A stretch of 61,655 nucleotides of DNA, taken from NCBI GenBank assembly GCA_016190625.1, contig JACPQF010000089.1, forward strand, positions 1 through 61,655. The letters run 5' to 3'. The notes beneath the pieces were generated by a model. It ran no database searches. It was not told the DNA's origin and was given only the letters and a program-made list of their open reading frames with translations. Numbering within the stretch: the stretch's first letter is position 1; each line of letters starts with the position of its first letter. A program made the translations under genes and the position numbers. This stretch comes from Chloroflexota bacterium. GTDB taxonomy: Bacteria; Chloroflexota; Dehalococcoidia; JACPQF01. Below are positions 1 to 61,655 of the stretch, piece after piece.

Positions 1-138
1 AAAAAGCGGTGGGGAATCGCATCCGCTTTTTGGCACTATGTGGGGGGCAACAGCAGGTCTGGCAAACAATTCAGACCTCCTAGTGGGGACAGAATTCGCG
101 GGTCTCTGCATATTGCCAGTTTTCGGCTGCATTTCTAG
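1..138 (-). mobile_element. MITE family A, partial copy (window starts inside it)
   Basis: Reverse complement of 23722-23859 with one mismatch (pos 39). Ends in ttttcggctgcatttCTAG; the CTAG overlaps the TAG stop of the ATPase gene. Confidence 0.9.
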
Positions 139-1583
139 GCCGGTACGGGCAAGCCACGGAACAGATCGCCCGGCCCAACCAGCATGGCTCCTTGCTCTTC
201 GGCCAGTTCGATCAGCCGTTGGGTAAAGCCTCCCGCCGAGAACAGGACGTAGCGCGGAGCCGCCTGCCAGCGGCCGTGGGGAACCCGCTGCACCTTGTGC
301 TTAAGTCTGCCTAACTCATCGGCGTCGACGGCTGAGACGGCCCACTTGCATTCGCCGAACAGATAGCTGTCATCGGATAGCCGCGCTACCAGGTCCAACT
401 CGACCTCACTGTTCCGGCTCCACCAGCGCCCCATTTCCATTACCAACGGCAGGGAATAGGCCGAAGCGAAACGTGCCAGATGCTGGGCGCACACGGCTTC
501 GAAGATCTGGCTACCCATGTAATCATCGAGGCCTGGCGCCAGTAGCTCGGCCCAGGCGGCCTCCGGCGGCGCCATCTGAAGCGCGCTCCTGTTCTTGAAG
601 ACAAAACGGTACCAGCTCTTCAGAAGATTATCCCTTAGCCGGTATACGCCCCGCCGGTCTGGCTCCTCGAACGGCTTTTCATGCTCGACCCAGCGTAGCT
701 GTTGGAGTCGTTCCAGACACCGCAGCACGGTAGGCTTATCGACGTGGGATTGGTTGGTGATCTCGCCCAACTCGGTGGCGCCGCTGGCGATCGCGCCGAG
801 GATGGCATTGTAGCTGGAGTAATCACGGATGTCCCGTTCCTGGCGAATCAGGTTTTCGCCCTCGCGATGAAGCATACCCGAAGGGGCTAGCAGGAGGCGA
901 AACGCGTTTTTCGACAGCGGTTGGGTGGGATCGATGGCGTCGAGGTAGCGACCACCGCCGCCGAACAGACCATAGGCCCGCAGCAGATCGCGCGCCCCAT
1001 AGCCGGCTCCGGGAGGCGATCCCGCAATCAGGAACCGGGCCGAATCGTAATAATCCAGAGGCGTGTATCGTTCTGCCCAGTCAAAACGTCCGTGCAGGGG
1101 CCTCCCGTATTCGTCCAGGGCTGCCAGCATCCCGATCTCGGAGCCACAGAGAATGAGCTTCAGCAGGGTGCCTTTCGCCTCTTTGTCCCACACCGCTTGA
1201 ATCAAAGAGGGGATGGCCGTCTCGACATGGCAGAGGTAGCTGAACTCATCGAACACGACCAGCAGGGATTTCTCCACCGCCAGATCGCAAAGCAGTCTTA
1301 GGGCTGGCCGCCAACCGGGATAGTTCTGCAGCGTAGCGTCCTGCCGCGCCGGAAAAGCGCTTCGCACCTGGTCCAGCAACTCTTCGAGATTCTCCCGGGA
1401 GGAGGACTCGGCGCAAAGGAAGTAGATGCCATGGTGGCGTCGCAAGAAGTGCTGAAGCAGATAGGTCTTCCCCACCCTACGCCGGCCATAGAGCAGTCCC
1501 AAGGCGGGGCCAGTCTTGCGCCAGAGCTCTTCCAACCGCTCAAGCTCCCGTTCGCGATTTATCAGGCCTGCCATCTCTCCCAT
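135..1583 (-). CDS. Archaeal-type AAA ATPase (ATPase_2 + wHTH + DUF234-like PD-(D/E)xK domain)
   Basis: Walker A YGRRRVGKT, Walker B VVFDEF, C-terminal GRWW..EVELDLV..FGECKW. Confidence 0.85.
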   Translation of the reverse strand: MGEMAGLINRERELERLEELWRKTGPALGLLYGRRRVGKTYLLQHFLRRHHGIYFLCAESSSRENLEELLDQVRSAFPARQDATLQNYPGWRPALRLLCDLAVEKSLLVVFDEFSYLCHVETAIPSLIQAVWDKEAKGTLLKLILCGSEIGMLAALDEYGRPLHGRFDWAERYTPLDYYDSARFLIAGSPPGAGYGARDLLRAYGLFGGGGRYLDAIDPTQPLSKNAFRLLLAPSGMLHREGENLIRQERDIRDYSSYNAILGAIASGATELGEITNQSHVDKPTVLRCLERLQQLRWVEHEKPFEEPDRRGVYRLRDNLLKSWYRFVFKNRSALQMAPPEAAWAELLAPGLDDYMGSQIFEAVCAQHLARFASAYSLPLVMEMGRWWSRNSEVELDLVARLSDDSYLFGECKWAVSAVDADELGRLKHKVQRVPHGRWQAAPRYVLFSAGGFTQRLIELAEEQGAMLVGPGDLFRGLPVPA

Positions 1584-1601
1584 GTCATTGCACCAACTTA
1601 T

Positions 1602-1645
1602 TACGGTATAGATTTATAATTCGTAACTTATAAATCTATACCGTA
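1602..1645. promoter_or_regulatory. Perfect AT-rich 18-8-18 inverted repeat, candidate operator
   Basis: tacggtatagatttataa-ttcgtaac-ttataaatctataccgta, 18 bp upstream of the ATPase start. Confidence 0.65.
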
Positions 1646-1723
1646 TTATATCATAAGCAGGGAGCTCACGGTGAGAACTGCTTACGCCGACCCGCACGCG
1701 GGCGCAGCGGTGCTGCTGGCTAG

Positions 1724-3370
1724 CTAACCATCGACGGCAGTCGAGGGATGCCTCTGGCCGCTGTCCGCGCACTCCTCGGCCAGCCCCTCGCCGAAGGGCG
1801 CTCCCATCCTTCCCTGGGCAGGACTGGTGGCGAGCGACGGCGCCGTGTGCAGGAAGAAGCAGGCGATGACGCTCAGGACGCAGACGAAGAACCCGGCAAT
1901 GAATACCTCCTGGATGGACAAGCTCAGGGCGCCCTTGACTGCCGCTTCGATCCCGTCCTTGAAGGGCGCGAGCGGCGCCGGAAGCTGGCCGAATCCGCCG
2001 GATCCGCCCGGCGTCATCATCGACTGGGGATTGGCCAACTGGCCCATGACTCCCGACGACAGGCCCTGAGCCAACTGCGGCGGAAGCGCCGCGCTGAGGC
2101 GGCTCTGCAACTCGCTGCTGAAAACGCCGGTCATCAGGCTGCCGAGAATAGTAATGCCGATGGTGCCCCCGATGCTCCGGAAGAACTGAACCGACGAGGT
2201 CACCACACCCATAAACCGGCGCTCGAAGGAGTTCTGCACGGCGATCATGAACAGGGGCATGGTTATTCCCAGACCGAAGCCGGTGACGATCATGTTTCGC
2301 ACCACGACATCGCCCGAAGTGGCGACGTTCATTCCCGCCAGCAGGAACATGCCGCCGCTGACTATCACCATGCCCAGCGTGCCGATGAGCCCATACCGGC
2401 CGACGCGAGCGATGAGCTGCCCGCCGACTATACTGCCCACGACCACGCTCAGCATCATCGGCGTGGTGATCATGCCCGAGTTGGTGGCTGATTCCCCGAT
2501 TACGCCCTGCACAAACAGCGGCACGAACATGATCCCGGCGAACATGCCCATACCAGAGAGGAAGACCACGATGGCCGAGACTGAAAAGACCGAATTGCGG
2601 AACAGCCACAGGGGCAGGATCGGCTCGGTGGCCCGGCGCTCGATGGCGATGAAGGCGATCCAGGCGACGCCCGACAAGATCAGCAGCCCCAAAATCTGAG
2701 GCGACAGCCAGGCATAGTCTCGGCCACCCCAGGCCGTGGACAGCAGCATCGACACGATGGCAACCACCATAGTAATCGCCCCGGCGTAATCGATGCTGCG
2801 ACGCTCCTTGCTATTCAGAGCCGGTAGGGCGATGAGTAGGATGGCGGCGGCAACCAGGCCGAGGGGTAGGTTAACGTAGAAGACCCAGCGCCAGTCAAGG
2901 TTGTCCGTGATGTAGCCGCCAGCAGTGGGGCCGATGACGCTGGCGATGCCAAACACGCCCCCCATCACGCCTTGCAGCTTCGCCCTCTGGGTGGGCGGGA
3001 ACAAGTCGCCGATGATGGCCATGGCCACTGGCATTGTCGCCCCGGCGCCCAGCCCCTGGATGCCGCGGAACAGAATCAACTGGCCCATCGACTGCGACAT
3101 GCCGCTCAACGCCGACCCTAGCATAAAGATGAAGAGGCCGAGGATGTAGATCCGCTTGTGTCCGTAGATGTCGGCGATCTTTCCGTAGATCGGCATGCTC
3201 GTCGTGGCGGTGAGCATGTAGGTGGTGGCAACCCAGGTGTAGAGGCTCATGCCGCCAAGGCTGGCGATCACCCGCGGCATGGCCGTACCGACGATCGTCT
3301 GGTCGAGCGCACCAAGGAGCAAGCCACAAACAATGCCGGCGACGGCCAAATATAGTCGCTTCTTGCTCAA
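1724..3370 (-). CDS. DHA2 (EmrB/QacA) MFS drug efflux transporter
   Basis: LDQTIVGTAMP, GKIADIYGHK, WRWVFYVNLP motifs. Start uncertain: TTG 3370 (GAGGGG RBS) or GTG 3403. Confidence 0.9.
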   Translation of the reverse strand: MSKKRLYLAVAGIVCGLLLGALDQTIVGTAMPRVIASLGGMSLYTWVATTYMLTATTSMPIYGKIADIYGHKRIYILGLFIFMLGSALSGMSQSMGQLILFRGIQGLGAGATMPVAMAIIGDLFPPTQRAKLQGVMGGVFGIASVIGPTAGGYITDNLDWRWVFYVNLPLGLVAAAILLIALPALNSKERRSIDYAGAITMVVAIVSMLLSTAWGGRDYAWLSPQILGLLILSGVAWIAFIAIERRATEPILPLWLFRNSVFSVSAIVVFLSGMGMFAGIMFVPLFVQGVIGESATNSGMITTPMMLSVVVGSIVGGQLIARVGRYGLIGTLGMVIVSGGMFLLAGMNVATSGDVVVRNMIVTGFGLGITMPLFMIAVQNSFERRFMGVVTSSVQFFRSIGGTIGITILGSLMTGVFSSELQSRLSAALPPQLAQGLSSGVMGQLANPQSMMTPGGSGGFGQLPAPLAPFKDGIEAAVKGALSLSIQEVFIAGFFVCVLSVIACFFLHTAPSLATSPAQGRMGAPFGEGLAEECADSGQRHPSTAVDG

Positions 3371-3532
3371 GAAAGTTCTCCCCTCAGGTATTTGTGAAAC
3401 CACAGATGAATCCTTCTTCGGAAGGATGAACGCGAATAGACTCGGATGTTTGTTTCTTGCGAGAAGTCTCCGACCACGGGCTAAAGAACAACATCTCAAC
3501 CCCAAGAGCCACTTGAGGGAGGGGGTCTCCCC

Positions 3533-3985
3533 TCAACCCTCCAACTCGGCGGCAGAGCGCAGCTTCTCCAAGGAGTTTGCCAGCTTCTCGAGGTCCTCTA
3601 TTGGCAGGCGGCGAAGAATGTTCGATGCCTGGGTCAGCCTCACCTGCCGCAGCTTGCCAGCGGCGGCCGCGCCCTCGTCGGTGAGCCTGTTCATCACCAG
3701 TCGGCGGTCCTCCGGACTCTCGTATCGCTGGACCATGCCGTGCTCCACCAACCGATCGAGGATCCCCGTCATGGTAGGCAAGGTCACTCTGAGGGCGGAG
3801 GCCAGCGCCCCTACCGAAGCTGGCCCGCCATGCAAGAGAACCATCAGCACCTTCAACTGGGGCATGGTAAGGTCAAGCTTGAGCATCGCCTCCATGTCCT
3901 GCGGAAGGGAGTGCATAAGCACTTCCCCAAACAGCCGTACAACCCGCTCGATCAGCGCCTGTGACGATTCCTGTTCCTCGGCCAT
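3533..3985 (-). CDS. MarR family transcriptional regulator
   Basis: LTMPQ...LDRLVEHGMVQR..PEDRR..LTDEG signature; directly upstream of the MFS gene. Confidence 0.92.
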   Translation of the reverse strand: MAEEQESSQALIERVVRLFGEVLMHSLPQDMEAMLKLDLTMPQLKVLMVLLHGGPASVGALASALRVTLPTMTGILDRLVEHGMVQRYESPEDRRLVMNRLTDEGAAAAGKLRQVRLTQASNILRRLPIEDLEKLANSLEKLRSAAELEG

Positions 3986-4195
3986 AGCATTGCCCTCCCA
4001 TACAATCGCATCGCCTGATATTCAGACAATACTTGGTTTAACCCTAAGCATTTGTGAGACAATAATAGAATAGGTGAAACAAAACATTTTGTCAATAGGA
4101 AAACGTGTTGACCGTCGACACCATGCTCTCTGCAATTGACAGACACAACATATCTGCCCTAAAATGAACATGGGAAAGACGCGAGGAGGCTCACG

Positions 4196-4756
4196 GTGGT
4201 AGCTCATCTGGTGAGATGGCAGTTCACGGTGGACGATTATCACCGCATGGCGCAGGCTGGTATCCTGGGCGAAGACGATCGCGTCGAGCTCATCGAAGGC
4301 GAGGTCGTAAAGATGACTCCTATCGGTCGCCGTCATGCCTCATGCGTCATTCGCACCAACGAAACCTTCGTGAAGGCGTTCAACGACGTCGCCGCGATTT
4401 CCGTCCAAAACCCCGTGGTGCTCGACCAATATACCGAGCCTCAGCCTGATTTCGCCCTTCTTCGCCGCCAGCCGGACTTCTATGCGTCGCGCCTTCCGAC
4501 CCCCGCGGACGTGTATTTGCTCGTGGAGATCAGCGACAAAACGGTCGAAGCAGACCGCCGGGTTAAGGTGCCGCTATACGCTAAGAGTCACGTCACCGAG
4601 GTATGGCTGGTAGATGTCGAGCAAGAGACTATCACCGTCTACCGCGATCCCTCTCCCGATGGTTATCGCACTGCTCGCGTGGCACGCCGAGGCGAACACA
4701 TTGCCCCATTGGCATTTTCGGATAGACCTATTGCGGTAAGCGATGTTCTCGGCTGA
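4196..4756 (+). CDS. Uma2 family endonuclease
   Basis: FTVDDYHRM..RVELIEG, EPQPD, LLVEISD..D..K..LYA; GGAGG RBS before GTG. Confidence 0.92.
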   Translation: MVAHLVRWQFTVDDYHRMAQAGILGEDDRVELIEGEVVKMTPIGRRHASCVIRTNETFVKAFNDVAAISVQNPVVLDQYTEPQPDFALLRRQPDFYASRLPTPADVYLLVEISDKTVEADRRVKVPLYAKSHVTEVWLVDVEQETITVYRDPSPDGYRTARVARRGEHIAPLAFSDRPIAVSDVLG

Positions 4757-4771
4757 CCAATGCGGCTTGTC

Positions 4772-5917
4772 CTAGCTGCTGGCCAACTGGGCAACCCACT
4801 TGCGCAAGAAGGTGTCCGATAGGCGGTACTTGCCCTTGGGAGAGGCCTCCACGATATCTTCCTGGATCAGGTATTTCAGCGATTTCTGCACCGTCGACGC
4901 CGGCCCGAGGCCGTTCTTCAAGCGGTACGCCTGGGAGAACACACCTTCCCCGTTCCCGATAGCCAAAGCGATGAGAACGAGACGCCGATGGGGGGACAGC
5001 TTGTCCCATAGCTCCTTGCAGCGGGCGTCTTCCGCATCGAGGACCTGGCTCAGGGCCTGCTCCACAACCTCGGGCGTGACTGCTACCCCTTCGGCGTCGG
5101 CAATCGCCCAGGCGAAATAGCATAGCTCCTGCGTATCGTGAGGATGACGCTCCGTGATTGCGAGGATGCGCCCGATAGCCTCCGGGACAATTCGCCGTCC
5201 CGATGCTCGGAAACGTTCGCCAATAAACGCACTGAAGTCTTCTTCTGCTATCTCGCGTAAACGAACGGGCTTGGCCATTCGATACAGCGCCTCGCTTTTG
5301 TGCGAGAAAAGGCTCTCCATGAGATGCCGCTTGCTGCCCAAGAAGACGTGGGACACGTCGTTCTGGTTCTGGAAAATGGACCGCATCACCCCGGGAAGCG
5401 CGGGGTCAATCGACATTACTTCCTGGAACTCGTCCAGAATCAGCGCCACTCGGCGCTTTCGATCTGAAGCGACCTTCGCCAGGATCTCTAGCAGGCCCTC
5501 GATAGTTCGATCTATGTCTCGCGTCACCGGGCTCGCGTCGAATTCGAAAGAGTAACTGCCATCGGGTTTCAGAACGATCTTGGGCCGCACTGGCAGAGAG
5601 GAGAAGAAGTCTGCAGCCCGCTGCAGCATCCGTTCGTGGGTAGGAATAAGCCCCTCGTGGATGGCCGCCGCCAGGCGCTCCGCGAGTTTGTCCTTTGCGG
5701 GGGAGCGGAAAAGGTCGATGTAGGCTACCAGGACATCCCGCTTCCTCAGGTGTTCGGCAGCCTGAAGGACGAGCGATGTCTTGCCATAGCGCCGCGGCGA
5801 GATAACAACCAGATCCTGTCCATTGAGGACGTCCGATTCTATCTCTGTTAGCTCGCCCTCCCGGTCGGTGAAGTACTCTCCCGAGACTACCTTGCCATAG
5901 CGGAACGGGTTCGTCAT
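4772..5917 (-). CDS. Archaeal-type AAA ATPase with C-terminal winged helix
   Basis: NPF.YG..F.DRE, SPRRYGKTS, LILDEFQ, C-terminal helix + YRLSDTFL. Confidence 0.85.
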   Translation of the reverse strand: MTNPFRYGKVVSGEYFTDREGELTEIESDVLNGQDLVVISPRRYGKTSLVLQAAEHLRKRDVLVAYIDLFRSPAKDKLAERLAAAIHEGLIPTHERMLQRAADFFSSLPVRPKIVLKPDGSYSFEFDASPVTRDIDRTIEGLLEILAKVASDRKRRVALILDEFQEVMSIDPALPGVMRSIFQNQNDVSHVFLGSKRHLMESLFSHKSEALYRMAKPVRLREIAEEDFSAFIGERFRASGRRIVPEAIGRILAITERHPHDTQELCYFAWAIADAEGVAVTPEVVEQALSQVLDAEDARCKELWDKLSPHRRLVLIALAIGNGEGVFSQAYRLKNGLGPASTVQKSLKYLIQEDIVEASPKGKYRLSDTFLRKWVAQLASS

Positions 5918-5939
5918 CGCTCACGCCCTCTATCTGAAC

Positions 5940-5967
5940 TGGCGTTACGCTATTTGGCGTAACGCCA
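5940..5967. promoter_or_regulatory. 11-6-11 inverted repeat, candidate operator
   Basis: tggcgttacgc-tatttg-gcgtaacgcca, just upstream of the second ATPase. Confidence 0.55.
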
Positions 5968-6011
5968 ATCAGTATAACCCAGGCGCAGCAATTCGTCAAG
6001 ACTGGAATGAC

Positions 6012-6608
6012 CTACGTTTCGATGCTGCCCTTCGTGCTGGGGACCTGGCCTTGGAGACGGCCGTCGGGGCGGGTGGCTACGTCGAGGGCGCGGGCCAGGG
6101 CTTTGAAGATGGCCTCGGCTTTGTGGTGGTCGTTCTTTCCCGACATCAGGCGGGCGTGAATGTTTATGCGCGATTCGTCGGCCAGCGAGTGGAGAAAGTG
6201 GCCTATCAGCTCGGTGGGTAGCCTGCCAACCTTGGGCCGCTCGAACTCGGCGTCTACGATGGCGTAGCCCCGGCCGCCGATGTCTACCGCCACCAGCGCC
6301 AGCGCCTCGTCCATCGGGACGATGGCGTGGCCCATCCGCACGATGCCCTTGCGCTCGCCGAGAGACTGGCTTAGAGCCCGACCTAGAGTGATAGCCACGT
6401 CCTCTACCGTGTGGTGAGCGTCGATGTCGAGGTCGCCGGCCGCGGCTACCGTGATGTCGAAGCGGCTGTGTCTGGCGAGGAGGGTGATCAGATGGTCCAG
6501 CATGCCGACGCCGGTCCTGACTGAAGATTCGCCCGACCCATCGAGGTCGATTTGCACGTTGATATCGGTTTCTCCGGTTTTCCGACTCACCTCAGCGGCT
6601 CTGTTCAT
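6012..6608 (-). CDS. hisB: Imidazoleglycerol-phosphate dehydratase
   Basis: Starts MNRAAEVSRKTGET (TGATG overlap with hisC); DAHHTVED and NDHHKAEAIFKA motifs. Confidence 0.97.
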   Translation of the reverse strand: MNRAAEVSRKTGETDINVQIDLDGSGESSVRTGVGMLDHLITLLARHSRFDITVAAAGDLDIDAHHTVEDVAITLGRALSQSLGERKGIVRMGHAIVPMDEALALVAVDIGGRGYAIVDAEFERPKVGRLPTELIGHFLHSLADESRINIHARLMSGKNDHHKAEAIFKALARALDVATRPDGRLQGQVPSTKGSIET

Positions 6609-7714
6609 CACTCCAGCTCCCTCCCTATCTTGGTTAAGGCGTCCAATAACGCCGCCGTGTGCTCCGGCTTGCCCACGCTGATGCGGAGGGCGTTGCGCAG
6701 CAACGGCTTGTCGAAATAGCGAATGAAAATGCCCTGTTTGTCCAGCTCCTCCTTGATGGCGCGAGCGCTGCCTCGCCGCACGTAGCAGAAGATGAAATTG
6801 GCGTCGGTCGGACACGGCTGCAAGAAGTCCAGCGCCGTCAGGCCGGCCATGAGATTGTCTCGCTCGGCGAGGATGGCCTTGACGGTGCGATCCCGAAACT
6901 CCAGATCGGCCAGGGCCTCGACGGCGGCCACCTGCGCCGCCGCGTTCACGTTGTAGGGCGGCTTGATCTTCCACAAATGCTTGACTATCGGCTTCGGCAC
7001 GATGCCGTAGCCCACTCTTAGTCCGGCCAGACCCGCCCACTTGCTGAAGGTGCGGGCGACGATCAGGTTGTCATAGTGGGGCACGAGGTCGGCCACCGTG
7101 GCGCCGCCGGCGAACTCGTAATAGGCTTCGTCGACGAAGACGATCAGGCCGGTGTCGAGCAGTTCGATTATCGTTTCCCGCGGGGTCAGGTTGGCCGTGG
7201 GGTTGTTGGGCGAGGCCACGAAAATGAGCTTGGACCTGGCGTCGATGGCCTGCTTCACCGCCCGGGCGTCGATGGCGAAGTCCGCCGTGCGCGGCACTTC
7301 GATAACCCTGCCACCGCAGATCGCCGTGTTGAAGCTGTACATGCCAAAGGTGGGAACGCAGTTGACGACGCCGTCGCCCGGCGCGAGGACGAGGCGGAGG
7401 ACGAGATCGATTAACTCGTCGCTGCCGTTGCCGGCGATGATGTGCCCAGCGTCGAGGCCGACGTAGGACGCCAAGCGCCGGCGCAATTCGCTGTGGCCGG
7501 GGTCGGGATAGATGTGGAGCCAGGCGAAGGCCTGCAATGCCCGGTTCACCCGCGGTGAGCAGCCGTAGGGGTTCTCGTTGCCGTCCAGCTTGATGAGCCG
7601 CTCCATCGGTATCCCCACCTGCTCGCTCAGAACCTCGAGGGGAACGATGGGGACATACTCCTCCGCTTCCAGCAGATCCTGTCGCAGCAGCGCGGAAACG
7701 CCCGTAGCTTTCAT
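6608..7714 (-). CDS. hisC: Histidinol-phosphate aminotransferase
   Basis: NENPY, GNGSDE, PNNPT, DEAYYEF, RTFSKWAGLAGLRVGY. Confidence 0.96.
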   Translation of the reverse strand: MKATGVSALLRQDLLEAEEYVPIVPLEVLSEQVGIPMERLIKLDGNENPYGCSPRVNRALQAFAWLHIYPDPGHSELRRRLASYVGLDAGHIIAGNGSDELIDLVLRLVLAPGDGVVNCVPTFGMYSFNTAICGGRVIEVPRTADFAIDARAVKQAIDARSKLIFVASPNNPTANLTPRETIIELLDTGLIVFVDEAYYEFAGGATVADLVPHYDNLIVARTFSKWAGLAGLRVGYGIVPKPIVKHLWKIKPPYNVNAAAQVAAVEALADLEFRDRTVKAILAERDNLMAGLTALDFLQPCPTDANFIFCYVRRGSARAIKEELDKQGIFIRYFDKPLLRNALRISVGKPEHTAALLDALTKIGRELE

Positions 7715-9060
7715 GACTGGGTCTCCTTCCCGGAAACAGCCTTGGCCAGCCGCATCTCCAGCGCCCGGGCGTGCGCCGTCAGGCCCTCGGCCTTCGCAAT
7801 GGCGGCGGCAGCCGGACCGGCTCGCCGCATTATCTCCTCGTTCACCGCCACCAGACTGATCACCTTGACGAAATCGGCCAGATTGAGGGGCGAGCTAAAC
7901 CGCGCCGTCCCACCGGTGGGCATCACGTGGCTCGGGCCGGCCGCGTAATCGCCCAGCGCCTCCGACGACGACTCGCCGAGGAAAATGCCGCCGGCGTTCC
8001 GGACCTTGCCGAGGTAGGATGGGCCTTCCCGCACCGTGAGGCAAAGATGCTCGGGCCCGTATTCGTTGGCCAACTGGATCGCCTCGTCGATGCTGGCAGC
8101 CACCACAATGGCGCCCTGGCGATCGAGCGATTGACGAGCAATCTCCCGCCGGGGCAGGTCCACCAGTTGCCGCTCCACTTCTTCGTCCACCAGTCGGGCG
8201 AAGTCGCGGGACGTGGTGATCAGGAGGGCGGAGGCCAGGGGGTCATGCTCCGCCTGGGCCAGCATGTCGGCGGCGCAGAGCGCGGGATCGGCGCTGTCGT
8301 CGGCGATTATCAGCGTCTCGGTCGGCCCCGGCAGAGCGTCGATGCCTACCACGCCGAAAACCTTCCGCTTGGCCAGAACCACGAAGATGTTCCCCGGCCC
8401 GAGGATCTTGTCGACCCGCGGCACCGATTCCGTGCCGTAGGCCAGGGCGGCCACCGCCTGGGCGCCGCCGAGGCGAAAGACCCGGTCCACGCCGGCCAGG
8501 TCCGCCGCCACGAGAATAGACGCCGGCACCTTCCCGTCCGCCTTTGGCGGCGTGGTCAGGACCACCTCCTCGACGCCGGCCACCTTCGCCGGAATGGCCG
8601 TCATGAGCACCGTGGAAGGGTAGGCGGCCGTGCCGCCGGGAACGTAAAGCCCGACGCGCGCCAGGGGCCGCACGATCTGTCCCAGGGCGCCCTCAGAGAA
8701 ATCGACCCAGCCCTGGACCCGCTGCTTTAGGTGGAAATCGCGTATCCGCCCGGCCGCCGTTTTCAGGGCCGAGAGCAATGCCTCGTCGACCTCGGCAGAG
8801 GCGGCGGCGATCTCGTCGCGAGAAACCTCGAAGCTGCCTATTCTGGCGCCGTCGATGCGGAGGCTGAGGTCTCTCAGGGCTTCGTCGCCAGACTGGCGGA
8901 CGTAGGCGATGATCCTATCTACTACTTGATCGGCGGTTAGGTCCTCGCCGAAGGTCTCCCTCACCCGCTGCTTGCCCATCGGGCTGAGCTCTGCCTCCTC
9001 GAACGGCTTGCGGCGGAGAACGGTGGACCGGGCGGCGTTTACGTCGTCGATAATCCTCAT
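7711..9060 (-). CDS. hisD: Histidinol dehydrogenase
   Basis: GLYVPGG, GPGN, AQAEH, PEHL, GPSHVMPT. Confidence 0.97.
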   Translation of the reverse strand: MRIIDDVNAARSTVLRRKPFEEAELSPMGKQRVRETFGEDLTADQVVDRIIAYVRQSGDEALRDLSLRIDGARIGSFEVSRDEIAAASAEVDEALLSALKTAAGRIRDFHLKQRVQGWVDFSEGALGQIVRPLARVGLYVPGGTAAYPSTVLMTAIPAKVAGVEEVVLTTPPKADGKVPASILVAADLAGVDRVFRLGGAQAVAALAYGTESVPRVDKILGPGNIFVVLAKRKVFGVVGIDALPGPTETLIIADDSADPALCAADMLAQAEHDPLASALLITTSRDFARLVDEEVERQLVDLPRREIARQSLDRQGAIVVAASIDEAIQLANEYGPEHLCLTVREGPSYLGKVRNAGGIFLGESSSEALGDYAAGPSHVMPTGGTARFSSPLNLADFVKVISLVAVNEEIMRRAGPAAAAIAKAEGLTAHARALEMRLAKAVSGKETQS

Positions 9061-9096
9061 TTCTCAATCCAATCGCGTTGTTCAGGTCGCGACATT

Positions 9097-9119
9097 GGGC
9101 GAGCGCCGCTCGCCCCTAC
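9097..9119 (-). repeat. GTAG-type REP-like palindrome
   Basis: gggcgagcgccgctcgcccctac between hisG and hisD. Confidence 0.7.
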
Positions 9120-9159
9120 AGGACGGATCGTCAAATCCTCCACCTGGGTCGCACCGGCA

Positions 9160-10206
9160 TTAACCTCTTCCACCGCTTGCCTCCACGGCATCTTGAACGA
9201 GCTGGGGTGGCTTGAGGGCGGCAAGGAGCTTCCTGTAGGCGCCGCACTCGGTCTCGAAAATGTAGCGCGCTGGCACGACCGTGATGCCACTGCCGCCGAT
9301 CTGGCGGAGGTGGCCGATGGTCGAGAGCAACTGGCCGATCTTCACCACGATAGTCACCGCATACCAATCGTCCTGGCCCTCGAACTTGCTGTAGACTTTG
9401 GCGATGGTGGGACCCTGTATGCCCGCCAGCTCGGGACAGGTGAGCACGTGGCCCGCCACTGCCTCGGGCGAGATGCCGCGCAGGTTGGCGGTGACGCTGA
9501 GGTAGGCGCTGGCCCGCATTTTCGCTTCGATCTGCTCCAGCAGAACGCTCATGGCGGCGAGCTTGGCGGAATCGCCCCGCAGCAGGCGAGAATTGCCTAT
9601 CAGGCAGGCCTGAGTGCGAAATATGGTTCCCCCGATTATCGTCTTCAGGTGGTTCTCCCTTAACGTGGTCCCGGTCTCGGTCAGGTCGGCGATGATCTCG
9701 GCGTACCCCATGGAAGGGGCAGCCTCAAAGGCGCCCTGGGCGTGGACGAGAGTGAAGTGATTGATGCCTTTCGCGTAGAGGAAAGACTGGACCAGGCGCG
9801 GATACTTGGTGGCCAGGCGCAGCTCCCTGCCCTTTTCCTTGAAGCTGAGGGAAAGGTCGGCCACATCGGCGATGGACGAGACGTCGATCCAGCCATCGGG
9901 CACGGCAACCACGAGGTCGCAACGAGCGTAGCCGAGGTCGCCAAGGACCACCATGATGTCGCTGCCCTCGCGGCTGTACTCGTGAACCGTGTCCAGGCCC
10001 GTGATCCCGACGTCGGCGCTGCCCTCTGCGACTTTGTCGGCGATGTCCGCCGCCCTTTGGAACAGCACGACAGTATCGGGGAGAGCCGGCATCGTCGCCA
10101 CGTACTGCCTGGCGTTTGGCCGCTCGACCTGCAAGCCGCAGGCGGCAAGAAAGCCCAGCGTGGGCTCCTCCATGTTCCCCTTGCTAGGCAGGGCAAATCG
10201 CAACAT
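9160..10206 (-). CDS. hisG: ATP phosphoribosyltransferase, long form
   Basis: ALPSKG, GITGLD, ATKYP, ADLTETGTTLREN; C-terminal regulatory domain with GPTI. Confidence 0.95.
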   Translation of the reverse strand: MLRFALPSKGNMEEPTLGFLAACGLQVERPNARQYVATMPALPDTVVLFQRAADIADKVAEGSADVGITGLDTVHEYSREGSDIMVVLGDLGYARCDLVVAVPDGWIDVSSIADVADLSLSFKEKGRELRLATKYPRLVQSFLYAKGINHFTLVHAQGAFEAAPSMGYAEIIADLTETGTTLRENHLKTIIGGTIFRTQACLIGNSRLLRGDSAKLAAMSVLLEQIEAKMRASAYLSVTANLRGISPEAVAGHVLTCPELAGIQGPTIAKVYSKFEGQDDWYAVTIVVKIGQLLSTIGHLRQIGGSGITVVPARYIFETECGAYRKLLAALKPPQLVQDAVEASGGRG

Positions 10207-11680
10207 GCTTTTCCTCTCCCGTGGCCATGTCTTTCACGAGGTAAAGGCCGGGTTCGCTACCGTTATCGGATACTATGACCACCCTCCGTATCCCCCGGCG
10301 GTTGGCGTAGCCCAGATTCGACTTCACCGACCGCCCCCGCGCGTCCACTTCCACCACCTTGCCGTCCCGGCGGAGCGACTCTGCCACCTGCAACGCTCTT
10401 CCCTGAAGGCTGGCATCGGCCGCGATGACGAGGGTATCGGTCGCCGGCGTCCTGCCCTGGAACGGAGTTCTCTTTTCCGCCGCCAGCGCTTCGGCCAGGC
10501 GCTCGAGACCAAAGGCGAAGCCCAGGGCGGGAACGTCCTCTCTGGCCCCCGTAGCCCGCGCCAGACCGTCGTAGCGACCGCCGCCGCAGACCTGCAACCC
10601 CGCCGGCAAATCGGCGTGGTGTATCTCGAACACCATGCCGGTGTAGTAGGCCAGACCCCGGGCCAAGCCGAAATCGACCTCGACCTTCGACTCGTCGCCC
10701 AGGCACTCGACCACAAGATCTACGGCCGTCCTGAGAGCTTCCAGACTGGAGGGATCGAGGTCGAACTGCGCCGTGAGCGCTCGCGCTTTGGCGAAGGCGC
10801 TGGCCGGCGAGCCCTTTATGCGCGCCAGCCGGGCGATGAAGTCGAGGGCGGTGCCGATCCGCTCAGCCTGGTCGCTTCCCCGCAGCTTCTTCATGAATCT
10901 ATCGACGATCTCCTCAGGGTCGCGACTGCCGCCGAACTCGAGGTTCATGCTGGAGAGCAGGCCGCGCACGACCAGCCTCGCCTGGCCCTCGTCGAGGAGG
11001 CCGAGGAGAGACTTCAGCTCGGGGTCTAACTCTTCGGAGCCCAGCAGCCCGAGCTCGCTTAGGCGGAGCTTGACGTTTTCCGTGCCCTTGCTTCTCTTGC
11101 TCAGATCTTCGAGGCTCGACAGCAAGAACGTCCTCACCCTTTCCGACAGGCGAAGATGCTCGAGAAACTGGAGGATCACTCCCACGTGGCCGACCACGAC
11201 CCGGAACCTTTCCAGCCCCAGCGCCTGAAGGGCACGACAGGCGAGCAGCAGAACCTCGGCGTCCGCCGGCGGACCCGAGCCGCCGATGAGCTCGACGCCC
11301 TGCTGGGTGAACTGGCGGTAGCGCGATCGCTGGGGTCGCTCGTAGCGGAAGACCGGCCCCTCGTAGTACCAGCGAAGGGGCAGGGGCAGGCTCTGGCCCC
11401 GCTCGACAAAGAGTCTGATTACCGAAGCGGTAAACTCGGGTCTCAGGCTTACCTGGCGACCGCTCTGGTCGGTAAACGAGTAGAGCTTGGCCACCACGTC
11501 GCTGCCCGACTTACGTGAGAAAAGCTCGGTGTGCTCGAGCACGGGAACCTCGACGCCTTCATAGCCGTAGGATTCATAGCAGCGGGCCAGCGTATCCCGG
11601 AGAAATCGCCTAAGCCGGTGCTGCTCACCTGCGATATCATTCGTGCCCTTGATCCGCTCCACCGCGCCTCTTGCGCTCAT
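10184..11680 (-). CDS. hisS: Histidine-tRNA ligase (HisS; a HisZ-like role is not excluded)
   Basis: LRPEFT, FRYERPQ..RYRQFTQ, RGLAYYTG, GGGRYDGL, GFAFGLERL, C-terminal anticodon-binding domain. Confidence 0.75.
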   Translation of the reverse strand: MSARGAVERIKGTNDIAGEQHRLRRFLRDTLARCYESYGYEGVEVPVLEHTELFSRKSGSDVVAKLYSFTDQSGRQVSLRPEFTASVIRLFVERGQSLPLPLRWYYEGPVFRYERPQRSRYRQFTQQGVELIGGSGPPADAEVLLLACRALQALGLERFRVVVGHVGVILQFLEHLRLSERVRTFLLSSLEDLSKRSKGTENVKLRLSELGLLGSEELDPELKSLLGLLDEGQARLVVRGLLSSMNLEFGGSRDPEEIVDRFMKKLRGSDQAERIGTALDFIARLARIKGSPASAFAKARALTAQFDLDPSSLEALRTAVDLVVECLGDESKVEVDFGLARGLAYYTGMVFEIHHADLPAGLQVCGGGRYDGLARATGAREDVPALGFAFGLERLAEALAAEKRTPFQGRTPATDTLVIAADASLQGRALQVAESLRRDGKVVEVDARGRSVKSNLGYANRRGIRRVVIVSDNGSEPGLYLVKDMATGEEKHVAICPA

Positions 11681-11877
11681 CTGCGTCTTCCTGACCTTAA
11701 GTTAGCGCTATTCTACACTAATGCCCCCACTTCCTTCAACGTTTGTAAATGCCAGGCTTATCGGCTATAATAAACTCGCATTCGCCGCTTGACATCGCTC
11801 GCGAGCCAAGAAAGGATCAGTCTCATCCGTTGTTCTCCCACACGAAACCGCGACTAGCTGCAAGGGTACGGGCGGGC

Positions 11878-13197
11878 ATGGTGCCTTGGGGGCTGTTAGG
11901 CATCGTCGTGCTCGCTCTAATCTCGGTCCTGGCTGCGCCGGCCCGGGCGGAGAGTGATCCGCGAATCTATGTCCTGACGATTCAGGGTGTGATCAATCCA
12001 GTGGCTGCCCGCTACGTCGACCGCGGTCTTAGCACCGCGGCGGCCAACGATGCGAGTCTAGTGGTCATCCGTCTCGATACTCCCGGCGGCATGGATTCCT
12101 CGATGCGGGAGATAGTCCAGAAGATCGTGAACTCCCGCGTTCCCGTGGCGGTATACGTCTCTCCTGCCGGTGGCAGAGCAGCCTCGGCTGGCACTTTCAT
12201 CGTCATGGCAGGTCACATCGCCGTCATGGCGCCCAACACGGCCATCGGCGCCGCCCACCCGGTAAACAGCAAGGGCGAGGACATCCAGGGCAGCATGGGC
12301 GATAAGGTGTTGAACGACGCCGTGGCCTACATCAAGAGCCTGGCGAGCCAAAGAGACCGCAACGCCGAGTGGGCCGAGGCGGCCGTGCGCGGAAGCGTGT
12401 CGTCCACCGAAAGAGAGGCGCAGCGTCTCAACGTAATCGACTTCGTGGCTCCCGACCTCGACACCCTAATTGCCAACGTCGACGGGAAGATGATCCAGCT
12501 AATGACCGGCCCCACGGTGCTCCACACCAAGGGCCTCGAGGTGGTGTACGTCGATCAGAATCTCGTCGAGCGTTTCATGTACCTTATCAGCGACCCCACT
12601 ATTGCCTACCTGCTCATGGCGGTTGCCCTTCTCGGCCTGCTCCTCGAGCTGGCTAGCCCCGGCACAATCGTGCCGGGAGTCGCGGGCGGCCTGGCCTTCG
12701 TGCTAGCGCTGTTCTCCCTGGGCATGCTGCCCATCAACCTGACGGGCGTTCTTCTAATTGTCCTTGCCTTCGTACTCTTCATCGCCGAAATCAAAGTGGT
12801 GAGCCACGGCGTGCTCACGCTGGGCGGGGTGATCGCTCTGGCCGTCGGCTCATTTATGCTAATCGATACCAGCAGCGCCTCTGGCATATCCATCTCTCGT
12901 CCGGTGATCGTCGCCGTGGTAGTGACCATTACGGCCTTCTTCGGTATCGCCGTCAGAGCAGCCGCCCAGTTGCGCCACCGCAAGGCTAGCACGGGGATGG
13001 AGGCCATCGGAGGGAAAATCGGGGTGGCTCGCACCGCCGTGAACCCGACGGGAATGGTGTTTCTCGACGGCGAGCTTTGGACGGCCAGCACAAGCGGAGA
13101 GCCGGTTTCTCCGGGCGACAAGGTCAAGGTCGTGGCTGTAAACGGCCTCACTTTAGAGGTCGTGGGAATACGGCAGGAAGGAGATTCAAATGTCTGA
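11878..13197 (+). CDS. nfeD: NfeD family membrane serine protease
   Basis: LDTPGG, AASAG, IGAAHPV, TM block, C-terminal GELWTA OB-fold; start uncertain. Confidence 0.9.
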
Positions 13198-13963
13198 GGC
13201 GCTTAACACCGTGGCATGCGTGGTCGGCGTAATAGTCCTGCTGGCCATCCTGTTTCTGGCATCGGCGGTCAAGATTGTTCAGGAATACGAGCGGGGCGTG
13301 ATCTTTCGCCTGGGTCGGCTGGTGGGAGCGCGGGGACCGGGGCTCTTTCTGATCATACCGATCATGGAGCGCATGATGAAGGTGGATCTGCGGACCATCA
13401 CCATGGAGGTGCCCCCTCAGGAGGTGATTACCAAGGACAACGTGACCGTCAAGGTGAATGCCGTGGTGTACTTCCGGGTAGTCGACCCCGAGCGGGCCGT
13501 GGTGAGGGTTCTCGACTACATCAGAGCTACATCCCAGATCGCCCAGACCACCCTCCGGAGCGTCCTCGGCCAGTCGGACCTCGACGAGCTGTTGTCTCAT
13601 CGGGAGGAGATCAACCAGAAGCTCCAGAAGATCATCGACGAACAGACGGAGCCTTGGGGGGTAAAGGTCAGCGTGGTCGAGGTCAAGGACGTGGAGTTGC
13701 CTCAATCCATGCAGAGGGCAATGGCTCGTCAGGCTGAAGCCGAACGGGAGAAGCGGGCCAAGATCATCCACGCCGAGGGCGAGCTCCAGGCGTCCGAGAA
13801 ACTGGCCGAGGCGGCACATGTTCTGGCGACTGAGACCTCAGCCCTCCAACTCAGGTTCCTGCAGACCCTCACCGAGATTTCGGCGGAGAAGAACTCCACC
13901 ATAATCTTCCCCGTGCCGATCGATCTCATGACACCTTTCATAAAGGGCATTGGGAAGGACTAG
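13190..13963 (+). CDS. SPFH/stomatin (slipin) family protein
   Basis: [32 protein letters not shown]; canonical partner of nfeD. Confidence 0.95.
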
Positions 13964-14192
13964 GGGCCAGAAAGCTGTAGCGATCCAACAAACGACAAAC
14001 TCCTGGCAGTTGCTTCGCCTCCTCAGCCTGCGTCGAGCAGGCTGAGGAACGATGGAGCCGTGCCGCTAGAGGACTGCGAAGGCGTTTGGGCCGAGGCAGT
14101 GCCAGAAATGGATCTTATTGGCGTCGTAAAAAGACGCGACGGCACAAAACTCTCATTCCCTTTGTGCCTTTGTGTTTTCGTACCCCCGCCCG

Positions 14193-14975
14193 CTAAGCGC
14201 GCAAGGTGACGTCGCCGGCGAGAATCTGCGCCGTGGTGCCGTCGGCGCGCCGGAGCAGCAGCCGGCCATCCTTGTCCACGGCCTCGGCGTAGCCCTCCTC
14301 GATCCGGTCCACACCAGTCACTCTAATCCAGCGACCGATGGTTTCCAGCCTCTCCTGCCACTCGCGCTGGATGGGTTCTCCCCGTCTGACGGCCAGGTAA
14401 TAGGCCTCGAAGTGCTGGAGAAGACTGCGAAGAACTGACAGGCGGGATACCGGCAGGCCGACCTCCGTCATGAGGCTAGTCGCCATCGAGGCGATCTCCG
14501 AAAAGGGGCTGACGTCGAAATTGACGTTCAAGCCTATGCCGACGGTAGTGTACTCCACCGTTTCCCCTCGCACGTCGCTCTCGAGAAGGATGCCGCACAC
14601 CTTCCGCCCGGCGACGAGGACGTCGTTGGGCCATTTTATCTTGGCCGTCAGATTGGTGGTTTCCTCGACGGCGCGCACCACGGCCAGAGAGGCGGCGATG
14701 GTAAGCTTCGGCAGATCGGACAATCGGGGTCGCAGGAGAACCGCCAGCAGGATGCTGGAACCGGGCGGGGCGATCCACGATCTTTGCAGCCGGCCCCTGC
14801 CGGCGATCTGCTCGTCCGCCACCACGATGGCTCCCTCGGGAGCGCCCTCGCGGGCGAGCTGCTTGGCGACCTCCATCGTCGAGCCGATGCAAGGGTAGCA
14901 TGCCACTTGGCGGCCCATGAATCTGGTCGCCAGTCCGCTGGTAATGGAGCTAAAAGTTAGATCGTCGCCGGTCAC
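14193..14975 (-). CDS. birA: Biotin-protein ligase without an N-terminal HTH
   Basis: STM, Q.AGRGRLQRSW, IKWPNDV...RKVCGIL, GIGLNV. Confidence 0.95.
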   Translation of the reverse strand: MTGDDLTFSSITSGLATRFMGRQVACYPCIGSTMEVAKQLAREGAPEGAIVVADEQIAGRGRLQRSWIAPPGSSILLAVLLRPRLSDLPKLTIAASLAVVRAVEETTNLTAKIKWPNDVLVAGRKVCGILLESDVRGETVEYTTVGIGLNVNFDVSPFSEIASMATSLMTEVGLPVSRLSVLRSLLQHFEAYYLAVRRGEPIQREWQERLETIGRWIRVTGVDRIEEGYAEAVDKDGRLLLRRADGTTAQILAGDVTLRA

Positions 14976-15008
14976 CGTCTCAGCAGGTCCCCCCTGTCGG
15001 CGGAGATG

Positions 15009-15044
15009 AAAAAAGCCAGTCCCTCAAAAAGAAGGACTGGCTTT
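15009..15044 (-). terminator. Intrinsic terminator in the birA leader
   Basis: Minus strand aaagccagtccttc-ttttt-gagggactggcttt followed by further T. Confidence 0.75.
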
Positions 15045-15063
15045 CCTTGCCAAGCCCGAAGGC

Positions 15064-15138
15064 TCAGCCCGCGCCTACCTCAGAGGTATCGCGGTGCTCG
15101 TGGACTGGCTTCGAACTTGGGCAATTATCACTTGCCAT
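15064..15138 (-). CDS. Putative 24-aa upstream ORF MASDNCPSSKPVHEHRDTSEVGAG
   Basis: AGGAGG 8 nt before ATG; lies between the promoter and the terminator. Confidence 0.45.
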   Translation of the reverse strand: MASDNCPSSKPVHEHRDTSEVGAG

Positions 15139-15167
15139 CCACATCACCTCCTTTCCTCATCGGCGTG

Positions 15168-15197
15168 ATCATAGCACAAGGCAGGGCCACGTGTCAA
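15168..15197 (-). promoter_or_regulatory. Sigma70-type promoter for the birA leader
   Basis: TTGACA-18-TATGAT with extended -10 TG. Confidence 0.7.
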
Positions 15198-15217
15198 TAG
15201 CAACGCAACTTCAAACG

Positions 15218-16474
15218 TTAGTACAGCACCTTTTCTTCTCTAAGGGCGCTCACCTCGTCCGCGTTTATGCCCAGCAACTCCTGACAAACCCAGTTGGTGT
15301 GCTGGCCGAGGCAGGGGGCAGGGGAGTGGAACTGGCTTGGGGTCCGGGAGAGCTTGAAGGTGTCGCCGTCGTGGACCATACGTCCGGCCTCGGGATGATC
15401 CAGATAGACCCAGTGCTTGCGGGCAGCCAACTGGGGATCCCTATCCAGCGCATCCTCCGCCGTCTGGACGACTCCGGCGGCTACGCCTACCCTCTGGAGG
15501 GTCTCCATAACCTCCTCGGGGGACAGAGAAGTGGTCCATTCTTCAACCAAACGGTTAACGTCGGCTTCCCGGGCGCGTCTGCTCTGGAAGCTGCCGAAAT
15601 CTGAGTCAGTCGCCAGAAGCTCGCGACCCATGGCCCGACATAGGCTCACCCATTCGGCGTCGGTAAACACGGTGACGGCGCACCAGCGGTCATTTCCCTT
15701 GCAGCGATAGACACCATGAGGGCAGGCGCTGGGATGCGTGTTACCGCGGCGACCCTGAACGCGGCCGTTGACGGTGTAGTCGATGATGGCGGTGCCGAGG
15801 ATCTGCGCGGTCGATTCCAACTGGGAGACCTCGATATGTTGTCCCTTGCCGGTTCTCTGGCGGTAGCGAAGGGCGGCGAGCAGGGCGACGGTAGTATGGC
15901 AGGGATTGCAGCTATAGTCGGGGAAGTTGGTGCCGGTGCTGGTAGGCAGATCGTCAGGCATGCCCGTCAGGTGGTCGATGCCGGCGAGCGACGACAAAGC
16001 GTAGCCAAAGCCCATATAGTCCCGTTGGGGCCCGACCAGGCCCAGCATGGGCAGGTCGGCCATGATTATGTCCGGCTTTATCTGTGCGAGATCCTCATAG
16101 GTAAGCTTCCACTTCTCCATGACTCTCGGCGTGAAATTGTCGATCACGATATCGCTGATTCTAACCAATCGTTTGGCTATCTCCCGGCCCCGAGGCAAAT
16201 TGAGGTCGACTTGCAGGCTCAGCTTGTTGTAATTGTAGTTGGCGAAGTAGCCGCTCAGATCGAGGCTGTTAATGGTGGTGGAGGCTGGCAGGCTGATTCC
16301 CGGCGTGCCACCGGCAAAAGGGCCATTCTGGCGAAGGCCATCAGGCTTGGCGTGTGACTCCAGCTTGATTACCTCGGCCCCGAATTGGGCAAAAAATCGG
16401 GTGATAATAGGCCCGGCGGCGTACCAAGAGAAATCGGCAATGCGGATGCCGGCGAAAGGTCGTCCTGGTATCAT
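15218..16474 (-). CDS. Family III (CaiB/BaiF) CoA-transferase, likely catalytic subunit
   Basis: AGP...GAEVIKLE, NYNKLS, DNF; retains Asp in NFPDY. Confidence 0.9.
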   Translation of the reverse strand: MIPGRPFAGIRIADFSWYAAGPIITRFFAQFGAEVIKLESHAKPDGLRQNGPFAGGTPGISLPASTTINSLDLSGYFANYNYNKLSLQVDLNLPRGREIAKRLVRISDIVIDNFTPRVMEKWKLTYEDLAQIKPDIIMADLPMLGLVGPQRDYMGFGYALSSLAGIDHLTGMPDDLPTSTGTNFPDYSCNPCHTTVALLAALRYRQRTGKGQHIEVSQLESTAQILGTAIIDYTVNGRVQGRRGNTHPSACPHGVYRCKGNDRWCAVTVFTDAEWVSLCRAMGRELLATDSDFGSFQSRRAREADVNRLVEEWTTSLSPEEVMETLQRVGVAAGVVQTAEDALDRDPQLAARKHWVYLDHPEAGRMVHDGDTFKLSRTPSQFHSPAPCLGQHTNWVCQELLGINADEVSALREEKVLY

Positions 16475-16482
16475 CTTCCCCC

Positions 16483-17700
16483 CTAGATCACGCCCGCGCC
16501 CTTCAGCGCGATGATTTCTTGTCTCGATAGTCCCAACTGGCCAAAGATCTCCAGATTGTGCTCGCCGATGAGGGGAGCGCGATGGGCGATGCGCCACTCG
16601 ATGTGGCTGAAACGATAGGGAGACCCGGGATACCTGTACTTGGCGCCCAGCTCGGGATGGTCCACTTCGACGAAGAAGTTCCTGGCGTTGAGCTGGGGGC
16701 TCTCCACCAGGTCCTTGGGGGTGTTGATTGGCATGGCGATGGTGTGCCGGGCTTGTAGCCCCTCGATGAGCTCACGCATGGTATGATCGAGGCACCAAGG
16801 GATGATGTGGGCATCCCCTTCGTCGACGTGCTCGCCGCGAAAAGCGCGGCTTAGCCATTCCTCTCCGGCCAGATCGAGCCCGTATCCTTCTTCATTCATC
16901 CAAGCGATCAATGGCTCCCATGCCCTTGCCCCGGACATCAGGGAGACGAAGCCATCCCGACAGGGATACAGGCCGTAACCGGCAGCGCGATGCTCGTGGC
17001 CGGTGCGCTTCCTTATGTGCTTGTTCATTACCCAGAAGGGCGCGGCCGTCTCCATGGACGGGGTGACGGCATCTTGCATGGAGACGTCGATCTGCTGACC
17101 CTCGCCGCCGATATCCCGGCAATGCAGGGCTATAAGGGTCCCCACCACCGCGTGCAGGCTGGCTTGATTGTAGCCCTGAGATCCTCCGGCTTGCACGGGC
17201 GGCTCGCCGGGCGTGCCCGCGAGATACAACTGGCCTCCCATGGCAATGCCGACGAGGTCTGAGGCCTTATAGTCCCGGTACGGTCCCGTCTGCCCGAAAG
17301 GGGTGATCGAGGTCATGATGAGGCCGGGGTTCTCCCGGCCGAGGGCCTCATACCCCAGACCAAGGCCATCCAAATAGCCGGGGGCAAAGGTCTCGATTAT
17401 TACGTCCGCCGTGGCCGCCAGCTTCCGGAAAAGGTCTTTGCCGTCGGCGGTAGTGATGTCGAGGGTTATGCTCTTCTTACTCGTATTGAACTGAAACCAG
17501 TAGAGGCTCTTCTCGGGATGCGGCTCGTCTCCCACAAACGGACCGATTCGCCGACAGGAATCGCCGCCCGGTGGCTCGACCTTGATGACCTCGGCGCCGA
17601 GATCCGCCAGTATCTTCCCACAGTAGATGCCCATCTCGCCTGCGAGATCGAGCACACGAAGATCGCTATAGACCGACTCGGTTGAGGGTTCTGTTGGCAT
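16483..17700 (-). CDS. Family III CoA-transferase, probable non-catalytic partner subunit
   Basis: LADLGAEVIKVEPPGGD, NTSKKSITLD, TPFGQTGPY; SQGYNQAS has no Asp at the expected position. Confidence 0.88.
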   Translation of the reverse strand: MPTEPSTESVYSDLRVLDLAGEMGIYCGKILADLGAEVIKVEPPGGDSCRRIGPFVGDEPHPEKSLYWFQFNTSKKSITLDITTADGKDLFRKLAATADVIIETFAPGYLDGLGLGYEALGRENPGLIMTSITPFGQTGPYRDYKASDLVGIAMGGQLYLAGTPGEPPVQAGGSQGYNQASLHAVVGTLIALHCRDIGGEGQQIDVSMQDAVTPSMETAAPFWVMNKHIRKRTGHEHRAAGYGLYPCRDGFVSLMSGARAWEPLIAWMNEEGYGLDLAGEEWLSRAFRGEHVDEGDAHIIPWCLDHTMRELIEGLQARHTIAMPINTPKDLVESPQLNARNFFVEVDHPELGAKYRYPGSPYRFSHIEWRIAHRAPLIGEHNLEIFGQLGLSRQEIIALKGAGVI

Positions 17701-17727
17701 CTTCAACTCCGCTCCGGGTTCAGATAT

Positions 17728-19389
17728 CTACTTATCCCGCCAAACGTACATCAAGGCGGGCGTTCCGGCGTCAGCGCTTCCCTGGTAATCATTCAAGTAG
17801 GGTGGAACGGCGGTGAAAGAATAAGGCGCAGGCATGGGAATGTCAAACGCGAGGCTCGCTAGCATCCGTTGGATGTCTCGGACTATCTTCACCCTCTCCT
17901 CCTCTTTGAAGCTCTTGCGTTGTTTCTCCAGGAGAACGTCGAGGGCGGGCTCGCTGCCGCGCGGCCAGTTCCGAGCGCCCTTGGTGTGATAGCCAGCGAA
18001 CAGGTACTCGTCTATATCCGTGGAAATGGTCTTGGGACCGACGAACATCTCGAATGTGCCCGCCTTGAGGGCGGCGAGATGAGCGGCGTACTCCTTGCTC
18101 TGCAAGGAAACGTCGACGTTGATCGCCCGCAGTTGCCGGGCGATTATCTCGGCCATATCCACATAGGCCTGTCCATAGGCGGGGGTGGTGTAGAGGGTGG
18201 CCTTGAAGCCATCGGCCAAGCCCGACTCCGCTAGTAGTTGCTTGGCCAGATAGACGTCCGGTCGCCACAACTGCTTGATCTCTCCCTGCGGCAGAGACCA
18301 ACTGTCAAATGCCGGCGGAACCGGCGACCCCCATATGGCCTCGCCCGAATACACGGCATCGATTAGGGCCTGCAAATCGAGGGCGTATTTCACGGCCTGC
18401 CTTACCCGTTTGCTCGTATATGGGGGCTTTTGCGCCTGGAGGATGAGGGAAGCCTGCAGGCTTGGCAGTTCCTTGTCGATCCTTACGCCGGGAATGGCTG
18501 ACTTCACCGACTTAATCTCGGACAGGAGTGGCGACCCGATGTCGAGCTCTCCGGACTGGAAGGCGGCCATGCGGGCTGAGTGGTCAGGTACGTAGATGAA
18601 CTCGAAGCCATCGAGAAACGGAAGTCCCCTCAAGAAGTAGTCCGGGTTTCGCTTGAAAACGGCCCTGACGTTGCGTTCCCAACTGTCGAGAATAAATGGC
18701 CCGGTGCCGATCACGGTCTGCTTCAGGCTACCGAACTTCTCTACCGCCTCTCTCGGGATGATCCATGACGAGTTGTGATGACTCAGATAGTGGAGAAACG
18801 GGGCGTAAGGCTCCTTGATCCTCATCTTGACGGTGTACCGGTCCGGAAGCTCGATCTTGTCGAGCAGAGAGTAGAGCTTGGCATTGGGACTATCCGTAGT
18901 CTTGTCTAGGAGCCTCTCGAAGGTGTATTTCACGTCTTCAGCCGTCAGCTCCCGCCCGTTAACCGGAGGCTTGTCGTGGAACTTGACGCCCTTGCGCAGG
19001 TAGAAAACGTAGGTGATTTCGTCAGCCAACTCCCATACCTCAGCCAAATCGGAAACGAACTTGGTGGAGCCAAAGCGGCGTCCCGGCCCGCTGTCGGGTC
19101 GAATCAGCCGGCTATAGGTGTGCCCGTGGATTACGGCGGCCTCCGGGGAGGTGGAGAGGGTAGGGTCAAGGTGTGGCGGGTCTTGGACGCGTCCGATGCG
19201 CAGGATGCCGCCGGGCTTGGGTTCTCTCTTGGCTCCAGGCGACGGCTCTGATCGCGGCTGCCCCGGCTGGCAGCCCAACGCGTACATCCATGCCAGGCTA
19301 GCGCCGCCCAGAGCGCCAGCGCGAAGGAATCCGCGTCGCGACAGCCGCCGAGAGAAAACGTCCTTCCAATAGTTGCTAGAGTCTCCCAC
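17728..19389 (-). CDS. ABC transporter family 5 substrate-binding protein with Tat/lipoprotein signal
   Basis: SRRGFL Tat motif, LGC, LRKGVKFHD, GTGPF; no permease genes adjacent. Confidence 0.9.
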   Translation of the reverse strand: MGDSSNYWKDVFSRRLSRRGFLRAGALGGASLAWMYALGCQPGQPRSEPSPGAKREPKPGGILRIGRVQDPPHLDPTLSTSPEAAVIHGHTYSRLIRPDSGPGRRFGSTKFVSDLAEVWELADEITYVFYLRKGVKFHDKPPVNGRELTAEDVKYTFERLLDKTTDSPNAKLYSLLDKIELPDRYTVKMRIKEPYAPFLHYLSHHNSSWIIPREAVEKFGSLKQTVIGTGPFILDSWERNVRAVFKRNPDYFLRGLPFLDGFEFIYVPDHSARMAAFQSGELDIGSPLLSEIKSVKSAIPGVRIDKELPSLQASLILQAQKPPYTSKRVRQAVKYALDLQALIDAVYSGEAIWGSPVPPAFDSWSLPQGEIKQLWRPDVYLAKQLLAESGLADGFKATLYTTPAYGQAYVDMAEIIARQLRAINVDVSLQSKEYAAHLAALKAGTFEMFVGPKTISTDIDEYLFAGYHTKGARNWPRGSEPALDVLLEKQRKSFKEEERVKIVRDIQRMLASLAFDIPMPAPYSFTAVPPYLNDYQGSADAGTPALMYVWRDK

Positions 19390-19663
19390 CTATTAGCCTA
19401 ATCGACCTTTCGTATAAACACGGGGTGAGGAGCACGTCCACGGAAGTATAACCAGAACCCAGTTTCCGTGTCAAGAGTTTGGCGGCTTAGGGAACCATCG
19501 GGTGTGACTTGATTGACCATGCCACTGGTGGGACGTATAATAGGGCGAGCCGAAGCTGCCTTGCGCTGTTGGAGGGCACAGAAGAGGGGCATCGCTGCCG
19601 ACAGGCTGTTTCGATCTTGTCCTTTTCGCGATCGATGGCAAGAACGGCAGGGGGTGCAGCCCG

Positions 19664-22354
19664 ATGGTGACTATGGCGACCAACTCGTCTCTTCACCTGG
19701 CCCGAACCAAGTTTCAGGTTCCGGCGCTGCCGCCGGACGTGCTGGCGCGGCAGCGCCTATTCGACGCTATCGCGGCGGCGCTGAAATCCCGGCGACTGGT
19801 CCTCGTCTCCGCACCCGCCGGTTATGGCAAGACCACGCTCCTTGCGGCCCTGCCGCGGGCCTGCGCCCACTTGCCGATGGCCTGGCTCTCTCTGGACGAG
19901 GAGGACAACGATCCAATCCGCTTCCTGGCCGCGCTCGTGGCGTCACTCCAAAGTCTGGACCCGGGTTGCGGGGCCACCGTCCAGTCCCTCCTCGCAGAGT
20001 CCCTGGCGCCGACGAGCCGGCCCGCCGTTGGTGACTACGTACGTCACATCGTGGGCGTGCTGATCAATGAGATTCTGACGACCCTGCCCGAACCTTTTGC
20101 TCTCGTGCTAGATGACCTCCACCGTATCACAGAACCTGCGGTGTACGTGGCCCTGGATTATCTGCTGGAGCGCCAGCCATCGCAGATGCGCCTGATGATG
20201 TCGGCGCGTCACGATCCGCCGTTGGCCTTGGCTCGCCTGCGGGCCCGGGGCCAGTTGGCCGAGCTTCGTTTGGGAGACCTTCGCTTTACCCCCGCGGAGT
20301 CAGCAGACTGGCTTCAAGAGCGACTGCGCTTGTCTCTCGCGCCCGAGCAGTTGAAGACCCTCGATGCTATTGCCGAGGGGTGGGCGGCCGGGTTGCGGTT
20401 GCTAGCGTTATCGCTGGAGCACCTCCCTTCTTCCGCGGCCCGCGGCGCGTTTCTCGCCCAAATGGCGAGAAGAGACCGCTCCGTCTTCGACTTTCTGGCC
20501 GACGAGGTGCTAGGCCAGCAACCGGCTGCCGTCAGGGCATTCCTGCTGGAAACGTCCATCTTGCCCGAGCTCACACCAGATCTTTGTCGGGCGGTAACCG
20601 GTCGGACCGACGCCGAGACCCTTCTGGAACAAACGGCCAAACGCAACCTCCTCATGCAGGCTTTGGGGGAGGGCAGCAGCAGCTATCGCTACCATCCTCT
20701 GTTTGCCGAGTTCTTGCAGCGCCGACTGGCGCAGGAGACGCCGGAGCGGGTTGCCGAGCTACACTGCCGTGCTGCCGAGGCGGAGAACGTTCCGGCACGG
20801 GCCATCGCCCACTACCTCGCCGCCGAGCTTTGGGAGCGAGCGGCAGAGGCCATCGAGAAGATTGGCGACAAACTCGTGCAGGACGGTCTGTGCCAGACAC
20901 TGCGCAACTCCATCGAAGCGCTACCCGTCCCAGTGCGTGAGGCGCGTCTCCGGCTCCTCCATTTGCTCGGCGTGTGCGCCCTCCATCAGGGCGCTCTGGC
21001 AGACGCCTGGTCTCTGCTGGAACGCGCCCGGAGCGGCTTCGAAGCCAGCGGCGATCGAGCGGGAATGGGGGAGGCTCTGCTAGGACTGGTGGGTGTGGCC
21101 AGCCAGCAGCACGACTACGAGCGTCAAGCCGCCCTGATCCGCCAGGCGCTGACTCATTCTCTTCCACCCCACGGTCAAGCGCTACTGCTCATGACTCGGG
21201 TCTGGCAATTCTTCCATCAGGGCGACTTGAGTCAAGTAGGCGAGGATCTCGATCGCGCCCTTGAAGTCACCCTGAAGTCCGAAGACCCGCGCCCGTTCAC
21301 CGTACTGGCGCCAATCCTTCGCATGCACCTCGCGCTCCTCCCGGGCCGCGCTGAACGCATCCAAGCTTACTGCCACCAGGCGCTAGCGCGGTTCGGTGAA
21401 GGAGTAGGTCCGGTGCAGGCCAGTGCTCACTCCCTGCTGGGATATCTCTGCCTCCTGTGTGGTCGTCTGGATGAGGCAGTGCAGGAGGCGGAACGCGCCC
21501 GCGTCCTGAGTCAGCAGTTAGGCGGATTCACCTTCTTGGATGTGGAAGTGGACTTCGTGCTCACTTCGGCCTCTCTCATTCGCGGCGACTGCGCGGCGGC
21601 GGAACGCTACTGGGAGGGGCGACTGCCCTGGATCGAGGACACGCCGGCCCTCAAGTTCTACGCTGTCTCAATACTTCACCTTATCGGACGGGCGCAGTGG
21701 GGGGCGGGTCGTCTCGACCAGCTCCGGCAGACCTACGCTCGAATGCCTTCCATCGTAAGTCCACAGGAATTGTCAGAGGTGAAGATATCCCGCGCGTTAA
21801 TGCAGGCAATGTCGGAGGTGGGTAGCCACCGGTATGCCCAGGCGGAGCGGATTCTGCGTGGGGTGATTGCGCTTGAACACGAAATGCGCCCCTGGTTCGT
21901 CTTTGGCAGCGCTCGCTTGCTATTGGCACACGTTTACGAGCAGTGGCGACGCCCCAAGGACGCGCTATCGGAACTTGCACCGGTGCTAGCCGAGTGCGAG
22001 CGGGAGGGAACGCCGGGCTTGATCCTTCAGGAAGGGCCGATCGTGGTGCCTTTGCTGCGCCTGGCGGTTGAGCGCGGCGTCCACGCCACGCTTGCGGCCC
22101 ACCTGCTGAGTCTCTTCGGCGTCAAGGTAGACCCTCGCCGGATCGATCTGCCGGAAACCGATGAGACATTATCCCCGCGCGAGGTCGAAGTCCTACGGCT
22201 GGTCGCCGCCGGAGCCAGTAACAAGGCGATTACCGAGCAACTGTTTATCTCAGAACGCACTGCAAAGACCCACGTGACGAGCATTCTCCGCAAGCTTGAC
22301 GTCACTTCCCGTACACAGGCAGCTGCTCGCGCCCGCGAGCTGCGCATCGTCTGA
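19664..22354 (+). CDS. MalT-like ATP-dependent LuxR regulator
   Basis: [30 protein letters not shown]; C-terminal [19 protein letters not shown]. Confidence 0.93.
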
Positions 22355-22363
22355 GCCAGCTAA

Positions 22364-22480
22364 GTAGTGCATCCGGTAAATCCATTGCACGCCGTCGACC
22401 TACCGTCGTAGGGGCGAATCCTTCCGCCGGCGGATTCGCCCCTACACCGATAACGTCAATGAACTTGCCGGATGAACCAC
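22364..22480. mobile_element. MITE family B carrying a GTAG REP-like palindrome
   Basis: Imperfect TIRs gtagtgcatccggtaa / ttgccggatgaaccac, flanked by TAA on both sides; REP at 22408-22445. Confidence 0.75.
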
Positions 22481-22586
22481 TAAGTAGCTGTCAGCAATCA
22501 GCTTTCAGCCTTCAACTCTGGGAGCACAGGCTGCAATTAGCCCGAACTGCTGATTGCCTGCTAACCACTCTCTGAGATCTATTGGT

Positions 22587-22674
22587 CGTACCTCCACCTC
22601 CCAAAATCCGTACCGTCTCACCGGCGAGATCGTACCTTCGTACGATGACACCTTGCTCAGCGGTGCGCCATAAT
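22587..22674 (+). promoter_or_regulatory. Phased activator sites and promoter
   Basis: CGTACC at 22587, 22609 and 22631; palindrome atcgtac-cttc-gtacgat 22629-22646 abutting ATGACA-18-CATAAT. Confidence 0.6.
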
Positions 22675-22735
22675 GATGACCAGAGTTCGATCGCCCGGCG
22701 TAGCCACACGAGGACCAAAGAGGAGGAGACTCTTC

Positions 22736-23158
22736 TTGCTGAATGTTGTTCGCGAGCGGATGAGGGCGCACCTCATGGCGCAGGATGTCGGCGTGCTGAG
22801 CGTCTCCGGCGGCCAAGGGGCTTGGGCGACGCCCGTGCGGTATCGCGTCGAGGGCCTAGAGTTGGATTGTCTCGTGCCTCGTTGGGCCGACGTGGCCTAC
22901 CACCTGGAGCAGAACTCTGGCGTGCAGCTGGTGATCCTGGAGTCCCCGATTCCCCGCCCGGGAAGGCCGCTGTGCTGGCTGGAGTATCGCGGTACGGCCC
23001 AGCCAGTTGCTGTCCCGATCTGGGGCGGCTTGTTGCCTGACGGGACACCCCAAGCCTTGGCGGGCGATCTGTACCTGGTCGTCAACGTAAGACCGAAGCG
23101 GATAGACCTGTTGGACGAAGGCCGGGGCTGGGGCGCCAGAGAGACGTTGGATTTCTGA
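22736..23158 (+). CDS. Hypothetical protein, possibly pyridoxamine-phosphate-oxidase-like split barrel
   Basis: GAGGAG RBS before TTG; GVLSVS..WATPV.Y, W.EYRGTA, VRPKRID pattern. Confidence 0.6.
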   Translation: MLNVVRERMRAHLMAQDVGVLSVSGGQGAWATPVRYRVEGLELDCLVPRWADVAYHLEQNSGVQLVILESPIPRPGRPLCWLEYRGTAQPVAVPIWGGLLPDGTPQALAGDLYLVVNVRPKRIDLLDEGRGWGARETLDF

Positions 23159-23303
23159 ATGAAAGGGGTGTAGCACTGCAACCGGGATGGGCGCCCAGAC
23201 CGCATGTTCCAGCGACCGGCATGGCAATTCCGAAGCCGCTGAAGGCCAAAAGTTGAACGCCGAAGGCTGATAGCTAACTAGTCGAATGAAATGAAAGGAG
23301 AAG

Positions 23304-24175
23304 GTGGCTGGACGCGAAACTTTTGAGGATCGGGGGTATTTCCGCTATCGTGCAGATCCTTGGCGCGGTGGTTTACTTCATCGCCGTCGGGCCGTTCATG
23401 CCGGCGCCGGGGGCTGCCACGGAGAAGGTCCTCGCCAGCCTCGCCAAGGCGCCGCAGTTAGCCCAGTGGTTCGGCTGGGAAGGTGTCGTGCTCGACATAC
23501 TCATGTTGCCTGTAGCGTTGGCCCTTTACTTTGCCCTACGAGACAGGGAACCCGCCTACGCCGTGCTGGCACTGGGGAGCTTGATGTTCGGGCACGTGTT
23601 TATCACTCTCAACGACGCCCGGTTTTCCTCGATATCCTGGGAACTGGCGAAACTGTACGCAACAGGGAATGCTGCCAGCCAAGCAGCATCCTTGGTGGTA
23701 ATGGGATCGGTCGAGATGTGGCTAGAAATGCAGCCGAAAACTGGCAATATGCAGAGACCCGCGAATTCTGTCCCCACTAGGAGGTCTGAATTGTTTGCCA
23801 GACCTGCTGTTGCCCCCCACCTAGTGCCAAAAAGCGGATGCGATTCCCCACCGCTTTTTCAAAAGGGGCTTTTCGGCTGCGCTTCTAGGCGTGGGTACCT
23901 TCTTCGTGGGAGGCATTCTCGGCGGCACGGGGTATGGACTGTTCGGCTTGGCCATGCTGTCCTCGCGGCATTTTCCACGATGGCTGGGCTGGCTGGGCGT
24001 GATTGGAGGCGCGCTGATGGTCGTCGGCGGGGTGTTTTCACCCTTCAATCAAGCCGGTCCGACGATCATCTTCGTCAGCTTCTTCCTGAATTTCGTCTGG
24101 ATATTCATCAGTGGCGTTTTCCTTCTGCGAATTAAGGTTGCTTCCGCGCGCTCGCCGTCGGCCTTGACCGCGTAA
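23304..24175 (+). pseudogene. DUF4386-like multi-TM protein gene disrupted by MITE A
   Basis: Removing 163 bp joins SVEMWL|GVGTFFVGG in frame; PRWLGWLG motif; probable extra T in the run at 23321-23324. Confidence 0.8.
23722..23888 (+). mobile_element. MITE family A, complete copy (coordinates include both CTAG)
   Basis: CTAGaaatgcagccgaaaa ... ttttcggctgcgcttCTAG; second copy at 1-138; no transposase inside. Confidence 0.92.
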
Positions 24176-24204
24176 GTCAATTATTAGAGAGGGAGAGGGG
24201 TTGA

Positions 24205-24711
24205 ATGGATCCACAACTGTTGCTATTGCGTTCATTGCACATCGTCTTCGGCGCCTTCTGGGTGGGGACTGACGCGTTCCTTGTATTTCTGCTGCTGCCG
24301 CGTCTCCGCTCTTTGGGCCGCGACATCGAACAGCCCGTAATGACATCTCTCATGCGGGTTGTGCCGCCCGTGCTAATGGCTAGCTCCCTCATCACTGTGG
24401 CCTCCGGGACCTGGCTGATTGGCCTCATGCGTGGCTGGAATCTAAACTGGATTTGGGCGAACGGCTGGGGTGGGGCGACAGCCGTAGGGATCGTGGGAAC
24501 GGTCATCGCGCTCATCGTGGGCTTTGGCGTTATTCCCCCGCTTACCATGCGCATGGACAAGCTGGCCCGCGGTTTCGATAGGCGATCTCCCACTAGAGCG
24601 GAGGACAGCGCCCTTCAGAGCCTGACCGCCCGCATTACTAGCCTGGCACGTGCCAACTCGGCGTTGCTCATCATCGTGGTGGTGTCAATGGCCGTAGCGC
24701 GATTCGTATAG
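24205..24711 (+). CDS. Four-TM membrane protein (LHIVFGAFWVG type)
   Basis: Four hydrophobic segments; purine-rich RBS. Confidence 0.75.
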   Translation: MDPQLLLLRSLHIVFGAFWVGTDAFLVFLLLPRLRSLGRDIEQPVMTSLMRVVPPVLMASSLITVASGTWLIGLMRGWNLNWIWANGWGGATAVGIVGTVIALIVGFGVIPPLTMRMDKLARGFDRRSPTRAEDSALQSLTARITSLARANSALLIIVVVSMAVARFV

Positions 24712-24768
24712 GATTGCCACGCAAAGAGAGCGTCGATTTTAAACCAAGAGAAAGAAGGAGAGCAAGAA

Positions 24769-25110
24769 ATGAGGTTTCTGGTGATCGTGAATCCCAAGCA
24801 TCCGGTTCCGCCTGAGCTGGCGATTGTCCTATCTGACGCAATGCTCGGATGGCTGACCAGGATCAAGGAGAGTGGAAAGGTGGAAACTCTATTCGGCTAC
24901 ACCGGCGTGCCCGGTGGCGGCTGCATTTTGAATGTGGAATCCGCCGAGGAAGCCAACAGCATAGTCCTCCAATTCCCGTTCGGACCTTTCTCAGATGTGC
25001 AGGTCCATGCGGTGGTAGACCCGTTCGAGTCTGTGAGGCAGTACAAGCAGATCGCCCAGGCGATGATTCCGCCCGGGGGCCGCGCGTTAGGGTCGAGGGT
25101 GGAGGCCTGA
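24769..25110 (+). CDS. Dimeric alpha/beta barrel protein (muconolactone isomerase/DUF3303-like)
   Basis: MRFLVI...GGGCILNVESAEEA...FP; AAGGAG RBS. Confidence 0.7.
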   Translation: MRFLVIVNPKHPVPPELAIVLSDAMLGWLTRIKESGKVETLFGYTGVPGGGCILNVESAEEANSIVLQFPFGPFSDVQVHAVVDPFESVRQYKQIAQAMIPPGGRALGSRVEA

Positions 25111-25340
25111 GGATTGATGGGGTTGATGCCCGGTCAGGGGTCGGGATAGGTCACCTTGCCCAAGGGGGCAGCGCCCCCTATTTCGACTCGTCCTTCGCCC
25201 GGAAGGATGGGTCGGCCTGGTTCGGAGTCGCCCACCGGCGCCACGCCCGCCGTGCCCTCGAACTCGACCTTGAGAAGGCGGTTGCTGCCCGCCACATAGA
25301 CGCCGGTGGCCTCGAAGCTCATGTGGTATCGTTCGTGCAA
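25111..25340 (-). pseudogene. Remnant of the N-terminal domain of an SBBP-repeat-type surface protein
   Basis: LLKVEFEG...LGKVTYPDP*PGIN resembles the V.Y..LWPGID pattern with TGG changed to TGA. Confidence 0.4.
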
Positions 25341-25372
25341 CGACGATCCTCACTCTGGGCAAAGAGTGTGGA

Positions 25373-26686
25373 GTGGAACTGAGCTTTATCCTTGAGCTAG
25401 TATTCATTGTTGCCCTGATCATGATGAACGCCTTCTTCGCCGCGGCGGAGATCGCCATTGTATCCATGCGGCGGACTCGCCTAATGGAGCTGGCCGAGCG
25501 CGGAGATGCGGGCGCTCGCGCTGCTCTCCGGTTGATCGGCAACCCCAGCCGGTTTCTCGCCACGATTCAGGTCGGGGTGACCTTGGCCGGCTTCTTCGCC
25601 TCGGCCCTCGGCGCCATCAGCTTGGTGGTGCTCGTGCGGGACCTTCTCTCGGCGGTTCCCATTCCCTTCATCGCCAACTACAGCGGACCGATATCCTTCG
25701 TGGCGGTAACAATGGGCATATCCTTCGCCACCCTGGTGCTAGGCGAGCTAGCGCCAAAGAACCTGGGCATTCACTACGCCGAAGCGATCTCCCGGCTCAT
25801 CGCTCCGCCCATCGAGCTCCTCTCCACGCTGGCGGCGCCGATGGTGATCGTCCTAACGGCCACCACCAACGCCATACTTGCCGTGTTCAGAATCGAGGAG
25901 CGCGCCAGCATTCCCGCCGTTAGCCCCTCGGAGATAGTGTCGATGGTCGAGGCTGGCGAGGAGGAGGGAGTCATCGAGTCGTCGGAGGCCGAGATGATCG
26001 AGCGGGTGTTCGACCTCGGAGAGACGAGGGCCCACGGAATAATGGTCCCGAGGGTGGATATTCTGGCGATCCGCAAGGACGCTCAAATCGACGAGGCCCT
26101 CGACCTCTACGTCAAATCCGGCTACTCGCGTTTTCCCGTCTTCGACGGATCCTTCGACAGCATCGTCGGCATCCTCTACGCCAAGGACCTGCTGCGCGTC
26201 CTGGCCAAGGGCGAGAGGCCGGCCGACATCGCTCTCTTGGTTCGCCCTGCCCTGTTCGTTCCTGAGACAAAGCGAGTGGGCGATCTCCTCAAGGAGCTGC
26301 AGCGCACTCGCAATCACCTGGCTGTCGTGGTCGACGAGTTTGGCGGCACTGCCGGGCTGGTGACGCTGGAGGACATTCTCGAGGAGATAGTTGGCGACAT
26401 CCGGGACGAGCACGAGGCTGAGCAGCCGATAATAGAGCTGAATGATTCTCGTGAGGCCGTCGCCAGCGGCGTCACAACGCTTAGCGAGATAAACGAAGCT
26501 CTGGATCTGCACCTCGCCGGCAAGGACTTCGACACGCTGGGGGGATTGGTGCTCAGCCAACTGGGACGAATTCCGCAGCCGGGAGAGGTCGTCGAGCTGC
26601 CAGAGGCGCGAATCACCGTTATGGCCATCAATGGCTTGAGGGTAACCAAAGTCAGGGTGCAGAAGAAGGAAGCCGAGGCGGCGTAG
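25373..26686 (+). CDS. Hemolysin family / CNNM-CBS-CorC transporter
   Basis: NAFFAAAEIA, GELAPK, IMVPR, YSRFPV, VDEFGGTAGLVTLEDILEEIVG. Confidence 0.95.
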   Translation: MELSFILELVFIVALIMMNAFFAAAEIAIVSMRRTRLMELAERGDAGARAALRLIGNPSRFLATIQVGVTLAGFFASALGAISLVVLVRDLLSAVPIPFIANYSGPISFVAVTMGISFATLVLGELAPKNLGIHYAEAISRLIAPPIELLSTLAAPMVIVLTATTNAILAVFRIEERASIPAVSPSEIVSMVEAGEEEGVIESSEAEMIERVFDLGETRAHGIMVPRVDILAIRKDAQIDEALDLYVKSGYSRFPVFDGSFDSIVGILYAKDLLRVLAKGERPADIALLVRPALFVPETKRVGDLLKELQRTRNHLAVVVDEFGGTAGLVTLEDILEEIVGDIRDEHEAEQPIIELNDSREAVASGVTTLSEINEALDLHLAGKDFDTLGGLVLSQLGRIPQPGEVVELPEARITVMAINGLRVTKVRVQKKEAEAA

Positions 26687-26687
26687 C

Positions 26688-27971
26688 CTACACCTTGGCT
26701 CGACGGTAGTAAACCTTCATGATCGCCGCGGCGAGCTTCTTGGAATCGTGACGAAGGGGATTCTCTGCATTTATGACGTCGGCTGCCACTAGCCTGACGT
26801 TGGACTTGTCAAAGCTGCCAAGCGTAACGGGCGCCACCTCTGTGCCCGCTGGCGTCCGGAAGCTGTCGTTGCTGTTTACGATCACGTACTGGAAGAGGCC
26901 CGGGCCAACGTGCGATTCCAGCGCATCCACGTGGTCGCCGACGGTGAACTCATCGGTCTCGCCCGGTTGGGTAGCGACGTTGCAGACGTAGACTTTGACA
27001 GCCGACGAGGCCTTGATGGCTTTCTGGATGCCGTCGACGAGGAGGTTGGGCAAGATGCTGGTGAATAGGCTACCGGGACCGAGAACGACAAGGTCGGCGT
27101 CGAGAATGGCCCTTATGGCGTCGGGATGAGCCTGCACGTTGGATGGGTCGAGGTAGGCCTGCTTTATTTTTTGGGGGCTGCGAGTGATATTGGACTCGCC
27201 TTGAACCACGTCTTCGTCCTCCATCTTGGCGCAGAGCATCACGTTAGCCAGCGTCGAAGGAAGAATCTGCCCGCGCACTGCCAGAACGCGGCTGGATTCC
27301 CGCAGTGCCTGCTCGAAGTTGCCGGTAACCCCGGACATGGCCACGATGAACAGGTTCCCGAAGCTATGGCCGTCCAGGCCAGAGCCGCCGTTGAAGCGGT
27401 ATTGGAGCAGGTTGGTCATGAGGGGCTCCGCGTCGGCGAGGGCAGCGATGCAGTTGCGAAAATCGCCCGGTGGCAATACGCCCAGTTCTCGCCTGAGCCG
27501 CCCCGAGCTACCCCCATCGTCCGCGACGGTGACGACAGCGGTCAAGTTGCCGGTATACTCCTTCAGGCCGCGCAAGAGGATGGATAGGCCGGTTCCCCCG
27601 CCAATGGCGACCACTTTCGGACCCCGACGCAGATGCCGCTGGTAGTAGATAACGTCGACAAGGTCGTCCTCCCGTCCCTCGGGAACAAAGGCCGAAAGTA
27701 CGGAGCGGTTTAGCCGGAGAATCGCCATCGCCACCAAACCCACGCCGCCGAGCAAGAAAATAGCACCGCGAACGTACCTATTGAGAAACTGCAACGTGAC
27801 GTAGTATACCGTGTTGGGGAACGTGTACGACTCGTAGACCTCCCGCAAGAAGTAGGCAAAGCCTAGGCTGATGATCACGATGCCGATGATAAGGAGCAAC
27901 AGCCACCGTTTGACCCGCATGCCTGGGATCAGCCATTTCAGGGCGTTTTCCCAGTTGAATTCCAGCCTCAT
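26688..27971 (-). CDS. yvcK: YvcK/GlmR family protein with N-terminal TM extension
   Basis: IGGGTGLS, DDGGSSGRLR, PPGDFRNC, GPGSLFTS, RHDS. Confidence 0.92.
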   Translation of the reverse strand: MRLEFNWENALKWLIPGMRVKRWLLLLIIGIVIISLGFAYFLREVYESYTFPNTVYYVTLQFLNRYVRGAIFLLGGVGLVAMAILRLNRSVLSAFVPEGREDDLVDVIYYQRHLRRGPKVVAIGGGTGLSILLRGLKEYTGNLTAVVTVADDGGSSGRLRRELGVLPPGDFRNCIAALADAEPLMTNLLQYRFNGGSGLDGHSFGNLFIVAMSGVTGNFEQALRESSRVLAVRGQILPSTLANVMLCAKMEDEDVVQGESNITRSPQKIKQAYLDPSNVQAHPDAIRAILDADLVVLGPGSLFTSILPNLLVDGIQKAIKASSAVKVYVCNVATQPGETDEFTVGDHVDALESHVGPGLFQYVIVNSNDSFRTPAGTEVAPVTLGSFDKSNVRLVAADVINAENPLRHDSKKLAAAIMKVYYRRAKV

Positions 27972-28001
27972 TCGTCGGTCCCCTCGACACGAGCGATATC
28001 T

Positions 28002-29474
28002 CTAGCCTTCAAGTTTCTCCCTCAACAAGCGATTCGTCACTGCCGGGTCCGCTTTCCCTCGTGTCGCCTTCATGACCTGCCCCACCAGATAAGTCAGCGC
28101 CTGCGCCTTGCCCGCCCGAAAATCGGCCACCGCTGGAGCGCTTTCGGCCAACACCCGATCGATGACGGATTCGAGCTCGCCGACGGCGCTGATCTGCACC
28201 AGGCCTTTCTCGGCGACGATCTGATCGGGCAGCTTGCCGGTGTGGAAAACCTCCTCGAAAACCGTCTTGGCGATCTTGCTGCTGATGGCTCCCTTTTCCA
28301 TCAAATCGAGCATGCTCGCCAGATGCACGGGTGTCACCTTCGACTGGCTTTCCTCCGTGTCGGTCTCGTTGAGCAGCCTGGTGAACTCGCCGAGCAGCCA
28401 ATTGCTCACCGATTTCGCCTTCTTTTCCGCCTGTTTGCCCTTCTCTCCGGCCGCAGCCTCCTGCACACAGGCCTCGAAGAAGTCGGCCATACTCCTGGAG
28501 GTGGTGAGTAGACTGGCGTCGTACAGTGTCAGTCCAAACTGAGACATGAATCTATCTCGCCTGGCATCCGGCAGCTCAGGAAGCCGGACTCTGATGCTCT
28601 CTACCCAAGCTGGCGCCATTTTCATCGGAGGGAGGTCCGGCTCGGGGAAATAGCGGTAGTCGTGGGCGTATTCTTTCGTGCGCTGGCTGACCGTGACACC
28701 CTTCTCCTCGACCCAGCCTCTCGTCTCCTGGACGATGCGCCCGCCGCTTTCTACCGCTTCCCTTTGCCGCCTCGCCTCGTATTCCATGGCCCGGTACACA
28801 GCGCGGAAGCTGTTCATGTTCTTCACTTCAACCTTGGCGCCGAATTCCTCGCTCCCAACCGGTCGGATGCTGATATTGGCATCGCAGCGAAAGCTCCCCT
28901 CCTCCATGCTTCCCGTAGACACGCCGAGGTACTGGAGAATGCAACGCAGCTTGACGAGATACTGGCGGGCCTCCTCCGGCGAGCGAAGGTCTGGCTCGCC
29001 GACGATCTCCATGAGGGGAACACCCGATCGGTTGACGTCCACAAGACTGTAGGTCTCATCCCAGGCTTCGGCGCGATGGAGGAGCCTGGCAGTATCTTCT
29101 TCGAGGTGAACCCTGGTTACGCCTATGCGCTTGCGGTGGCCCGCCGCCTCTATGTAGAGCCAGCCATTGCGGGAGAGAGGCAGGTCGTACTGAGAAATCT
29201 GGTACCCTTTCATCAAATCGGGATAATGATAGTTCTTGCGGTCGAACTTGGTGAAGCCGGGGATGGTGCAATTGAGCGCCAGCGCGGTCATCACCGAGTA
29301 CTCGACTGCAGTCTGGTTGATTACCGGCAGCACCCCCGGCATACCCAAACAGATCGGGCAGACATGGGTGTTTGGCGCCGCGTTGGCATATTCGGCGCTG
29401 TCGGAGCAGAACATCTTGCTTTTCGTCAGTAATTGGGCATGAACCTCGAGCCCGATTACCGTCTCATATTCCAT
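28002..29474 (-). CDS. gatB: Asp/Glu-tRNA amidotransferase subunit B
   Basis: IGLEVHAQL, FDRKNYHYPDL, RCDANIS, EVKNMNSF, DYRYFPEPDL. Confidence 0.98.
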   Translation of the reverse strand: MEYETVIGLEVHAQLLTKSKMFCSDSAEYANAAPNTHVCPICLGMPGVLPVINQTAVEYSVMTALALNCTIPGFTKFDRKNYHYPDLMKGYQISQYDLPLSRNGWLYIEAAGHRKRIGVTRVHLEEDTARLLHRAEAWDETYSLVDVNRSGVPLMEIVGEPDLRSPEEARQYLVKLRCILQYLGVSTGSMEEGSFRCDANISIRPVGSEEFGAKVEVKNMNSFRAVYRAMEYEARRQREAVESGGRIVQETRGWVEEKGVTVSQRTKEYAHDYRYFPEPDLPPMKMAPAWVESIRVRLPELPDARRDRFMSQFGLTLYDASLLTTSRSMADFFEACVQEAAAGEKGKQAEKKAKSVSNWLLGEFTRLLNETDTEESQSKVTPVHLASMLDLMEKGAISSKIAKTVFEEVFHTGKLPDQIVAEKGLVQISAVGELESVIDRVLAESAPAVADFRAGKAQALTYLVGQVMKATRGKADPAVTNRLLREKLEG

Positions 29475-29744
29475 CTATCCCGGATCCCCCCAGTATCTGC
29501 ACTATTCTCCAAGTTTCTGCTGGATCGGCATGGCGTCAAAGGCTCTGGCCCCAAGAATGGGTCTTCCGCCTGTTCGGGGGAAGTACGCATTTTGCATGCC
29601 AGAATTGGGTATAGTCGGGCAGGGCAAGCCAAGCTGTTGCACGTCCCGTAGTATATCAGCACAGGCCACGTTTAGCAAGGGCAATTCCAAGCAAGCCGAA
29701 GGAACACACCGTGAGAAATCATGGCTGGCAAAGTATTCCTAATG

Positions 29745-30881
29745 CTACACGACCTTTTTCCGCCTGAGCACCTCGATTCTGTCTGGCGAGTAGCCTAATT
29801 CCGCCAGAACCTCGACAGTGTGCTGGCCCAGCACCGGCGGCGGGCCGAAGACCCTGCCGGGCGTCTCCGAGAGCTTAATGGGAACGCCCATCTGCCACAT
29901 CTTGCCAGCGTCGGGGTGTTCGTACTCCACCACCATCTCATTGTGGCGCACCTGGGGATCATCAAATAACTCGTCGAGCTGTTTCACGGGAGCGCACGGC
30001 ACGTCATTTGCCAGCAAGAGACTAACCCATTCGTCGGTCGAATTGGTCAACAGTATCTCCTGCAGAATGCCCAGCAACTCCTCACGGTGCTCAAGGCGGG
30101 CAGTCAGCAAGGCAAATCGAGGATCATCAATAAGAGATTCGATCCGGAGCGCCTTACAGAAGTTAACCCAGAAAGTCTGGTTTCCGCAGGCGACGAACAT
30201 CCAATCGTCGGCAGTTTGGAATAACTGGTAGGGTATTGGCACGCCCGTCACCAGGTTTTTCGGCTCAGCGCCTCTCACGAACCAGCCGGACTGGATAGCG
30301 ATGACGGCGTTCAGAAGGCTGCTATCTACCCGCTGCCCTATGCCGGTCTTCTCTCGAACATAGAGAGCGACGGCCGTGCCATAGGCTCCTAGAAAGGCTG
30401 CAGTGTAATCGGATACCGCCACCCGGTTGAACACCGGCGGGCCGGCCGGCCCGCCCTGCGCCGCCATGACGCCGCCCAACGCCTGCATCAAGGGGTCAAA
30501 TCCCGGCCTATCGCGATAGGGCCCGGTCTGGCCCCAGGCGGAGAGGGCGGTATAGATGATCCGCGGATTTACCTGCTTCAAGTTTTCGTGACCTATCCCC
30601 AGCCTGTCGGCGACCCCCGGACGGTAATTCTCCACCACGACGTCCGATTGCTTCACCAGCTCGAGCAGGACCGCTTTTCCTTCGGGCTGCTTCAGGTCCA
30701 GGACCATGGCCCGTTTCCCCCGGTTCCAGCCATAGAAGCCGAATATCTCGCGGAAGGGGTCTCCCTCTGGCGTCTCTACCTTGATGACGTCGGCGCCCAT
30801 GTCGGCCAGCAGCATGCAGCAATAGGAGCCGGCGATGTAGTTGGTCAGGTCTACAATCTTCACGCCCTGCAGCGCAAACAT
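29745..30881 (-). CDS. Family III (CaiB/BaiF) CoA-transferase
   Basis: LADMGADVIKVE, NRGKR, ENYRPG, AVSDY with catalytic Asp. Confidence 0.93.
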   Translation of the reverse strand: MFALQGVKIVDLTNYIAGSYCCMLLADMGADVIKVETPEGDPFREIFGFYGWNRGKRAMVLDLKQPEGKAVLLELVKQSDVVVENYRPGVADRLGIGHENLKQVNPRIIYTALSAWGQTGPYRDRPGFDPLMQALGGVMAAQGGPAGPPVFNRVAVSDYTAAFLGAYGTAVALYVREKTGIGQRVDSSLLNAVIAIQSGWFVRGAEPKNLVTGVPIPYQLFQTADDWMFVACGNQTFWVNFCKALRIESLIDDPRFALLTARLEHREELLGILQEILLTNSTDEWVSLLLANDVPCAPVKQLDELFDDPQVRHNEMVVEYEHPDAGKMWQMGVPIKLSETPGRVFGPPPVLGQHTVEVLAELGYSPDRIEVLRRKKVV

Positions 30882-30914
30882 TACTTCGCCCCCTTACCGT
30901 CCTCCGAAACGGAC

Positions 30915-31847
30915 CTATTCTACCACACTCGCGGTAGAAACGCGTTTCGGCGTGGCGCGTCGGGGAATCCTCGATTCGCAGGGAACCTTCGTTTGGCAGA
31001 GGCCACAGGCGGCATAGTAGCCGATGTAACCAGGCCTTTCGAGAAAAGGCCTCAGGGTCTTGGCCAGCGTCTGGTAGCACTTCTCCTTGTCGTGGCCGGT
31101 GGCTCCGATGGCGCCACCCGGGCAGCGTTTGATGCAAGCGCCGCAGGTGCCATCCTCTGGATAGGGGCAATTAGCGAGATGGTGGCTGTAGGGTCGGGAA
31201 CTGGGAATAAACGCAGCGTTGGCCACGACACTGCCGCAGCGATGGGCGATACCCCTGGCGGTTATCAGCCCATCGGTGAGGCTGAAGGTTCCCAATCCGG
31301 CAGCGTAGGCAGCGTGGCGCTCGGACCAGGTCGATGTCCAACCTGCGGTGGCAGAGCGAAAAGACTTGAATGTCGGAGCGAACATCGGCGGCACCGCGAC
31401 GTAGCCCTTCTCCTCGAAGAGGGAGACCACGTGGCGGCACAGGGCGCCGTTGAACTCCTCGCCCTGAAAGCGTGTGTGGTTCCAGCGCAGCGACGGCCCG
31501 TCGGCCATCTTGCGGTTGCTCAGCCTCGTCTCTTTGGCAATGGGCAGAATCCAGGAGACCACGCCGACGCGAGAAAGCTCCGGCGGCTCTCCCCCGGCAG
31601 AGGTCGGGGACTGGGCCGCGAGGACCTCTCGCGGCGTCATGTGTCGCTCTCCCGCCACCGTTTTGTACAGCTCGAATAGGGGATCGTCCCCGTCGGCAAA
31701 TCCCACCAGCGGCTCCTCGAAGATGGGCGAGCCGTCGATGTCTCTCAGGCGATTGGCTGGCGATTCAGCCACGAAGGTCTTGATGGCGTCCACGAGAAAG
31801 GCCTGCAGGTCGGTCATCCGTGTCAAGTCGCGTTCCGCTTGTTTCAT
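30915..31847 (-). CDS. QueG-like (epoxyqueuosine reductase family) 4Fe-4S protein
   Basis: WSERHAAYAAGLG, CGACIKRCP, CGLCQTKVPC. Confidence 0.8.
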   Translation of the reverse strand: MKQAERDLTRMTDLQAFLVDAIKTFVAESPANRLRDIDGSPIFEEPLVGFADGDDPLFELYKTVAGERHMTPREVLAAQSPTSAGGEPPELSRVGVVSWILPIAKETRLSNRKMADGPSLRWNHTRFQGEEFNGALCRHVVSLFEEKGYVAVPPMFAPTFKSFRSATAGWTSTWSERHAAYAAGLGTFSLTDGLITARGIAHRCGSVVANAAFIPSSRPYSHHLANCPYPEDGTCGACIKRCPGGAIGATGHDKEKCYQTLAKTLRPFLERPGYIGYYAACGLCQTKVPCESRIPRRATPKRVSTASVVE

Positions 31848-31993
31848 GTTCCTCCTCCGACCGCTTTGATTACTGTCTTCGACGCTTGGCGCTAGGCAAC
31901 CTTGAAGGATTGTCCCAAGGGTTCGACTCCGCCGTATCTCGATACAAGGCAGTGACTCGCACCACCTGTAGGTTCGAGCCGCTGTTTCAATGG

Positions 31994-32022
31994 ATTATAG
32001 CAGTCTGAGCACTAAACGTAAA
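31994..32022 (-). promoter_or_regulatory. Sigma70-type promoter about 140 nt upstream of the QueG-like gene
   Basis: TTTACG-17-TATAAT with extended -10 TG. Confidence 0.6.
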
Positions 32023-32123
32023 ACTCTGGTTCGCCCGGCAGCCTCCCAGTCGCACTTATACGCGATTGCTCGACCCAGGCCTTCGTGTTGCACAAAGACG
32101 TTCTCCTATGGGATAATATGCCC

Positions 32124-33584
32124 ATGCGTAAACAGGCTCCGATCCTCGTCACCGGCGCCACGGGCTACGTGGGGGGCAGACTCGTGCCACGCCTCCTCGA
32201 TGCGGGGTACCGGGTGCGAGTTCTCGTGCGTGACCCCAGCCGCCTCCAGGGACGCCCCTGGGCCGGCCAGGTGGAGGTAGAACAGGCCGATGTCCTACAG
32301 CCTGAGACCCTTTCTGCCGCTCTCGCAGGCGTGTCCGCGGCCTATTACCTGGTCCATAGCATGGCCATCGCGGGAGATTTTCCCCAGCGCGATCTGATAG
32401 CCGCTCGCAATTTCGGCGCCGCGGCGAAAGCGGCCGGGGTAGAGCGGATTATCTACCTTGGCGGGCTGGGCGATTCGCAAACTACCCTATCGAAGCATCT
32501 GCGCTCCCGTCAGGAGACCGGGACGATCCTAAGGGAGGCCGGCGTTCCTGTCACCGAGTTCCGGGCTGGCATCATTATCGGCTCCGGCAGCGTGTCTTAC
32601 GAGATCATCCGTTATCTCACCGAGCGCCTACCGATCATCCTTGCCCCCGGCTGGGTGTTCACCCCGGCGCAGCCCATCGCCATTCGCGACGTGCTTGCTT
32701 ATCTGAAAGCTGCGTTGGAAGTGCCGGAGAGCACCGGGAGAACTCTGGAGATCGGTGGAGCGGGTGTGTTGTCCTACAAGGAAATGATCCTTGGCTATGC
32801 CCACGCGCGGAAGCTCTACAGGATCTTGATTCCCGTTCCCGCGCTCACGCCGAAACTCTCGGCGCGCCTGCTGCATGCCCTGACGCCGATCCCCGAAAAC
32901 ATCGCCTTGCCTCTCATCGAGGGACTGCGCAACGAGGTGCTCGTTCGCGATCATACCGCCCATCGGCTCTTCCCGAATATCGTACCGATTCATTATCTGA
33001 CCGCCGTGCAACTGGCTTTCATCCGTCAGGAGACCGGCAAGGTGGAGACGATTTGGAGCACGGCGTTGGCCACGAGCCAGGGCGATAAGCCGCCTGTCGC
33101 CTTCACCGATCGTGAGGGTATTAACCTGGAGAGCCGGCAGATGGTCGTCGCCGCCAGTCCGGCGGCGGTTTATCAGGTCTTCACCGGTCTCGGCGGCCAG
33201 CGCGGCTGGCTATATGCCGACTGGATGTGGCATTGGCGAGGCAGAATCGACAGAATGCTCGGGGGCGTGGGCTTCCGGCGAGGTCGGCGGCATCCCGACG
33301 AGATACAGGTAGGGGAGGCATTGGACTTCTGGCGAGTGGAGGCCGTAGAGCCTGGACGCCTGTTCCGCCTGCGCGCCGAGATGAGGGCGCCCGGCAGGGC
33401 CTGGTTGCAGTTCGAGGCGCAGGCACTTCAAGATGGCAAGACCTTGTTAACTCAGACCGCCTTCTTCTTCCCCAGAGGTCTAGCCGGGCCCCTCTATTGG
33501 TACGGTCTCTACCCCGTGCACAAGGTAATCTTCTCCGGACTCATCCGCTCGATCGCTCGCCGGGCCGAGGCCATCGAGGCATGA
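32124..33584 (+). CDS. Atypical SDR (YbjT-like) with DUF2867 domain
   Basis: TGATGYVGG, YYLVHSM, LDFWRVE, AEMRAPGRAWL; start 32118 or 32124, possibly leaderless. Confidence 0.9.
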   Translation: MRKQAPILVTGATGYVGGRLVPRLLDAGYRVRVLVRDPSRLQGRPWAGQVEVEQADVLQPETLSAALAGVSAAYYLVHSMAIAGDFPQRDLIAARNFGAAAKAAGVERIIYLGGLGDSQTTLSKHLRSRQETGTILREAGVPVTEFRAGIIIGSGSVSYEIIRYLTERLPIILAPGWVFTPAQPIAIRDVLAYLKAALEVPESTGRTLEIGGAGVLSYKEMILGYAHARKLYRILIPVPALTPKLSARLLHALTPIPENIALPLIEGLRNEVLVRDHTAHRLFPNIVPIHYLTAVQLAFIRQETGKVETIWSTALATSQGDKPPVAFTDREGINLESRQMVVAASPAAVYQVFTGLGGQRGWLYADWMWHWRGRIDRMLGGVGFRRGRRHPDEIQVGEALDFWRVEAVEPGRLFRLRAEMRAPGRAWLQFEAQALQDGKTLLTQTAFFFPRGLAGPLYWYGLYPVHKVIFSGLIRSIARRAEAIEA

Positions 33585-34549
33585 GAGCTATGGTTTTCGA
33601 CGGAGCCCTGCGATTGGCGGCAGATTACCCCCGGCCCTCACCGGGCCATAACGAGGCATCGATCAGGGTCGGGCTGGCGGGAATCTGCAACACGGATTTG
33701 GAAATCGTCAAAGGCTATATGGGTTTCAAGGGAGTGCTGGGGCACGAGTTCGTGGGAGTCGTAGAGGAGTGTCGAGACCCCGACTTGGTGGGCCAGCGCG
33801 TGGTCGGCGAGATCAACGTTGGCTGTGGCGCCTGCCCGTACTGCTCCCGGGGCCTATCCCGACATTGTCCCGACCGCTCCGTCCTCGGCATCCTCGGTCG
33901 TGATGGCGCTCTGGCCGAGTACGTAACGTTGCCCATCGAGAATCTGCACCCTGTTCCAAAATCGTTGCCTGACGAAGAAGCCGTCTTCGCCGAGCCCCTC
34001 GCCGCGGCTCTGGAGATTCGGGAGCAGGTGAACATCAGCCCATCCGATTCTGTCCTAGTCCTGGGCGACGGCAAGCTGGGCCTTCTCGTAGCGCAAGTTC
34101 TGGCGCCGCTAAGCCGGAAACTGAGGGTGGTAGGCAAGCACCGCAGCAGCCTCGCCATTCTCTCCCAGCGAGGAATCGAGACTTGTCTCGCCGGGGATTC
34201 TCCTCCGGAACGGGCAGACATAGTGGTAGATTGCACTGGCTCGCCATCCGGGCTCGAAGCGGCCATGCGCCTGACCAAGCCAAAGGGCACCATCGTCCTG
34301 AAGAGCACGGTGGCTACAGGCGCCAGCCTGAACCTCGCTCCCCTCGTGGTGGACGAGATCACTGTGGTCGGCTCCCGCTGCGGGCCTTTTCGCCCTGCTC
34401 TGGACGCGCTGGACAAGAAAACGGTCGGCGTCCGGCCCCTCATCGCCGGCATTTACCCGATCAGCGATGGCCTGCGAGCCTTCGAGCATGCCGCTCAACA
34501 TGGCACTCTTAAAGTGCTAATTAGCTTCCACGCGAATCTCACACAGTAG
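33581..34549 (+). CDS. Zinc-dependent MDR alcohol dehydrogenase-like protein
   Basis: GICNTD, GHEFVG, CGACPYC..C, GDGKLG; ATGA overlap with the upstream gene. Confidence 0.92.
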   Translation: MRAMVFDGALRLAADYPRPSPGHNEASIRVGLAGICNTDLEIVKGYMGFKGVLGHEFVGVVEECRDPDLVGQRVVGEINVGCGACPYCSRGLSRHCPDRSVLGILGRDGALAEYVTLPIENLHPVPKSLPDEEAVFAEPLAAALEIREQVNISPSDSVLVLGDGKLGLLVAQVLAPLSRKLRVVGKHRSSLAILSQRGIETCLAGDSPPERADIVVDCTGSPSGLEAAMRLTKPKGTIVLKSTVATGASLNLAPLVVDEITVVGSRCGPFRPALDALDKKTVGVRPLIAGIYPISDGLRAFEHAAQHGTLKVLISFHANLTQ

Positions 34550-34625
34550 CGATCGGCGGCCATCCTATCGAGCTGATCATCGCCTATCTTCTTCAAGCTC
34601 ATAGCTGAAGGCTGATTGCTAACCG

Positions 34626-34973
34626 TTACCTAGATGCCGCCACTGGATAACCTGCCGCCTCCCAAGCGTGGAATCCGCCTCGTAGCGCCTCGGCTCTGGC
34701 GTATCCCCTGTCGATTAAGAAGCGTGCCGCACGGGCACTGCTGCCTTCCTCCGGTCAGGTTCAGTAGGTTATGATCAGTTTATCGTGAGCAAGGTCACTA
34801 TAGCGTCGGGGGAATTCTGCCGCTGGCATGTGAATAGCGCCCTCGACGTGGGCCTCGTCGTAGGCCTCCTTGCTTCGGACGTCCACCAAGACTGCTTCGT
34901 TGCGGTCGTGCATCTGCTTGGCCTCGCTTACAGAGATGCGCGGCACTTCTTCGAGAGGCATTCTCTGCACCAT
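34626..34973 (-). CDS. Rhodanese-family selenoprotein with two UGA codons (UxU), 115 aa
   Basis: DVR..Y..AHVEGA; IITY-TGA-T-TGA-PEEGSSARAA...LRGGFHAWEAAGYPV; true stop TAA at 34626-34628. Confidence 0.85.
34719..34748 (-). promoter_or_regulatory. Candidate bacterial SECIS hairpin
   Basis: AGC-A-GTGCC-CGTGC-GGCAC-GCT; loop begins 21 nt after the second UGA with G at loop position 2. Confidence 0.6.
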
Positions 34974-35074
34974 TGACCGATCCTCCTTTCAAGTGGGGGC
35001 GAACGGCCATTTGCTCCTGCTTATCTTGATTGCGCGCAAGATCGATGCCGGGATGGTTCAGGCTGACGTTCGCC

Positions 35075-35136
35075 GTGGTTCAAACCGTAGGGACGAATCC
35101 TTTGGCGGAAGGATTCGTCCCTACGGTTTGAACCAC
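35075..35136. repeat. Perfect 28-bp-arm palindrome containing a GTAG REP
   Basis: gtggttcaaaccgtagggacgaatcctt-tggcgg-aaggattcgtccctacggtttgaaccac. Confidence 0.9.
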
Positions 35137-35268
35137 CGTCGCAGACTGTTGCTCAACTGTAGCCCCGTCTATGAACCGTTCCTCGGTGCCCCGAAACTGG
35201 TATGTTACTTGCCGGGCCTGATTGGCGTAAGCCCGGGCCGTGAATCAATACCGTCGGGAGGGTAACTC

Positions 35269-35682
35269 ATGCCGAGAATAGAGGAGAGAATTCACGTCGA
35301 CGCGCCTATCGATCAGGTGTACCGGTTCTGGACCAACTTCGAGAGTTTTCCTCGCTTCATGGAGAATGTGGACCAGGTCAAGATGACCGGGCCGAAGACG
35401 CTGCATTGGAAGGCCCATATTGCGGGGACGCCGGTGGAGTGGGACGCCGAGATCACCGAGCTGAAGCCGAGTGAGAAGGTTGCCTGGCGCTCAACCACAG
35501 GGACCGGCAATAGCGGTGAGGTAACGTTTGCCCGCGCTGACACGGGCACGGACGTGCATGTGATTCTGGAGTATACCCCACCGGCTGGCGCCGTCGGTGC
35601 GACGCTCGACCAATTCGCCCGGGCGACAGAGAGGAACGTGGAGGAGGACCTCCAGAATTTCAGGAGAATGGTTGAGCGATAA
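35269..35682 (+). CDS. SRPBCC (polyketide cyclase-like) protein
   Basis: VYRFWTNFESFPRFM, EWDAEITE, AWRS, DLQNFR. Confidence 0.92.
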   Translation: MPRIEERIHVDAPIDQVYRFWTNFESFPRFMENVDQVKMTGPKTLHWKAHIAGTPVEWDAEITELKPSEKVAWRSTTGTGNSGEVTFARADTGTDVHVILEYTPPAGAVGATLDQFARATERNVEEDLQNFRRMVER

Positions 35683-35696
35683 AGCGATCTCGCCCG

Positions 35697-36611
35697 CTAT
35701 CGTTGATCATGGGGCGAGGCAGCTCGCCTCGTGGCCTCCAATTCAGGCACAATTACCTTGAGAGCGCGAGGAGCCACCTGAAAGCGCATGGGGGTCTTGC
35801 CAATCACATCGCCGTCGGTCTGCACTATCAGAGGCTTTTCGGATTGCAAGGCCACCGAGCTGGCCCTGTAGGACTCGACGTCGGGAGAGCCGTGGTGGCG
35901 ACGGAGAGCGAGGGACAGCAGGTGGCGAACCTTGGTCATGGTCCCGCTTCCCTGAAAAATGAACACTTCGAAGAGGCCGTCATCGGGCTCGGCCTGGCGC
36001 GAAAGCTCGAAGATGGCGTAGCGCTTGATATTCGACACGACGACGAGCAGAACCCTGCGGCTCAGCTTCTTACCGTCCAAAACCACTTCCGCGCGCGTTC
36101 CCTCGAACCGGAACAGAGTGACCAGAGCGGAGACGGCGAAGGCGGGAATGCCCCAGCGGCGTTTGGCCTCCGGCTTGACGTTGAGCAGGACCTGGGCGTC
36201 AAAGCCGGCGCCAGCCCAGAGCAGAAAGCAGCGGTCCTCGGACATGCCCACGTCGAGATACCGGTTTTGACCAGCCACGATGGACTTCGCCGCCTCGACC
36301 GGGTCCAGGGGGATGCCCATTTCCCGGGCGAACACGTTGGCAGTGCCGGTAGGGATGACTCCTAGGGCGACCTCCGTCCCCGGCAGTGCCTGAATTACCT
36401 CGTTGATCGTTCCGTCGCCGCCGCAGGCGACCACCAACTGGCAACCCTCCGCCACGGCCAGGCGCGCCAGCTCGGTGCCCCTATGCCCGCCATCGGTATG
36501 AAAGACGGACACGTCCCAGGCGGGTGCCCGGAGAAAGCCAATGGCCCTGTCTATGTCGGGCCGTCGCGACGCCTGGCCCGCCGTCGGGTTGACTATAACG
36601 CAGACCTTCAT
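35697..36611 (-). CDS. Diacylglycerol/lipid kinase family protein
   Basis: IVNPTAG, GGDGTINE, PTGTANVFA, DDG, QTDGD. Confidence 0.93.
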   Translation of the reverse strand: MKVCVIVNPTAGQASRRPDIDRAIGFLRAPAWDVSVFHTDGGHRGTELARLAVAEGCQLVVACGGDGTINEVIQALPGTEVALGVIPTGTANVFAREMGIPLDPVEAAKSIVAGQNRYLDVGMSEDRCFLLWAGAGFDAQVLLNVKPEAKRRWGIPAFAVSALVTLFRFEGTRAEVVLDGKKLSRRVLLVVVSNIKRYAIFELSRQAEPDDGLFEVFIFQGSGTMTKVRHLLSLALRRHHGSPDVESYRASSVALQSEKPLIVQTDGDVIGKTPMRFQVAPRALKVIVPELEATRRAASPHDQR

Positions 36612-36641
36612 GCTGCGACCTCGGACCATCGCCCTCTCTTA

Positions 36642-37691
36642 CTAGGCGGCTTTGCGAGCTGCGCTCGGGGCAGATGGGTTGACCATATTCTGGGGACTGT
36701 CTGCCAGAAAACCCCGGATATTGTCGACGGTGGTCTCCAGAATTCTCTGAAGGGCTTCCTTCGTATTGAAGGCGATGTGGGGTGTGATAACCACGTCCTC
36801 TCGCCGCATAAGGATGTGTCGACGCAGCACCATTCTCAACTGGTCCTCCGCTGCCGGAGCGGTGAGCAGTTGCCGTTCCTCTTTGATGAGCTCCTCGCCC
36901 TCGATGACGTCGAGTCCGGCCCCCCCAATGATACCCGCGTCCAGGGCCCAAAGCAAGTCCTCGGTGTCCACCAGGCCGCCGCGGGCCGTATTGATCAATA
37001 TAGCCCCCTTTTTCATCAGCTTAAGCGACTCGCGGCTGATCAAATGGTGGGTGCGAGGCGAATAGGGTGCGTGGAGCGAAACGATGTCAGACCGCGTCAG
37101 CAATTCTTCAAAGGGAACGTAGGTGAAGCCGAGCACTTCGGCGATGAGTTCATCCCGATGAGGGTCGAAGGCAAGGGCGTTCATGCCGAACCCTTTGGCG
37201 ATCCTGATCACGTGCAGCCCGATGCTACCGGCGCCGACTACGCCGATGGTCTTACCCTTGAGGTCGGATCCTCTCAGCTCCTCGATCGTGAAGTGGCCGG
37301 TGGTCGAGCGCAGATGAGATTTGAGTATGTGCCGCGTCAACGCCAATATCAGGCCAAATGTATGCTCCGCCACGCTAGTCTCGCCATAGCGGGGAACGTT
37401 GCAGACTGTAATCCCTCTCTCGCCGCAGGCCGCCAGGTCGATGTGGTCGTAGCCGGTCGAGCGCGTGGCAATCATTCTTAGATTCGGCAGCCTATCCAGC
37501 ATGTCCCGGTCGAGACGGGAGTTTATGAAGACGGAGAGGATAGGCGCTTCCGTGACCTGATTGACCTTACGGTTGCTCAAGACGCCCGGGAAGAAGGTCA
37601 GTTTCTTGTCCGGCAGCGCCTTTGCAAGGTACTCTTTCTCCCACGCTTCCACTTCGAAGAAGGCGATGTCGACCGCCACTTTGGGTTTCAT
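36642..37691 (-). CDS. D-2-hydroxyacid dehydrogenase (D-lactate dehydrogenase-like)
   Basis: RSTGYDHID, GAGSIG, INTARG, TPHIAF. Confidence 0.92.
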   Translation of the reverse strand: MKPKVAVDIAFFEVEAWEKEYLAKALPDKKLTFFPGVLSNRKVNQVTEAPILSVFINSRLDRDMLDRLPNLRMIATRSTGYDHIDLAACGERGITVCNVPRYGETSVAEHTFGLILALTRHILKSHLRSTTGHFTIEELRGSDLKGKTIGVVGAGSIGLHVIRIAKGFGMNALAFDPHRDELIAEVLGFTYVPFEELLTRSDIVSLHAPYSPRTHHLISRESLKLMKKGAILINTARGGLVDTEDLLWALDAGIIGGAGLDVIEGEELIKEERQLLTAPAAEDQLRMVLRRHILMRREDVVITPHIAFNTKEALQRILETTVDNIRGFLADSPQNMVNPSAPSAARKAA

Positions 37692-37754
37692 GCTGCACCC
37701 CTGCCATCGGAGATTAGGTTATCCCGGTGGACATGCAAGGGCCATGCCATTCCT

Positions 37755-39062
37755 TCACAGCTGCCTCAATCTAGGAACGAAGACCATTATCGCCAGTGAG
37801 AAGGTCGCTACGATTGTTCCGCCGATCATCAAGCTAGCAGGCGCACCCAGGGTGCTTGCCAGCGTTCCTGCCTGTAAGCTGCCAAGCGGCGTCATGCCGT
37901 TTAGGGCGAGCATGTAGAAGCTCATCATCCGGCCGCGAAGCTCGTTGGGGACCAGGAGCTGGATAAGAGTATTGGTCAGAGAAGCGTACATGGCGGAGGC
38001 CCAGCCCACGAAGACGAGGATAAGCAGCGAAGTTGGAAACCAGGGGCTGAGGGCAAAGACGATCAGTAACAGGCCGAAAGCGATAGCTGAGAGCAGGAGC
38101 AGAAGTCCCTTTCGCCGGAAATTGCCGAGGGCGGCTAGGGTCAGGGCGCCGGCGAGGGACCCGGCGCCTGAAGCCGCCATCAACCAGGCGTAACCTGATG
38201 CGCCCACGTTGAGAACCTCCTCGCCGGCGAAAACGGGCATGAGCGTCACGTATTGCCAGCCGAAAATGGCGGGAACGGCCTCCATGGCCAGCAGGATCAG
38301 CATCGTCCTATTCCCGGCAACGTACCTAAGCCCTTCTTTGAGGTTCTGCCATATGGTCGCACTGGTATCGGCGGCCGGCAAGCTCCTGACGCTGATCAGG
38401 AACAGGGGAACGATAATGGCACCGTAGGTGAAACCGGCAAAGTAAAAGCATGCGGCAATGCCACCAACGAGAAGCAGGCCACCGGCGATGGTCGGGCCGA
38501 GTATGCGGCTGATCTGGTTGGTGGCAGAGGTGAGGGCAATGGCATTCATGAAGTTGTCTTTGTCGACGAGTTCGGTTACCAACACCTGGCGAGCGGGAAC
38601 ATAGAAGGCTTGCAGGGTGCCGTAGACCAGGACGAAAACGAAGACGTGCCATACTTCGACCCGGCCTGCTAGTATTAGAGTTGCCAGGCTCACCATCGCG
38701 ATCAGGCCGAGAGAATGGGAATATGTGAGAAGCTTCTTTCGGTCCATGCGGTCGACGACCACGCCTGTGAGCGGGGCGAGAAAGAGCATCGGCAGCGCTG
38801 TAGCAGTGCCGACCAAGCCGAGGAGGAAAGCGCTCTTGGTAAGGTCGTAGACCAGCCAGCCCGTGGCCACGCTCCTTAAATGTATGCCACCATTGGCCAG
38901 CAGTATGCCGAACATCAGCAGACGGAAGTCCCGATGTTGCAGAGACTGGAACATGCTGGCTCGTTCCGGCCGCCGGACCTCTAGTTCTCCCACCGTATCG
39001 GGTTTCGTCGCTTCCACCTTGATTGGAGTCTCAATCCGTAGAGCGGATGTCTCGACCGGCAA
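37755..39062 (-). CDS. MFS transporter
   Basis: SLQHRDFR, GVVVDRMDRK, P.ELRGRMMS; multiple TM segments; start uncertain. Confidence 0.9.
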   Translation of the reverse strand: MPVETSALRIETPIKVEATKPDTVGELEVRRPERASMFQSLQHRDFRLLMFGILLANGGIHLRSVATGWLVYDLTKSAFLLGLVGTATALPMLFLAPLTGVVVDRMDRKKLLTYSHSLGLIAMVSLATLILAGRVEVWHVFVFVLVYGTLQAFYVPARQVLVTELVDKDNFMNAIALTSATNQISRILGPTIAGGLLLVGGIAACFYFAGFTYGAIIVPLFLISVRSLPAADTSATIWQNLKEGLRYVAGNRTMLILLAMEAVPAIFGWQYVTLMPVFAGEEVLNVGASGYAWLMAASGAGSLAGALTLAALGNFRRKGLLLLLSAIAFGLLLIVFALSPWFPTSLLILVFVGWASAMYASLTNTLIQLLVPNELRGRMMSFYMLALNGMTPLGSLQAGTLASTLGAPASLMIGGTIVATFSLAIMVFVPRLRQL

Positions 39063-39080
39063 GAGAGACGAGCAGACCGA

Positions 39081-39536
39081 TCAGGAGTCTGTCCTCACCT
39101 GCTGCAGTTCGCTCAAGACAGCACGTAGACGCGCCTGCTTTTCCTCTAGCCGCTCTTTCATTTGGTTGAGCTGTTCTACCTTCTGATTGATCAGACTTGC
39201 TTGCATCTCGGTCACCTTGATGGACCGCCTCAGCTTGCCCATTCTCTCCTCTGAAGTCAGCCCACCCTGCCGGCGCTCCGCCCTGAGCTGTTCCAGCGTC
39301 TCCTCGGCCACGACCATCTCCTTGATTTCGGCCAGGGAGAAACCGAGCAGGCCTATCAACTCTCGGATGTGCCGGATACGCTGGACGTCCTCCTCGGTGT
39401 ACAGCCGGAAGCCGCCCTCCATTCGACTTGGCGGCTTGAGGAGCCCCTTCTCTTCGTAATAGCGCAACGTGCGATGGGTCAGCCCCGTGATCTCCGCCAC
39501 TTCCCCGATCTGCATGAAACGCTTTTCGGACTCCAA
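39081..39536 (-). CDS. MerR family transcriptional regulator
   Basis: IGEVA..TGL..RTLRYYEEKGLL, GFRLY, GFSLAEI. Confidence 0.93.
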   Translation of the reverse strand: MESEKRFMQIGEVAEITGLTHRTLRYYEEKGLLKPPSRMEGGFRLYTEEDVQRIRHIRELIGLLGFSLAEIKEMVVAEETLEQLRAERRQGGLTSEERMGKLRRSIKVTEMQASLINQKVEQLNQMKERLEEKQARLRAVLSELQQVRTDS

Positions 39537-39570
39537 CTAGCACCCCCTGAACTGCAGACTGGCGAGGGCA

Positions 39571-39625
39571 ATAATATCACGATCTTCCCTTAACGTCAAG
39601 GTTATGATCAGAATTATGATCAGAA
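39571..39625 (-). promoter_or_regulatory. Promoter/operator of the merR-family gene
   Basis: TTGACG-17-TATTAT; dyad ccttgacgttaagg over the -35; tandem 12-mer ttatgatcagaa x2. Confidence 0.6.
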
Positions 39626-39966
39626 TCGCCGATTTGTGAATGGCTTCCGCAGCATGACCAAGTCATGGTCCAACCCGTGGCGCCAAATGTCGAGTCTGGA
39701 TGAGGCAGTCGCAAGGCTCTCGGCGCGAATCGGCTTGAGCCGGAACGGGAATAGGTTGGGGCTTTCAATGGCGACCTACCCTTCACGCGCTGAGCTGCGC
39801 TGCCGGCTAAAGCTCGCTGTCAGCCCGCTGGCTCTCCAGCGGGCTCAGTTCTTGCCGTCGCCTCGGGCACATTTCTTCAGTCAGCTCCGACGAGGGTAAG
39901 AATTTGTGGGGAAGACCTCGGTACCCGAAAAGGCCCTTTTCGAGCACCCCCTTCGCCCGCATGGTG

Positions 39967-42900
39967 TCAGTTCACAGCTTCTTCCACCAAGCGCCGCTCT
40001 TCCTCCGCCAAGCCATAAAGGTCGTAGACCAGGCCATCGATCTCCCGGTCAGCGCTCGCGATAAGCTGGCCTAGGTCCTCCTGCTCGCTCTGCGGCAGCG
40101 AAGGTTCGGCTTTGCGCCTATGCAGCTCCAGCATTCGGTCCACAAGGGCTAACAGTCCGCTGTGCATGCCTTTACCCTCTGGATTGTCGAAGTCGACAAC
40201 CCGGATTGGGAGTTTCGAGAGGTGCTGAGGCATCACACCGTAGTGTCCGCCTTGGTGGGTAGTTGCCCTCGTACGCATCCAATAGTGCGCAAGGGCGCTG
40301 TTGAGGATGCCCATCAAGTAGCGGTACTGGTTTGGGCGTTCCTCCTTCAACGTAATGCAGTAACCTCCAGTGGTGACATTTACTGTATACAGGATACCTT
40401 GAGAATCGAAGTGCGCCGCAATGCGCCTGGTCATGTAAGGGAGCATGAGCTTAGGCTGATCGAATTGCGCCAGATTCTGGGTGCGACCATAGCGATACCA
40501 CTTTGGGCCCTTGTGCTTGCCCATTTCCCTTTGCTCAAGCCTTGCCCGATTGGCAGAAAGGTACTCCCAAGTTCGGGGAAACTCGACTTGCAGGAGGTCC
40601 TCATCCAAGATCTCCATCTCCTCGCCGTGACGTCGGTACGGGAACAACAGCAACAACCCGCTTTCGTCAGCAGAGTACCGATGAACGTGGCGTGACCCGA
40701 TAACCACGGGCTTGAGCAGGCCAGGTTCCAGTTCATGCTCGGATTGAGTCGTGCGGGAAAACACCGTCCATGTTCCATCTTGCTTCAGTGCCCTCTTTTC
40801 CACGACGAACACTTTGTCAGCACCTGTGACCAAACCCTGAAATATCCTCCTGGCTACGTCTTTCAGGGGAACTCCACGAACGGAGAGCTTCTCCATCAAA
40901 GGCTCGCCACGGGCGGGAGGCCACGCGCCGTTGTGGATCGCGTCCTGGGCAACACGCCGCTCGACTCGATCGGCAGGATTGCCTAGCCCTCCCGCTTCCG
41001 GCTGGGGAGTTTCGTGGAGGACGGCATAGTAAAGGAGCCTTTCTTCCCGCCCTTTGCGCAGGATAAGCATGGTCGGATAGGTGGTGGTGCCACCAAAGAC
41101 TTGAAGAGCCGATAGGTCGATTATCATGTCGACTGCGGATTGTTGACGAATAAGAGCGCGCACCTTACTTCCGGACGTGGATCTAAGGAACTTCCCCGAG
41201 GTAATGAAGCCAAGGCGCCCGCCCTGCTTAAGGAGTCGGATGGCCTGCTCGATGAATAGGATGTAGAGGTCGAAAGAGCCAAAGGAGGTCTCGAAATGGT
41301 CGCGGAAGTAGTCTCGCTCTTGTTCCTGCAAACTCTGGATGCGAACGTACGGCGGATTCCCCAGCACCACGTCGAAGCCGCCACACGCCATGACTGCGGG
41401 GAACTCGCCGGCCCAATTGAAGGGGCGCTTCTCCCGCCAGCGATCGCCGAAGTACGGGCTTAGCTCTGCCTCGCCACCGGAAATCAGGGAATTGCCGACC
41501 TTGATGTTCTCGTTCAAAATGACGGGGAGCTTCTTGTTCCGTGAGTCGGCGAAAGCCTGCATGGTCAGGTTGACGGCGGCGATCTCGGCCGCCTCGGGAT
41601 CGAGGTCCACGCCAAACAGATGCTCCCGGAGGATGACATCCGGATAGTCAGCCACGGGCGCGGGCAGATGCCTGATTTCTTCAAGATGCTCCATCAAGCT
41701 CAACTGAGTGGCCTTGCGCACCAGGCGGGCCTGCTCCTGAGCGATGTCATCATTGAGGCGACGGTAGAACTCCGCCAGCACCTGGTAGGCGTAGATGAGG
41801 AAGGAGCCGGAGCCACAAGCGGGGTCCAGAACGGCCAGGCCCCGGACCTTCTGTATGGCGTGCAGCCCGTGTTCCTCCTCCAACTCCTTCAGGCGGCGGC
41901 CCAAGGTGTTGTCCACGATGTACTGCACCACCCAGCGGGGAGTGTAGTAGATGCCCCGGCCCTTTCGCACGTCCCGCCGCTCTTCGTCCTCCACCCGCCC
42001 ATTACGCAAGGCCAGCTTGGTGCCCAGGTAGCTTTCATGGGTGCTGCCGAGGATATCCGAAGTGAACTTGCGGAAGGAAATGCCGTTCATCTCCTCGATA
42101 ACCTGAGCCAGGGTCTGGTTGGGAATGGCAAGCAGCTCGCAGATGTGGCCAGGCGCGAAAAGAGTTGTGTTGTGGTGCTGGTCCATCATATGAGACAGGT
42201 CGGCGAAGGCCCGCATCAGATGGTCAGAGCGCGCATATGCGCCCCGGTTGCGATATTCCGCCAGAGTTGTGTCCAGTAGGTCGTGCGCCAGGAGGACCTC
42301 TTTATCGTCGCCGTAGCGAATCAATATCAGGCGGTCGAGAATGCGCTGCACCCCCGCCATGAGCCGGTCGAAGTCGAAGCTGCCGTCACCACGAAGAAGG
42401 ATCGGGTTGCTGACGTTGTGCTCGTGGATCGCATTCGCCAGTTGCAGGCGCCAGCGGCGGAGGGCGGCGAGAAACTCGAGATCTACGTCCTTCTTCTCAA
42501 ACTGACCCTCCCACCACGGCAGGCTTCCCCGCTCCACCTCGGCCGGCGAAAGGCGCCAGAGGGCCTCGAAGTTTCTGAGGTAATCTTGGGGATGATCGAA
42601 GGCGTAGATCAAGCGCTCGTGGTCGGCGTTGAAAACGTGGAGCCGCTCGAAGTTGGTGAGAATGGCGTAGGTGATGCTCTTGCCGCGAGCGTAGCGGAAG
42701 GCTTGCTTCTCCTCGACGGTGCGGTCGCCGGAGCGCTGCGCCGAGGCCGGTATCCTCCCGAAGCGCTTGGCTTCAAGGAAGAGAACGGGCTGGCCACGCA
42801 ACTCGAGGCCGACGTCGACAAACCCGGCGCCACGGACATAGCCCTCTCGCCGGTAGTTGGTAATCTGACCCGGGTCGTTAAAGACGTTCCAGCCAAGAGC

Positions 42901-43029
42901 CTGAAAGAGCAAATCAACATACCCCGCCCGGACGTCGGCTTCCGACTGGGCGCGGTTTCGCTCTCCGTCGAACTTGTCGACAAGCTTGGCGACTTCGGCG
43001 CGAGCTGCGTCGGCGTTTCGTCTGTGCAT
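39967..43029 (-). CDS. Fused type IIG (Eco57I/TaqI-like) restriction-modification enzyme
   Basis: VD...LEAK nuclease motif, GIYYTP, LDPACGSG, GNPPY, TaqI-like C-terminal region, IDGLVYDLYGL tail; likely start ATG 43029. Confidence 0.9.
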   Translation of the reverse strand: MHRRNADAARAEVAKLVDKFDGERNRAQSEADVRAGYVDLLFQALGWNVFNDPGQITNYRREGYVRGAGFVDVGLELRGQPVLFLEAKRFGRIPASAQRSGDRTVEEKQAFRYARGKSITYAILTNFERLHVFNADHERLIYAFDHPQDYLRNFEALWRLSPAEVERGSLPWWEGQFEKKDVDLEFLAALRRWRLQLANAIHEHNVSNPILLRGDGSFDFDRLMAGVQRILDRLILIRYGDDKEVLLAHDLLDTTLAEYRNRGAYARSDHLMRAFADLSHMMDQHHNTTLFAPGHICELLAIPNQTLAQVIEEMNGISFRKFTSDILGSTHESYLGTKLALRNGRVEDEERRDVRKGRGIYYTPRWVVQYIVDNTLGRRLKELEEEHGLHAIQKVRGLAVLDPACGSGSFLIYAYQVLAEFYRRLNDDIAQEQARLVRKATQLSLMEHLEEIRHLPAPVADYPDVILREHLFGVDLDPEAAEIAAVNLTMQAFADSRNKKLPVILNENIKVGNSLISGGEAELSPYFGDRWREKRPFNWAGEFPAVMACGGFDVVLGNPPYVRIQSLQEQERDYFRDHFETSFGSFDLYILFIEQAIRLLKQGGRLGFITSGKFLRSTSGSKVRALIRQQSAVDMIIDLSALQVFGGTTTYPTMLILRKGREERLLYYAVLHETPQPEAGGLGNPADRVERRVAQDAIHNGAWPPARGEPLMEKLSVRGVPLKDVARRIFQGLVTGADKVFVVEKRALKQDGTWTVFSRTTQSEHELEPGLLKPVVIGSRHVHRYSADESGLLLLFPYRRHGEEMEILDEDLLQVEFPRTWEYLSANRARLEQREMGKHKGPKWYRYGRTQNLAQFDQPKLMLPYMTRRIAAHFDSQGILYTVNVTTGGYCITLKEERPNQYRYLMGILNSALAHYWMRTRATTHQGGHYGVMPQHLSKLPIRVVDFDNPEGKGMHSGLLALVDRMLELHRRKAEPSLPQSEQEDLGQLIASADREIDGLVYDLYGLAEEERRLVEEAVN

Positions 43030-43238
43030 GAGAGTTCCTGCATGGACCAACTCGGTCCTGAGGGAGTCCGGCGAGTGTTGCACTGAGGCAAGTATAGCAC
43101 CAAACCGCTGGCGGGTAAATCCCAAAATTCGTCGTATATATCGTCGTGCGAAGCGGCAACCTAGCGCAATTGCCAGAATTCCGGAATGAGGTTACAATTT
43201 GGCATCCAATCTGCACATGAGGCATTGTGAGGAATACG

Positions 43239-44657
43239 ATGAGTTCTCGCAGGATGAAATTGGACCGCTGGCTCTGCCTGGTCGCGCTGGCCGCTTTTCT
43301 GGCTCTTCCGCCGGCGCCGGCGGCGGCCTTCGGCGGCAGCTTGCCCAGGGGGCTTCCGGATCATTTCTTCCTCGGCCTGGCCAATCACCCCGACGAGCTA
43401 AAATGGATGGTCGGCAGCGGCGTGCCCTGGGACGCACGCTATTATTACCTCTCTGGCGGTGTCAACACAGGGCAAAGCTGGACCGACTGGTTGCCGGATG
43501 GTGGCTTCGCCTCAATCTACATGGCCGATAGCGCCCGCAACGGCTACCTGCCGGTGTTCAGCTACTACCAAATCCAAAAGTCGGCCCCCGGCCTCGGGAA
43601 CAGCGAGGTCGAGATTGCCTTCAGCAACCTGAACAACCTGGACACCATGGCCGCCTACTACGCCGAGTTCAAGCTGCTAATGGAGAAGGCGCGCGCCTTC
43701 GGCAAGCCGGTGCTGGTCCACGTCGAGCCCGACCTGTGGGGCTTCATGCAGCAGCGGATCGGCGGCGGCGAGAATCCGGCGAAGATACCGGTGTCAGTGG
43801 CCTCCTCCGGCTTCAAGGACGTGAAGGGGTTTGCCAACGACCTATCGGGTTTCGGCAAGGCCCTACTCCACCTGCGGGACCGCTACGCCAGGAACGTCAT
43901 CCTCGCCGTCCACGCCTCGCCCTGGGCCACCAACCTGGACGTGTCGACCAGCAAGGACGTCAACCTCGACGTGGAGGCCATCGGGCGAAAGACGGGGAAG
44001 TTTCTCGCCTCCACCGGCAAGTGGGACCTCGTCTTCGTCGACCTGGCCGACCGGGACGCCGGCTATCTCGAGCTGGTGCAGAAGGACGGCGGATCCCATT
44101 GGTGGGACAAGAGCAACCAGACCTATCCCAACTTCAGCCGTTTTGCCCGCTACCTCGACGCCCTCTCCTCCCAGATGAGACTGCGCCTTGTCCTCTGGCA
44201 GGTGCCCGTGGGCAACACGATCATGCGGACCTCGAACAATACCGAGGGCCACTATCAGGACAACCGGGTGGAGTATTTTCTCGACCGGTCGATCGGCGCC
44301 GTCGAGGAGTATGCCCGCGCCGGGGTGATCGGCGTCCTGTTCGGCCGCGGCGCCCCCGGCCCGAGCACCTACACCGACGACAAGAAGGACGGCGTGACCA
44401 ATCCCCTGCCGATCAACGGTAATCTGGAGATGGCAACCTTGCCGGACGACGACGGGGGTTTCCTGCGCCTGAGGGCGGGTGACTATTACGGGCAGGGGGC
44501 CTTTGCGCTTCCCTCTCCCCCGAGGCAGATCGGAGCGATCCGTCTGATCCGTCTGATCGGTCTGATCGCGCTGGCGCTGCTGGCGGGATGCGGCCTTGCC
44601 GTTTGGCGAAAAAGGACTAACTCAACTGGACGGCCAGGGCCGTCAGTTGAGCGGTGA
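43239..44657 (+). CDS. Exported, membrane-anchored putative glycoside-hydrolase-like protein
   Basis: Signal peptide, aromatic/acidic motifs (HVEPDLWG, DDDGG), C-terminal TM plus RKR; degenerate 9-bp tandem repeats 44528-44572. Confidence 0.6.
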   Translation: MSSRRMKLDRWLCLVALAAFLALPPAPAAAFGGSLPRGLPDHFFLGLANHPDELKWMVGSGVPWDARYYYLSGGVNTGQSWTDWLPDGGFASIYMADSARNGYLPVFSYYQIQKSAPGLGNSEVEIAFSNLNNLDTMAAYYAEFKLLMEKARAFGKPVLVHVEPDLWGFMQQRIGGGENPAKIPVSVASSGFKDVKGFANDLSGFGKALLHLRDRYARNVILAVHASPWATNLDVSTSKDVNLDVEAIGRKTGKFLASTGKWDLVFVDLADRDAGYLELVQKDGGSHWWDKSNQTYPNFSRFARYLDALSSQMRLRLVLWQVPVGNTIMRTSNNTEGHYQDNRVEYFLDRSIGAVEEYARAGVIGVLFGRGAPGPSTYTDDKKDGVTNPLPINGNLEMATLPDDDGGFLRLRAGDYYGQGAFALPSPPRQIGAIRLIRLIGLIALALLAGCGLAVWRKRTNSTGRPGPSVER

Positions 44658-45672
44658 GCTCGTCGGCGAGGCGGCGATCGATCTGGCCATCGCTCGCCAT
44701 TCCCCGCACGTCCTGTAGGGCCTCCTGGGTCTTCTGGAGAGCGTCCCTCGTGGCGCCTTTGATAAGCGCATCCCTGACCTCGGCGATCTGCTTTTGGAGG
44801 TCCCGCCCCGCCTTGCCGTTCTTCCCCGTCGTCGGAATGCTCCTCGCCAGAGCCTCGAGCTGGCTGAGGCGTTGCAGGGGGCTGGGGACAACTGCGGTCG
44901 GCGTCGGAACCGAAGTCGCCGTCGGTGGAACAGCCGTGGGGGTAGCGGCGGGCCTGGTGGGCGTGGCGACCGGAGACGGCGATTGGGCTGTGGTACCAGC
45001 CTTCGCCTGCCATTGCCGGGGCCAGAAGATCAGGCCGAGTAGGATGCAGAGGAAAAGCATCCCGAGCGCGAGGCCGTACATTAGGGACAAACGGACCCTC
45101 CTTGAAGTACTGCCTGCGATTGCCGCTCCGTTCGCCGATGACCGCCCCCTTGGAGGTGAAGGCAGCGCAGTTGACACCCGGACCGTGGGCGAGTCGTGAG
45201 CGGCAGATTGTTGGCCCAAAAGGCCGTCGAGCATGGCCGCTGCCGAAGGGTAGCGTTCCTCGGGATTCTTGGCTAGCGCCCGCGTTACCACCTGATCGAG
45301 CCAGAGTGGCAAATCTGGCCGCAGGGTAGAAGGAGTGGCAGGCTCGCGCTCCAGGTGCTGGGCAGCAACGGCAGCGGCAAGGTCTCCTTCAAGAGGTAAT
45401 CGCCCGGTCAGCAACTGGTAAAGCATGACGCCGACGGCATAGAGGTCGGACGCCGGGGTTGCGGGCCGGCCGGCCAGCCGTTCCGGCGCCAGATAGTGGA
45501 TCGAGCCGATCACCTCTCCCGTCTGGGTCAGCGTCGCCGCGACCGCTCCTTGGGAGATGCCGAAGTCGGCGAGCTTGGCCTGGCCATCGGCGGTGAGGAG
45601 CACGTTCTGCGGCTTGACGTCGCGGTGAACCAGTCCCCGGGCGTGGACGTGGGTCAGGGTACTTGACAGCAC
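44617..45672 (-). pseudogene. 5'-truncated Hanks-type Ser/Thr kinase with TM helix
   Basis: HRDVKPQN, DFG, YLAPE present; Gly-loop and VAIK lysine absent; in-frame TAG 5 codons upstream of the GTG. Confidence 0.75.
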
Positions 45673-45691
45673 GCCCCATGCGTGCTATTAT
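45663..45691 (+). promoter_or_regulatory. Sigma70-type promoter for the aro leader
   Basis: TTGACA-17-TATTAT with extended -10 TG. Confidence 0.8.
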
Positions 45692-45719
45692 CTGGCCAGA
45701 ATTAGTCGGACGGAGTGTC

Positions 45720-45818
45720 ATGTCAGCCTTGTCTAGCCGCATTGGTCAAGCTTATTACTGGCGCTTTTACTTTACCGGGCTGCCGGCGGCAGAGGCTGTA
45801 GCTTGGCCCAGTAACTAG
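45720..45818 (+). CDS. Aromatic amino acid attenuator leader peptide MSALSSRIGQAYYWRFYFTGLPAAEAVAWPSN
   Basis: GGAG RBS; 6 of 7 consecutive codons are Tyr/Trp/Phe; followed by a terminator and DAHP synthase. Confidence 0.85.
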   Translation: MSALSSRIGQAYYWRFYFTGLPAAEAVAWPSN

Positions 45819-45838
45819 CGCCAATCCCAAGACAGCTC

Positions 45839-45878
45839 AAGCCGTAGGCAGCCGGAAAACGCCTACGGCTTTTTGTTT
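45839..45878 (+). terminator. Attenuator terminator 1
   Basis: aagccgtaggc / gcctacggctt 11-bp stem followed by tttgttt. Confidence 0.85.
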
Positions 45879-45901
45879 GGCCGGGACTGGACGGCCCGCA
45901 G

Positions 45902-45930
45902 AAGCCATAGGCAAAGCCCTATGGCTTTTT
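45902..45930 (+). terminator. Second terminator-like hairpin, similar in sequence to the first
   Basis: aagccatagg-caaagc-cctatggctt followed by ttt. Confidence 0.65.
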
Positions 45931-45943
45931 CGCGTGTGGCTCC

Positions 45944-46050
45944 GTAGTGGCCGCCGTCTCTGGCGGCCACGGGAGGCGGGCGGGCATCCTTCTAGGAAGG
46001 ACACCGCCCTTACAGCCAATTTTGGCTCCGTAGCCGTCTCTGGCGGCCAC
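45944..46050. repeat. REP/REPIN-like cluster
   Basis: GTAG-tggccgcc-gtctct-ggcggccac, an opposing ...cgcccctac, and a truncated second copy at 46030-46050. Confidence 0.65.
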
Positions 46051-46099
46051 GGAACCGGGGACCCATACAAGTAACACTTGCACACAGTGGAGGAAGAAG

Positions 46100-46993
46100 A
46101 TGAAATCGCCGGAGCTAGAAATCGAGGAATTATCGCCGGTCAAGAAAACCCGACAGGACTACAGGCTGGTCGCCGGCTCCCCCGCCCTACCCGCCAGCGT
46201 CGTCGACGTGAGAGGCGTGCCCGTTGGCGGGGAGGAGATCGTAGTGATCGCCGGCCCCTGCGCTGTGGAAAACGGGGAGCAGGTGATGGCGACCGCTCTA
46301 TCGGTCAGGGATAGTGGCGCCAGGCTGCTGCGGGGCGGCGCTTTCAAGCCGCGCACTTCCCCCTACGACTTCCGCGGCCTGGGCGAGGAAGGACTCCAGA
46401 TCCTCGCCGCCGCCGGTCGGGCCAGTGGATTGCCCATCGTAACCGAGGTGCTGTCCGAACGTCACGTCGAGCTGGTTGCCGCCTACGCCGACGTCCTCCA
46501 AATCGGGACACGCAACATGAGCTGTTTCGCCCTGCTCGAAGAGGTGGCCCGGGCTGGGAAGCCGGTTCTCCTGAAGCGGGGCATGGCGGCCAAGATCAAG
46601 GAGTGGCTCCTCGCCGCCGAATACGTCATGGCCCAGGGGAACGACCAGATCATTCTCTGCGAGCGGGGCATTCGCTCCTTCGACTCCGATTTCTGCCGGA
46701 ACACCCTCGACCTTAACGCCGTGGCCATTGCCAAGCAGGAGACCCACCTCCCCGTCATCGTCGACCCCAGCCACGCCGCCGGGCGCTCCGACATCGTGAG
46801 CCTACTCGCCCGCGCCGCTATCGCCGTCGGCGCCGATGGGCTCCTCATCGAGGTCCACCCCACGCCCGAACAGGCCCTCTGTGACGGCTCCCAATCCCTC
46901 TCCACCGGCCAGTTCCAACGCTTCATGGATGACCTGGCTCCCCTTGCGGCCGCTTGTGGTCGCCACCTCGCGCCGCTCGCCGCGCTAGTGTGA
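46100..46993 (+). CDS. aroF: DAHP synthase type I-beta, no N-terminal regulatory domain
   Basis: IAGPCAVE, RGGAFKPRTSPY, LLKRG, CERGIR, DPSH, EVHP, CDG. Confidence 0.93.
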   Translation: MKSPELEIEELSPVKKTRQDYRLVAGSPALPASVVDVRGVPVGGEEIVVIAGPCAVENGEQVMATALSVRDSGARLLRGGAFKPRTSPYDFRGLGEEGLQILAAAGRASGLPIVTEVLSERHVELVAAYADVLQIGTRNMSCFALLEEVARAGKPVLLKRGMAAKIKEWLLAAEYVMAQGNDQIILCERGIRSFDSDFCRNTLDLNAVAIAKQETHLPVIVDPSHAAGRSDIVSLLARAAIAVGADGLLIEVHPTPEQALCDGSQSLSTGQFQRFMDDLAPLAAACGRHLAPLAALV

Positions 46994-47055
46994 CTTTGCT
47001 TATTTGGGAAACAAAGCTGCGTCTTCACCCCAGGCAGCGCGCTCTTTCCTACAGC

Positions 47056-47092
47056 GTAGGGGCGAATCCTTCGGCGGAAGAATTCGCCCTAC
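47056..47092. repeat. GTAG REP-like palindrome with mini-hairpin core
   Basis: gtaggggcgaa-tccttcggcggaagaa-ttcgccctac. Confidence 0.8.
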
Positions 47093-47201
47093 ATCTCCCG
47101 AAATCAACGTTTGTCACAAACCGGGCAATCCCCCGGCCGGGCTGGCGCAGACCTTGCAGCATGAAGGGTCAGAATCATCACCAAGAGGGGAGATAACCTA
47201 A

Positions 47202-48479
47202 ATGCTCGAGCCCGCGAAGACAGTCCTGCCCAACGGCGTGCGCGTTATCAGCGTCACCCAGGCGGAATCCGCCTCCGCCTCTCTGCGGTTCCTACTCAAG
47301 GCTGGCAGCGCCTTCGAGACGGAGGAGGAGCAGGGCATAAGCCATTTCACCGAACACCTTCTCTTCCAGGGCACCGAGCGTCGCCCCAGCTTCGGCGCCA
47401 TCGGGCGGGCTATCGAGTCCATCGGCGGCAGCATCAACGGCCAAACCGGCCATCTGGTAACCTCCTATTACTCTCACGTTCTCCCTGCCCACCTGGAAAC
47501 CGCCTTCGACGTGCTGAGCGACCTGCTTCTGCATCCCCGCCTGGATCCCAACGAGGTGAACCGCGAGCGCCAGGTGGTGCTAGAAGAGATAAACCGCCGC
47601 CACGACCGGCCCGACGAGTACGTCTGGTCCATCCTCCAGAGGCTCCTCTGGCCCGGCCAGGCGATGGGGAGAGAGACTCTGGGCACGCCCGAGACCCTGG
47701 CTACCTTCGACCGCGACAAGCTGGCCAGCTACCTACGCCACTGGTACCGCTCAGCCGACCTCGTCGTCGCCGCGGCCGGCCCGCTTCCCCACGAGGAGGT
47801 GATCGAGCTTGCCAATCGCTACTTGGGAGAGATGCCACTATCCGACCCCCATCCCCTGCCGGAAGCCACCCTCCAGCCTGGCAGAGACGTGCAGGTGGAG
47901 CCGCGCCCGACAGCCCAGACCCATCTATGTCTCGGCTTCCCTGCCTTCGGCCATCTCGACCCCCGCATCACGCCCTATCAGGTTCTAATCACCCTGCTGG
48001 GGCGGGGGATCAGCTCCCGACTGTTTCTCAGCGTCAGAGAACGTCTCGGTCTCGCCTACTCGGTAGGCGCTGCCGCCGTCGACCTCGTGGTCACGGGCGG
48101 CCTCGTCGTACGCTCCGGTCTGCGCTCCGACCGGTTGAGCGATGCGATCAAGACCGTTATCTGGGAGTTGGAGCATCTCAAGAGCCAGCCCGCCACGGAG
48201 GAGGAGCTCGCCCGGGCCAAAGAGCTGGAAAAGGCCAAGATCCTCTTCGGACTGGAGCGGGCCGAAGTGGTAGCCGATCACTTCGGCGGCCAGGAGCTGC
48301 TGCTGGGGCGGATGGAGCCCATAGAGAACATGGTGAGAAGGATAGACAGCACCACCGTCGAGGAGTTACAGGTCCTTGCCCGCTCCCTGTTCCGCTTCGA
48401 CGACCTGAAGGTCGCCGCCATCGGCGACCTGGACCGGGATGTCCTCGCTCGCTACCTCGACCAGTCGCTGGGCACCTAG
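47202..48479 (+). CDS. M16 family zinc peptidase
   Basis: GISHFTEHLLFQGT (HxxEH), ERQVVLEE, SSRLF..VRERLGLAY. Confidence 0.95.
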   Translation: MLEPAKTVLPNGVRVISVTQAESASASLRFLLKAGSAFETEEEQGISHFTEHLLFQGTERRPSFGAIGRAIESIGGSINGQTGHLVTSYYSHVLPAHLETAFDVLSDLLLHPRLDPNEVNRERQVVLEEINRRHDRPDEYVWSILQRLLWPGQAMGRETLGTPETLATFDRDKLASYLRHWYRSADLVVAAAGPLPHEEVIELANRYLGEMPLSDPHPLPEATLQPGRDVQVEPRPTAQTHLCLGFPAFGHLDPRITPYQVLITLLGRGISSRLFLSVRERLGLAYSVGAAAVDLVVTGGLVVRSGLRSDRLSDAIKTVIWELEHLKSQPATEEELARAKELEKAKILFGLERAEVVADHFGGQELLLGRMEPIENMVRRIDSTTVEELQVLARSLFRFDDLKVAAIGDLDRDVLARYLDQSLGT

Positions 48480-48536
48480 CCGGGCGGGGACCAAACACGA
48501 AGGCACGAAGTCGCACAAAGAACACAAAGAGACTTA

Positions 48537-48700
48537 GTGGTGCATCCGGTAAGTAGTTGCAATCCATCCCGCTCAGGGCGTCCTTCAGCGGAAGGACGCC
48601 CCTACATGTGGGTCAACGTAGCCAAAACATGTAGGGGCGGCTCGGGAGCCGCCCATGACCACCGTTTCTGTTAGTACCACGGATTCACCGGATGGACCAC
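48537..48700. mobile_element. MITE family B nested in another palindromic repeat
   Basis: gtggtgcatccggtaa ... tcaccggatggaccac, flanks TTA/TTG, two REPs inside; outer arms aacacgaaggca / tgccttcgtgtt. Confidence 0.75.
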
Positions 48701-48758
48701 TTGGTGCTCTTCGGCTACTTGATGCCTTCGTGTTTCCGCTGTCCACCGGCGCTGACCG

Positions 48759-49322
48759 CTACGGGCGTGGCGATCTCGTTTTCCCGAATAAGCCGCCGCC
48801 CTCTTCCACGTCGACTCGCAGGGTCAGCAAAACGCCGGCCACGGCCCGCCAGAAGACGGCCGACAGCGTCAGCTCGACGATCTCCCTGGCGTTCAGGAAA
48901 CTGCCGGCGCGGGCGAAGGTTTCATCCGTGACGTCGTCGCCCCTGAACACCTCGTCGGCGAACTTGAGCACAGTTTTCTCTCGCTCGTCGAAGGCGCCGC
49001 TGCTTTCCCAATCGGCTACGGCGGCTATCTGCTCCTCGGTCACCCCTACTTCCCGGGCTATCGCCGCGTGCTGCGTCCACTCGTACTGGCAGCCACTGAG
49101 CACTGCCACCCTCAGGATCACGATCTCCCGCAGCTTACCGTCGAGCTGGGCCTTCGTCATCAAGGCATTCCCCAGTTTCATGAAGGGCAGCATGCCCGCC
49201 GGGGTATGGCCCACCATGCGATAGATATTGACTATCCTCGCCCCATTCCGCTCCAGCTTGCGAAAGACCTCTTGCACCGCCGGCTCGGCGTTGAACCGGT
49301 CGACATAAGGCAATCGCGCCAT
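48759..49322 (-). CDS. Carboxymuconolactone decarboxylase/AhpD family protein
   Basis: LREIVILRVA...CQYEWTQH; AAGGAGG RBS before ATG 49322. Confidence 0.9.
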   Translation of the reverse strand: MARLPYVDRFNAEPAVQEVFRKLERNGARIVNIYRMVGHTPAGMLPFMKLGNALMTKAQLDGKLREIVILRVAVLSGCQYEWTQHAAIAREVGVTEEQIAAVADWESSGAFDEREKTVLKFADEVFRGDDVTDETFARAGSFLNAREIVELTLSAVFWRAVAGVLLTLRVDVEEGGGLFGKTRSPRP

Positions 49323-49405
49323 CTCTTGTCCCTCCTTTTCCTTTTCCGCGGACTTGCTCCGCTTGACATTCAACCGTCCGGAAACCTATATCGTTAGCGT
49401 AAGGT

Positions 49406-49489
49406 GCGGAGGTGGCTCAGTGGTAGAGCATCTCCTTGCCAAGGACAGGGTCGCGTCCTTCTGCTGAAGGACGAATCTCGTCTTCCGCT
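49406..49489 (+). tRNA. tRNA-Gly(GCC) with an aberrant T-arm (possible pseudo-tRNA)
   Basis: Acceptor GCGGAGG/CTTCCGC, D-arm GCTCAGTGGTAGAGC, anticodon loop TTGCCAA; 16-nt hairpin in the T-arm; C-C mismatch in the anticodon stem. Confidence 0.85.
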
Positions 49490-49491
49490 CA

Positions 49492-50970
49492 TTATTCCTC
49501 CGACAGCTCGTAGTACCGGAGCCGCACGCCCACGAACTCCCGCTCGTCGAGAAGTCGGCCATTCCTATCCAGCCAACCCCGTACAAGGGCGCGGTCGTCC
49601 CAGAAATCCTCCTCGGCGATGAAGAGCCATAGACGTTTGATGCCGCCCGTGGCGGCCTTCAGCTTGTTGCTCACCTCCTCCTCGCTCACGCCCTGATTGG
49701 CGTAGGGAGGGTCTACCCAGCGGTAAGGGCTCCGATGATAGTAGTCAAACGAGCGCCGCATATAGGGCATTACCGCCACAACCGCATCGTTTCGCTGACC
49801 CTCGGCCTCGTAGTATCGTACGGCCGCTCGGAAGTCGGCCTTTATGGTCGTGTGCTGCAAGTGGTAGGCAGCCATCCAGGAGACCACCGCGACCAAAGTG
49901 GCGCAGGCAACCAGCAGCACTGCCGACCGGCGACCAATGGCGATGAGACCGGCGGCCACGAGGATCTGGAACCCCGGCGCGACGACGATCAGATAGCGCT
50001 CCGTGAACATCGGGTAGCGGAGCGATACGGCGTAGAAGGCGACCAGCGGCGCCACCAGGTAGAGCAGCGCGCCAATCACCGGCCAGCGCGATGGGGGCTG
50101 AGCCTCCCCCCGACCTAGGACCACCGCGCAACATAGGAGAAAGATGAACAGGGTGAGGGTAAGCGCGTTTCCGCCGCTGGCGCCCACGCTAAAGGCCGAT
50201 AGGAGTGCTGTCGCCATCTCCCGCAGGGGCAGGACCGCGTAGGGGCTGGGGGGCGGGTTCAGCAGCAGCGGCCACTGCCACACTGCCAGCGGCACGTACG
50301 GGACTGTGAGCCAGACGGCAGCGGCCAAAAAGCCGCCAAGACGATTCCTGAATCGCGAGATGCCGGCGAAAAACACCGCCGCCTCTCCCACCAAAACGAG
50401 CGCGGCGAAGAAATGAACGTAGAGCGCCACGCTGGTGCTGGTCACGTAGAGAATCCAGAACCACGGGCCGTTGCTCTGCATAGCCTTCAGGAAGAGGTAA
50501 GCCGACAGCAGAGTGAGGGCGGCGAGGAGGGAGTACATCTTGGCCTCTTGGGAATACCAGATGTAGTACGGCGACAGCGTGGCAACCGCCGCCGCCGCCA
50601 GACCCGTCCACCGGCCCAAGACGAGAGCCCCCGCCGCATAGGTAAGGGGAATCGCCACGACGCCGAAGGCCACCGAAAGGAACCGCACCGCGAACTCCGA
50701 GCTGCCCGCCAAAACCAGCCAATAGTGGAGGATCAAGGAGTACAGCGGCCCGTTCTCGCCGACGGCGATGAATCTACTTACCAGCGACCGCAGGCCCTCC
50801 CGGGCGAAGAGGACGGCGTCCACCTCGTCTCGCCAGAAGCTCTGAAACTCCAACTGGTAGACCCGCAGACCGAAGGCGGCGAGAGCCAGCGTGACGAGAA
50901 GAGCCGGCAACAGCCACTCATCTCGCCGGCTATCGGCGAGCCGACGCCAGGCTCTCTCCCAACCCTCCAT
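49492..50970 (-). CDS. GT-C/PMT-like (family 39/ArnT-type) membrane glycosyltransferase
   Basis: SFWRDE, PLY, SEFAVRFLS, YSQEAKMYSL, ERYL. Confidence 0.88.
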   Translation of the reverse strand: MEGWERAWRRLADSRRDEWLLPALLVTLALAAFGLRVYQLEFQSFWRDEVDAVLFAREGLRSLVSRFIAVGENGPLYSLILHYWLVLAGSSEFAVRFLSVAFGVVAIPLTYAAGALVLGRWTGLAAAAVATLSPYYIWYSQEAKMYSLLAALTLLSAYLFLKAMQSNGPWFWILYVTSTSVALYVHFFAALVLVGEAAVFFAGISRFRNRLGGFLAAAVWLTVPYVPLAVWQWPLLLNPPPSPYAVLPLREMATALLSAFSVGASGGNALTLTLFIFLLCCAVVLGRGEAQPPSRWPVIGALLYLVAPLVAFYAVSLRYPMFTERYLIVVAPGFQILVAAGLIAIGRRSAVLLVACATLVAVVSWMAAYHLQHTTIKADFRAAVRYYEAEGQRNDAVVAVMPYMRRSFDYYHRSPYRWVDPPYANQGVSEEEVSNKLKAATGGIKRLWLFIAEEDFWDDRALVRGWLDRNGRLLDEREFVGVRLRYYELSEE

Positions 50971-51087
50971 CCGCCGTCTCCCTTCTCCTTCCCAACAAGA
51001 ACCCCACAGCCACCACTATGGGAAACTGTGGGGTACGACATCCCGGGGGGCTTCGAATCTCTTTCGCAGGCCAACAGAACGCAAGCC

Positions 51088-51167
51088 TGGACGGTGAGGC
51101 TTCAGCCGGTGAGGCCAGTCGAGCGACCAGGCGAATCGAACATTACCGGCTAAAGCCTCACCGTCCA
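51088..51167. repeat. 23-bp inverted repeat (REPIN-like)
   Basis: tggacggtgaggcttcagccggt / accggctaaagcctcaccgtcca, one mismatch. Confidence 0.75.
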
Positions 51168-51207
51168 AGGGTGTGCTTGCTTGCAACGTGGGTAGAAATC
51201 ACGAATC

Positions 51208-52638
51208 TCACTCGAGCGGCTGCTCGTTTGCGTCCCCCAGTCCCCGCCGGGCCGCCAGCCGGCGCAGAAGAAGCCCGGCCACCGTCGATGTCAGGCCAGC
51301 CAGAAGCAGCGCCCTCAGCCAATCCACGCCGTCGCCTGTGCGGGGCAACTGGCGTGGCGACGTCGGGACGGGCGTCGAAACGGTGATGGCCGACTGACTT
51401 ATCATCAGGCCGAACAGACCTGGCTGCGTGGCCGAGGCCTCCACCAGGCTATCGCTTGGCCAGGGTCTGCTCACCGAGCCGAGCCAGATCCGGCTACTCG
51501 AGCTGTAGTAAGCTAGGCCGAGGCGATTTGGATCGCCCCCGGCCGTCGATAGGTCGGCGGGCCCGTACTTGGCCCGCACTACGATTGGCTGTTTGAACGT
51601 AGTTATGGGGACGCCATTGCGGGAGACGTCGACGCTAAACAGATTGCTACCGATCTTGAACGAGCCCGGTGTGGTAGGCGAATCGCTGGGCGGCCGCGGC
51701 GCAACCACCACCAGGGCGTTATCGTCCAGCGCCCCGGCGGGGATGACTACGCTTACCCGACCATCCTGAGTGCTGATGGTGCCTCCCGTCGCCGCCGAGA
51801 TGGTGCCGCGCTGGGCGCCGGCAAAGGTGGGCACCGCCGTCGGCGTGGAAGTCGCCGTCCCAGAAGGGGTGGCGGTCGCCGTCCCCGTGGCGGTGGGGGT
51901 CGCCGTGGCGCTGCCTATGGTAGCGGTGGGGGTGGCCGTATCCGTGGCCGTGCTAGTCGCCGTGGCTGTGCTGGTTGCCGTCGGCAAAGGCGTTCGCGTA
52001 TCCCAGGTGGGCGTGACGCTGGGTGTAGATGTCGCCGTAGGACTCAAAGTGGGAGAAGGCGTAGGCGTCTGAGTCGGCGTCGACGTTTCTGTCGGCGTCG
52101 GCGTCACGGTCGGTATGGCGCTCAAACAGAAATCTGCCTGCTGGCTGCTCCCCGGCGCCACGTAGCTGAGGTATCGTGAATCTCCGTAATACCCGGTCTT
52201 CGCCACGCCCACCGTGGCGCTGAAAGGCGACACAGCCGTGACGGTGTACAGACCGGACGCGTTGGTCGTGGCCCACTGAACCTTGTCTCTGTCGGCGACA
52301 GTTACCTGGGCATAGGCCAGCGGCGTGCTGGCGTCGGGCGGGTAACAGCCCACATTCGGGTTTGCGAGAACCAGCCCCCAAACGGTCGCCGGCAACGGCG
52401 TGGCCGTGGGCGTGCTGGTCCCTGTCGCCGTGGGCGACGCGGTCGGCGTCGGCGACGTGGTCGGCGTGGTGGTGACCGTCAGCATCGGTGAATCGACTAG
52501 GGGGACGACCCCCCATGTCCCGGCGTTGGCCCCTCCGCCATTCGTAAGGAACACGACGACCAGCGCCGCGATTAGCATAATGGGCAGAAAAGGCACAATG
52601 GCCCTGAACTCACGCGAGAGGCCATGAGGTTCGTTCAT
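51208..52638 (-). CDS. Thr/Pro-rich surface protein with LPXTG sorting signal
   Basis: Signal peptide, long TPT/TAT tracts, C-terminal LPRTG + hydrophobic helix + RRLAARR. Confidence 0.8.
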   Translation of the reverse strand: MNEPHGLSREFRAIVPFLPIMLIAALVVVFLTNGGGANAGTWGVVPLVDSPMLTVTTTPTTSPTPTASPTATGTSTPTATPLPATVWGLVLANPNVGCYPPDASTPLAYAQVTVADRDKVQWATTNASGLYTVTAVSPFSATVGVAKTGYYGDSRYLSYVAPGSSQQADFCLSAIPTVTPTPTETSTPTQTPTPSPTLSPTATSTPSVTPTWDTRTPLPTATSTATATSTATDTATPTATIGSATATPTATGTATATPSGTATSTPTAVPTFAGAQRGTISAATGGTISTQDGRVSVVIPAGALDDNALVVVAPRPPSDSPTTPGSFKIGSNLFSVDVSRNGVPITTFKQPIVVRAKYGPADLSTAGGDPNRLGLAYYSSSSRIWLGSVSRPWPSDSLVEASATQPGLFGLMISQSAITVSTPVPTSPRQLPRTGDGVDWLRALLLAGLTSTVAGLLLRRLAARRGLGDANEQPLE

Positions 52639-52749
52639 CAAGAAATCCTCGTCCGCTTTCTGGAGAAATAGCAAAGACCGACCGGGTAACAGAACCCACT
52701 ATAGCACAGCAGTTTCTGTAGTGTCAATAAGAAACTGCTGAACAATCGT

Positions 52750-53005
52750 AAGATTATGTGGATAAGGAGCATGTTTCGGTGGATAAAGCAACCCTCATGT
52801 GGATATGTCGATGCTTTCTGCCACCGCTATGCTCGATTTGCCTCCTGCTCACCGGGAATCAGCGAAATCGCAACGGTCCTTTTGTCCAGAGATCTCCACA
52901 GGAATCCAAGGGCATGTTTTCCGGTCATTTCCCTTTTCCTCCCTTGTCCTCACCACTTATCCACTTATCCCACTGCACTACTATCTACTTCTATATTCAT
53001 ATACA
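52750..53005. other. oriC: Probable chromosomal replication origin (oriC)
   Basis: DnaA boxes at 52757 (perfect TGTGGATAA), 52778, 52798, 52892, 52957, 52965; CTA-trio run 52978-52993; AT-rich intergenic region. Confidence 0.75.
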
Positions 53006-53028
53006 GGAAATAGTTCGAACGGGGAAAT

Positions 53029-54189
53029 CTAGGTGCCTATCGGTCGATACGTATCTATGGGAAGCTCGCGTCCGCGAAACCGCTCGATCGATAGGGGGCC
53101 GATGTCGATAGAACTTCGCCGTAGAAGGATGAGCTGAGCAATGGCGCGGCCGATGGCTGGGGAGAGCATGAATCCGTGGCCGCTGTGGCCGGCAGCGGCC
53201 ACGAATCCCTCAAGGCCGGGGACCTCGCCCAGAACCGGCTCGTGATCGGGGGTGATATCGCGTGGGGCTGCCCAACCGGATACCAGGGCCGCTTCCTCGA
53301 AGGGGGGAAAGCGGTAGGTAGCATATTCGGCCACCTGAGGGGCAAAGCTCCAATCGAGAGTGGTGTCGAAGTTGCTTGGCTCGCCTGGATTGCCAAGGCA
53401 CATGAGTAGACCCTCGCCCTCCCGTCGGAAGTAGAAATCGTGGTGAGTGTCGAATAGAACGGGGGCATTGTCCGGAACCCTATCGAAAGGCCGGGTGAAC
53501 CAGAGCATGCGCCGGAAGGGCCGAACAGGCAGGTCGATGCCGGCGGTCTCGGCCACCAGGGCGGCCCAGGGGCCGGCGGCGTCGACGACCACGGGCGCCA
53601 ACACCCTGCCACCGTCGGTTCGCACACCCATCACGCGGCCCTTCGCCGCCTCCACTGCGGTGACCTCAGTCCACTGCACCACGGCGGCGCCGTGCTCCTT
53701 CGCCAAGTCGGCGAAGATGGTAGTGGCGAGATGGGGGTCCGTGTAGCCATCGCGGGCGCAGTACATAGCTCCAAGCACATCTTCCACGCGCAAGGAAGGG
53801 ACCAGATCGCGCACAGCGGCTGCGGACAGGATCTGGGAATCGACGCCCAGGCGCCGCTGCAGGGCGACCTGCCTCCGTGCCTCTTCCAGCTCTGCCGACG
53901 CAAAGAGGAGATGGACATATCCGTGCTGGTGGAACTTGAGGCCCAAGGACTTCTCGCCGGCCAGATCCTCGAAGAAGGCGAGGCTTTCCTTGGCCAGCCG
54001 CACGTGCATCTCCGTGGCGAACTGCTGGGTTATCAAGCCGGCGGCGTGGCCCGTCGAGCCCGAAGCCAAAGCATTCTTTTCGATCAGCGCCACCTTGGCG
54101 CCCATCCTGGCCAAATGATAGGCCACCGACGCGCCCGTGCAGCCCCCGCCAATGACCACCACATCCGCTGTCTTGGGCAGTTCCGCCAC
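53029..54189 (-). CDS. FAD-dependent oxidoreductase (DAO/sarcosine oxidase beta family)
   Basis: VIGGGCTG, SGSTGHAAG, AAGPW, TPDHEPVLG, GHSGHGFMLSP; likely GTG start at 54189. Confidence 0.9.
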   Translation of the reverse strand: MAELPKTADVVVIGGGCTGASVAYHLARMGAKVALIEKNALASGSTGHAAGLITQQFATEMHVRLAKESLAFFEDLAGEKSLGLKFHQHGYVHLLFASAELEEARRQVALQRRLGVDSQILSAAAVRDLVPSLRVEDVLGAMYCARDGYTDPHLATTIFADLAKEHGAAVVQWTEVTAVEAAKGRVMGVRTDGGRVLAPVVVDAAGPWAALVAETAGIDLPVRPFRRMLWFTRPFDRVPDNAPVLFDTHHDFYFRREGEGLLMCLGNPGEPSNFDTTLDWSFAPQVAEYATYRFPPFEEAALVSGWAAPRDITPDHEPVLGEVPGLEGFVAAAGHSGHGFMLSPAIGRAIAQLILLRRSSIDIGPLSIERFRGRELPIDTYRPIGT

Positions 54190-54387
54190 GACTCCGTTTC
54201 CCCTTTCAGGCCCATTATACATAAAGAGGCGATGGTTGTCAGCCCTCAGAAGCATCAAAGCACCTGGCCATGTCCTTCGAGTAGACTATTGCCAGGGGAC
54301 CGCGTTGGTGTTATAATAGCCCTAGGTGGAGCCCTTCTGAAAAGGGAGAGGCCCCCAGTACCTTACAACACATTGAGGCGGCAACAA

Positions 54388-55081
<694 letters not shown>

Positions 55082-55106
55082 GGTCATGCAGGTGAAAGGA
55101 GAGCCG

Positions 55107-55340
55107 ATGTCAGACGAGAGCCTATTCGAGGAGGATAACTACATGAACGCGATCAAGCCCCACGTCAGCGATGTTTGGTTGGATGGGAATGAAGAGATCG
55201 TCATGGTTGAGGCGGAGTGCCCAAACCAAGATTGCGGCCACAAGGTGGTCTCCTTCTTCACCATGCCACGGGCGACGAGCAAGGTGCTGGAGTGCCGGAT
55301 CTGCAAGACCAGGATGCTCATTAGCCTGCCGGCTGCGTGA
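55107..55340 (+). CDS. Small zinc-ribbon protein resembling the PyrI C-terminal domain
   Basis: CPNQDC-x19-CRIC; AAAGGAG RBS; GTGA overlap with the next gene. Confidence 0.7.
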   Translation: MSDESLFEEDNYMNAIKPHVSDVWLDGNEEIVMVEAECPNQDCGHKVVSFFTMPRATSKVLECRICKTRMLISLPAA

Positions 55341-56632
55341 GGAGAGGCTTGACACAGGAGACCCCTAATTTCGATCTAGTCATTCACAATGCCATCCTTC
55401 CCGCGGCCGAGCTATTGGAAGGATCCGGCCCCACTGATATCGGCATAAGCGCCGGTCGCATCGTCTATATCGGCGCAACTAGCGGCTATTCTCGCGCCTC
55501 CATGGATGCCCATGGTTCCCTCGTCACGCCAGGGTTTGTAAACGCCCACACTCACTTGGACAAAGCCGACCTGCTTAGCCGCATGACTCCCGATCAATTC
55601 GGCGGCACGCTGGAGAAAAATCGGGAGCTTCTCAAGAGCCTCAAGGGAAACTACTCGGTGGCTGAGGTTCTCGCCAGAGGCAAAGGGGTTGCTCTGGAAA
55701 TGCTGATGCAGGGCATCACCGCCATTCGCACCCAGGTCGACGTGGACCCTACCGCCGGGCTGAAGGCTCTGGAGGCGATACTCGCGCTCAAGCAGCATCT
55801 TTCCCCCCTCATGACTCTGGAGGTCTGCGCCTTTCCTCAGGAGGGCGTGGTCAGGCCGGGCAATCGCGAGCTTCTGGAGGAGGCCATCCGCATGGGCGCC
55901 GACCTCGTCGGCGGTAACCCCGCCGTGGAGCCGGACCACGAGGAGCGGCTCAGGCACATCGATATCCTATTCGAGATCGCCAAGACTTTCGACAAGCGGC
56001 TCGACGTCCAGCTCGACGAGACTAACGACCCCCGCCATTTCTACCTGCCCTACTACGTGGACAAGGTCATCGCCGACGGCTTTCAGGGTCGCGCCACTGC
56101 CACCCATTGCATTTCGCTGTCGGCCGTTCCCGACGCGGTGGCCTTGCCAGTGATCGAGAAGGCAGCCAGAGGCGAGGTGAGCTTCATCATCACTCCCAGT
56201 TGCAACCTCATCACCCGCTTCGATCTGCCGGCCGGCGTGTCACGGCGACCAAGTAACAGCATTACCCGGATCAAGGACCTCCTCGCTCACGGAATAAGAG
56301 TGGCGCTGGGAACGGACAACATCCGGGATATCTTCTATCCCCTTGGCAATGGCAGCATGCTGCGGGAGATGCACGTGCTCGCCACCACTACCAGGCTGAC
56401 GGGATTTGGCGAGGCGGAGAAGGTTTTCGACATGGCGACAGTCAACGGGGCGAGCTTATTGGGACTCGATTACGGTGTCGAGGTGGGCAAGAAGGCCGAC
56501 CTAATCGTACTCCCGGCAGACTCCAGACGCAAAGCTTTGAGCCATCTGCCGGTCGCGCCCTATGTCATCCGGAACGGCCGGGTGGTCGCGACCAATGAGC
56601 TGAGTCAGAAGATCGCAGGTGATCGACAATGA
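55337..56632 (+). CDS. Cytosine deaminase (CodA)-like amidohydrolase
   Basis: HTHLDK, AFPQEG, DVQLDE, ATHC, GTDNIRD. Confidence 0.85.
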   Translation: MRRGLTQETPNFDLVIHNAILPAAELLEGSGPTDIGISAGRIVYIGATSGYSRASMDAHGSLVTPGFVNAHTHLDKADLLSRMTPDQFGGTLEKNRELLKSLKGNYSVAEVLARGKGVALEMLMQGITAIRTQVDVDPTAGLKALEAILALKQHLSPLMTLEVCAFPQEGVVRPGNRELLEEAIRMGADLVGGNPAVEPDHEERLRHIDILFEIAKTFDKRLDVQLDETNDPRHFYLPYYVDKVIADGFQGRATATHCISLSAVPDAVALPVIEKAARGEVSFIITPSCNLITRFDLPAGVSRRPSNSITRIKDLLAHGIRVALGTDNIRDIFYPLGNGSMLREMHVLATTTRLTGFGEAEKVFDMATVNGASLLGLDYGVEVGKKADLIVLPADSRRKALSHLPVAPYVIRNGRVVATNELSQKIAGDRQ

Positions 56633-57588
56633 GTATGACCAATTCCGAAATCGAGGCCCTCGTCCGCGACGCCATCGACCTCCACCTTCACGTCGGGATG
56701 GACATCCTGCCGCGGAAGTACACCGTGGAGGAGCTGTTTTTGGAAGAGAGGGGGAAGGTAGGCGGAGCAGCCGTTAAATCGCATAGCTTTCCCACAGTGC
56801 CCGACGTGGTGGCGGCCAGGTCCTTTCCTGGAAGGACCAAGGACGAGATGCTCCTCGTAGGCTCCGTCACCCTGAACTACTTCACCGGCGGCTTCAACCC
56901 CAGCGCCATCTACGCCGCGGCGGTTATGTCGCGGGGCTATCCGGTGGTCGTCTGGTTTCCCACCACGCACGCCGAAAACCACCTGGTGAAGAACCACAGC
57001 ATGTACGAGATTCCGCCGGACTGGGTCAAGGACCCTGCCTTCACTTCCCGCTTCAAGACAGAGGTGAAGGCCATCAAGGTAACCGACTGGGCGGGGAACC
57101 TCATTCCCAAGGCCTGGCAGGTTCTAAACATGATGAGGGACATGGGGAATTGTGTACTGGCCACCGGCCACCTATCCTGGGAGGAGGCGAGAAAGCTATC
57201 GCTGGAGGCGCTGAACCTCGGCTTGAAGGTCATGGTGACCCATCCCATGCAGCGGGACATCGACATGCCGGTGGAAGTGCAGGTCGAACTGGCACGCAAG
57301 GGGGCTTTCATCGAGTTTTGCTACGTGATGTACCTTGACAGAGATCATCCGGAGGATTATCCTCCCGAAGATATGGTGAGGCAGATCCACCAGATCGGGG
57401 TCGAGCAGTGCTTCCTGTCCTCTGACGCCGGACAGGTTCGCAATCCCGGGCCGAGCGCCTGCCTCAAGGCCTTTGTCGAGCTCCTCGAGCCCCACGGCAT
57501 CACGAAGGAGGAGTTCGAGACGATGATGGTGAGGAATCCGAGGAGGATACTGGGGTGGAGGGTAGAGGGTAGAGGAGGCACGGGGTGA
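56629..57588 (+). CDS. DUF6282-type amidohydrolase-fold protein
   Basis: IDLHLH, KSH, TGHLS, THP, SSDAGQ, NP; ATGA/GTGA coupling on both sides. Confidence 0.75.
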   Translation: MSMTNSEIEALVRDAIDLHLHVGMDILPRKYTVEELFLEERGKVGGAAVKSHSFPTVPDVVAARSFPGRTKDEMLLVGSVTLNYFTGGFNPSAIYAAAVMSRGYPVVVWFPTTHAENHLVKNHSMYEIPPDWVKDPAFTSRFKTEVKAIKVTDWAGNLIPKAWQVLNMMRDMGNCVLATGHLSWEEARKLSLEALNLGLKVMVTHPMQRDIDMPVEVQVELARKGAFIEFCYVMYLDRDHPEDYPPEDMVRQIHQIGVEQCFLSSDAGQVRNPGPSACLKAFVELLEPHGITKEEFETMMVRNPRRILGWRVEGRGGTG

Positions 57589-58682
57589 AGAAGGCGATCC
57601 TCATTTTGGAAGACGGAACGGTGTTCAACGGGTACTCCTTCGGCTCGAGCGAAAGGGTCTATGGGGAGGTCGTGTTCAATACGAGCATGACCGGGTACCA
57701 GGAGATCCTGACGGACCCGTCCTACGCCGGGCAGATCGTCACGCTCACCTATCCCATAATTGGCAATTATGGGATCAATGAGGAAGACGTCGAATCACGG
57801 CGGATTCAGGTGGCCGGCTTCGTGGTTAGGGAGGATTGTGAGGACCCAAGCAACTGGCGCAGCCGGGGGACCCTCTCGGCCTATCTGGCCGAGCATAATA
57901 TCGCCGGCATCGCCGGCGTCGACACGCGGGCCTTGACCCGGCGCCTGCGCTCCCTCGGGGTCATGATGGGGGCGGTGAGCACGGACGAGTCTCCCGCCGC
58001 CACCCTCGAACGCCTCCGCCAGTCGCCCAAGTACGACCTCATCGATTTCGTCCGGCAGGTTAGCACGGAAGAGCCTTATGCTTGGAACAGGCATGGCCCG
58101 GAGGAACCGCCCGAGATGACTTGCCACATCGTGGTCATGGATTTCGGCCTGAAATACAACATTCTGCGCTTGCTGCGGGAGAAGGGATGCCGTGTAACCG
58201 TGGTCCCCTGCACCTATTCCGCCGAACAGGTGCTCGCACTGCGGCCGGACGGCGTATTGCTGTCACCCGGACCCGGCGATCCCGCCATGTTGGGACACAT
58301 CGTCGAAGCCATCAGGGGGCTCATGGGGAAAAAGCCCATCTTGGGAATCTGTCTCGGCCACCAACTATTGGGCTGGGCGTTGGGAGGCAAGACCTTCAAG
58401 CTCAAGTTCGGCCACCGGGGGGGAAACCATCCCGTAAAGGACCTTCTGAGCGGTCGGGTGCATATCACGAGCCAAAACCATGGCTACGCCGTGGATGCAG
58501 ATGGCCTTCCCGGCCGGGTAGAGGTTACCCACGTCAATTTGAACGACGGTACGGTGGAAGGGCTGCGCTGCCGGGAGATCGACGCCATCTCGATTCAGTA
58601 CCACTCCGAGGCCTCACCCGGCCCGCAGGACAACGTCTACGTCTTCGACCAGTTCCTGGCATTGGTTAGGGAGCGGCCGTAG
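57585..58682 (+). CDS. carA: Carbamoyl-phosphate synthase small subunit
   Basis: GEVVFNTSMTGYQE.LTDPSY, GICLGHQ, SQNHGY, QYHSEASPGP. Confidence 0.98.
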   Translation: MKKAILILEDGTVFNGYSFGSSERVYGEVVFNTSMTGYQEILTDPSYAGQIVTLTYPIIGNYGINEEDVESRRIQVAGFVVREDCEDPSNWRSRGTLSAYLAEHNIAGIAGVDTRALTRRLRSLGVMMGAVSTDESPAATLERLRQSPKYDLIDFVRQVSTEEPYAWNRHGPEEPPEMTCHIVVMDFGLKYNILRLLREKGCRVTVVPCTYSAEQVLALRPDGVLLSPGPGDPAMLGHIVEAIRGLMGKKPILGICLGHQLLGWALGGKTFKLKFGHRGGNHPVKDLLSGRVHITSQNHGYAVDADGLPGRVEVTHVNLNDGTVEGLRCREIDAISIQYHSEASPGPQDNVYVFDQFLALVRERP

Positions 58683-58809
58683 AATGGGGGTTGCGGCAAA
58701 CACAAAGTCACGAAGGTCACATGTTGTGGCATCAGTGGTGACGTCTCTGCCAGAGCCAAAGCCTGTTGGGGAGGGGTTAGGGTTGGGGCGGATCACGTCT
58801 ACAGCCACC

Positions 58810-58837
58810 GTAGGGGCGAACGGCCGTTCGCCCCTAC
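58810..58837. repeat. GTAG REP-like palindrome, form without the mini-hairpin
   Basis: gtaggggcgaa-cggccg-ttcgcccctac. Confidence 0.85.
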
Positions 58838-58917
58838 GCCGTTGCGACACCGCAATCAACGATAGAAGGTCCGACGGTAACTCCGCTTCTGGACGATCTG
58901 CAACGCTTGAAACCCAG

Positions 58918-59763
58918 GTGCCTTCGTGCTTAGCCGTTCCTGCCAGGCCGTTTCTCAAATGGGCCGGCGGGAAGCAGCGGTTGCTCGGACAGTACGAGGC
59001 CTGTTTTCCGGCCACGTTTGACCGTTACGTCGAGCCATTCATCGGCGGGGGAGCGGTATTCTTCCACTTGTGGAATACCGGCAGGGTGCCCGCTGGCGCT
59101 CTTCTCTTTGACAATAATCCGGAGTTGGTTGATACTTATGCGGCGGTCAGGGACAGCGTTGATGAGCTCATTGAACGCCTGCGGCTGCACAAGGAGAGAC
59201 ATGACCGCGACTACTACTATGCCGTCAGAGACGCCGACCGGCAGGACCATCGCCCTAGCGGGGTGGAGAGAGCGGCCCGGACCATCTACCTTAACAAGAC
59301 CTGTTACAACGGCCTGTATAGGGTCAACAGCGAAGGACAGTTTAACGTGCCCGTGGGGAGCTACAAGAATCCTCGGATCCTCGATGAGAGTCATCTTAGG
59401 ACAGCCAGCAGGGCATTGCAGAAAGCCAACCTCGATGTGAGGGGCTTCGAACGCCTGCTCGAGGTAGGCCGGGCCGGAGATTTCATCTACTTCGACCCGC
59501 CATACGATCCGGTGAGCAGGACCGCCAGCTTCACGGGCTACACGGCAAAGCGCTTTGGAGATGAGGATCAGCGCAAGCTTGCCAGGGTCTTCGCGAAATT
59601 GTCGGATCGCGGATGCTGGTGCATGCTCAGCAATTCCCATACGCCGTTGGTTTTGCAGCTCTATCGTGAGTTCAGAATCGAGGTCGTGGAGGCGAATAGG
59701 GCGATCAATTCGAAGGCTAACGGCAGGGGCAGAGTAAATGAAGTCGTCGTTCTGAACTATTGA
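58918..59763 (+). CDS. Dam/DpnM-like (D12 class) N6-adenine DNA methyltransferase, orphan
   Basis: PFLKWAGGK, EPFIGGGAV, NGLYRVN, YFDPPY, MLSNS; start uncertain. Confidence 0.9.
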   Translation: MPSCLAVPARPFLKWAGGKQRLLGQYEACFPATFDRYVEPFIGGGAVFFHLWNTGRVPAGALLFDNNPELVDTYAAVRDSVDELIERLRLHKERHDRDYYYAVRDADRQDHRPSGVERAARTIYLNKTCYNGLYRVNSEGQFNVPVGSYKNPRILDESHLRTASRALQKANLDVRGFERLLEVGRAGDFIYFDPPYDPVSRTASFTGYTAKRFGDEDQRKLARVFAKLSDRGCWCMLSNSHTPLVLQLYREFRIEVVEANRAINSKANGRGRVNEVVVLNY

Positions 59764-59845
59764 CAGGGTTGCGATGTCTGAACCGCAGATTACATTGATT
59801 AGAGGATTTCGCAGATAGTATCGTTTGGCCGGCGAGGGCGAGCCG

Positions 59846-60622
59846 ATGACGACAGTCACATGCGGACGATGCCGGGGCGACTTAGCCGATGGCGCTAGGA
59901 ATAGTATTCTGGCTGATGGGGTAGGTCAGCCGGTCTGCGGCGAGTGCAGGCGAACGTTGCTGGCTCAGTTTGCCGCGACTCTGGCCGTTCTTGGCCTCGG
60001 CGTGGCTCTGTCGTCGGTGGTGGTAGACATGCCCGCTGCCCTGTTCGTCGCCTTCGGCGGTGGCCTATTAGTAGTCGCGGGGATGGCATACCGCTGGGAG
60101 AGGGTTGAGGCGAGTGCCCTCTGGGCGCGGATAAGGGTAGAGGCCACCCCCTCTACTCTCTACCCTCTACCCTCTACCCTATCTCACGTAGCCATATTCG
60201 GCGCCTTGTTCTCGGCCTACTACGTGGCCAACCTGGCCTGCGGCGACTGGAATCCGCTGGCGGTGGGGTGCAACGGCACTTGCAAAACGGTCATGTGGGG
60301 ATCGCTTGGCAGCATGGCCCTTCTGTCGACTGCCTATATCATGGGCTACCGGAAGGCGGTTTGGCCGATGCTGGGAGTGGCGGTTGTCCAGAACTACCCT
60401 CACTGCCAGTGCGAAAACGGCTTCTACGTCCAGGCCTTGGGGGTACAGCCCCTCTGTCTGATAGTTCCCACGCTGGTGGGACTGACGAATCTGTGGATGA
60501 TGCGTATAGGGACGTTCAAGCCGGTGGGCTTTGCCCTGATTCTGTCCCTGCTGGCCGGCGCCTTCGCCGTGGCCATAGCGCATCGGCTGGGCAGTGAGAT
60601 ATTGATTGGCTCGGTGGGCTGA
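59846..60622 (+). CDS. Cys-rich membrane protein of unknown function
   Basis: N-terminal CGRC...CGEC, several TM helices, ACGDW..GCNGTC, HCQC; ATG at 59846. Confidence 0.6.
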   Translation: MTTVTCGRCRGDLADGARNSILADGVGQPVCGECRRTLLAQFAATLAVLGLGVALSSVVVDMPAALFVAFGGGLLVVAGMAYRWERVEASALWARIRVEATPSTLYPLPSTLSHVAIFGALFSAYYVANLACGDWNPLAVGCNGTCKTVMWGSLGSMALLSTAYIMGYRKAVWPMLGVAVVQNYPHCQCENGFYVQALGVQPLCLIVPTLVGLTNLWMMRIGTFKPVGFALILSLLAGAFAVAIAHRLGSEILIGSVG

Positions 60623-60681
60623 TTCGGACCGTATTCTAGCGGTCCAAGTGGGGACCTCAGGATGGTCTTAGAGGTGTTGCA

Positions 60682-60903
60682 ATGCGGATCCAGTTAACGG
60701 CGGTTTTCAAGAAAGTGCCAGAAGGCTACATCGGCTTTGTCGAAGAGCTTCCTGGTGCCAATACACAAGGTGACACACTCGAAGAGGCGAGGGCTAATCT
60801 TGAAGAGGCGGTTAGGATGGTCTTAGAGGCGAATCGCGAATCGAGCGAGGAAACGCTCCAAGGGACAGACGTAATAAAGGAACCATTGAGACTGTCCGCG
60901 TGA
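60682..60903 (+). CDS. hicB: HicB family antitoxin
   Basis: [30 protein letters not shown]. Confidence 0.92.
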
Positions 60904-60926
60904 AACGAGTCGACTTGATAAGACAT
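60900..60926 (+). pseudogene. Nine-codon HicA toxin stub (MKRVDLIRH)
   Basis: GTGA overlap with hicB; HicA-type N-terminus; runs in frame into carB. Confidence 0.6.
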
Positions 60927-60935
60927 GGAGCAACA

Positions 60936-61655
60936 ATGGCAAAGATCAGCAAGGTATTGGTAATAGGTTCAGGCCCAATTGTGATCGGGCAGGCGGCGGA
61001 GTTCGACTACGCCGGCACGCAGGCGTGCAAGGCGCTGCGGGAGGAAGGGGTCACTTCCGTTCTCGTCAACTCCAATCCCGCCACCATCATGACCGACCAG
61101 GGCATTGCCGATATCGTCTACATCGAGCCGCTTACGGTCGAAGCGCTGGAGCGCGTCATCGAGCGAGAGCGCCCGGACGGCCTTCTGCCCACTCTGGGCG
61201 GGCAAACCGGCCTAAACCTTGCAGTCGATCTTGCCGACGCCGGCGTGCTCGATAGATTCGGGGTGAAGCTACTCGGTACCTCCCTCGATACCATACGCAA
61301 GGCGGAAGACCGGGAACTGTTCAAGAAGATGCTGGTGGACATCGGCGAGCCGGTCCCCGAAAGCATCATCGCGACCACCATCGCCGAGGCGCGCCAGTTC
61401 GCCGAGCAGATCGGCTTCCCCATTATCGTCCGACCCGCTTATACTCTTGGGGGAACCGGCGGCGGCATCTCTTTCAGTCCGGAGGACCTTCCCACGGTCG
61501 TGGGCAACGGCCTCGCCGCCAGCCCCATTCGCCAGGTGCTGGTGGAGCGCTGCGTCCTCGGCTGGAAGGAGATCGAGTACGAGGTCATGCGGGACGCCGC
61601 CGACAACTGCATAACCGTCTGCAACATGGAGAACATCGACCCCATGGGCGTGCAC
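60936..61655 (+). CDS. carB: Carbamoyl-phosphate synthase large subunit (runs off the window)
   Basis: [51 protein letters not shown]; missing from the ORF track because no stop lies in the window. Confidence 0.97.

What the first reader, a model, noticed from the sequence alone, without database searches (positions are those of the whole stretch)
34626..34973. Hidden rhodanese with two selenocysteines (U-T-U active site)
Seen: the 70-aa ORF stops at TGA exactly where the rhodanese catalytic Cys belongs (IITY*). A second TGA follows two codons later. The frame then continues PEEGSSARAA...LRGGFHAWEAAGYPV to TAA, which completes the fold. One SECIS-like hairpin has its loop 27 and 21 nt downstream of the two UGAs. 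Known: bacterial Sec insertion uses a hairpin just 3' of UGA, and this rhodanese subtype has a YCxCP.E motif. Inference: a di-Sec selenium/sulfur carrier in which one SECIS may serve two UGAs.
Basis: partly seen in the sequence, partly recalled or inferred. Interest (0 to 1): 0.9.

Follow-up and report, generated by a model that had tools for sequence, protein, structure and literature searches.

The report
Rhodanese gene with two selenocysteine codons
A small enzyme gene that looks cut short is most likely read through two stop-like codons as the rare amino acid selenocysteine; this two-selenium variant was first noted in 2007, so it is real but not new.

Summary
On the minus strand, 34973..34626 encodes a 115-aa single-domain rhodanese. 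Codons 71 and 73 are TGA (Y-U-T-U-P), and the frame ends at TAA.

The genome has tRNA-Sec, selA, selB and a Sec-type selD, and TGA is otherwise an ordinary stop. The same two TGAs recur in 8 further loci among 401 class genomes and in 75 named genomes of at least 6 phyla. The sequence after the TGAs is better conserved than the sequence before them.

One 5-bp hairpin with loop CGUGC lies 27 nt after the first UGA and 21 nt after the second. It is the only conserved structure, shows wobble-position covariation, and is identical in place in the much commoner C-x-U relatives. In 401 phylum genomes this hairpin never accompanies a Cys codon at position 73 (0 of 48 matches). So it is a SECIS tied to UGA-73, with UGA-71 riding on it.

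The U-x-U rhodanese form was already reported in 2007 (PMC1976440) in the Olavius Delta-1 symbiont, and my scan recovers a record titled as that symbiont. The verdict is a genuine new member of a known kind. Sec insertion, shared use of the SECIS and the protein's chemistry remain untested.

The parts
34626..34973 (-). Full coding sequence of the di-Sec rhodanese: 115 codons plus TAA stop at 34626-34628, ATG at 34973-34971
   Evidence: Read-through translation. Pfam PF00581 matched full length. AlphaFold2 model with pLDDT 95.6. Foldseek TM 0.83 to a rhodanese domain.
34761..34763 (-). First in-frame UGA, codon 71 (Sec71)
   Evidence: It is Cys in C-x-U and C-x-C homologues and TGA in 8 other class loci.
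34755..34757 (-). Second in-frame UGA, codon 73 (Sec73). This is the position that is Sec in the known C-x-U family.
   Evidence: It is TGA in 48 of 48 hairpin-bearing matches in 401 phylum genomes.
34717..34747 (-). SECIS-like hairpin in the window, 31 nt and -12.0 kcal/mol. The conserved apical helix is 34738-34734 with 34728-34724; the loop CGUGC is 34733-34729. It lies inside the codons for S-S-A-R-A-A-R.
   Evidence: Folds. RNAalifold finds this as the only consensus helix in 26 loci. 96.2% of cells are paired, a value reached by 0 of 500 shuffles, with wobble covariation at pair 27-39.
34982..34986 (-). Shine-Dalgarno-like GGAGG, 8 nt before the ATG
   Evidence: Read directly.

Best explanation
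This is a functional selenoprotein gene: a cytoplasmic, single-domain rhodanese whose active-site motif is Sec71-Thr72-Sec73. Translation starts at ATG 34973. Both UGAs are decoded as selenocysteine by SelB with Sec-tRNA(Sec). Decoding is directed by one hairpin in the coding sequence, encoded by the S-A-R-A-A codons. Its loop lies 27 nt after UGA-71 and 21 nt after UGA-73. The hairpin is the ancestral SECIS of the C-x-U rhodanese selenoprotein family and is placed for UGA-73. A one-base change, TGY to TGA, at the Cys two codons upstream then falls within reach of the same element. This has happened, or been reversed, several times. The ribosome must therefore recruit a second SelB complex to the same hairpin two codons later (inferred). 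The protein has a rhodanese fold. In the model the two Sec residues and Thr72 form the three-residue turn between strand 66-70 and helix 74-88, next to the invariant Glu76. The likely chemistry is chalcogen (S/Se) transfer or redox cycling through a Se-S or Se-Se intermediate between the two vicinal Sec residues (inferred, not tested). Shown here: gene structure, machinery, conservation, hairpin covariation. Inferred: actual Sec insertion at both codons, shared SECIS use, chemistry.
For: Machinery in the same genome: tRNA-Sec at 69.8 bits with anticodon TCA; selB at 327 bits, or 348 with its neighbours in the frame (cut-off 242); selA at 563 bits; selD at 410 bits with its own in-frame TGA.

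TGA is a normal stop here: 687 of 1821 long frames end in it.

Class survey (401 genomes; tblastn on 50 loci): 9 U-x-U loci in 8 genomes including the window's own, 18 C-x-U loci and 2 C-x-C loci, all in the same columns. Together they form one clade with 98/96 support against classical rhodaneses. Well-supported branches force at least 3 changes of the U-x-U state.

Named genomes: 75 of the 80 listed matches to a U-x-U-plus-hairpin pattern are rhodanese homologues. They comprise Chloroflexota 49, Nitrospirota 11, Planctomycetota 7 and others 8.

Conservation after the TGAs.

Hairpin: it is the only consensus helix. Pair 27-39 (Ser wobble with Ala wobble) reads CG 17, UA 6, GC 1, UG 1, unpaired 1. 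Pair 30-36 reads CG 24, UA 2. Controls with the partner slid by 1-3 columns give 21-62% paired against 96%.

The hairpin meets all four constraints of the published bSECIS model for both UGAs: 3-9 nt loop, 4-16 bp stem, G in the first two loop positions, 16-37 nt spacing, MFE at or below -7.5 kcal/mol (model text seen; values).

In 401 phylum genomes a pattern allowing Cys or TGA at both positions gave 48 matches: 41 C-x-U, 7 U-x-U, 0 U-x-C and 0 C-x-C. The reversed-pattern control gave 0.
Against: No direct evidence of selenium incorporation or of expression. Folding energy alone is unremarkable: z-scores are 0.15, -1.07 and -1.82, so the SECIS call rests on comparison. The conserved helix has only 5 bp, and most of its letters are also fixed by the conserved S-A-R-A-A peptide. 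Only the wobble pairs are independent of the protein. The 27-nt spacing of UGA-71 is longer than the spacings I predict for two other Sec genes of this genome (about 14 nt in selD and 18 nt in a DsbA-like gene; single-sequence folds). In E. coli, reading of fdhF is sensitive to this spacing (recalled, not checked here). The two Cys-form loci still keep 3-4 of the 5 pairs (read by eye; n = 2 and closely related). The protein scores 92.3 bits on NF041203, below its 115-bit cut-off. The genome is a 64.9%-complete metagenome bin.
Confidence: 0.85

Rival explanations
1. Only UGA-73 is a true SECIS-directed Sec codon. UGA-71 lies too far from the hairpin. It is passed inefficiently, by near-cognate read-through or low-efficiency SelB action, or it acts as a selenium-dependent brake so that most ribosomes stop after 70 residues.
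For: The hairpin sits at the same place as in C-x-U genes, so it is tuned to position 73. The spacing for UGA-71 (27 nt) is the longest of the four Sec codons I looked at in this genome. U-x-U is the minority form: 3 of 80 in the metagenome sample and 7 of 48 in the phylum sample.
Against: 27 nt is inside the 16-37 nt range of the published bSECIS model. The first TGA is kept in 75 named genomes of several phyla and aligns with Cys. A costly leaky stop would not be expected to persist and recur at least 3 times. The hairpin stems of U-x-U and C-x-U genes do not differ.
Confidence: 0.1
2. The gene is a pseudogene or a truncated 70-aa ORF, and the downstream frame is not translated.
For: By table 11 the ORF stops at codon 71. 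There is no expression data.
Against: Downstream identity to homologues is higher than upstream (49% against 32%; downstream at least as high in 43 of 44). Median dN/dS downstream is 0.19, and it is below 0.5 in 33 of 38 usable pairs. The same two TGAs and no other lesions occur in dozens of genomes. The full fold is predicted only with the downstream part.
Confidence: 0.02
3. TGA is reassigned in this organism (for example to Trp or Gly), or the TGAs are assembly errors.
For: None beyond the two in-frame TGAs.
Against: 687 of 1821 long frames end in TGA. The full Sec machinery is present. Homologues have Cys in these columns. Logan contigs of two groundwater runs cover both TGAs with no listed difference, although they come from the same study and possibly the source sample.
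Confidence: 0.01
4. Two separate SECIS elements exist: a second, unrecognised structure serves UGA-71.
For: Bacterial SECIS elements are diverse and some do not fit the consensus model. In the small class sample, U-x-U genes seemed to have longer stems.
Against: RNAalifold on the 9 U-x-U and on the 17 C-x-U loci separately gives the same single helix and nothing else in the 63 columns. The longer-stem hint vanished in larger samples: 53% of 74 U-x-U and 55% of 75 C-x-U stems have more than 5 pairs.
Confidence: 0.03

Closest known systems
U-x-U form of the 'rhodanese-related sulfurtransferase' selenoprotein family, reported in the metagenome of Olavius algarvensis symbionts (PMC1976440, 2007; passage seen)
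   Same: Rhodanese domain with two Sec residues separated by one residue. That paper describes it as a second Sec evolved in a known selenoprotein. My pattern scan recovers a locus (L093) from a record titled 'Olavius sp. associated proteobacterium Delta 1'. It has the Y-U-T-U motif and the same hairpin. It scores 133.8 bits on NF041203.
   Different: The window's protein is only about 34% identical to L093. Its closest named relatives are Chloroflexota (50-56% identity). It falls below the NF041203 cut-off. The 2007 passage I saw does not discuss how the SECIS serves two UGAs. I did not see its Figure 3A, because figures are not held.
NCBIfam NF041203 rhodanese_LYCAU, 'rhodanese-related (seleno)protein'. 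[quoted passage not shown]
   Same: It is the best-scoring NCBIfam family for the window's protein and for 10 of 10 relatives tested. The window's protein sits in the same clade, has Sec at the same second position, and has the same hairpin at the same distance.
   Different: The first position is Sec instead of Cys. The score is 92.3 bits against a cut-off of 115. The review's table lists one Sec for this form, and the string 'UxU' does not occur in its main text.
TsoB, rhodanese/DsbD fusion-like selenoprotein (NF045694), motif UxxxxU with 2 Sec (table passage)
   Same: A rhodanese-type domain with two Sec residues close together.
   Different: The match is weak (31.7 bits against a cut-off of 805). 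The spacing of the Sec residues differs, and TsoB is a large fusion protein with a 572-position profile.
Classical single-domain thiosulfate sulfurtransferases GlpE and PspE
   Same: Same fold: Foldseek TM 0.79 to 1gmx. GlpE NCBIfam model 61.5 bits, below its cut-off of 102.
   Different: The active-site stretch is U-T-U-P-E-E-G-S-S. It is acidic and two residues longer than the classical C-x-x-G-x-R-S in the BLAST alignments. No Arg follows the catalytic position. The register is ambiguous: BLAST puts the classical Cys on residue 71 with a 2-residue gap, while HMMER's gapless alignments to 1yt8 and 6mxv put it on residue 72.
Bacterial SECIS consensus model (bSECIS), as summarised in PMC13188914, section 5 and the Fig. 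2 legend
   Same: 5-nt loop with G in second place followed by U. The stem has 5 bp, or 12 with the window's own extension. Spacings are 21 and 27 nt. MFE is -12.0 kcal/mol.
   Different: One element faces two UGA codons. The conserved part of the stem is near the minimum length.

Membership tests
Rhodanese homology domain (Pfam PF00581) | Profile match above the gathering score over the whole domain | tested here: met
   66.8 bits against 22.2; residues 15-107 on profile positions 2-102 of 102. This holds only for the read-through product.
Rhodanese homology domain (Pfam PF00581) | Alpha/beta rhodanese fold with the active-site residue at the end of the central strand, before a helix | tested here: met
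   AlphaFold2 pLDDT 95.6, strand 66-70, turn 71-73, helix 74-88. Foldseek TM 0.83 to 3tp9_A and 0.79 to GlpE 1gmx. This is a model, not a solved structure.
NF041203 rhodanese_LYCAU (C-x-U rhodanese selenoprotein, 'form 3') | Score at or above the curated cut-off of 115 bits | tested here: not met
   92.3 bits. Of 10 relatives tested, only 2 pass: L093 at 133.8 and L054 at 117.3.
NF041203 rhodanese_LYCAU (C-x-U rhodanese selenoprotein, 'form 3') | Sec at the second position of the C-x-U motif | tested here: met
   TGA at codon 73 lies in the same column as the TGA of 18 C-x-U loci.
NF041203 rhodanese_LYCAU (C-x-U rhodanese selenoprotein, 'form 3') | Cys at the first position of the motif | tested here: not met
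   Codon 71 is TGA.
NF041203 rhodanese_LYCAU (C-x-U rhodanese selenoprotein, 'form 3') | Shared descent with C-x-U members | tested here: met
   The 29 C-x-U, U-x-U and C-x-C rows form one clade against 5 classical rhodaneses, support 98/96.
U-x-U rhodanese-related sulfurtransferase (PMC1976440) | Rhodanese domain with a Sec-x-Sec motif | tested here: met
   Y-U-T-U-P. It is homologous (E 2.8e-17) to L093, whose record is titled as the Olavius Delta-1 symbiont and which carries the same motif and hairpin.
Bacterial SelB/SECIS-dependent selenoprotein gene | In-frame UGA aligned with Cys in homologues | tested here: met
   Both columns are Cys in L025 and L060. The first column is Cys in 18 C-x-U loci.
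Bacterial SelB/SECIS-dependent selenoprotein gene | Hairpin fitting the bSECIS model: 3-9 nt loop, 4-16 bp stem, G in the first two loop positions, 16-37 nt from the UGA, MFE at or below -7.5 kcal/mol | tested here: met
   Loop CGUGC, 5 conserved bp (12 in the window), spacings of 21 and 27 nt, -12.0 kcal/mol. Model text. Covariation.
Bacterial SelB/SECIS-dependent selenoprotein gene | selA, selB, selC and selD present in the genome | tested here: met
   All four are above the curated cut-offs.
Bacterial SelB/SECIS-dependent selenoprotein gene | Selenium demonstrably incorporated at the UGA positions | not testable with these tools
   This needs 75Se labelling or mass spectrometry.
Classical thiosulfate sulfurtransferase (GlpE/PspE type) | Six-residue active-site loop C-x-x-x-x-R followed by S/T, with basic residues that hold the anion | tested here: not met
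   The stretch is U-T-U-P-E-E-G-S-S, with no Arg until residue 81, and is two residues longer in BLAST alignments. The GlpE model scores 61.5 bits against a cut-off of 102. The loop definition is recalled, not taken from a call.

The most novel reading that the evidence does not exclude
A single bacterial SECIS hairpin directs two SelB-dependent selenocysteine insertions at UGA codons only 6 nt apart, at spacings of 27 and then 21 nt. If so, the element is re-used by a second SelB complex within two elongation cycles, and its working distance is tolerant by at least two codons. This would make any redox Cys within reach of an existing SECIS one point mutation away from Sec. That would explain the repeated Cys/Sec switching at position 71, and why Sec-71 was never seen without Sec-73 (0 U-x-C among 48 matches and among 27 Sec loci). 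I found no paper that tests this for bacteria.
Probability: 0.6. Interest if true: 0.5.

Novelty: new member of a known kind. Interest (0 to 1): 0.35.

Why it matters
For annotation, gene callers will report a 70-aa fragment here. The real product is a 115-aa selenoprotein, and the same mis-call affects dozens of Chloroflexota, Nitrospirota and Planctomycetota genomes.

For biology, the U-x-U form has been known from sequence since 2007. It is missing from the table of the 2026 review that I read, and in the papers I saw it has no experimental follow-up.

This family offers natural matched sets: C-x-C, C-x-U and U-x-U forms, the latter two with one and the same hairpin. These sets could be used to measure how far a bacterial SECIS reaches and whether it can act twice in a row. 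That question also matters for engineering proteins with several selenocysteines.

Tried and rejected
Thermodynamics as evidence for the hairpin. The z-scores were 0.15 (77 nt), -1.07 (31 nt) and -1.82 (15 nt). These are not significant, so I dropped this argument in favour of covariation.

Longer SECIS stems in U-x-U genes. In the class sample, 8 of 9 U-x-U but only 3 of 17 C-x-U hairpins extended beyond 5 pairs. In larger samples the fractions were 53% of 74 U-x-U (genome contigs) and 55% of 75 C-x-U (metagenome). The idea is rejected. The two sets come from different collections.

De novo scan of the genome for further selenoprotein genes by codon-usage scoring. It gave 183 candidates, nearly all antisense or out-of-frame artefacts. 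Only a DsbA-like U-P-F-C gene on C4 looked real. The three window candidates that I translated (of the four listed for C61) were artefacts. The scan could not have found the rhodanese itself, because its TGAs are too close together.

Conserved gene neighbourhood. Across 76 loci, the commonest neighbour cluster occurs in 12 loci, all from related lineages. The window's neighbours recur in at most 3 loci. No functional partner could be inferred.

Solved structures. Only generic rhodanese domains were found. I did not check each hit for a C-x-C motif.

Expression. No RNA holder was listed.

Literature on one bacterial SECIS serving two UGAs, or on spacing. Nothing relevant was found. The E. coli fdhF spacing data are recalled only. 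Supplements of papers were closed and may hold family alignments that bear on the U-x-U form. Figures, including Fig. 3A of PMC1976440, are not held.

Eight further '1 TGA' rows were not fetched or examined: G072:C4, G394:C1, G072:C8, G142:C278, G108:C4, G205:C5, G334:C37 and G159:C59. The 48 matches were classified from the printed letters only. They were not translated or checked for rhodanese homology, and at least one U-x-U match (G722) may be a chance match.

The dN/dS pairs are not independent, and the first 10 or so codons were partly fixed by the search pattern.

Full report
WHAT IS THERE. On the minus strand an ORF starts at ATG 34973, with GGAGG 8 nt upstream. It runs 70 codons to TGA (34763-34761). 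Then come ACC, a second TGA (34757-34755) and 42 more open codons to TAA at 34628-34626. Read through with TGA = U, the product is 115 aa with the motif I-I-T-Y-U-T-U-P-E-E-G-S-S-A-R-A-A. It matches Pfam Rhodanese over the entire profile: 66.8 bits against a cut-off of 22.2, positions 2-102 of 102. An AlphaFold2 model built on 45 aligned relatives has mean pLDDT 95.6. It shows strand 66-70, a three-residue turn 71-73 holding both Sec residues, and helix 74-88. Foldseek places it among rhodanese domains, with TM 0.83 to 3tp9_A and 0.79 to GlpE 1gmx.

IS IT A SELENOPROTEIN GENE? The genome is a bin of 160 contigs, 3.18 Mb, 60.5% G+C and 64.9% complete. It encodes the following:
- tRNA-Sec: 69.8 bits against a cut-off of 47, anticodon TCA.
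- selB: 327 bits, or 348 with its C-terminal piece in the same frame, against a cut-off of 242.
- selA: 563 bits.
- selD: 410 bits, itself carrying an in-frame TGA in G-A-G-U-A-C-K.

TGA is an ordinary stop here. Of 1821 stop-to-stop frames of at least 300 codons, 687 end in TGA, 820 in TAG and 314 in TAA. Reassignment of the codon is therefore excluded.

RELATIVES. I searched 401 genomes of the same class, the window's own included, with the read-through protein. An earlier search covered 41 genomes. I then ran tblastn on the 50 loci held. This gave three forms, all in the same columns:
- 9 loci with TGA at both positions, in 8 genomes. They are the window, L019, L047, L022 and L042 from one genome, L048, L057 (U-S-U), L056 and L023.
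- 18 loci with Cys-x-TGA.
- 2 loci with Cys-x-Cys (YCDCPNEE).

Eight further single-TGA rows were not fetched. In a maximum-likelihood tree of 34 rows, the 29 family members form one clade against 5 classical rhodaneses (98/96). The U-x-U rows are scattered, and well-supported branches alone force at least 3 changes of that state. One example is the pair L040 (C-T-U) and L042 (U-T-U) from one genome. Cys and Sec at position 71 have therefore interchanged repeatedly.

A DNA pattern for U-x-U plus the hairpin, run over one genome for each of 185,579 species, gave 90 stretches. By my own arithmetic about 4 are expected by chance. Of the 80 listed, 75 are rhodanese homologues of the window's protein: Chloroflexota 49, Nitrospirota 11, Planctomycetota 7, Thermodesulfobacteriota 2, Myxococcota 1, Armatimonadota 1, Pseudomonadota 1 and unassigned 3. 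The other 5 are not homologues. The closest named relatives are Chloroflexota bins at 50-56% identity, so the window probably comes from that phylum. Runs holding the stretch are groundwater metagenomes from one study. Their contigs reproduce both TGAs, but they may not be independent of the assembly.

IS THE PART AFTER THE TGAs TRANSLATED? Across 44 aligned homologues, median identity to the window's protein is 32% before residue 71 and 49% after residue 73. Downstream is at least as high as upstream in 43 of 44. Among 73 U-x-U genes, 43 pairs were 70-97% identical in the 114 nt after the second TGA, and 38 of these had a usable dS. Median dN/dS was 0.19, it was below 0.5 in 33 of 38, and the maximum was 0.99. 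The pairs are not independent, and the search pattern fixes part of this stretch. The pseudogene reading is not tenable.

THE SECIS. The 26 distinct Sec-containing class loci align without gaps over 63 nt from codon 71. RNAalifold predicts exactly one helix, columns 26-30 with 36-40, with a 5-nt loop that is usually CGUGC. This helix has 96.2% of its 130 cells paired, a value reached by 0 of 500 shuffles. Sliding the 3' partner by 1-3 columns drops pairing to 21-62%.

Most of these letters are also constrained by the S-A-R-A-A peptide. The telling pairs are the ones at wobble positions:
- Column 27 (third base of Ser) pairs with column 39 (third base of Ala). It reads C-G 17, U-A 6, G-C 1, U-G 1, unpaired 1.
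- Columns 30 and 36 read C-G 24, U-A 2.

In the window the stem extends to 12 pairs with two bulges (34747-34717, -12.0 kcal/mol). The folding z-scores are unremarkable. The element satisfies the published bacterial SECIS model for both UGAs. That model requires a 3-9 nt loop, a 4-16 bp stem, a G in the first two loop positions, 16-37 nt between the UGA and the loop, and an MFE at or below -7.5 kcal/mol (PMC13188914, passages seen).

ONE HAIRPIN, TWO UGAs. U-x-U and C-x-U loci folded separately give the same single helix and nothing else. A hint that U-x-U stems are longer did not survive larger samples. A pattern that allowed Cys or TGA at both positions, run over 401 genomes of the phylum, matched 48 places in 42 genomes. 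The reversed-pattern control gave 0. The matches were 41 C-x-U, 7 U-x-U (the window included; not each checked by translation), 0 U-x-C and 0 C-x-C.

The hairpin is thus tied to the UGA at position 73, and Sec at position 71 occurs only together with it. The simplest reading is that the SECIS evolved for UGA-73. A TGY-to-TGA change two codons upstream then lands within its reach. The ribosome would use the same element twice, at 27 nt and then at 21 nt. That last step is inferred.

Two other Sec genes of this genome have shorter predicted spacings: about 14 nt in selD and 18 nt in a DsbA-like U-P-F-C gene on contig C4 (single-sequence folds). UGA-71 is therefore the outlier. A rival reading in which it is passed inefficiently keeps about 10% of my belief.

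FUNCTION. No conserved gene neighbours were found across 76 loci. The window's gene stands alone between a convergent zinc-type alcohol dehydrogenase-like ORF and a divergent ORF. Invariant residues in the 45-sequence alignment are D31, the two Cys/Sec positions, E76, S79 and A80. The active-site stretch is acidic and, in BLAST alignments, two residues longer than the classical C-x-x-G-x-R-S. The register against classical rhodaneses is ambiguous. I therefore do not file it with thiosulfate sulfurtransferases of the GlpE type. My best guess is a chalcogen-transfer or redox protein that cycles through a Se-S or Se-Se bond between the vicinal Sec residues. This is inference only.

WHAT IS KNOWN. 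A full-text search for 'UxU' with 'selenocysteine' found three papers. [quoted passage not shown] My scan recovers a record titled as that symbiont (L093). L093 passes the NCBIfam model NF041203 at 133.8 bits.

The 2026 review PMC13188914 lists five rhodanese selenoprotein forms. Form 3 is NF041203, with motif CxU and one Sec. The string UxU does not occur in its main text (passages seen). The window's protein has NF041203 as its best family but scores 92.3 bits against a cut-off of 115. Only 2 of 10 relatives tested pass that cut-off. The finding is therefore a new, divergent member of a known kind.

- the breadth of the U-x-U form, mainly in Chloroflexota, Nitrospirota and Planctomycetota;
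- its repeated origin or loss;
- wobble covariation of the hairpin;
- the hairpin's strict link to UGA-73;
- the absence of U-x-C.

I found no paper that tests whether one bacterial SECIS can serve two UGAs. The E. coli spacing experiments are recalled, not read here.

VERDICT. Interest is 0.35. The open and testable question is the double use of one SECIS.

Noticed in passing
window 35075-35136: A perfect 28-bp inverted repeat (35075-35102 with 35109-35136, 6-nt spacer). It lies in the 295-nt gap between the rhodanese gene and the divergent ORF that starts at 35269. Because both genes point away from it, it is not a terminator for either. It is single-copy in the incomplete genome. A contig of run X2 carries 35085-35125 with different flanks, so it may be a mobile or repeated element, or an operator.
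   Followed up: partly
G000:C129:7030-7956 (L015): The genome's selD is itself a selenoprotein gene. It has an in-frame TGA in S-H-G-A-G-U-A-C-K-L, with a hairpin beginning at the UGA.
   Followed up: partly
G000:C4, TGA at 4653-4655 (minus strand): A DsbA-like ORF with a U-P-F-C motif and a 10-bp hairpin whose loop starts 18 nt after the UGA. It is a probable further selenoprotein of this genome. It was not checked against a family library.
   Followed up: partly
L045:441-743 and L046:526-795: Two rhodanese homologues in class relatives carry a single TGA five residues after the conserved Cys (Y-C-H-D-A-L-U-D and Y-C-W-D-N-Q-U-D). This is a different Sec position from the C-x-U family.
   Followed up: no
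L022, L048, L049, L057, L058, L041 (N-termini); L066 and L043; L038, L061, L024 (C-termini): By eye, several family members have lipoprotein-like signal sequences ending in Cys. Two are fused behind a long hydrophobic, transporter-like region (528 and 269 aa). Three end in a C-x-x-C...H tail. The domain is therefore used in cytoplasmic, exported and membrane-tethered contexts. No Pfam or signal-peptide test was run.
   Followed up: no
window 33227-34549 (+) and 35697-36629 (-): The neighbouring ORFs look, by eye, like a zinc-dependent alcohol dehydrogenase and a diacylglycerol/lipid kinase-type protein. Homologues of each lie near U-x-U genes in only 3 of 76 loci, so no functional link is suggested.
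   Followed up: partly

What the first reader, a model, noticed from the sequence alone, without database searches (positions are those of the whole stretch)
45663..45930. Leader-peptide attenuator sensing Tyr, Trp and Phe upstream of DAHP synthase
Seen: a strong promoter, an RBS and a 32-aa peptide with YYWRFYF. Mutually exclusive pairings are available: protector ggtcaagct (45744-52) with agcttggcc (45800-08); antiterminator ctgtagcttg (45796-805) with caagccgtag (45838-47); terminator 45839-78. A ribosome stalled on the aromatic codons (45753-73) would mask the protector and free the antiterminator. Known: trpL/pheL leaders each sense one amino acid. Inference: one leader integrates all three end products at the entry of the shikimate pathway. 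A second, near-duplicate terminator hairpin follows and is unexplained.
Basis: partly seen in the sequence, partly recalled or inferred. Interest (0 to 1): 0.85.

Follow-up and report, generated by a model that had tools for sequence, protein, structure and literature searches.

The report
Aromatic leader-peptide attenuator before DAHP synthase
A short upstream reading frame packed with tyrosine, tryptophan and phenylalanine codons, followed by two terminator hairpins, most likely switches the first gene of aromatic amino-acid synthesis on when any of these amino acids runs short; this is a known kind of switch, found here in a new three-amino-acid form and in bacterial groups where it had not been described.

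Summary
A near-consensus promoter (45663-45691), a GGAG ribosome site and a 32-codon ORF (45720-45818, not 45721) encoding YYWRFYF precede two U-tailed hairpins and a type I-beta DAHP synthase gene.

Folding points to these instead:
- a protector hairpin whose base lies in the aromatic codons (45759-71 with 45810-23);
- an antiterminator (45775-99 with 45832-55);
- terminator T1 (45839-71) and terminator T2 (45902-27).

In the model, both terminators vanish only when a ribosome sits on codons Y12-F16. T1's freed 3' arm then captures T2's 5' arm, which explains the "duplicate" hairpin.

Homologous leaders (YPYYWWFTF) precede the orthologous gene in 5 of 5 genomes of one related genus, with compensatory changes in T1. 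These are the only DAHP synthases among the 54 class genomes whose loci I read that lack the N-terminal regulatory domain. A separate YYWFYF leader family precedes DAHP synthase genes in Verrucomicrobiota.

The precedent is Corynebacterium glutamicum aroR-aroF (Phe-Tyr-Phe). No Rfam family matches. No RNA data exist, so function remains inferred.

The parts
45663..45691 (+). Sigma-70-type promoter: -35 TTGACA (45663-68), 17-nt spacer, extended -10 TGcTATTAT (45683-91). The transcription start is predicted near 45698.
   Evidence: 11 of 12 consensus matches and the only such site in 45300-46400 (shuffles 0.2 +/- 0.4). The start site is inferred.
45712..45715 (+). Shine-Dalgarno GGAG, 4 nt before the leader ATG.
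   Evidence: sequence.
45720..45818 (+). Leader ORF, 32 codons: MSALSSRIGQAYYWRFYFTGLPAAEAVAWPSN, stop TAG at 45816-18.
   Evidence: A homologous ORF occurs in 5 of 5 genomes of genus g5.
45753..45773 (+). Regulatory codon cluster Tyr-Tyr-Trp-Arg-Phe-Tyr-Phe.
   Evidence: the terminators are lost only when the A site is on Y12-F16, and partly on Y17; the cluster is rare genome-wide.
45759..45823 (+). Protector hairpin P1. Basal stems: 45759-65 with 45817-23 and 45767-71 with 45810-14. Apical hairpin H1: 45775-83 with 45798-806. P1 holds the antiterminator strand when no ribosome is stalled.
   Evidence: MFE structures.
45775..45855 (+). Antiterminator AT. The leader strand 45775-99 pairs with 45832-55: 45775-78/45852-55, 45780-84/45847-51, 45786-90/45841-45 and 45794-99/45832-37 (20 pairs). 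It covers most of T1's 5' arm and loop.
   Evidence: (MFE structures). Duplex energy is -39.2 kcal/mol against -24.8 +/- 3.4 for shuffled leaders (0 of 1000 as good). The equivalent 14-bp helix is present in g5.
45839..45879 (+). Terminator T1: stem 45839-49 with 45861-71, 11-nt loop, U-tract to 45879.
   Evidence: -19.4 kcal/mol. Two compensatory pair changes relative to the g5 T1.
45861..45912 (+). Relay helix 4:5. T1's 3' arm and U-tract pair with T2's 5' arm, around a small hairpin (45879-83 with 45892-96).
   Evidence: -28.0 kcal/mol by position 45912, before T2's 3' arm exists; T2 alone gives -16.9; probability 0.97 when the A site is on Y12-F16.
45902..45932 (+). Terminator T2, a near-duplicate of T1: stem 45902-11 with 45918-27, 6-nt loop, UUUUU tail.
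   Evidence: -18.6 kcal/mol. Relative to T1 it carries a G-to-A change in the 5' arm paired with a C-to-T change in the 3' arm, which keeps the stem.
45936..46056 (.). Spacer made of a dispersed palindromic (REP-like) repeat in two copies. It is not part of the switch but lengthens the leader.
   Evidence: blastn hits on more than 10 other contigs; 8 copies of the 18-nt core at 2 or fewer mismatches.
46089..46993 (+). RBS GGAGGA (46089-94) and the type I-beta DAHP synthase gene (46100-46993, 297 aa). The protein is core-only, without the N-terminal regulatory domain.
   Evidence: NF006421, 415 bits against a cut-off of 335, residues 10-289 matching profile positions 58-336 of 338; aligns to the 338-residue chain 1rzm from its residue 62; the best hit is the 276-residue chain 1vs1.

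Best explanation
This is a ribosome-mediated (leader-peptide) transcription attenuator that controls a DAHP synthase lacking its own allosteric domain.

Transcription starts near 45698 and the 32-codon leader is translated.

When Tyr-, Trp- and Phe-tRNAs are all charged, the ribosome runs on. The protector hairpin P1 (45759-45823) holds the antiterminator strand, or the ribosome covers it. T1 and T2 then form and transcription stops near 45875-79, or failing that near 45930.

When any one of the three is scarce, the ribosome stalls with its A site on Y12, Y13, W14, F16 or (weakly) Y17.
- The stalled ribosome melts the base of P1, which lies inside those codons, but leaves 45775-99 free.
- That strand pairs with 45832-55 and blocks T1.
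- T1's orphaned 3' arm then pairs with T2's 5' arm and blocks T2.
- Polymerase reads through the REP-like spacer into the DAHP synthase gene.

Shown here: the sequence elements, their conservation, the energetics and the positional logic. Inferred: translation, termination in vivo, and which amino acids are really sensed.
For: (1) Positional logic in the window. I folded only the RNA 3' of the ribosome's leading edge (A site +11, +13 or +15 nt). P(T1) is about 0.97 and P(T2) about 0.95 for every A-site codon of the leader except the aromatic cluster. With the A site on Y12 to F16 (edges +11 and +13; with +15 the window shifts to A11-R15), P(T1) and P(T2) fall to 0.00-0.02, AT reaches 0.8-0.9 and the relay helix 0.96-0.97.

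(2) Antiterminator complementarity beats chance. The window gives -39.2 kcal/mol against -24.8 +/- 3.4 (0 of 1000 shuffles as good). The g5 representative gives -44.0 against -24.9 +/- 3.3 (0 of 1000).

(3) Conservation.
- The codon pattern TAYTAYTGGNNNTTYNNNTTYAC occurs in 6 of 401 genomes of the class: G000, 4 of 5 genomes of genus g5, and one hit with an in-frame TGA. The reversed-pattern control gave 0 hits.
- The fifth g5 genome has YPYYRWFTF.
- All 7 distinct g5-type sequences keep one frame from an ATG 7 nt after TATCAT through the cluster, although their lengths range from 36 to 44 codons.
- Tyr codons vary synonymously (TAT/TAC).

(4) T1 differs between the window and g5 by two double (compensatory) changes, G-C to A-U and C-G to U-A.

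(5) Among DAHP synthase loci from 54 other class genomes, ORFs with 5 or more aromatic residues in 7 occur only in g5 (5 of 54). These and the window are the only complete genes without the roughly 50-residue N-terminal extension.

(6) The same design recurs elsewhere. With the transcript cut before the terminator's 3' arm, the 5' arm is sequestered at 0.72-0.84 for ribosomes up to the last aromatic codon. It collapses within about 1-4 codons after it in the window, six g5-type sequences, G007, and two Verrucomicrobial leaders.

(7) In g5 the terminator is followed within about 10-25 nt by the gene's RBS, which leaves no room for a second promoter.

(8) Precedent: the aroR leader (Phe-Tyr-Phe) upstream of aroF in C. 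glutamicum (passages read).
Against: No RNA run holds this sequence, so transcription, 3' ends and translation are untested.

The equilibrium margin between AT and T1 with a ribosome on W14 is only 2.9 kcal/mol (-42.6 vs -39.7).

In g5, the closest relatives, the full-length equilibrium model keeps T1 at P 0.95 or higher at almost every ribosome position. Only the kinetic-style analysis gives a switch there. In that analysis ribosome-free RNA also sequesters the 5' arm (0.72-0.82), so default termination depends on the protector forming first, which I did not model.

F18 lies outside the antitermination window in the model. An Arg codon (R15) lies inside it.

For C. glutamicum a review reports that Tyr supply did not affect the aroR attenuator, so codon presence does not prove sensing.

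The consensus terminator scan did not list T1 or T2.

A 170-nt spacer with a mobile repeat separates T2 from the gene, so a second promoter there cannot be excluded, although none was found.
Confidence: 0.78

Rival explanations
1. The attenuator is real, but T2 is only a constitutive back-up terminator, or a leftover of a local duplication. It would not be controlled through a relay. Read-through of T1 would then be partly stopped at T2 regardless of amino-acid supply.
For: Any two similar hairpins are automatically cross-complementary, so the 4:5 helix could be a by-product. The g5 relatives manage with one terminator. The G-to-A / C-to-T double change keeps T2's own stem but introduces a C-A mismatch into 4:5.
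Against: By position 45912, before T2's 3' arm is made, 4:5 already gives -28.0 kcal/mol; T2 alone gives -16.9. T2 probability falls to 0.00 in exactly the ribosome positions that remove T1. G007, in another family of the class, also has two tandem terminators after a WPWRCYFAF leader. There T1's 3' arm is fully complementary to T2's 5' arm (-36.1 vs -20.6). An unregulated second terminator would defeat the switch.
Confidence: 0.3
2. The leader senses only a subset of the aromatic amino acids, as reported for C. glutamicum aroR (Phe but not Tyr). The mixed codon cluster would not be a three-way integrator.
For: A review passage states that Tyr availability did not affect the aroR attenuator. 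In the model F18 is outside the antitermination window and Y17 is marginal. There is one Trp codon only. A second, full-length DAHP synthase sits at the end of the trp operon, so Trp demand may be served elsewhere.
Against: Tyr (Y12, Y13), Trp (W14) and Phe (F16) codons all lie inside the modelled window. All three residue types are kept in each leader lineage seen: window YYWRFYF, g5 YPYYWWFTF, G007 WPWRCYFAF, Verrucomicrobial YYWFYF.
Confidence: 0.3
3. The promoter, small ORF and two terminators form an independent small gene (a small protein or sRNA). DAHP synthase would be transcribed from its own promoter in the 45935-46099 spacer.
For: T2 and the gene are separated by 170 nt containing a mobile repeat. 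Both hairpins are strong terminators. The promoter scan covers only sigma-70-type sites.
Against: No promoter-like site lies in the spacer. In g5 the homologous leader and terminator abut the gene's RBS. The leader occurs only with this gene type. Antiterminator complementarity and the codon-position logic have no role in a stand-alone gene.
Confidence: 0.07
4. The structured leader is a ligand-, tRNA- or protein-binding switch (riboswitch, T-box, TRAP-like) and the ORF is incidental.
For: Aromatic-pathway genes of Firmicutes are controlled by T-boxes and TRAP (recalled; the reference list of PMC1262725 cites such work).
Against: No Rfam family reaches its threshold in 45300-46400 or in five related loci. 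What is conserved is codon identity with synonymous variation, and the reading frame across 3n length changes, not a ligand-pocket-like core.
Confidence: 0.04

Closest known systems
Corynebacterium glutamicum aroR-aroF attenuator (Mentz 2013; Neshat 2014)
   Same: A short leader ORF with mixed aromatic codons (Phe-Tyr-Phe) lies upstream of a DAHP synthase gene and acts through ribosome stalling. I read passages in PMC4046766, PMC11802643 and PMC7356990.
   Different: aroR has no Trp codon. Here there are 6 aromatic codons in 7, including Trp, in a different phylum, followed by two tandem terminators and a REP-like spacer. Sequence homology to aroR was not tested because no aroR sequence was in hand. 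The Neshat 2014 paper itself is not in the library; I saw only its citation and reviews of it.
E. coli trpL and pheL leader-peptide attenuators
   Same: The parts list is the same: a promoter, a translated leader with end-product codons, mutually exclusive protector, antiterminator and terminator helices, and regulatory codons placed just 5' of the antiterminator strand (textbook knowledge; summarised in the passage).
   Different: Those each use codons of one amino acid and control a terminal branch. This one mixes three amino acids and controls the pathway entry. No Rfam leader family matches.
Multivalent leaders (ilvGMEDA: Leu/Val/Ile; thr: Thr/Ile)
   Same: One leader reports several amino acids. 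Repression needs all of them and shortage of any one relieves it (recalled knowledge; an ILV-rich uORF of this type is described in PMC11109978).
   Different: They serve a different pathway and different codons. I found none described for Tyr+Trp+Phe.
YYWFYF leaders upstream of DAHP synthase genes in Verrucomicrobiota
   Same: The same residue order (Tyr-Tyr-Trp-Phe-Tyr-Phe), a terminator whose 5' arm is complementary to the leader's 3' part, and a DAHP synthase gene downstream.
   Different: A single terminator. The enzyme keeps its N-terminal domain (10 genomes, type I-beta) or is type I-alpha (1 genome). Whether the similarity reflects common descent, transfer or convergence was not tested.

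Membership tests
Ribosome-mediated (leader-peptide) transcription attenuator | A short ORF with a start codon and ribosome site, in the 5' leader of a biosynthetic gene. | tested here: met
   ATG at 45720, GGAG at 45712-15, 32 codons, 281 nt upstream of the DAHP synthase ATG.
Ribosome-mediated (leader-peptide) transcription attenuator | A cluster of codons for the pathway's end products. | tested here: met
   YYWRFYF. It is one of 6 such windows in 6.35 million six-frame windows of the assembly.
Ribosome-mediated (leader-peptide) transcription attenuator | An intrinsic terminator between the leader and the gene. | tested here: met
   T1 (-19.4 kcal/mol, tail UUUUUGUUU) and T2 (-18.6 kcal/mol, tail UUUUU).
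Ribosome-mediated (leader-peptide) transcription attenuator | An antiterminator mutually exclusive with the terminator, and a protector mutually exclusive with the antiterminator. | tested here: met
   AT 45775-99 with 45832-55. P1 45759-45823.
Ribosome-mediated (leader-peptide) transcription attenuator | Regulatory codons placed so that a stalled ribosome favours the antiterminator. | tested here: met
   In silico only. P(T1) is 0.00 for the A site on Y12-F16 and about 0.97 at the other codons, with intermediate values at the bordering codons. The boundary falls after the last aromatic codon in every leader sequence modelled (four leader types).
Ribosome-mediated (leader-peptide) transcription attenuator | Termination and read-through respond to charged-tRNA supply in vivo. 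| not testable with these tools
   No RNA run holds the sequence.
Rfam leader families (Trp, Phe, His, Thr, Leu leaders and others) | A covariance-model match at the gathering score. | tested here: not met
   No family reaches its threshold in 45300-46400 or in five related loci.
C. glutamicum aroR family (by descent) | Sequence or structure homology to aroR. | not tested
   No aroR sequence was available from a tool. The resemblance is functional only.
Type I-beta DAHP synthase, core-only subclass | A match to the I-beta family over its cut-off. | tested here: met
   NF006421 at 415 bits (cut-off 335); TIGR01361 at 371 bits (cut-off 267.75).
Type I-beta DAHP synthase, core-only subclass | Absence of the N-terminal regulatory extension. 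| tested here: met
   The profile match starts at position 58 of 338. The protein aligns to the 338-residue chain 1rzm from residue 62. The second copy on C19 matches positions 1-335 of 338.

The most novel reading that the evidence does not exclude
An undescribed, cross-phylum class of tri-aromatic leader peptides (Tyr-Tyr-Trp, then Phe/Tyr/Phe) gates DAHP synthase genes of both type I-beta and type I-alpha. It would act as an any-of-three shortage sensor at the entry of the shikimate pathway. In this window one antiterminator silences two near-identical terminators through a strand-exchange relay (2:3 frees strand 4, and 4:5 blocks 5:6).
Probability: 0.4. Interest if true: 0.65.

Novelty: new variant of a known kind. 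Interest (0 to 1): 0.55.

Why it matters
Regulation of carbon entry into the shikimate pathway is usually described in terms of feedback-inhibited isoenzymes or repressors. Here an enzyme that has lost its allosteric domain appears to be governed by a single RNA switch that reads Tyr, Trp and Phe charging together.

If confirmed, three things follow:
- Leader-peptide attenuation would extend to lineages where I found none described. The window comes from a class with only class-level relatives in the collection, and its DNA is held in groundwater metagenome runs. The second lineage is Verrucomicrobiota.
- It would supply a compact natural three-input sensor of aromatic amino-acid supply, useful for metabolic engineering.
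- It would offer a testable case of two terminators controlled by one antiterminator through a relay.

It would also add a family that Rfam lacks.

Tried and rejected
I forced them and they were rejected on energy and on probability.
- Expression data. One search found 5 DNA runs labelled groundwater metagenome and no RNA holder.
- Other leader-peptide attenuators in the same assembly. A genome-wide scan for enriched short ORFs followed by hairpins gave 89 candidates. The 12 I followed up lay in or against other frames of longer ORFs, or had no downstream gene, so I draw nothing from the scan.
- trp operon leader. The operon on C19 is cut inside trpE by the contig end. The second chorismate-binding gene, on C141, looked PabB-like from its N-terminus (my reading). 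No prephenate dehydratase was found in this 65%-complete assembly. I did not inspect the region upstream of the prephenate dehydrogenase hit.
- Wider searches for the window-type codon pattern. The phylum sample gave 2 of 401 genomes: G000 and one hit that is a 12-codon open segment without a start codon. Metagenome contigs gave 8 loci, 5 of them g5-like (two pairs identical) and 3 unrelated, without a DAHP synthase match.
- Verrucomicrobial pattern with 1 mismatch. It was as frequent as its reversed control, so I used only the 13 exact matches. Eleven of these are leaders before DAHP synthase genes and 2 are not.
- Errors of mine. In one search the T1 pair list was one base off and the stop codon was mis-set by one base, so its printed P(T1) values are invalid; I used only its MFE drawings. 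In one search the window rows were in the wrong frame (ATG set to 45721) and were redone. The other rows stand.
- Equilibrium model for g5. It does not show a switch; this is reported as evidence against.
- G243. It is flagged as unpublished and was one of the 401 genomes behind the tallies.
- Supplements of papers are closed. The Neshat 2014 paper is not held, so details of aroR come from passages in other papers.
Full report
WHAT IS THERE.

Between a 5'-truncated Ser/Thr-kinase ORF on the minus strand (44617-45672) and a DAHP synthase gene (46100-46993) lies a 430-nt leader. It contains, in order:
- A near-consensus promoter: TTGACA, 17 nt, TATTAT with an upstream TG; 11 of 12 consensus positions. 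It is the only promoter-like site in 45300-46400, where shuffles gave 0.2 +/- 0.4.
- GGAG at 45712-15.
- A 32-codon ORF at 45720-45818 encoding MSALSSRIGQAYYWRFYFTGLPAAEAVAWPSN.
- Two U-tailed hairpins, T1 (45839-71) and T2 (45902-27).
- A 120-nt stretch made of a dispersed palindromic repeat.
- GGAGGA and the gene's ATG.

A run of 6 aromatic residues in 7 is rare. There are 6 such windows in 6.35 million six-frame windows of the 3.18-Mb assembly. The region folds better than shuffles (z -3.2; 0 of 200 as good). No Rfam family reaches its threshold.

THE GENE UNDER CONTROL.

The product is a type I-beta DAHP synthase (NF006421, 415 bits, cut-off 335). Its match begins at profile position 58 of 338. 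It aligns to the 338-residue PDB chain 1rzm only from residue 62, and its best PDB match is a 276-residue chain. It therefore lacks the N-terminal extension. From recalled literature on these enzymes, that extension is the allosteric domain.

The assembly is 64.9% complete in 160 contigs. It holds a second, full-length copy (profile positions 1-335 of 338) after trpG-D-C-F-B-A on contig C19.

RELATIVES.

The collection has only class-level relatives of this genome.

- Pattern search. The codon pattern TAYTAYTGGNNNTTYNNNTTYAC occurs in 6 of 401 class genomes: G000, 4 of 5 genomes of one genus (g5), and one hit with an in-frame TGA. The reversed control gave 0.
- Locus survey. I read the DAHP synthase loci of 54 other class genomes; 4 of them had less than 650 nt of upstream sequence. 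Short ORFs with 5 or more aromatic residues in 7 occur only in g5, in 5 of 5 genomes, including YPYYRWFTF in the fifth.
- Link to enzyme type. g5 and the window are the only complete genes without the N-terminal extension.
- The g5 leaders read M(R/K)P..PV..(A/V)YPYYWWF(T/I)FTRLPAGSRV(W/L)PLTGG(P/S)P.
  - All 7 distinct sequences (5 genomes and 2 metagenome variants) keep one frame from an ATG 7 nt after TATCAT, although their lengths run from 36 to 44 codons.
  - The Tyr codons vary synonymously.
  - The terminator is followed within about 10-25 nt by the RBS of the gene.
- Covariation. T1 differs between the window and g5 by two double changes that keep pairing, G-C to A-U and C-G to U-A.
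- G007. This genome belongs to another family of the class. It has a weaker candidate leader (..VVWPWRCYFAFSVHAMADGC) followed by two tandem terminators.
- Outside the class. The phylum sample gave nothing further: 2 of 401, G000 plus a startless 12-codon segment.
- Verrucomicrobiota.
  - One of the 18 loci found through the enzyme, a Verrucomicrobiia MAG, carries MKSVHQHVSAVRASYYWFYFSQPCLRAVC plus a terminator.
  - In 301 genomes of that class the exact YYWFYF codon pattern occurs in 13.
  - Ten of these are this leader before a full-length I-beta enzyme.
  - One is MTSSFYYWFYFTAAVSPGVGSL plus a terminator before a type I-alpha enzyme (TIGR00034, 427 bits).
  - Two are not leaders.
- Rfam matches none of these relatives.

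HOW IT MOST LIKELY WORKS.

Free RNA. It folds into a long protector hairpin P1 (45759-45823) plus T1 and T2. P1's basal stems lie within the codons TGG CGC TTT TAC TTT.

The antiterminator. The strand 45775-99, just after the last Phe codon, is complementary over 20 pairs to 45832-55, which is T1's 5' arm and loop. The duplex energy is -39.2 kcal/mol, against -24.8 +/- 3.4 for dinucleotide-shuffled leaders (0 of 1000 as good). The g5 equivalent gives -44.0 (0 of 1000), G007 gives -33.1 (31 of 1000) and the Verrucomicrobial leader gives -21.1 (7 of 1000).

Ribosome scan. I treated a ribosome as hiding everything up to 11, 13 or 15 nt past the first base of its A-site codon, and folded the rest of the transcript. 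T1 and T2 stay at about 0.97 and 0.95 for every position of the leader except the aromatic cluster. With the A site on Y12, Y13, W14, R15 or F16 (edges 11 and 13; with edge 15 the window shifts to A11-R15), both terminators drop to 0.00-0.02, the antiterminator reaches 0.8-0.9, and a helix between T1's 3' arm and T2's 5' arm reaches 0.96-0.97. Y17 is intermediate and F18 is mostly outside.

The relay. That helix already gives -28.0 kcal/mol when polymerase is at 45912, against -16.9 for T2 alone. G007 shows the same relation (-36.1 vs -20.6). This is my explanation of the "unexplained" duplicate. Because T2 copies T1, T1's orphaned 3' arm disarms it, so one antiterminator controls both.

A shared design rule. 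I cut the transcript just before the terminator's 3' arm. The 5' arm is then sequestered (0.72-0.84) for ribosomes up to the last aromatic codon, and freed within about 1-4 codons after it. This holds in the window, six g5-type sequences, G007, and both Verrucomicrobial leader types. In each, the aromatic cluster is placed at the last positions from which a stalled ribosome leaves the antiterminator strand exposed.

WHAT SPEAKS AGAINST, AND WHAT IS ONLY INFERRED.

- No RNA run holds the sequence. Translation, termination and the response to amino acids are inferred.
- The equilibrium margin of the antiterminator over T1 is 2.9 kcal/mol.
- For g5 the full-length equilibrium model keeps the terminator almost everywhere. 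Only the truncated-transcript analysis shows a switch. In that analysis ribosome-free RNA also sequesters the 5' arm, so default termination depends on folding order, which I did not simulate.
- A review passage says Tyr supply did not affect the C. glutamicum aroR attenuator. Three-way sensing is therefore a prediction, not a finding.

COMPARISON WITH WHAT IS KNOWN.

The kind is known: leader-peptide attenuation in general, and specifically the aroR leader (Phe-Tyr-Phe) before aroF in C. glutamicum. I read passages in PMC4046766, PMC11802643 and PMC7356990. The primary 2014 paper is not held.

Earlier surveys:
- A 2005 survey of Actinobacteria reported no conserved RNA elements for Phe or Tyr genes (passage).
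- A 2010 survey stated that leader peptides were then known only in Proteobacteria and Actinobacteria, plus its own Firmicutes cases, and does not mention aro genes.
- A Streptomyces re-annotation lists 8 leaders, none aromatic-mixed.

Full-text searches for aro-gene leaders returned only the C. glutamicum work. In the 12 papers listed, "tandem terminators" did not co-occur with the leader-peptide terms.

I therefore file this as a new variant of a known kind. The mechanism and target are the same. What is new is the tri-aromatic codon set including Trp, the new lineages, the link to a domain-less enzyme, and a double terminator with a plausible relay.

VERDICT.

- Confidence that this is a functional attenuator of the DAHP synthase gene: about 0.78.
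- Confidence that it senses all three amino acids: about 0.5.
- Confidence that the relay is real: about 0.45.

Noticed in passing
window 45936-46056: Two copies of a palindromic unit (..CGTAGTGGCCGCCGTCTCTGGCGGCCACGG..) belong to a dispersed, REP-like repeat. The 18-nt core has 8 copies at 2 or fewer mismatches, and there are blastn hits on more than 10 other contigs. On the minus strand the stretch gives a sub-threshold RsmW match (28.2 bits against a gathering score of 52).
   Followed up: partly
window 44617-45672 (-): The Ser/Thr kinase ORF starts at the catalytic loop (profile positions 118-271 of 563; 198 bits against a cut-off of 450), so it lacks the ATP-binding lobe. Its 5' end abuts the leader's -35 box. 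This suggests a rearrangement or insertion junction at the left edge of the leader-DAHP synthase module.
   Followed up: no
G000 contig C19 (L128 2180-9512, minus strand): A second, full-length DAHP synthase (with the N-terminal domain) follows trpE(partial)-G-D-C-F-B-A after a gap of about 420 nt. The operon's own leader is lost at the contig end.
   Followed up: partly
L051-L054, L056, L062, L065 (genus g5 and metagenome variants): The homologous leaders appear to be leaderless mRNAs, with the ATG 7 nt after the TATCAT -10 box. They carry a conserved 5' segment (GCCGGTCAAC) complementary to GTTGACCGG near the end of the ORF. The window's GGTCAAG/CTTGGCC pair differs by a compensatory change. 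I did not work out what this long-range helix does.
   Followed up: partly
L003 (G007:C100), about 280-400 nt upstream of its DAHP synthase: There is a consensus-like promoter, the ORF ..VVWPWRCYFAFSVHAMADGC, and two tandem U-tailed hairpins whose arms are cross-complementary. This is a second case of the double-terminator layout, here before an enzyme that keeps its N-terminal extension.
   Followed up: partly
L091, L118-L126 and L092 (Verrucomicrobial genomes): A conserved leader family, MKSVH..AVRA(S/A)YYWFYFSQP.LRA.C plus a terminator, precedes type I-beta DAHP synthase in 10 genomes. MTSSFYYWFYFTAAVSPGVGSL plus a terminator precedes a type I-alpha enzyme in one. Neither is in Rfam.
   Followed up: partly
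L036 and L048 (Chthoniobacterales MAGs), about 270-300 nt upstream of the DAHP synthase match: Short ORFs with a Phe run (..RGLFFFFHRIG and ..RGLFFFIHRN..) may be a Phe-type leader before the same gene.
   Followed up: no
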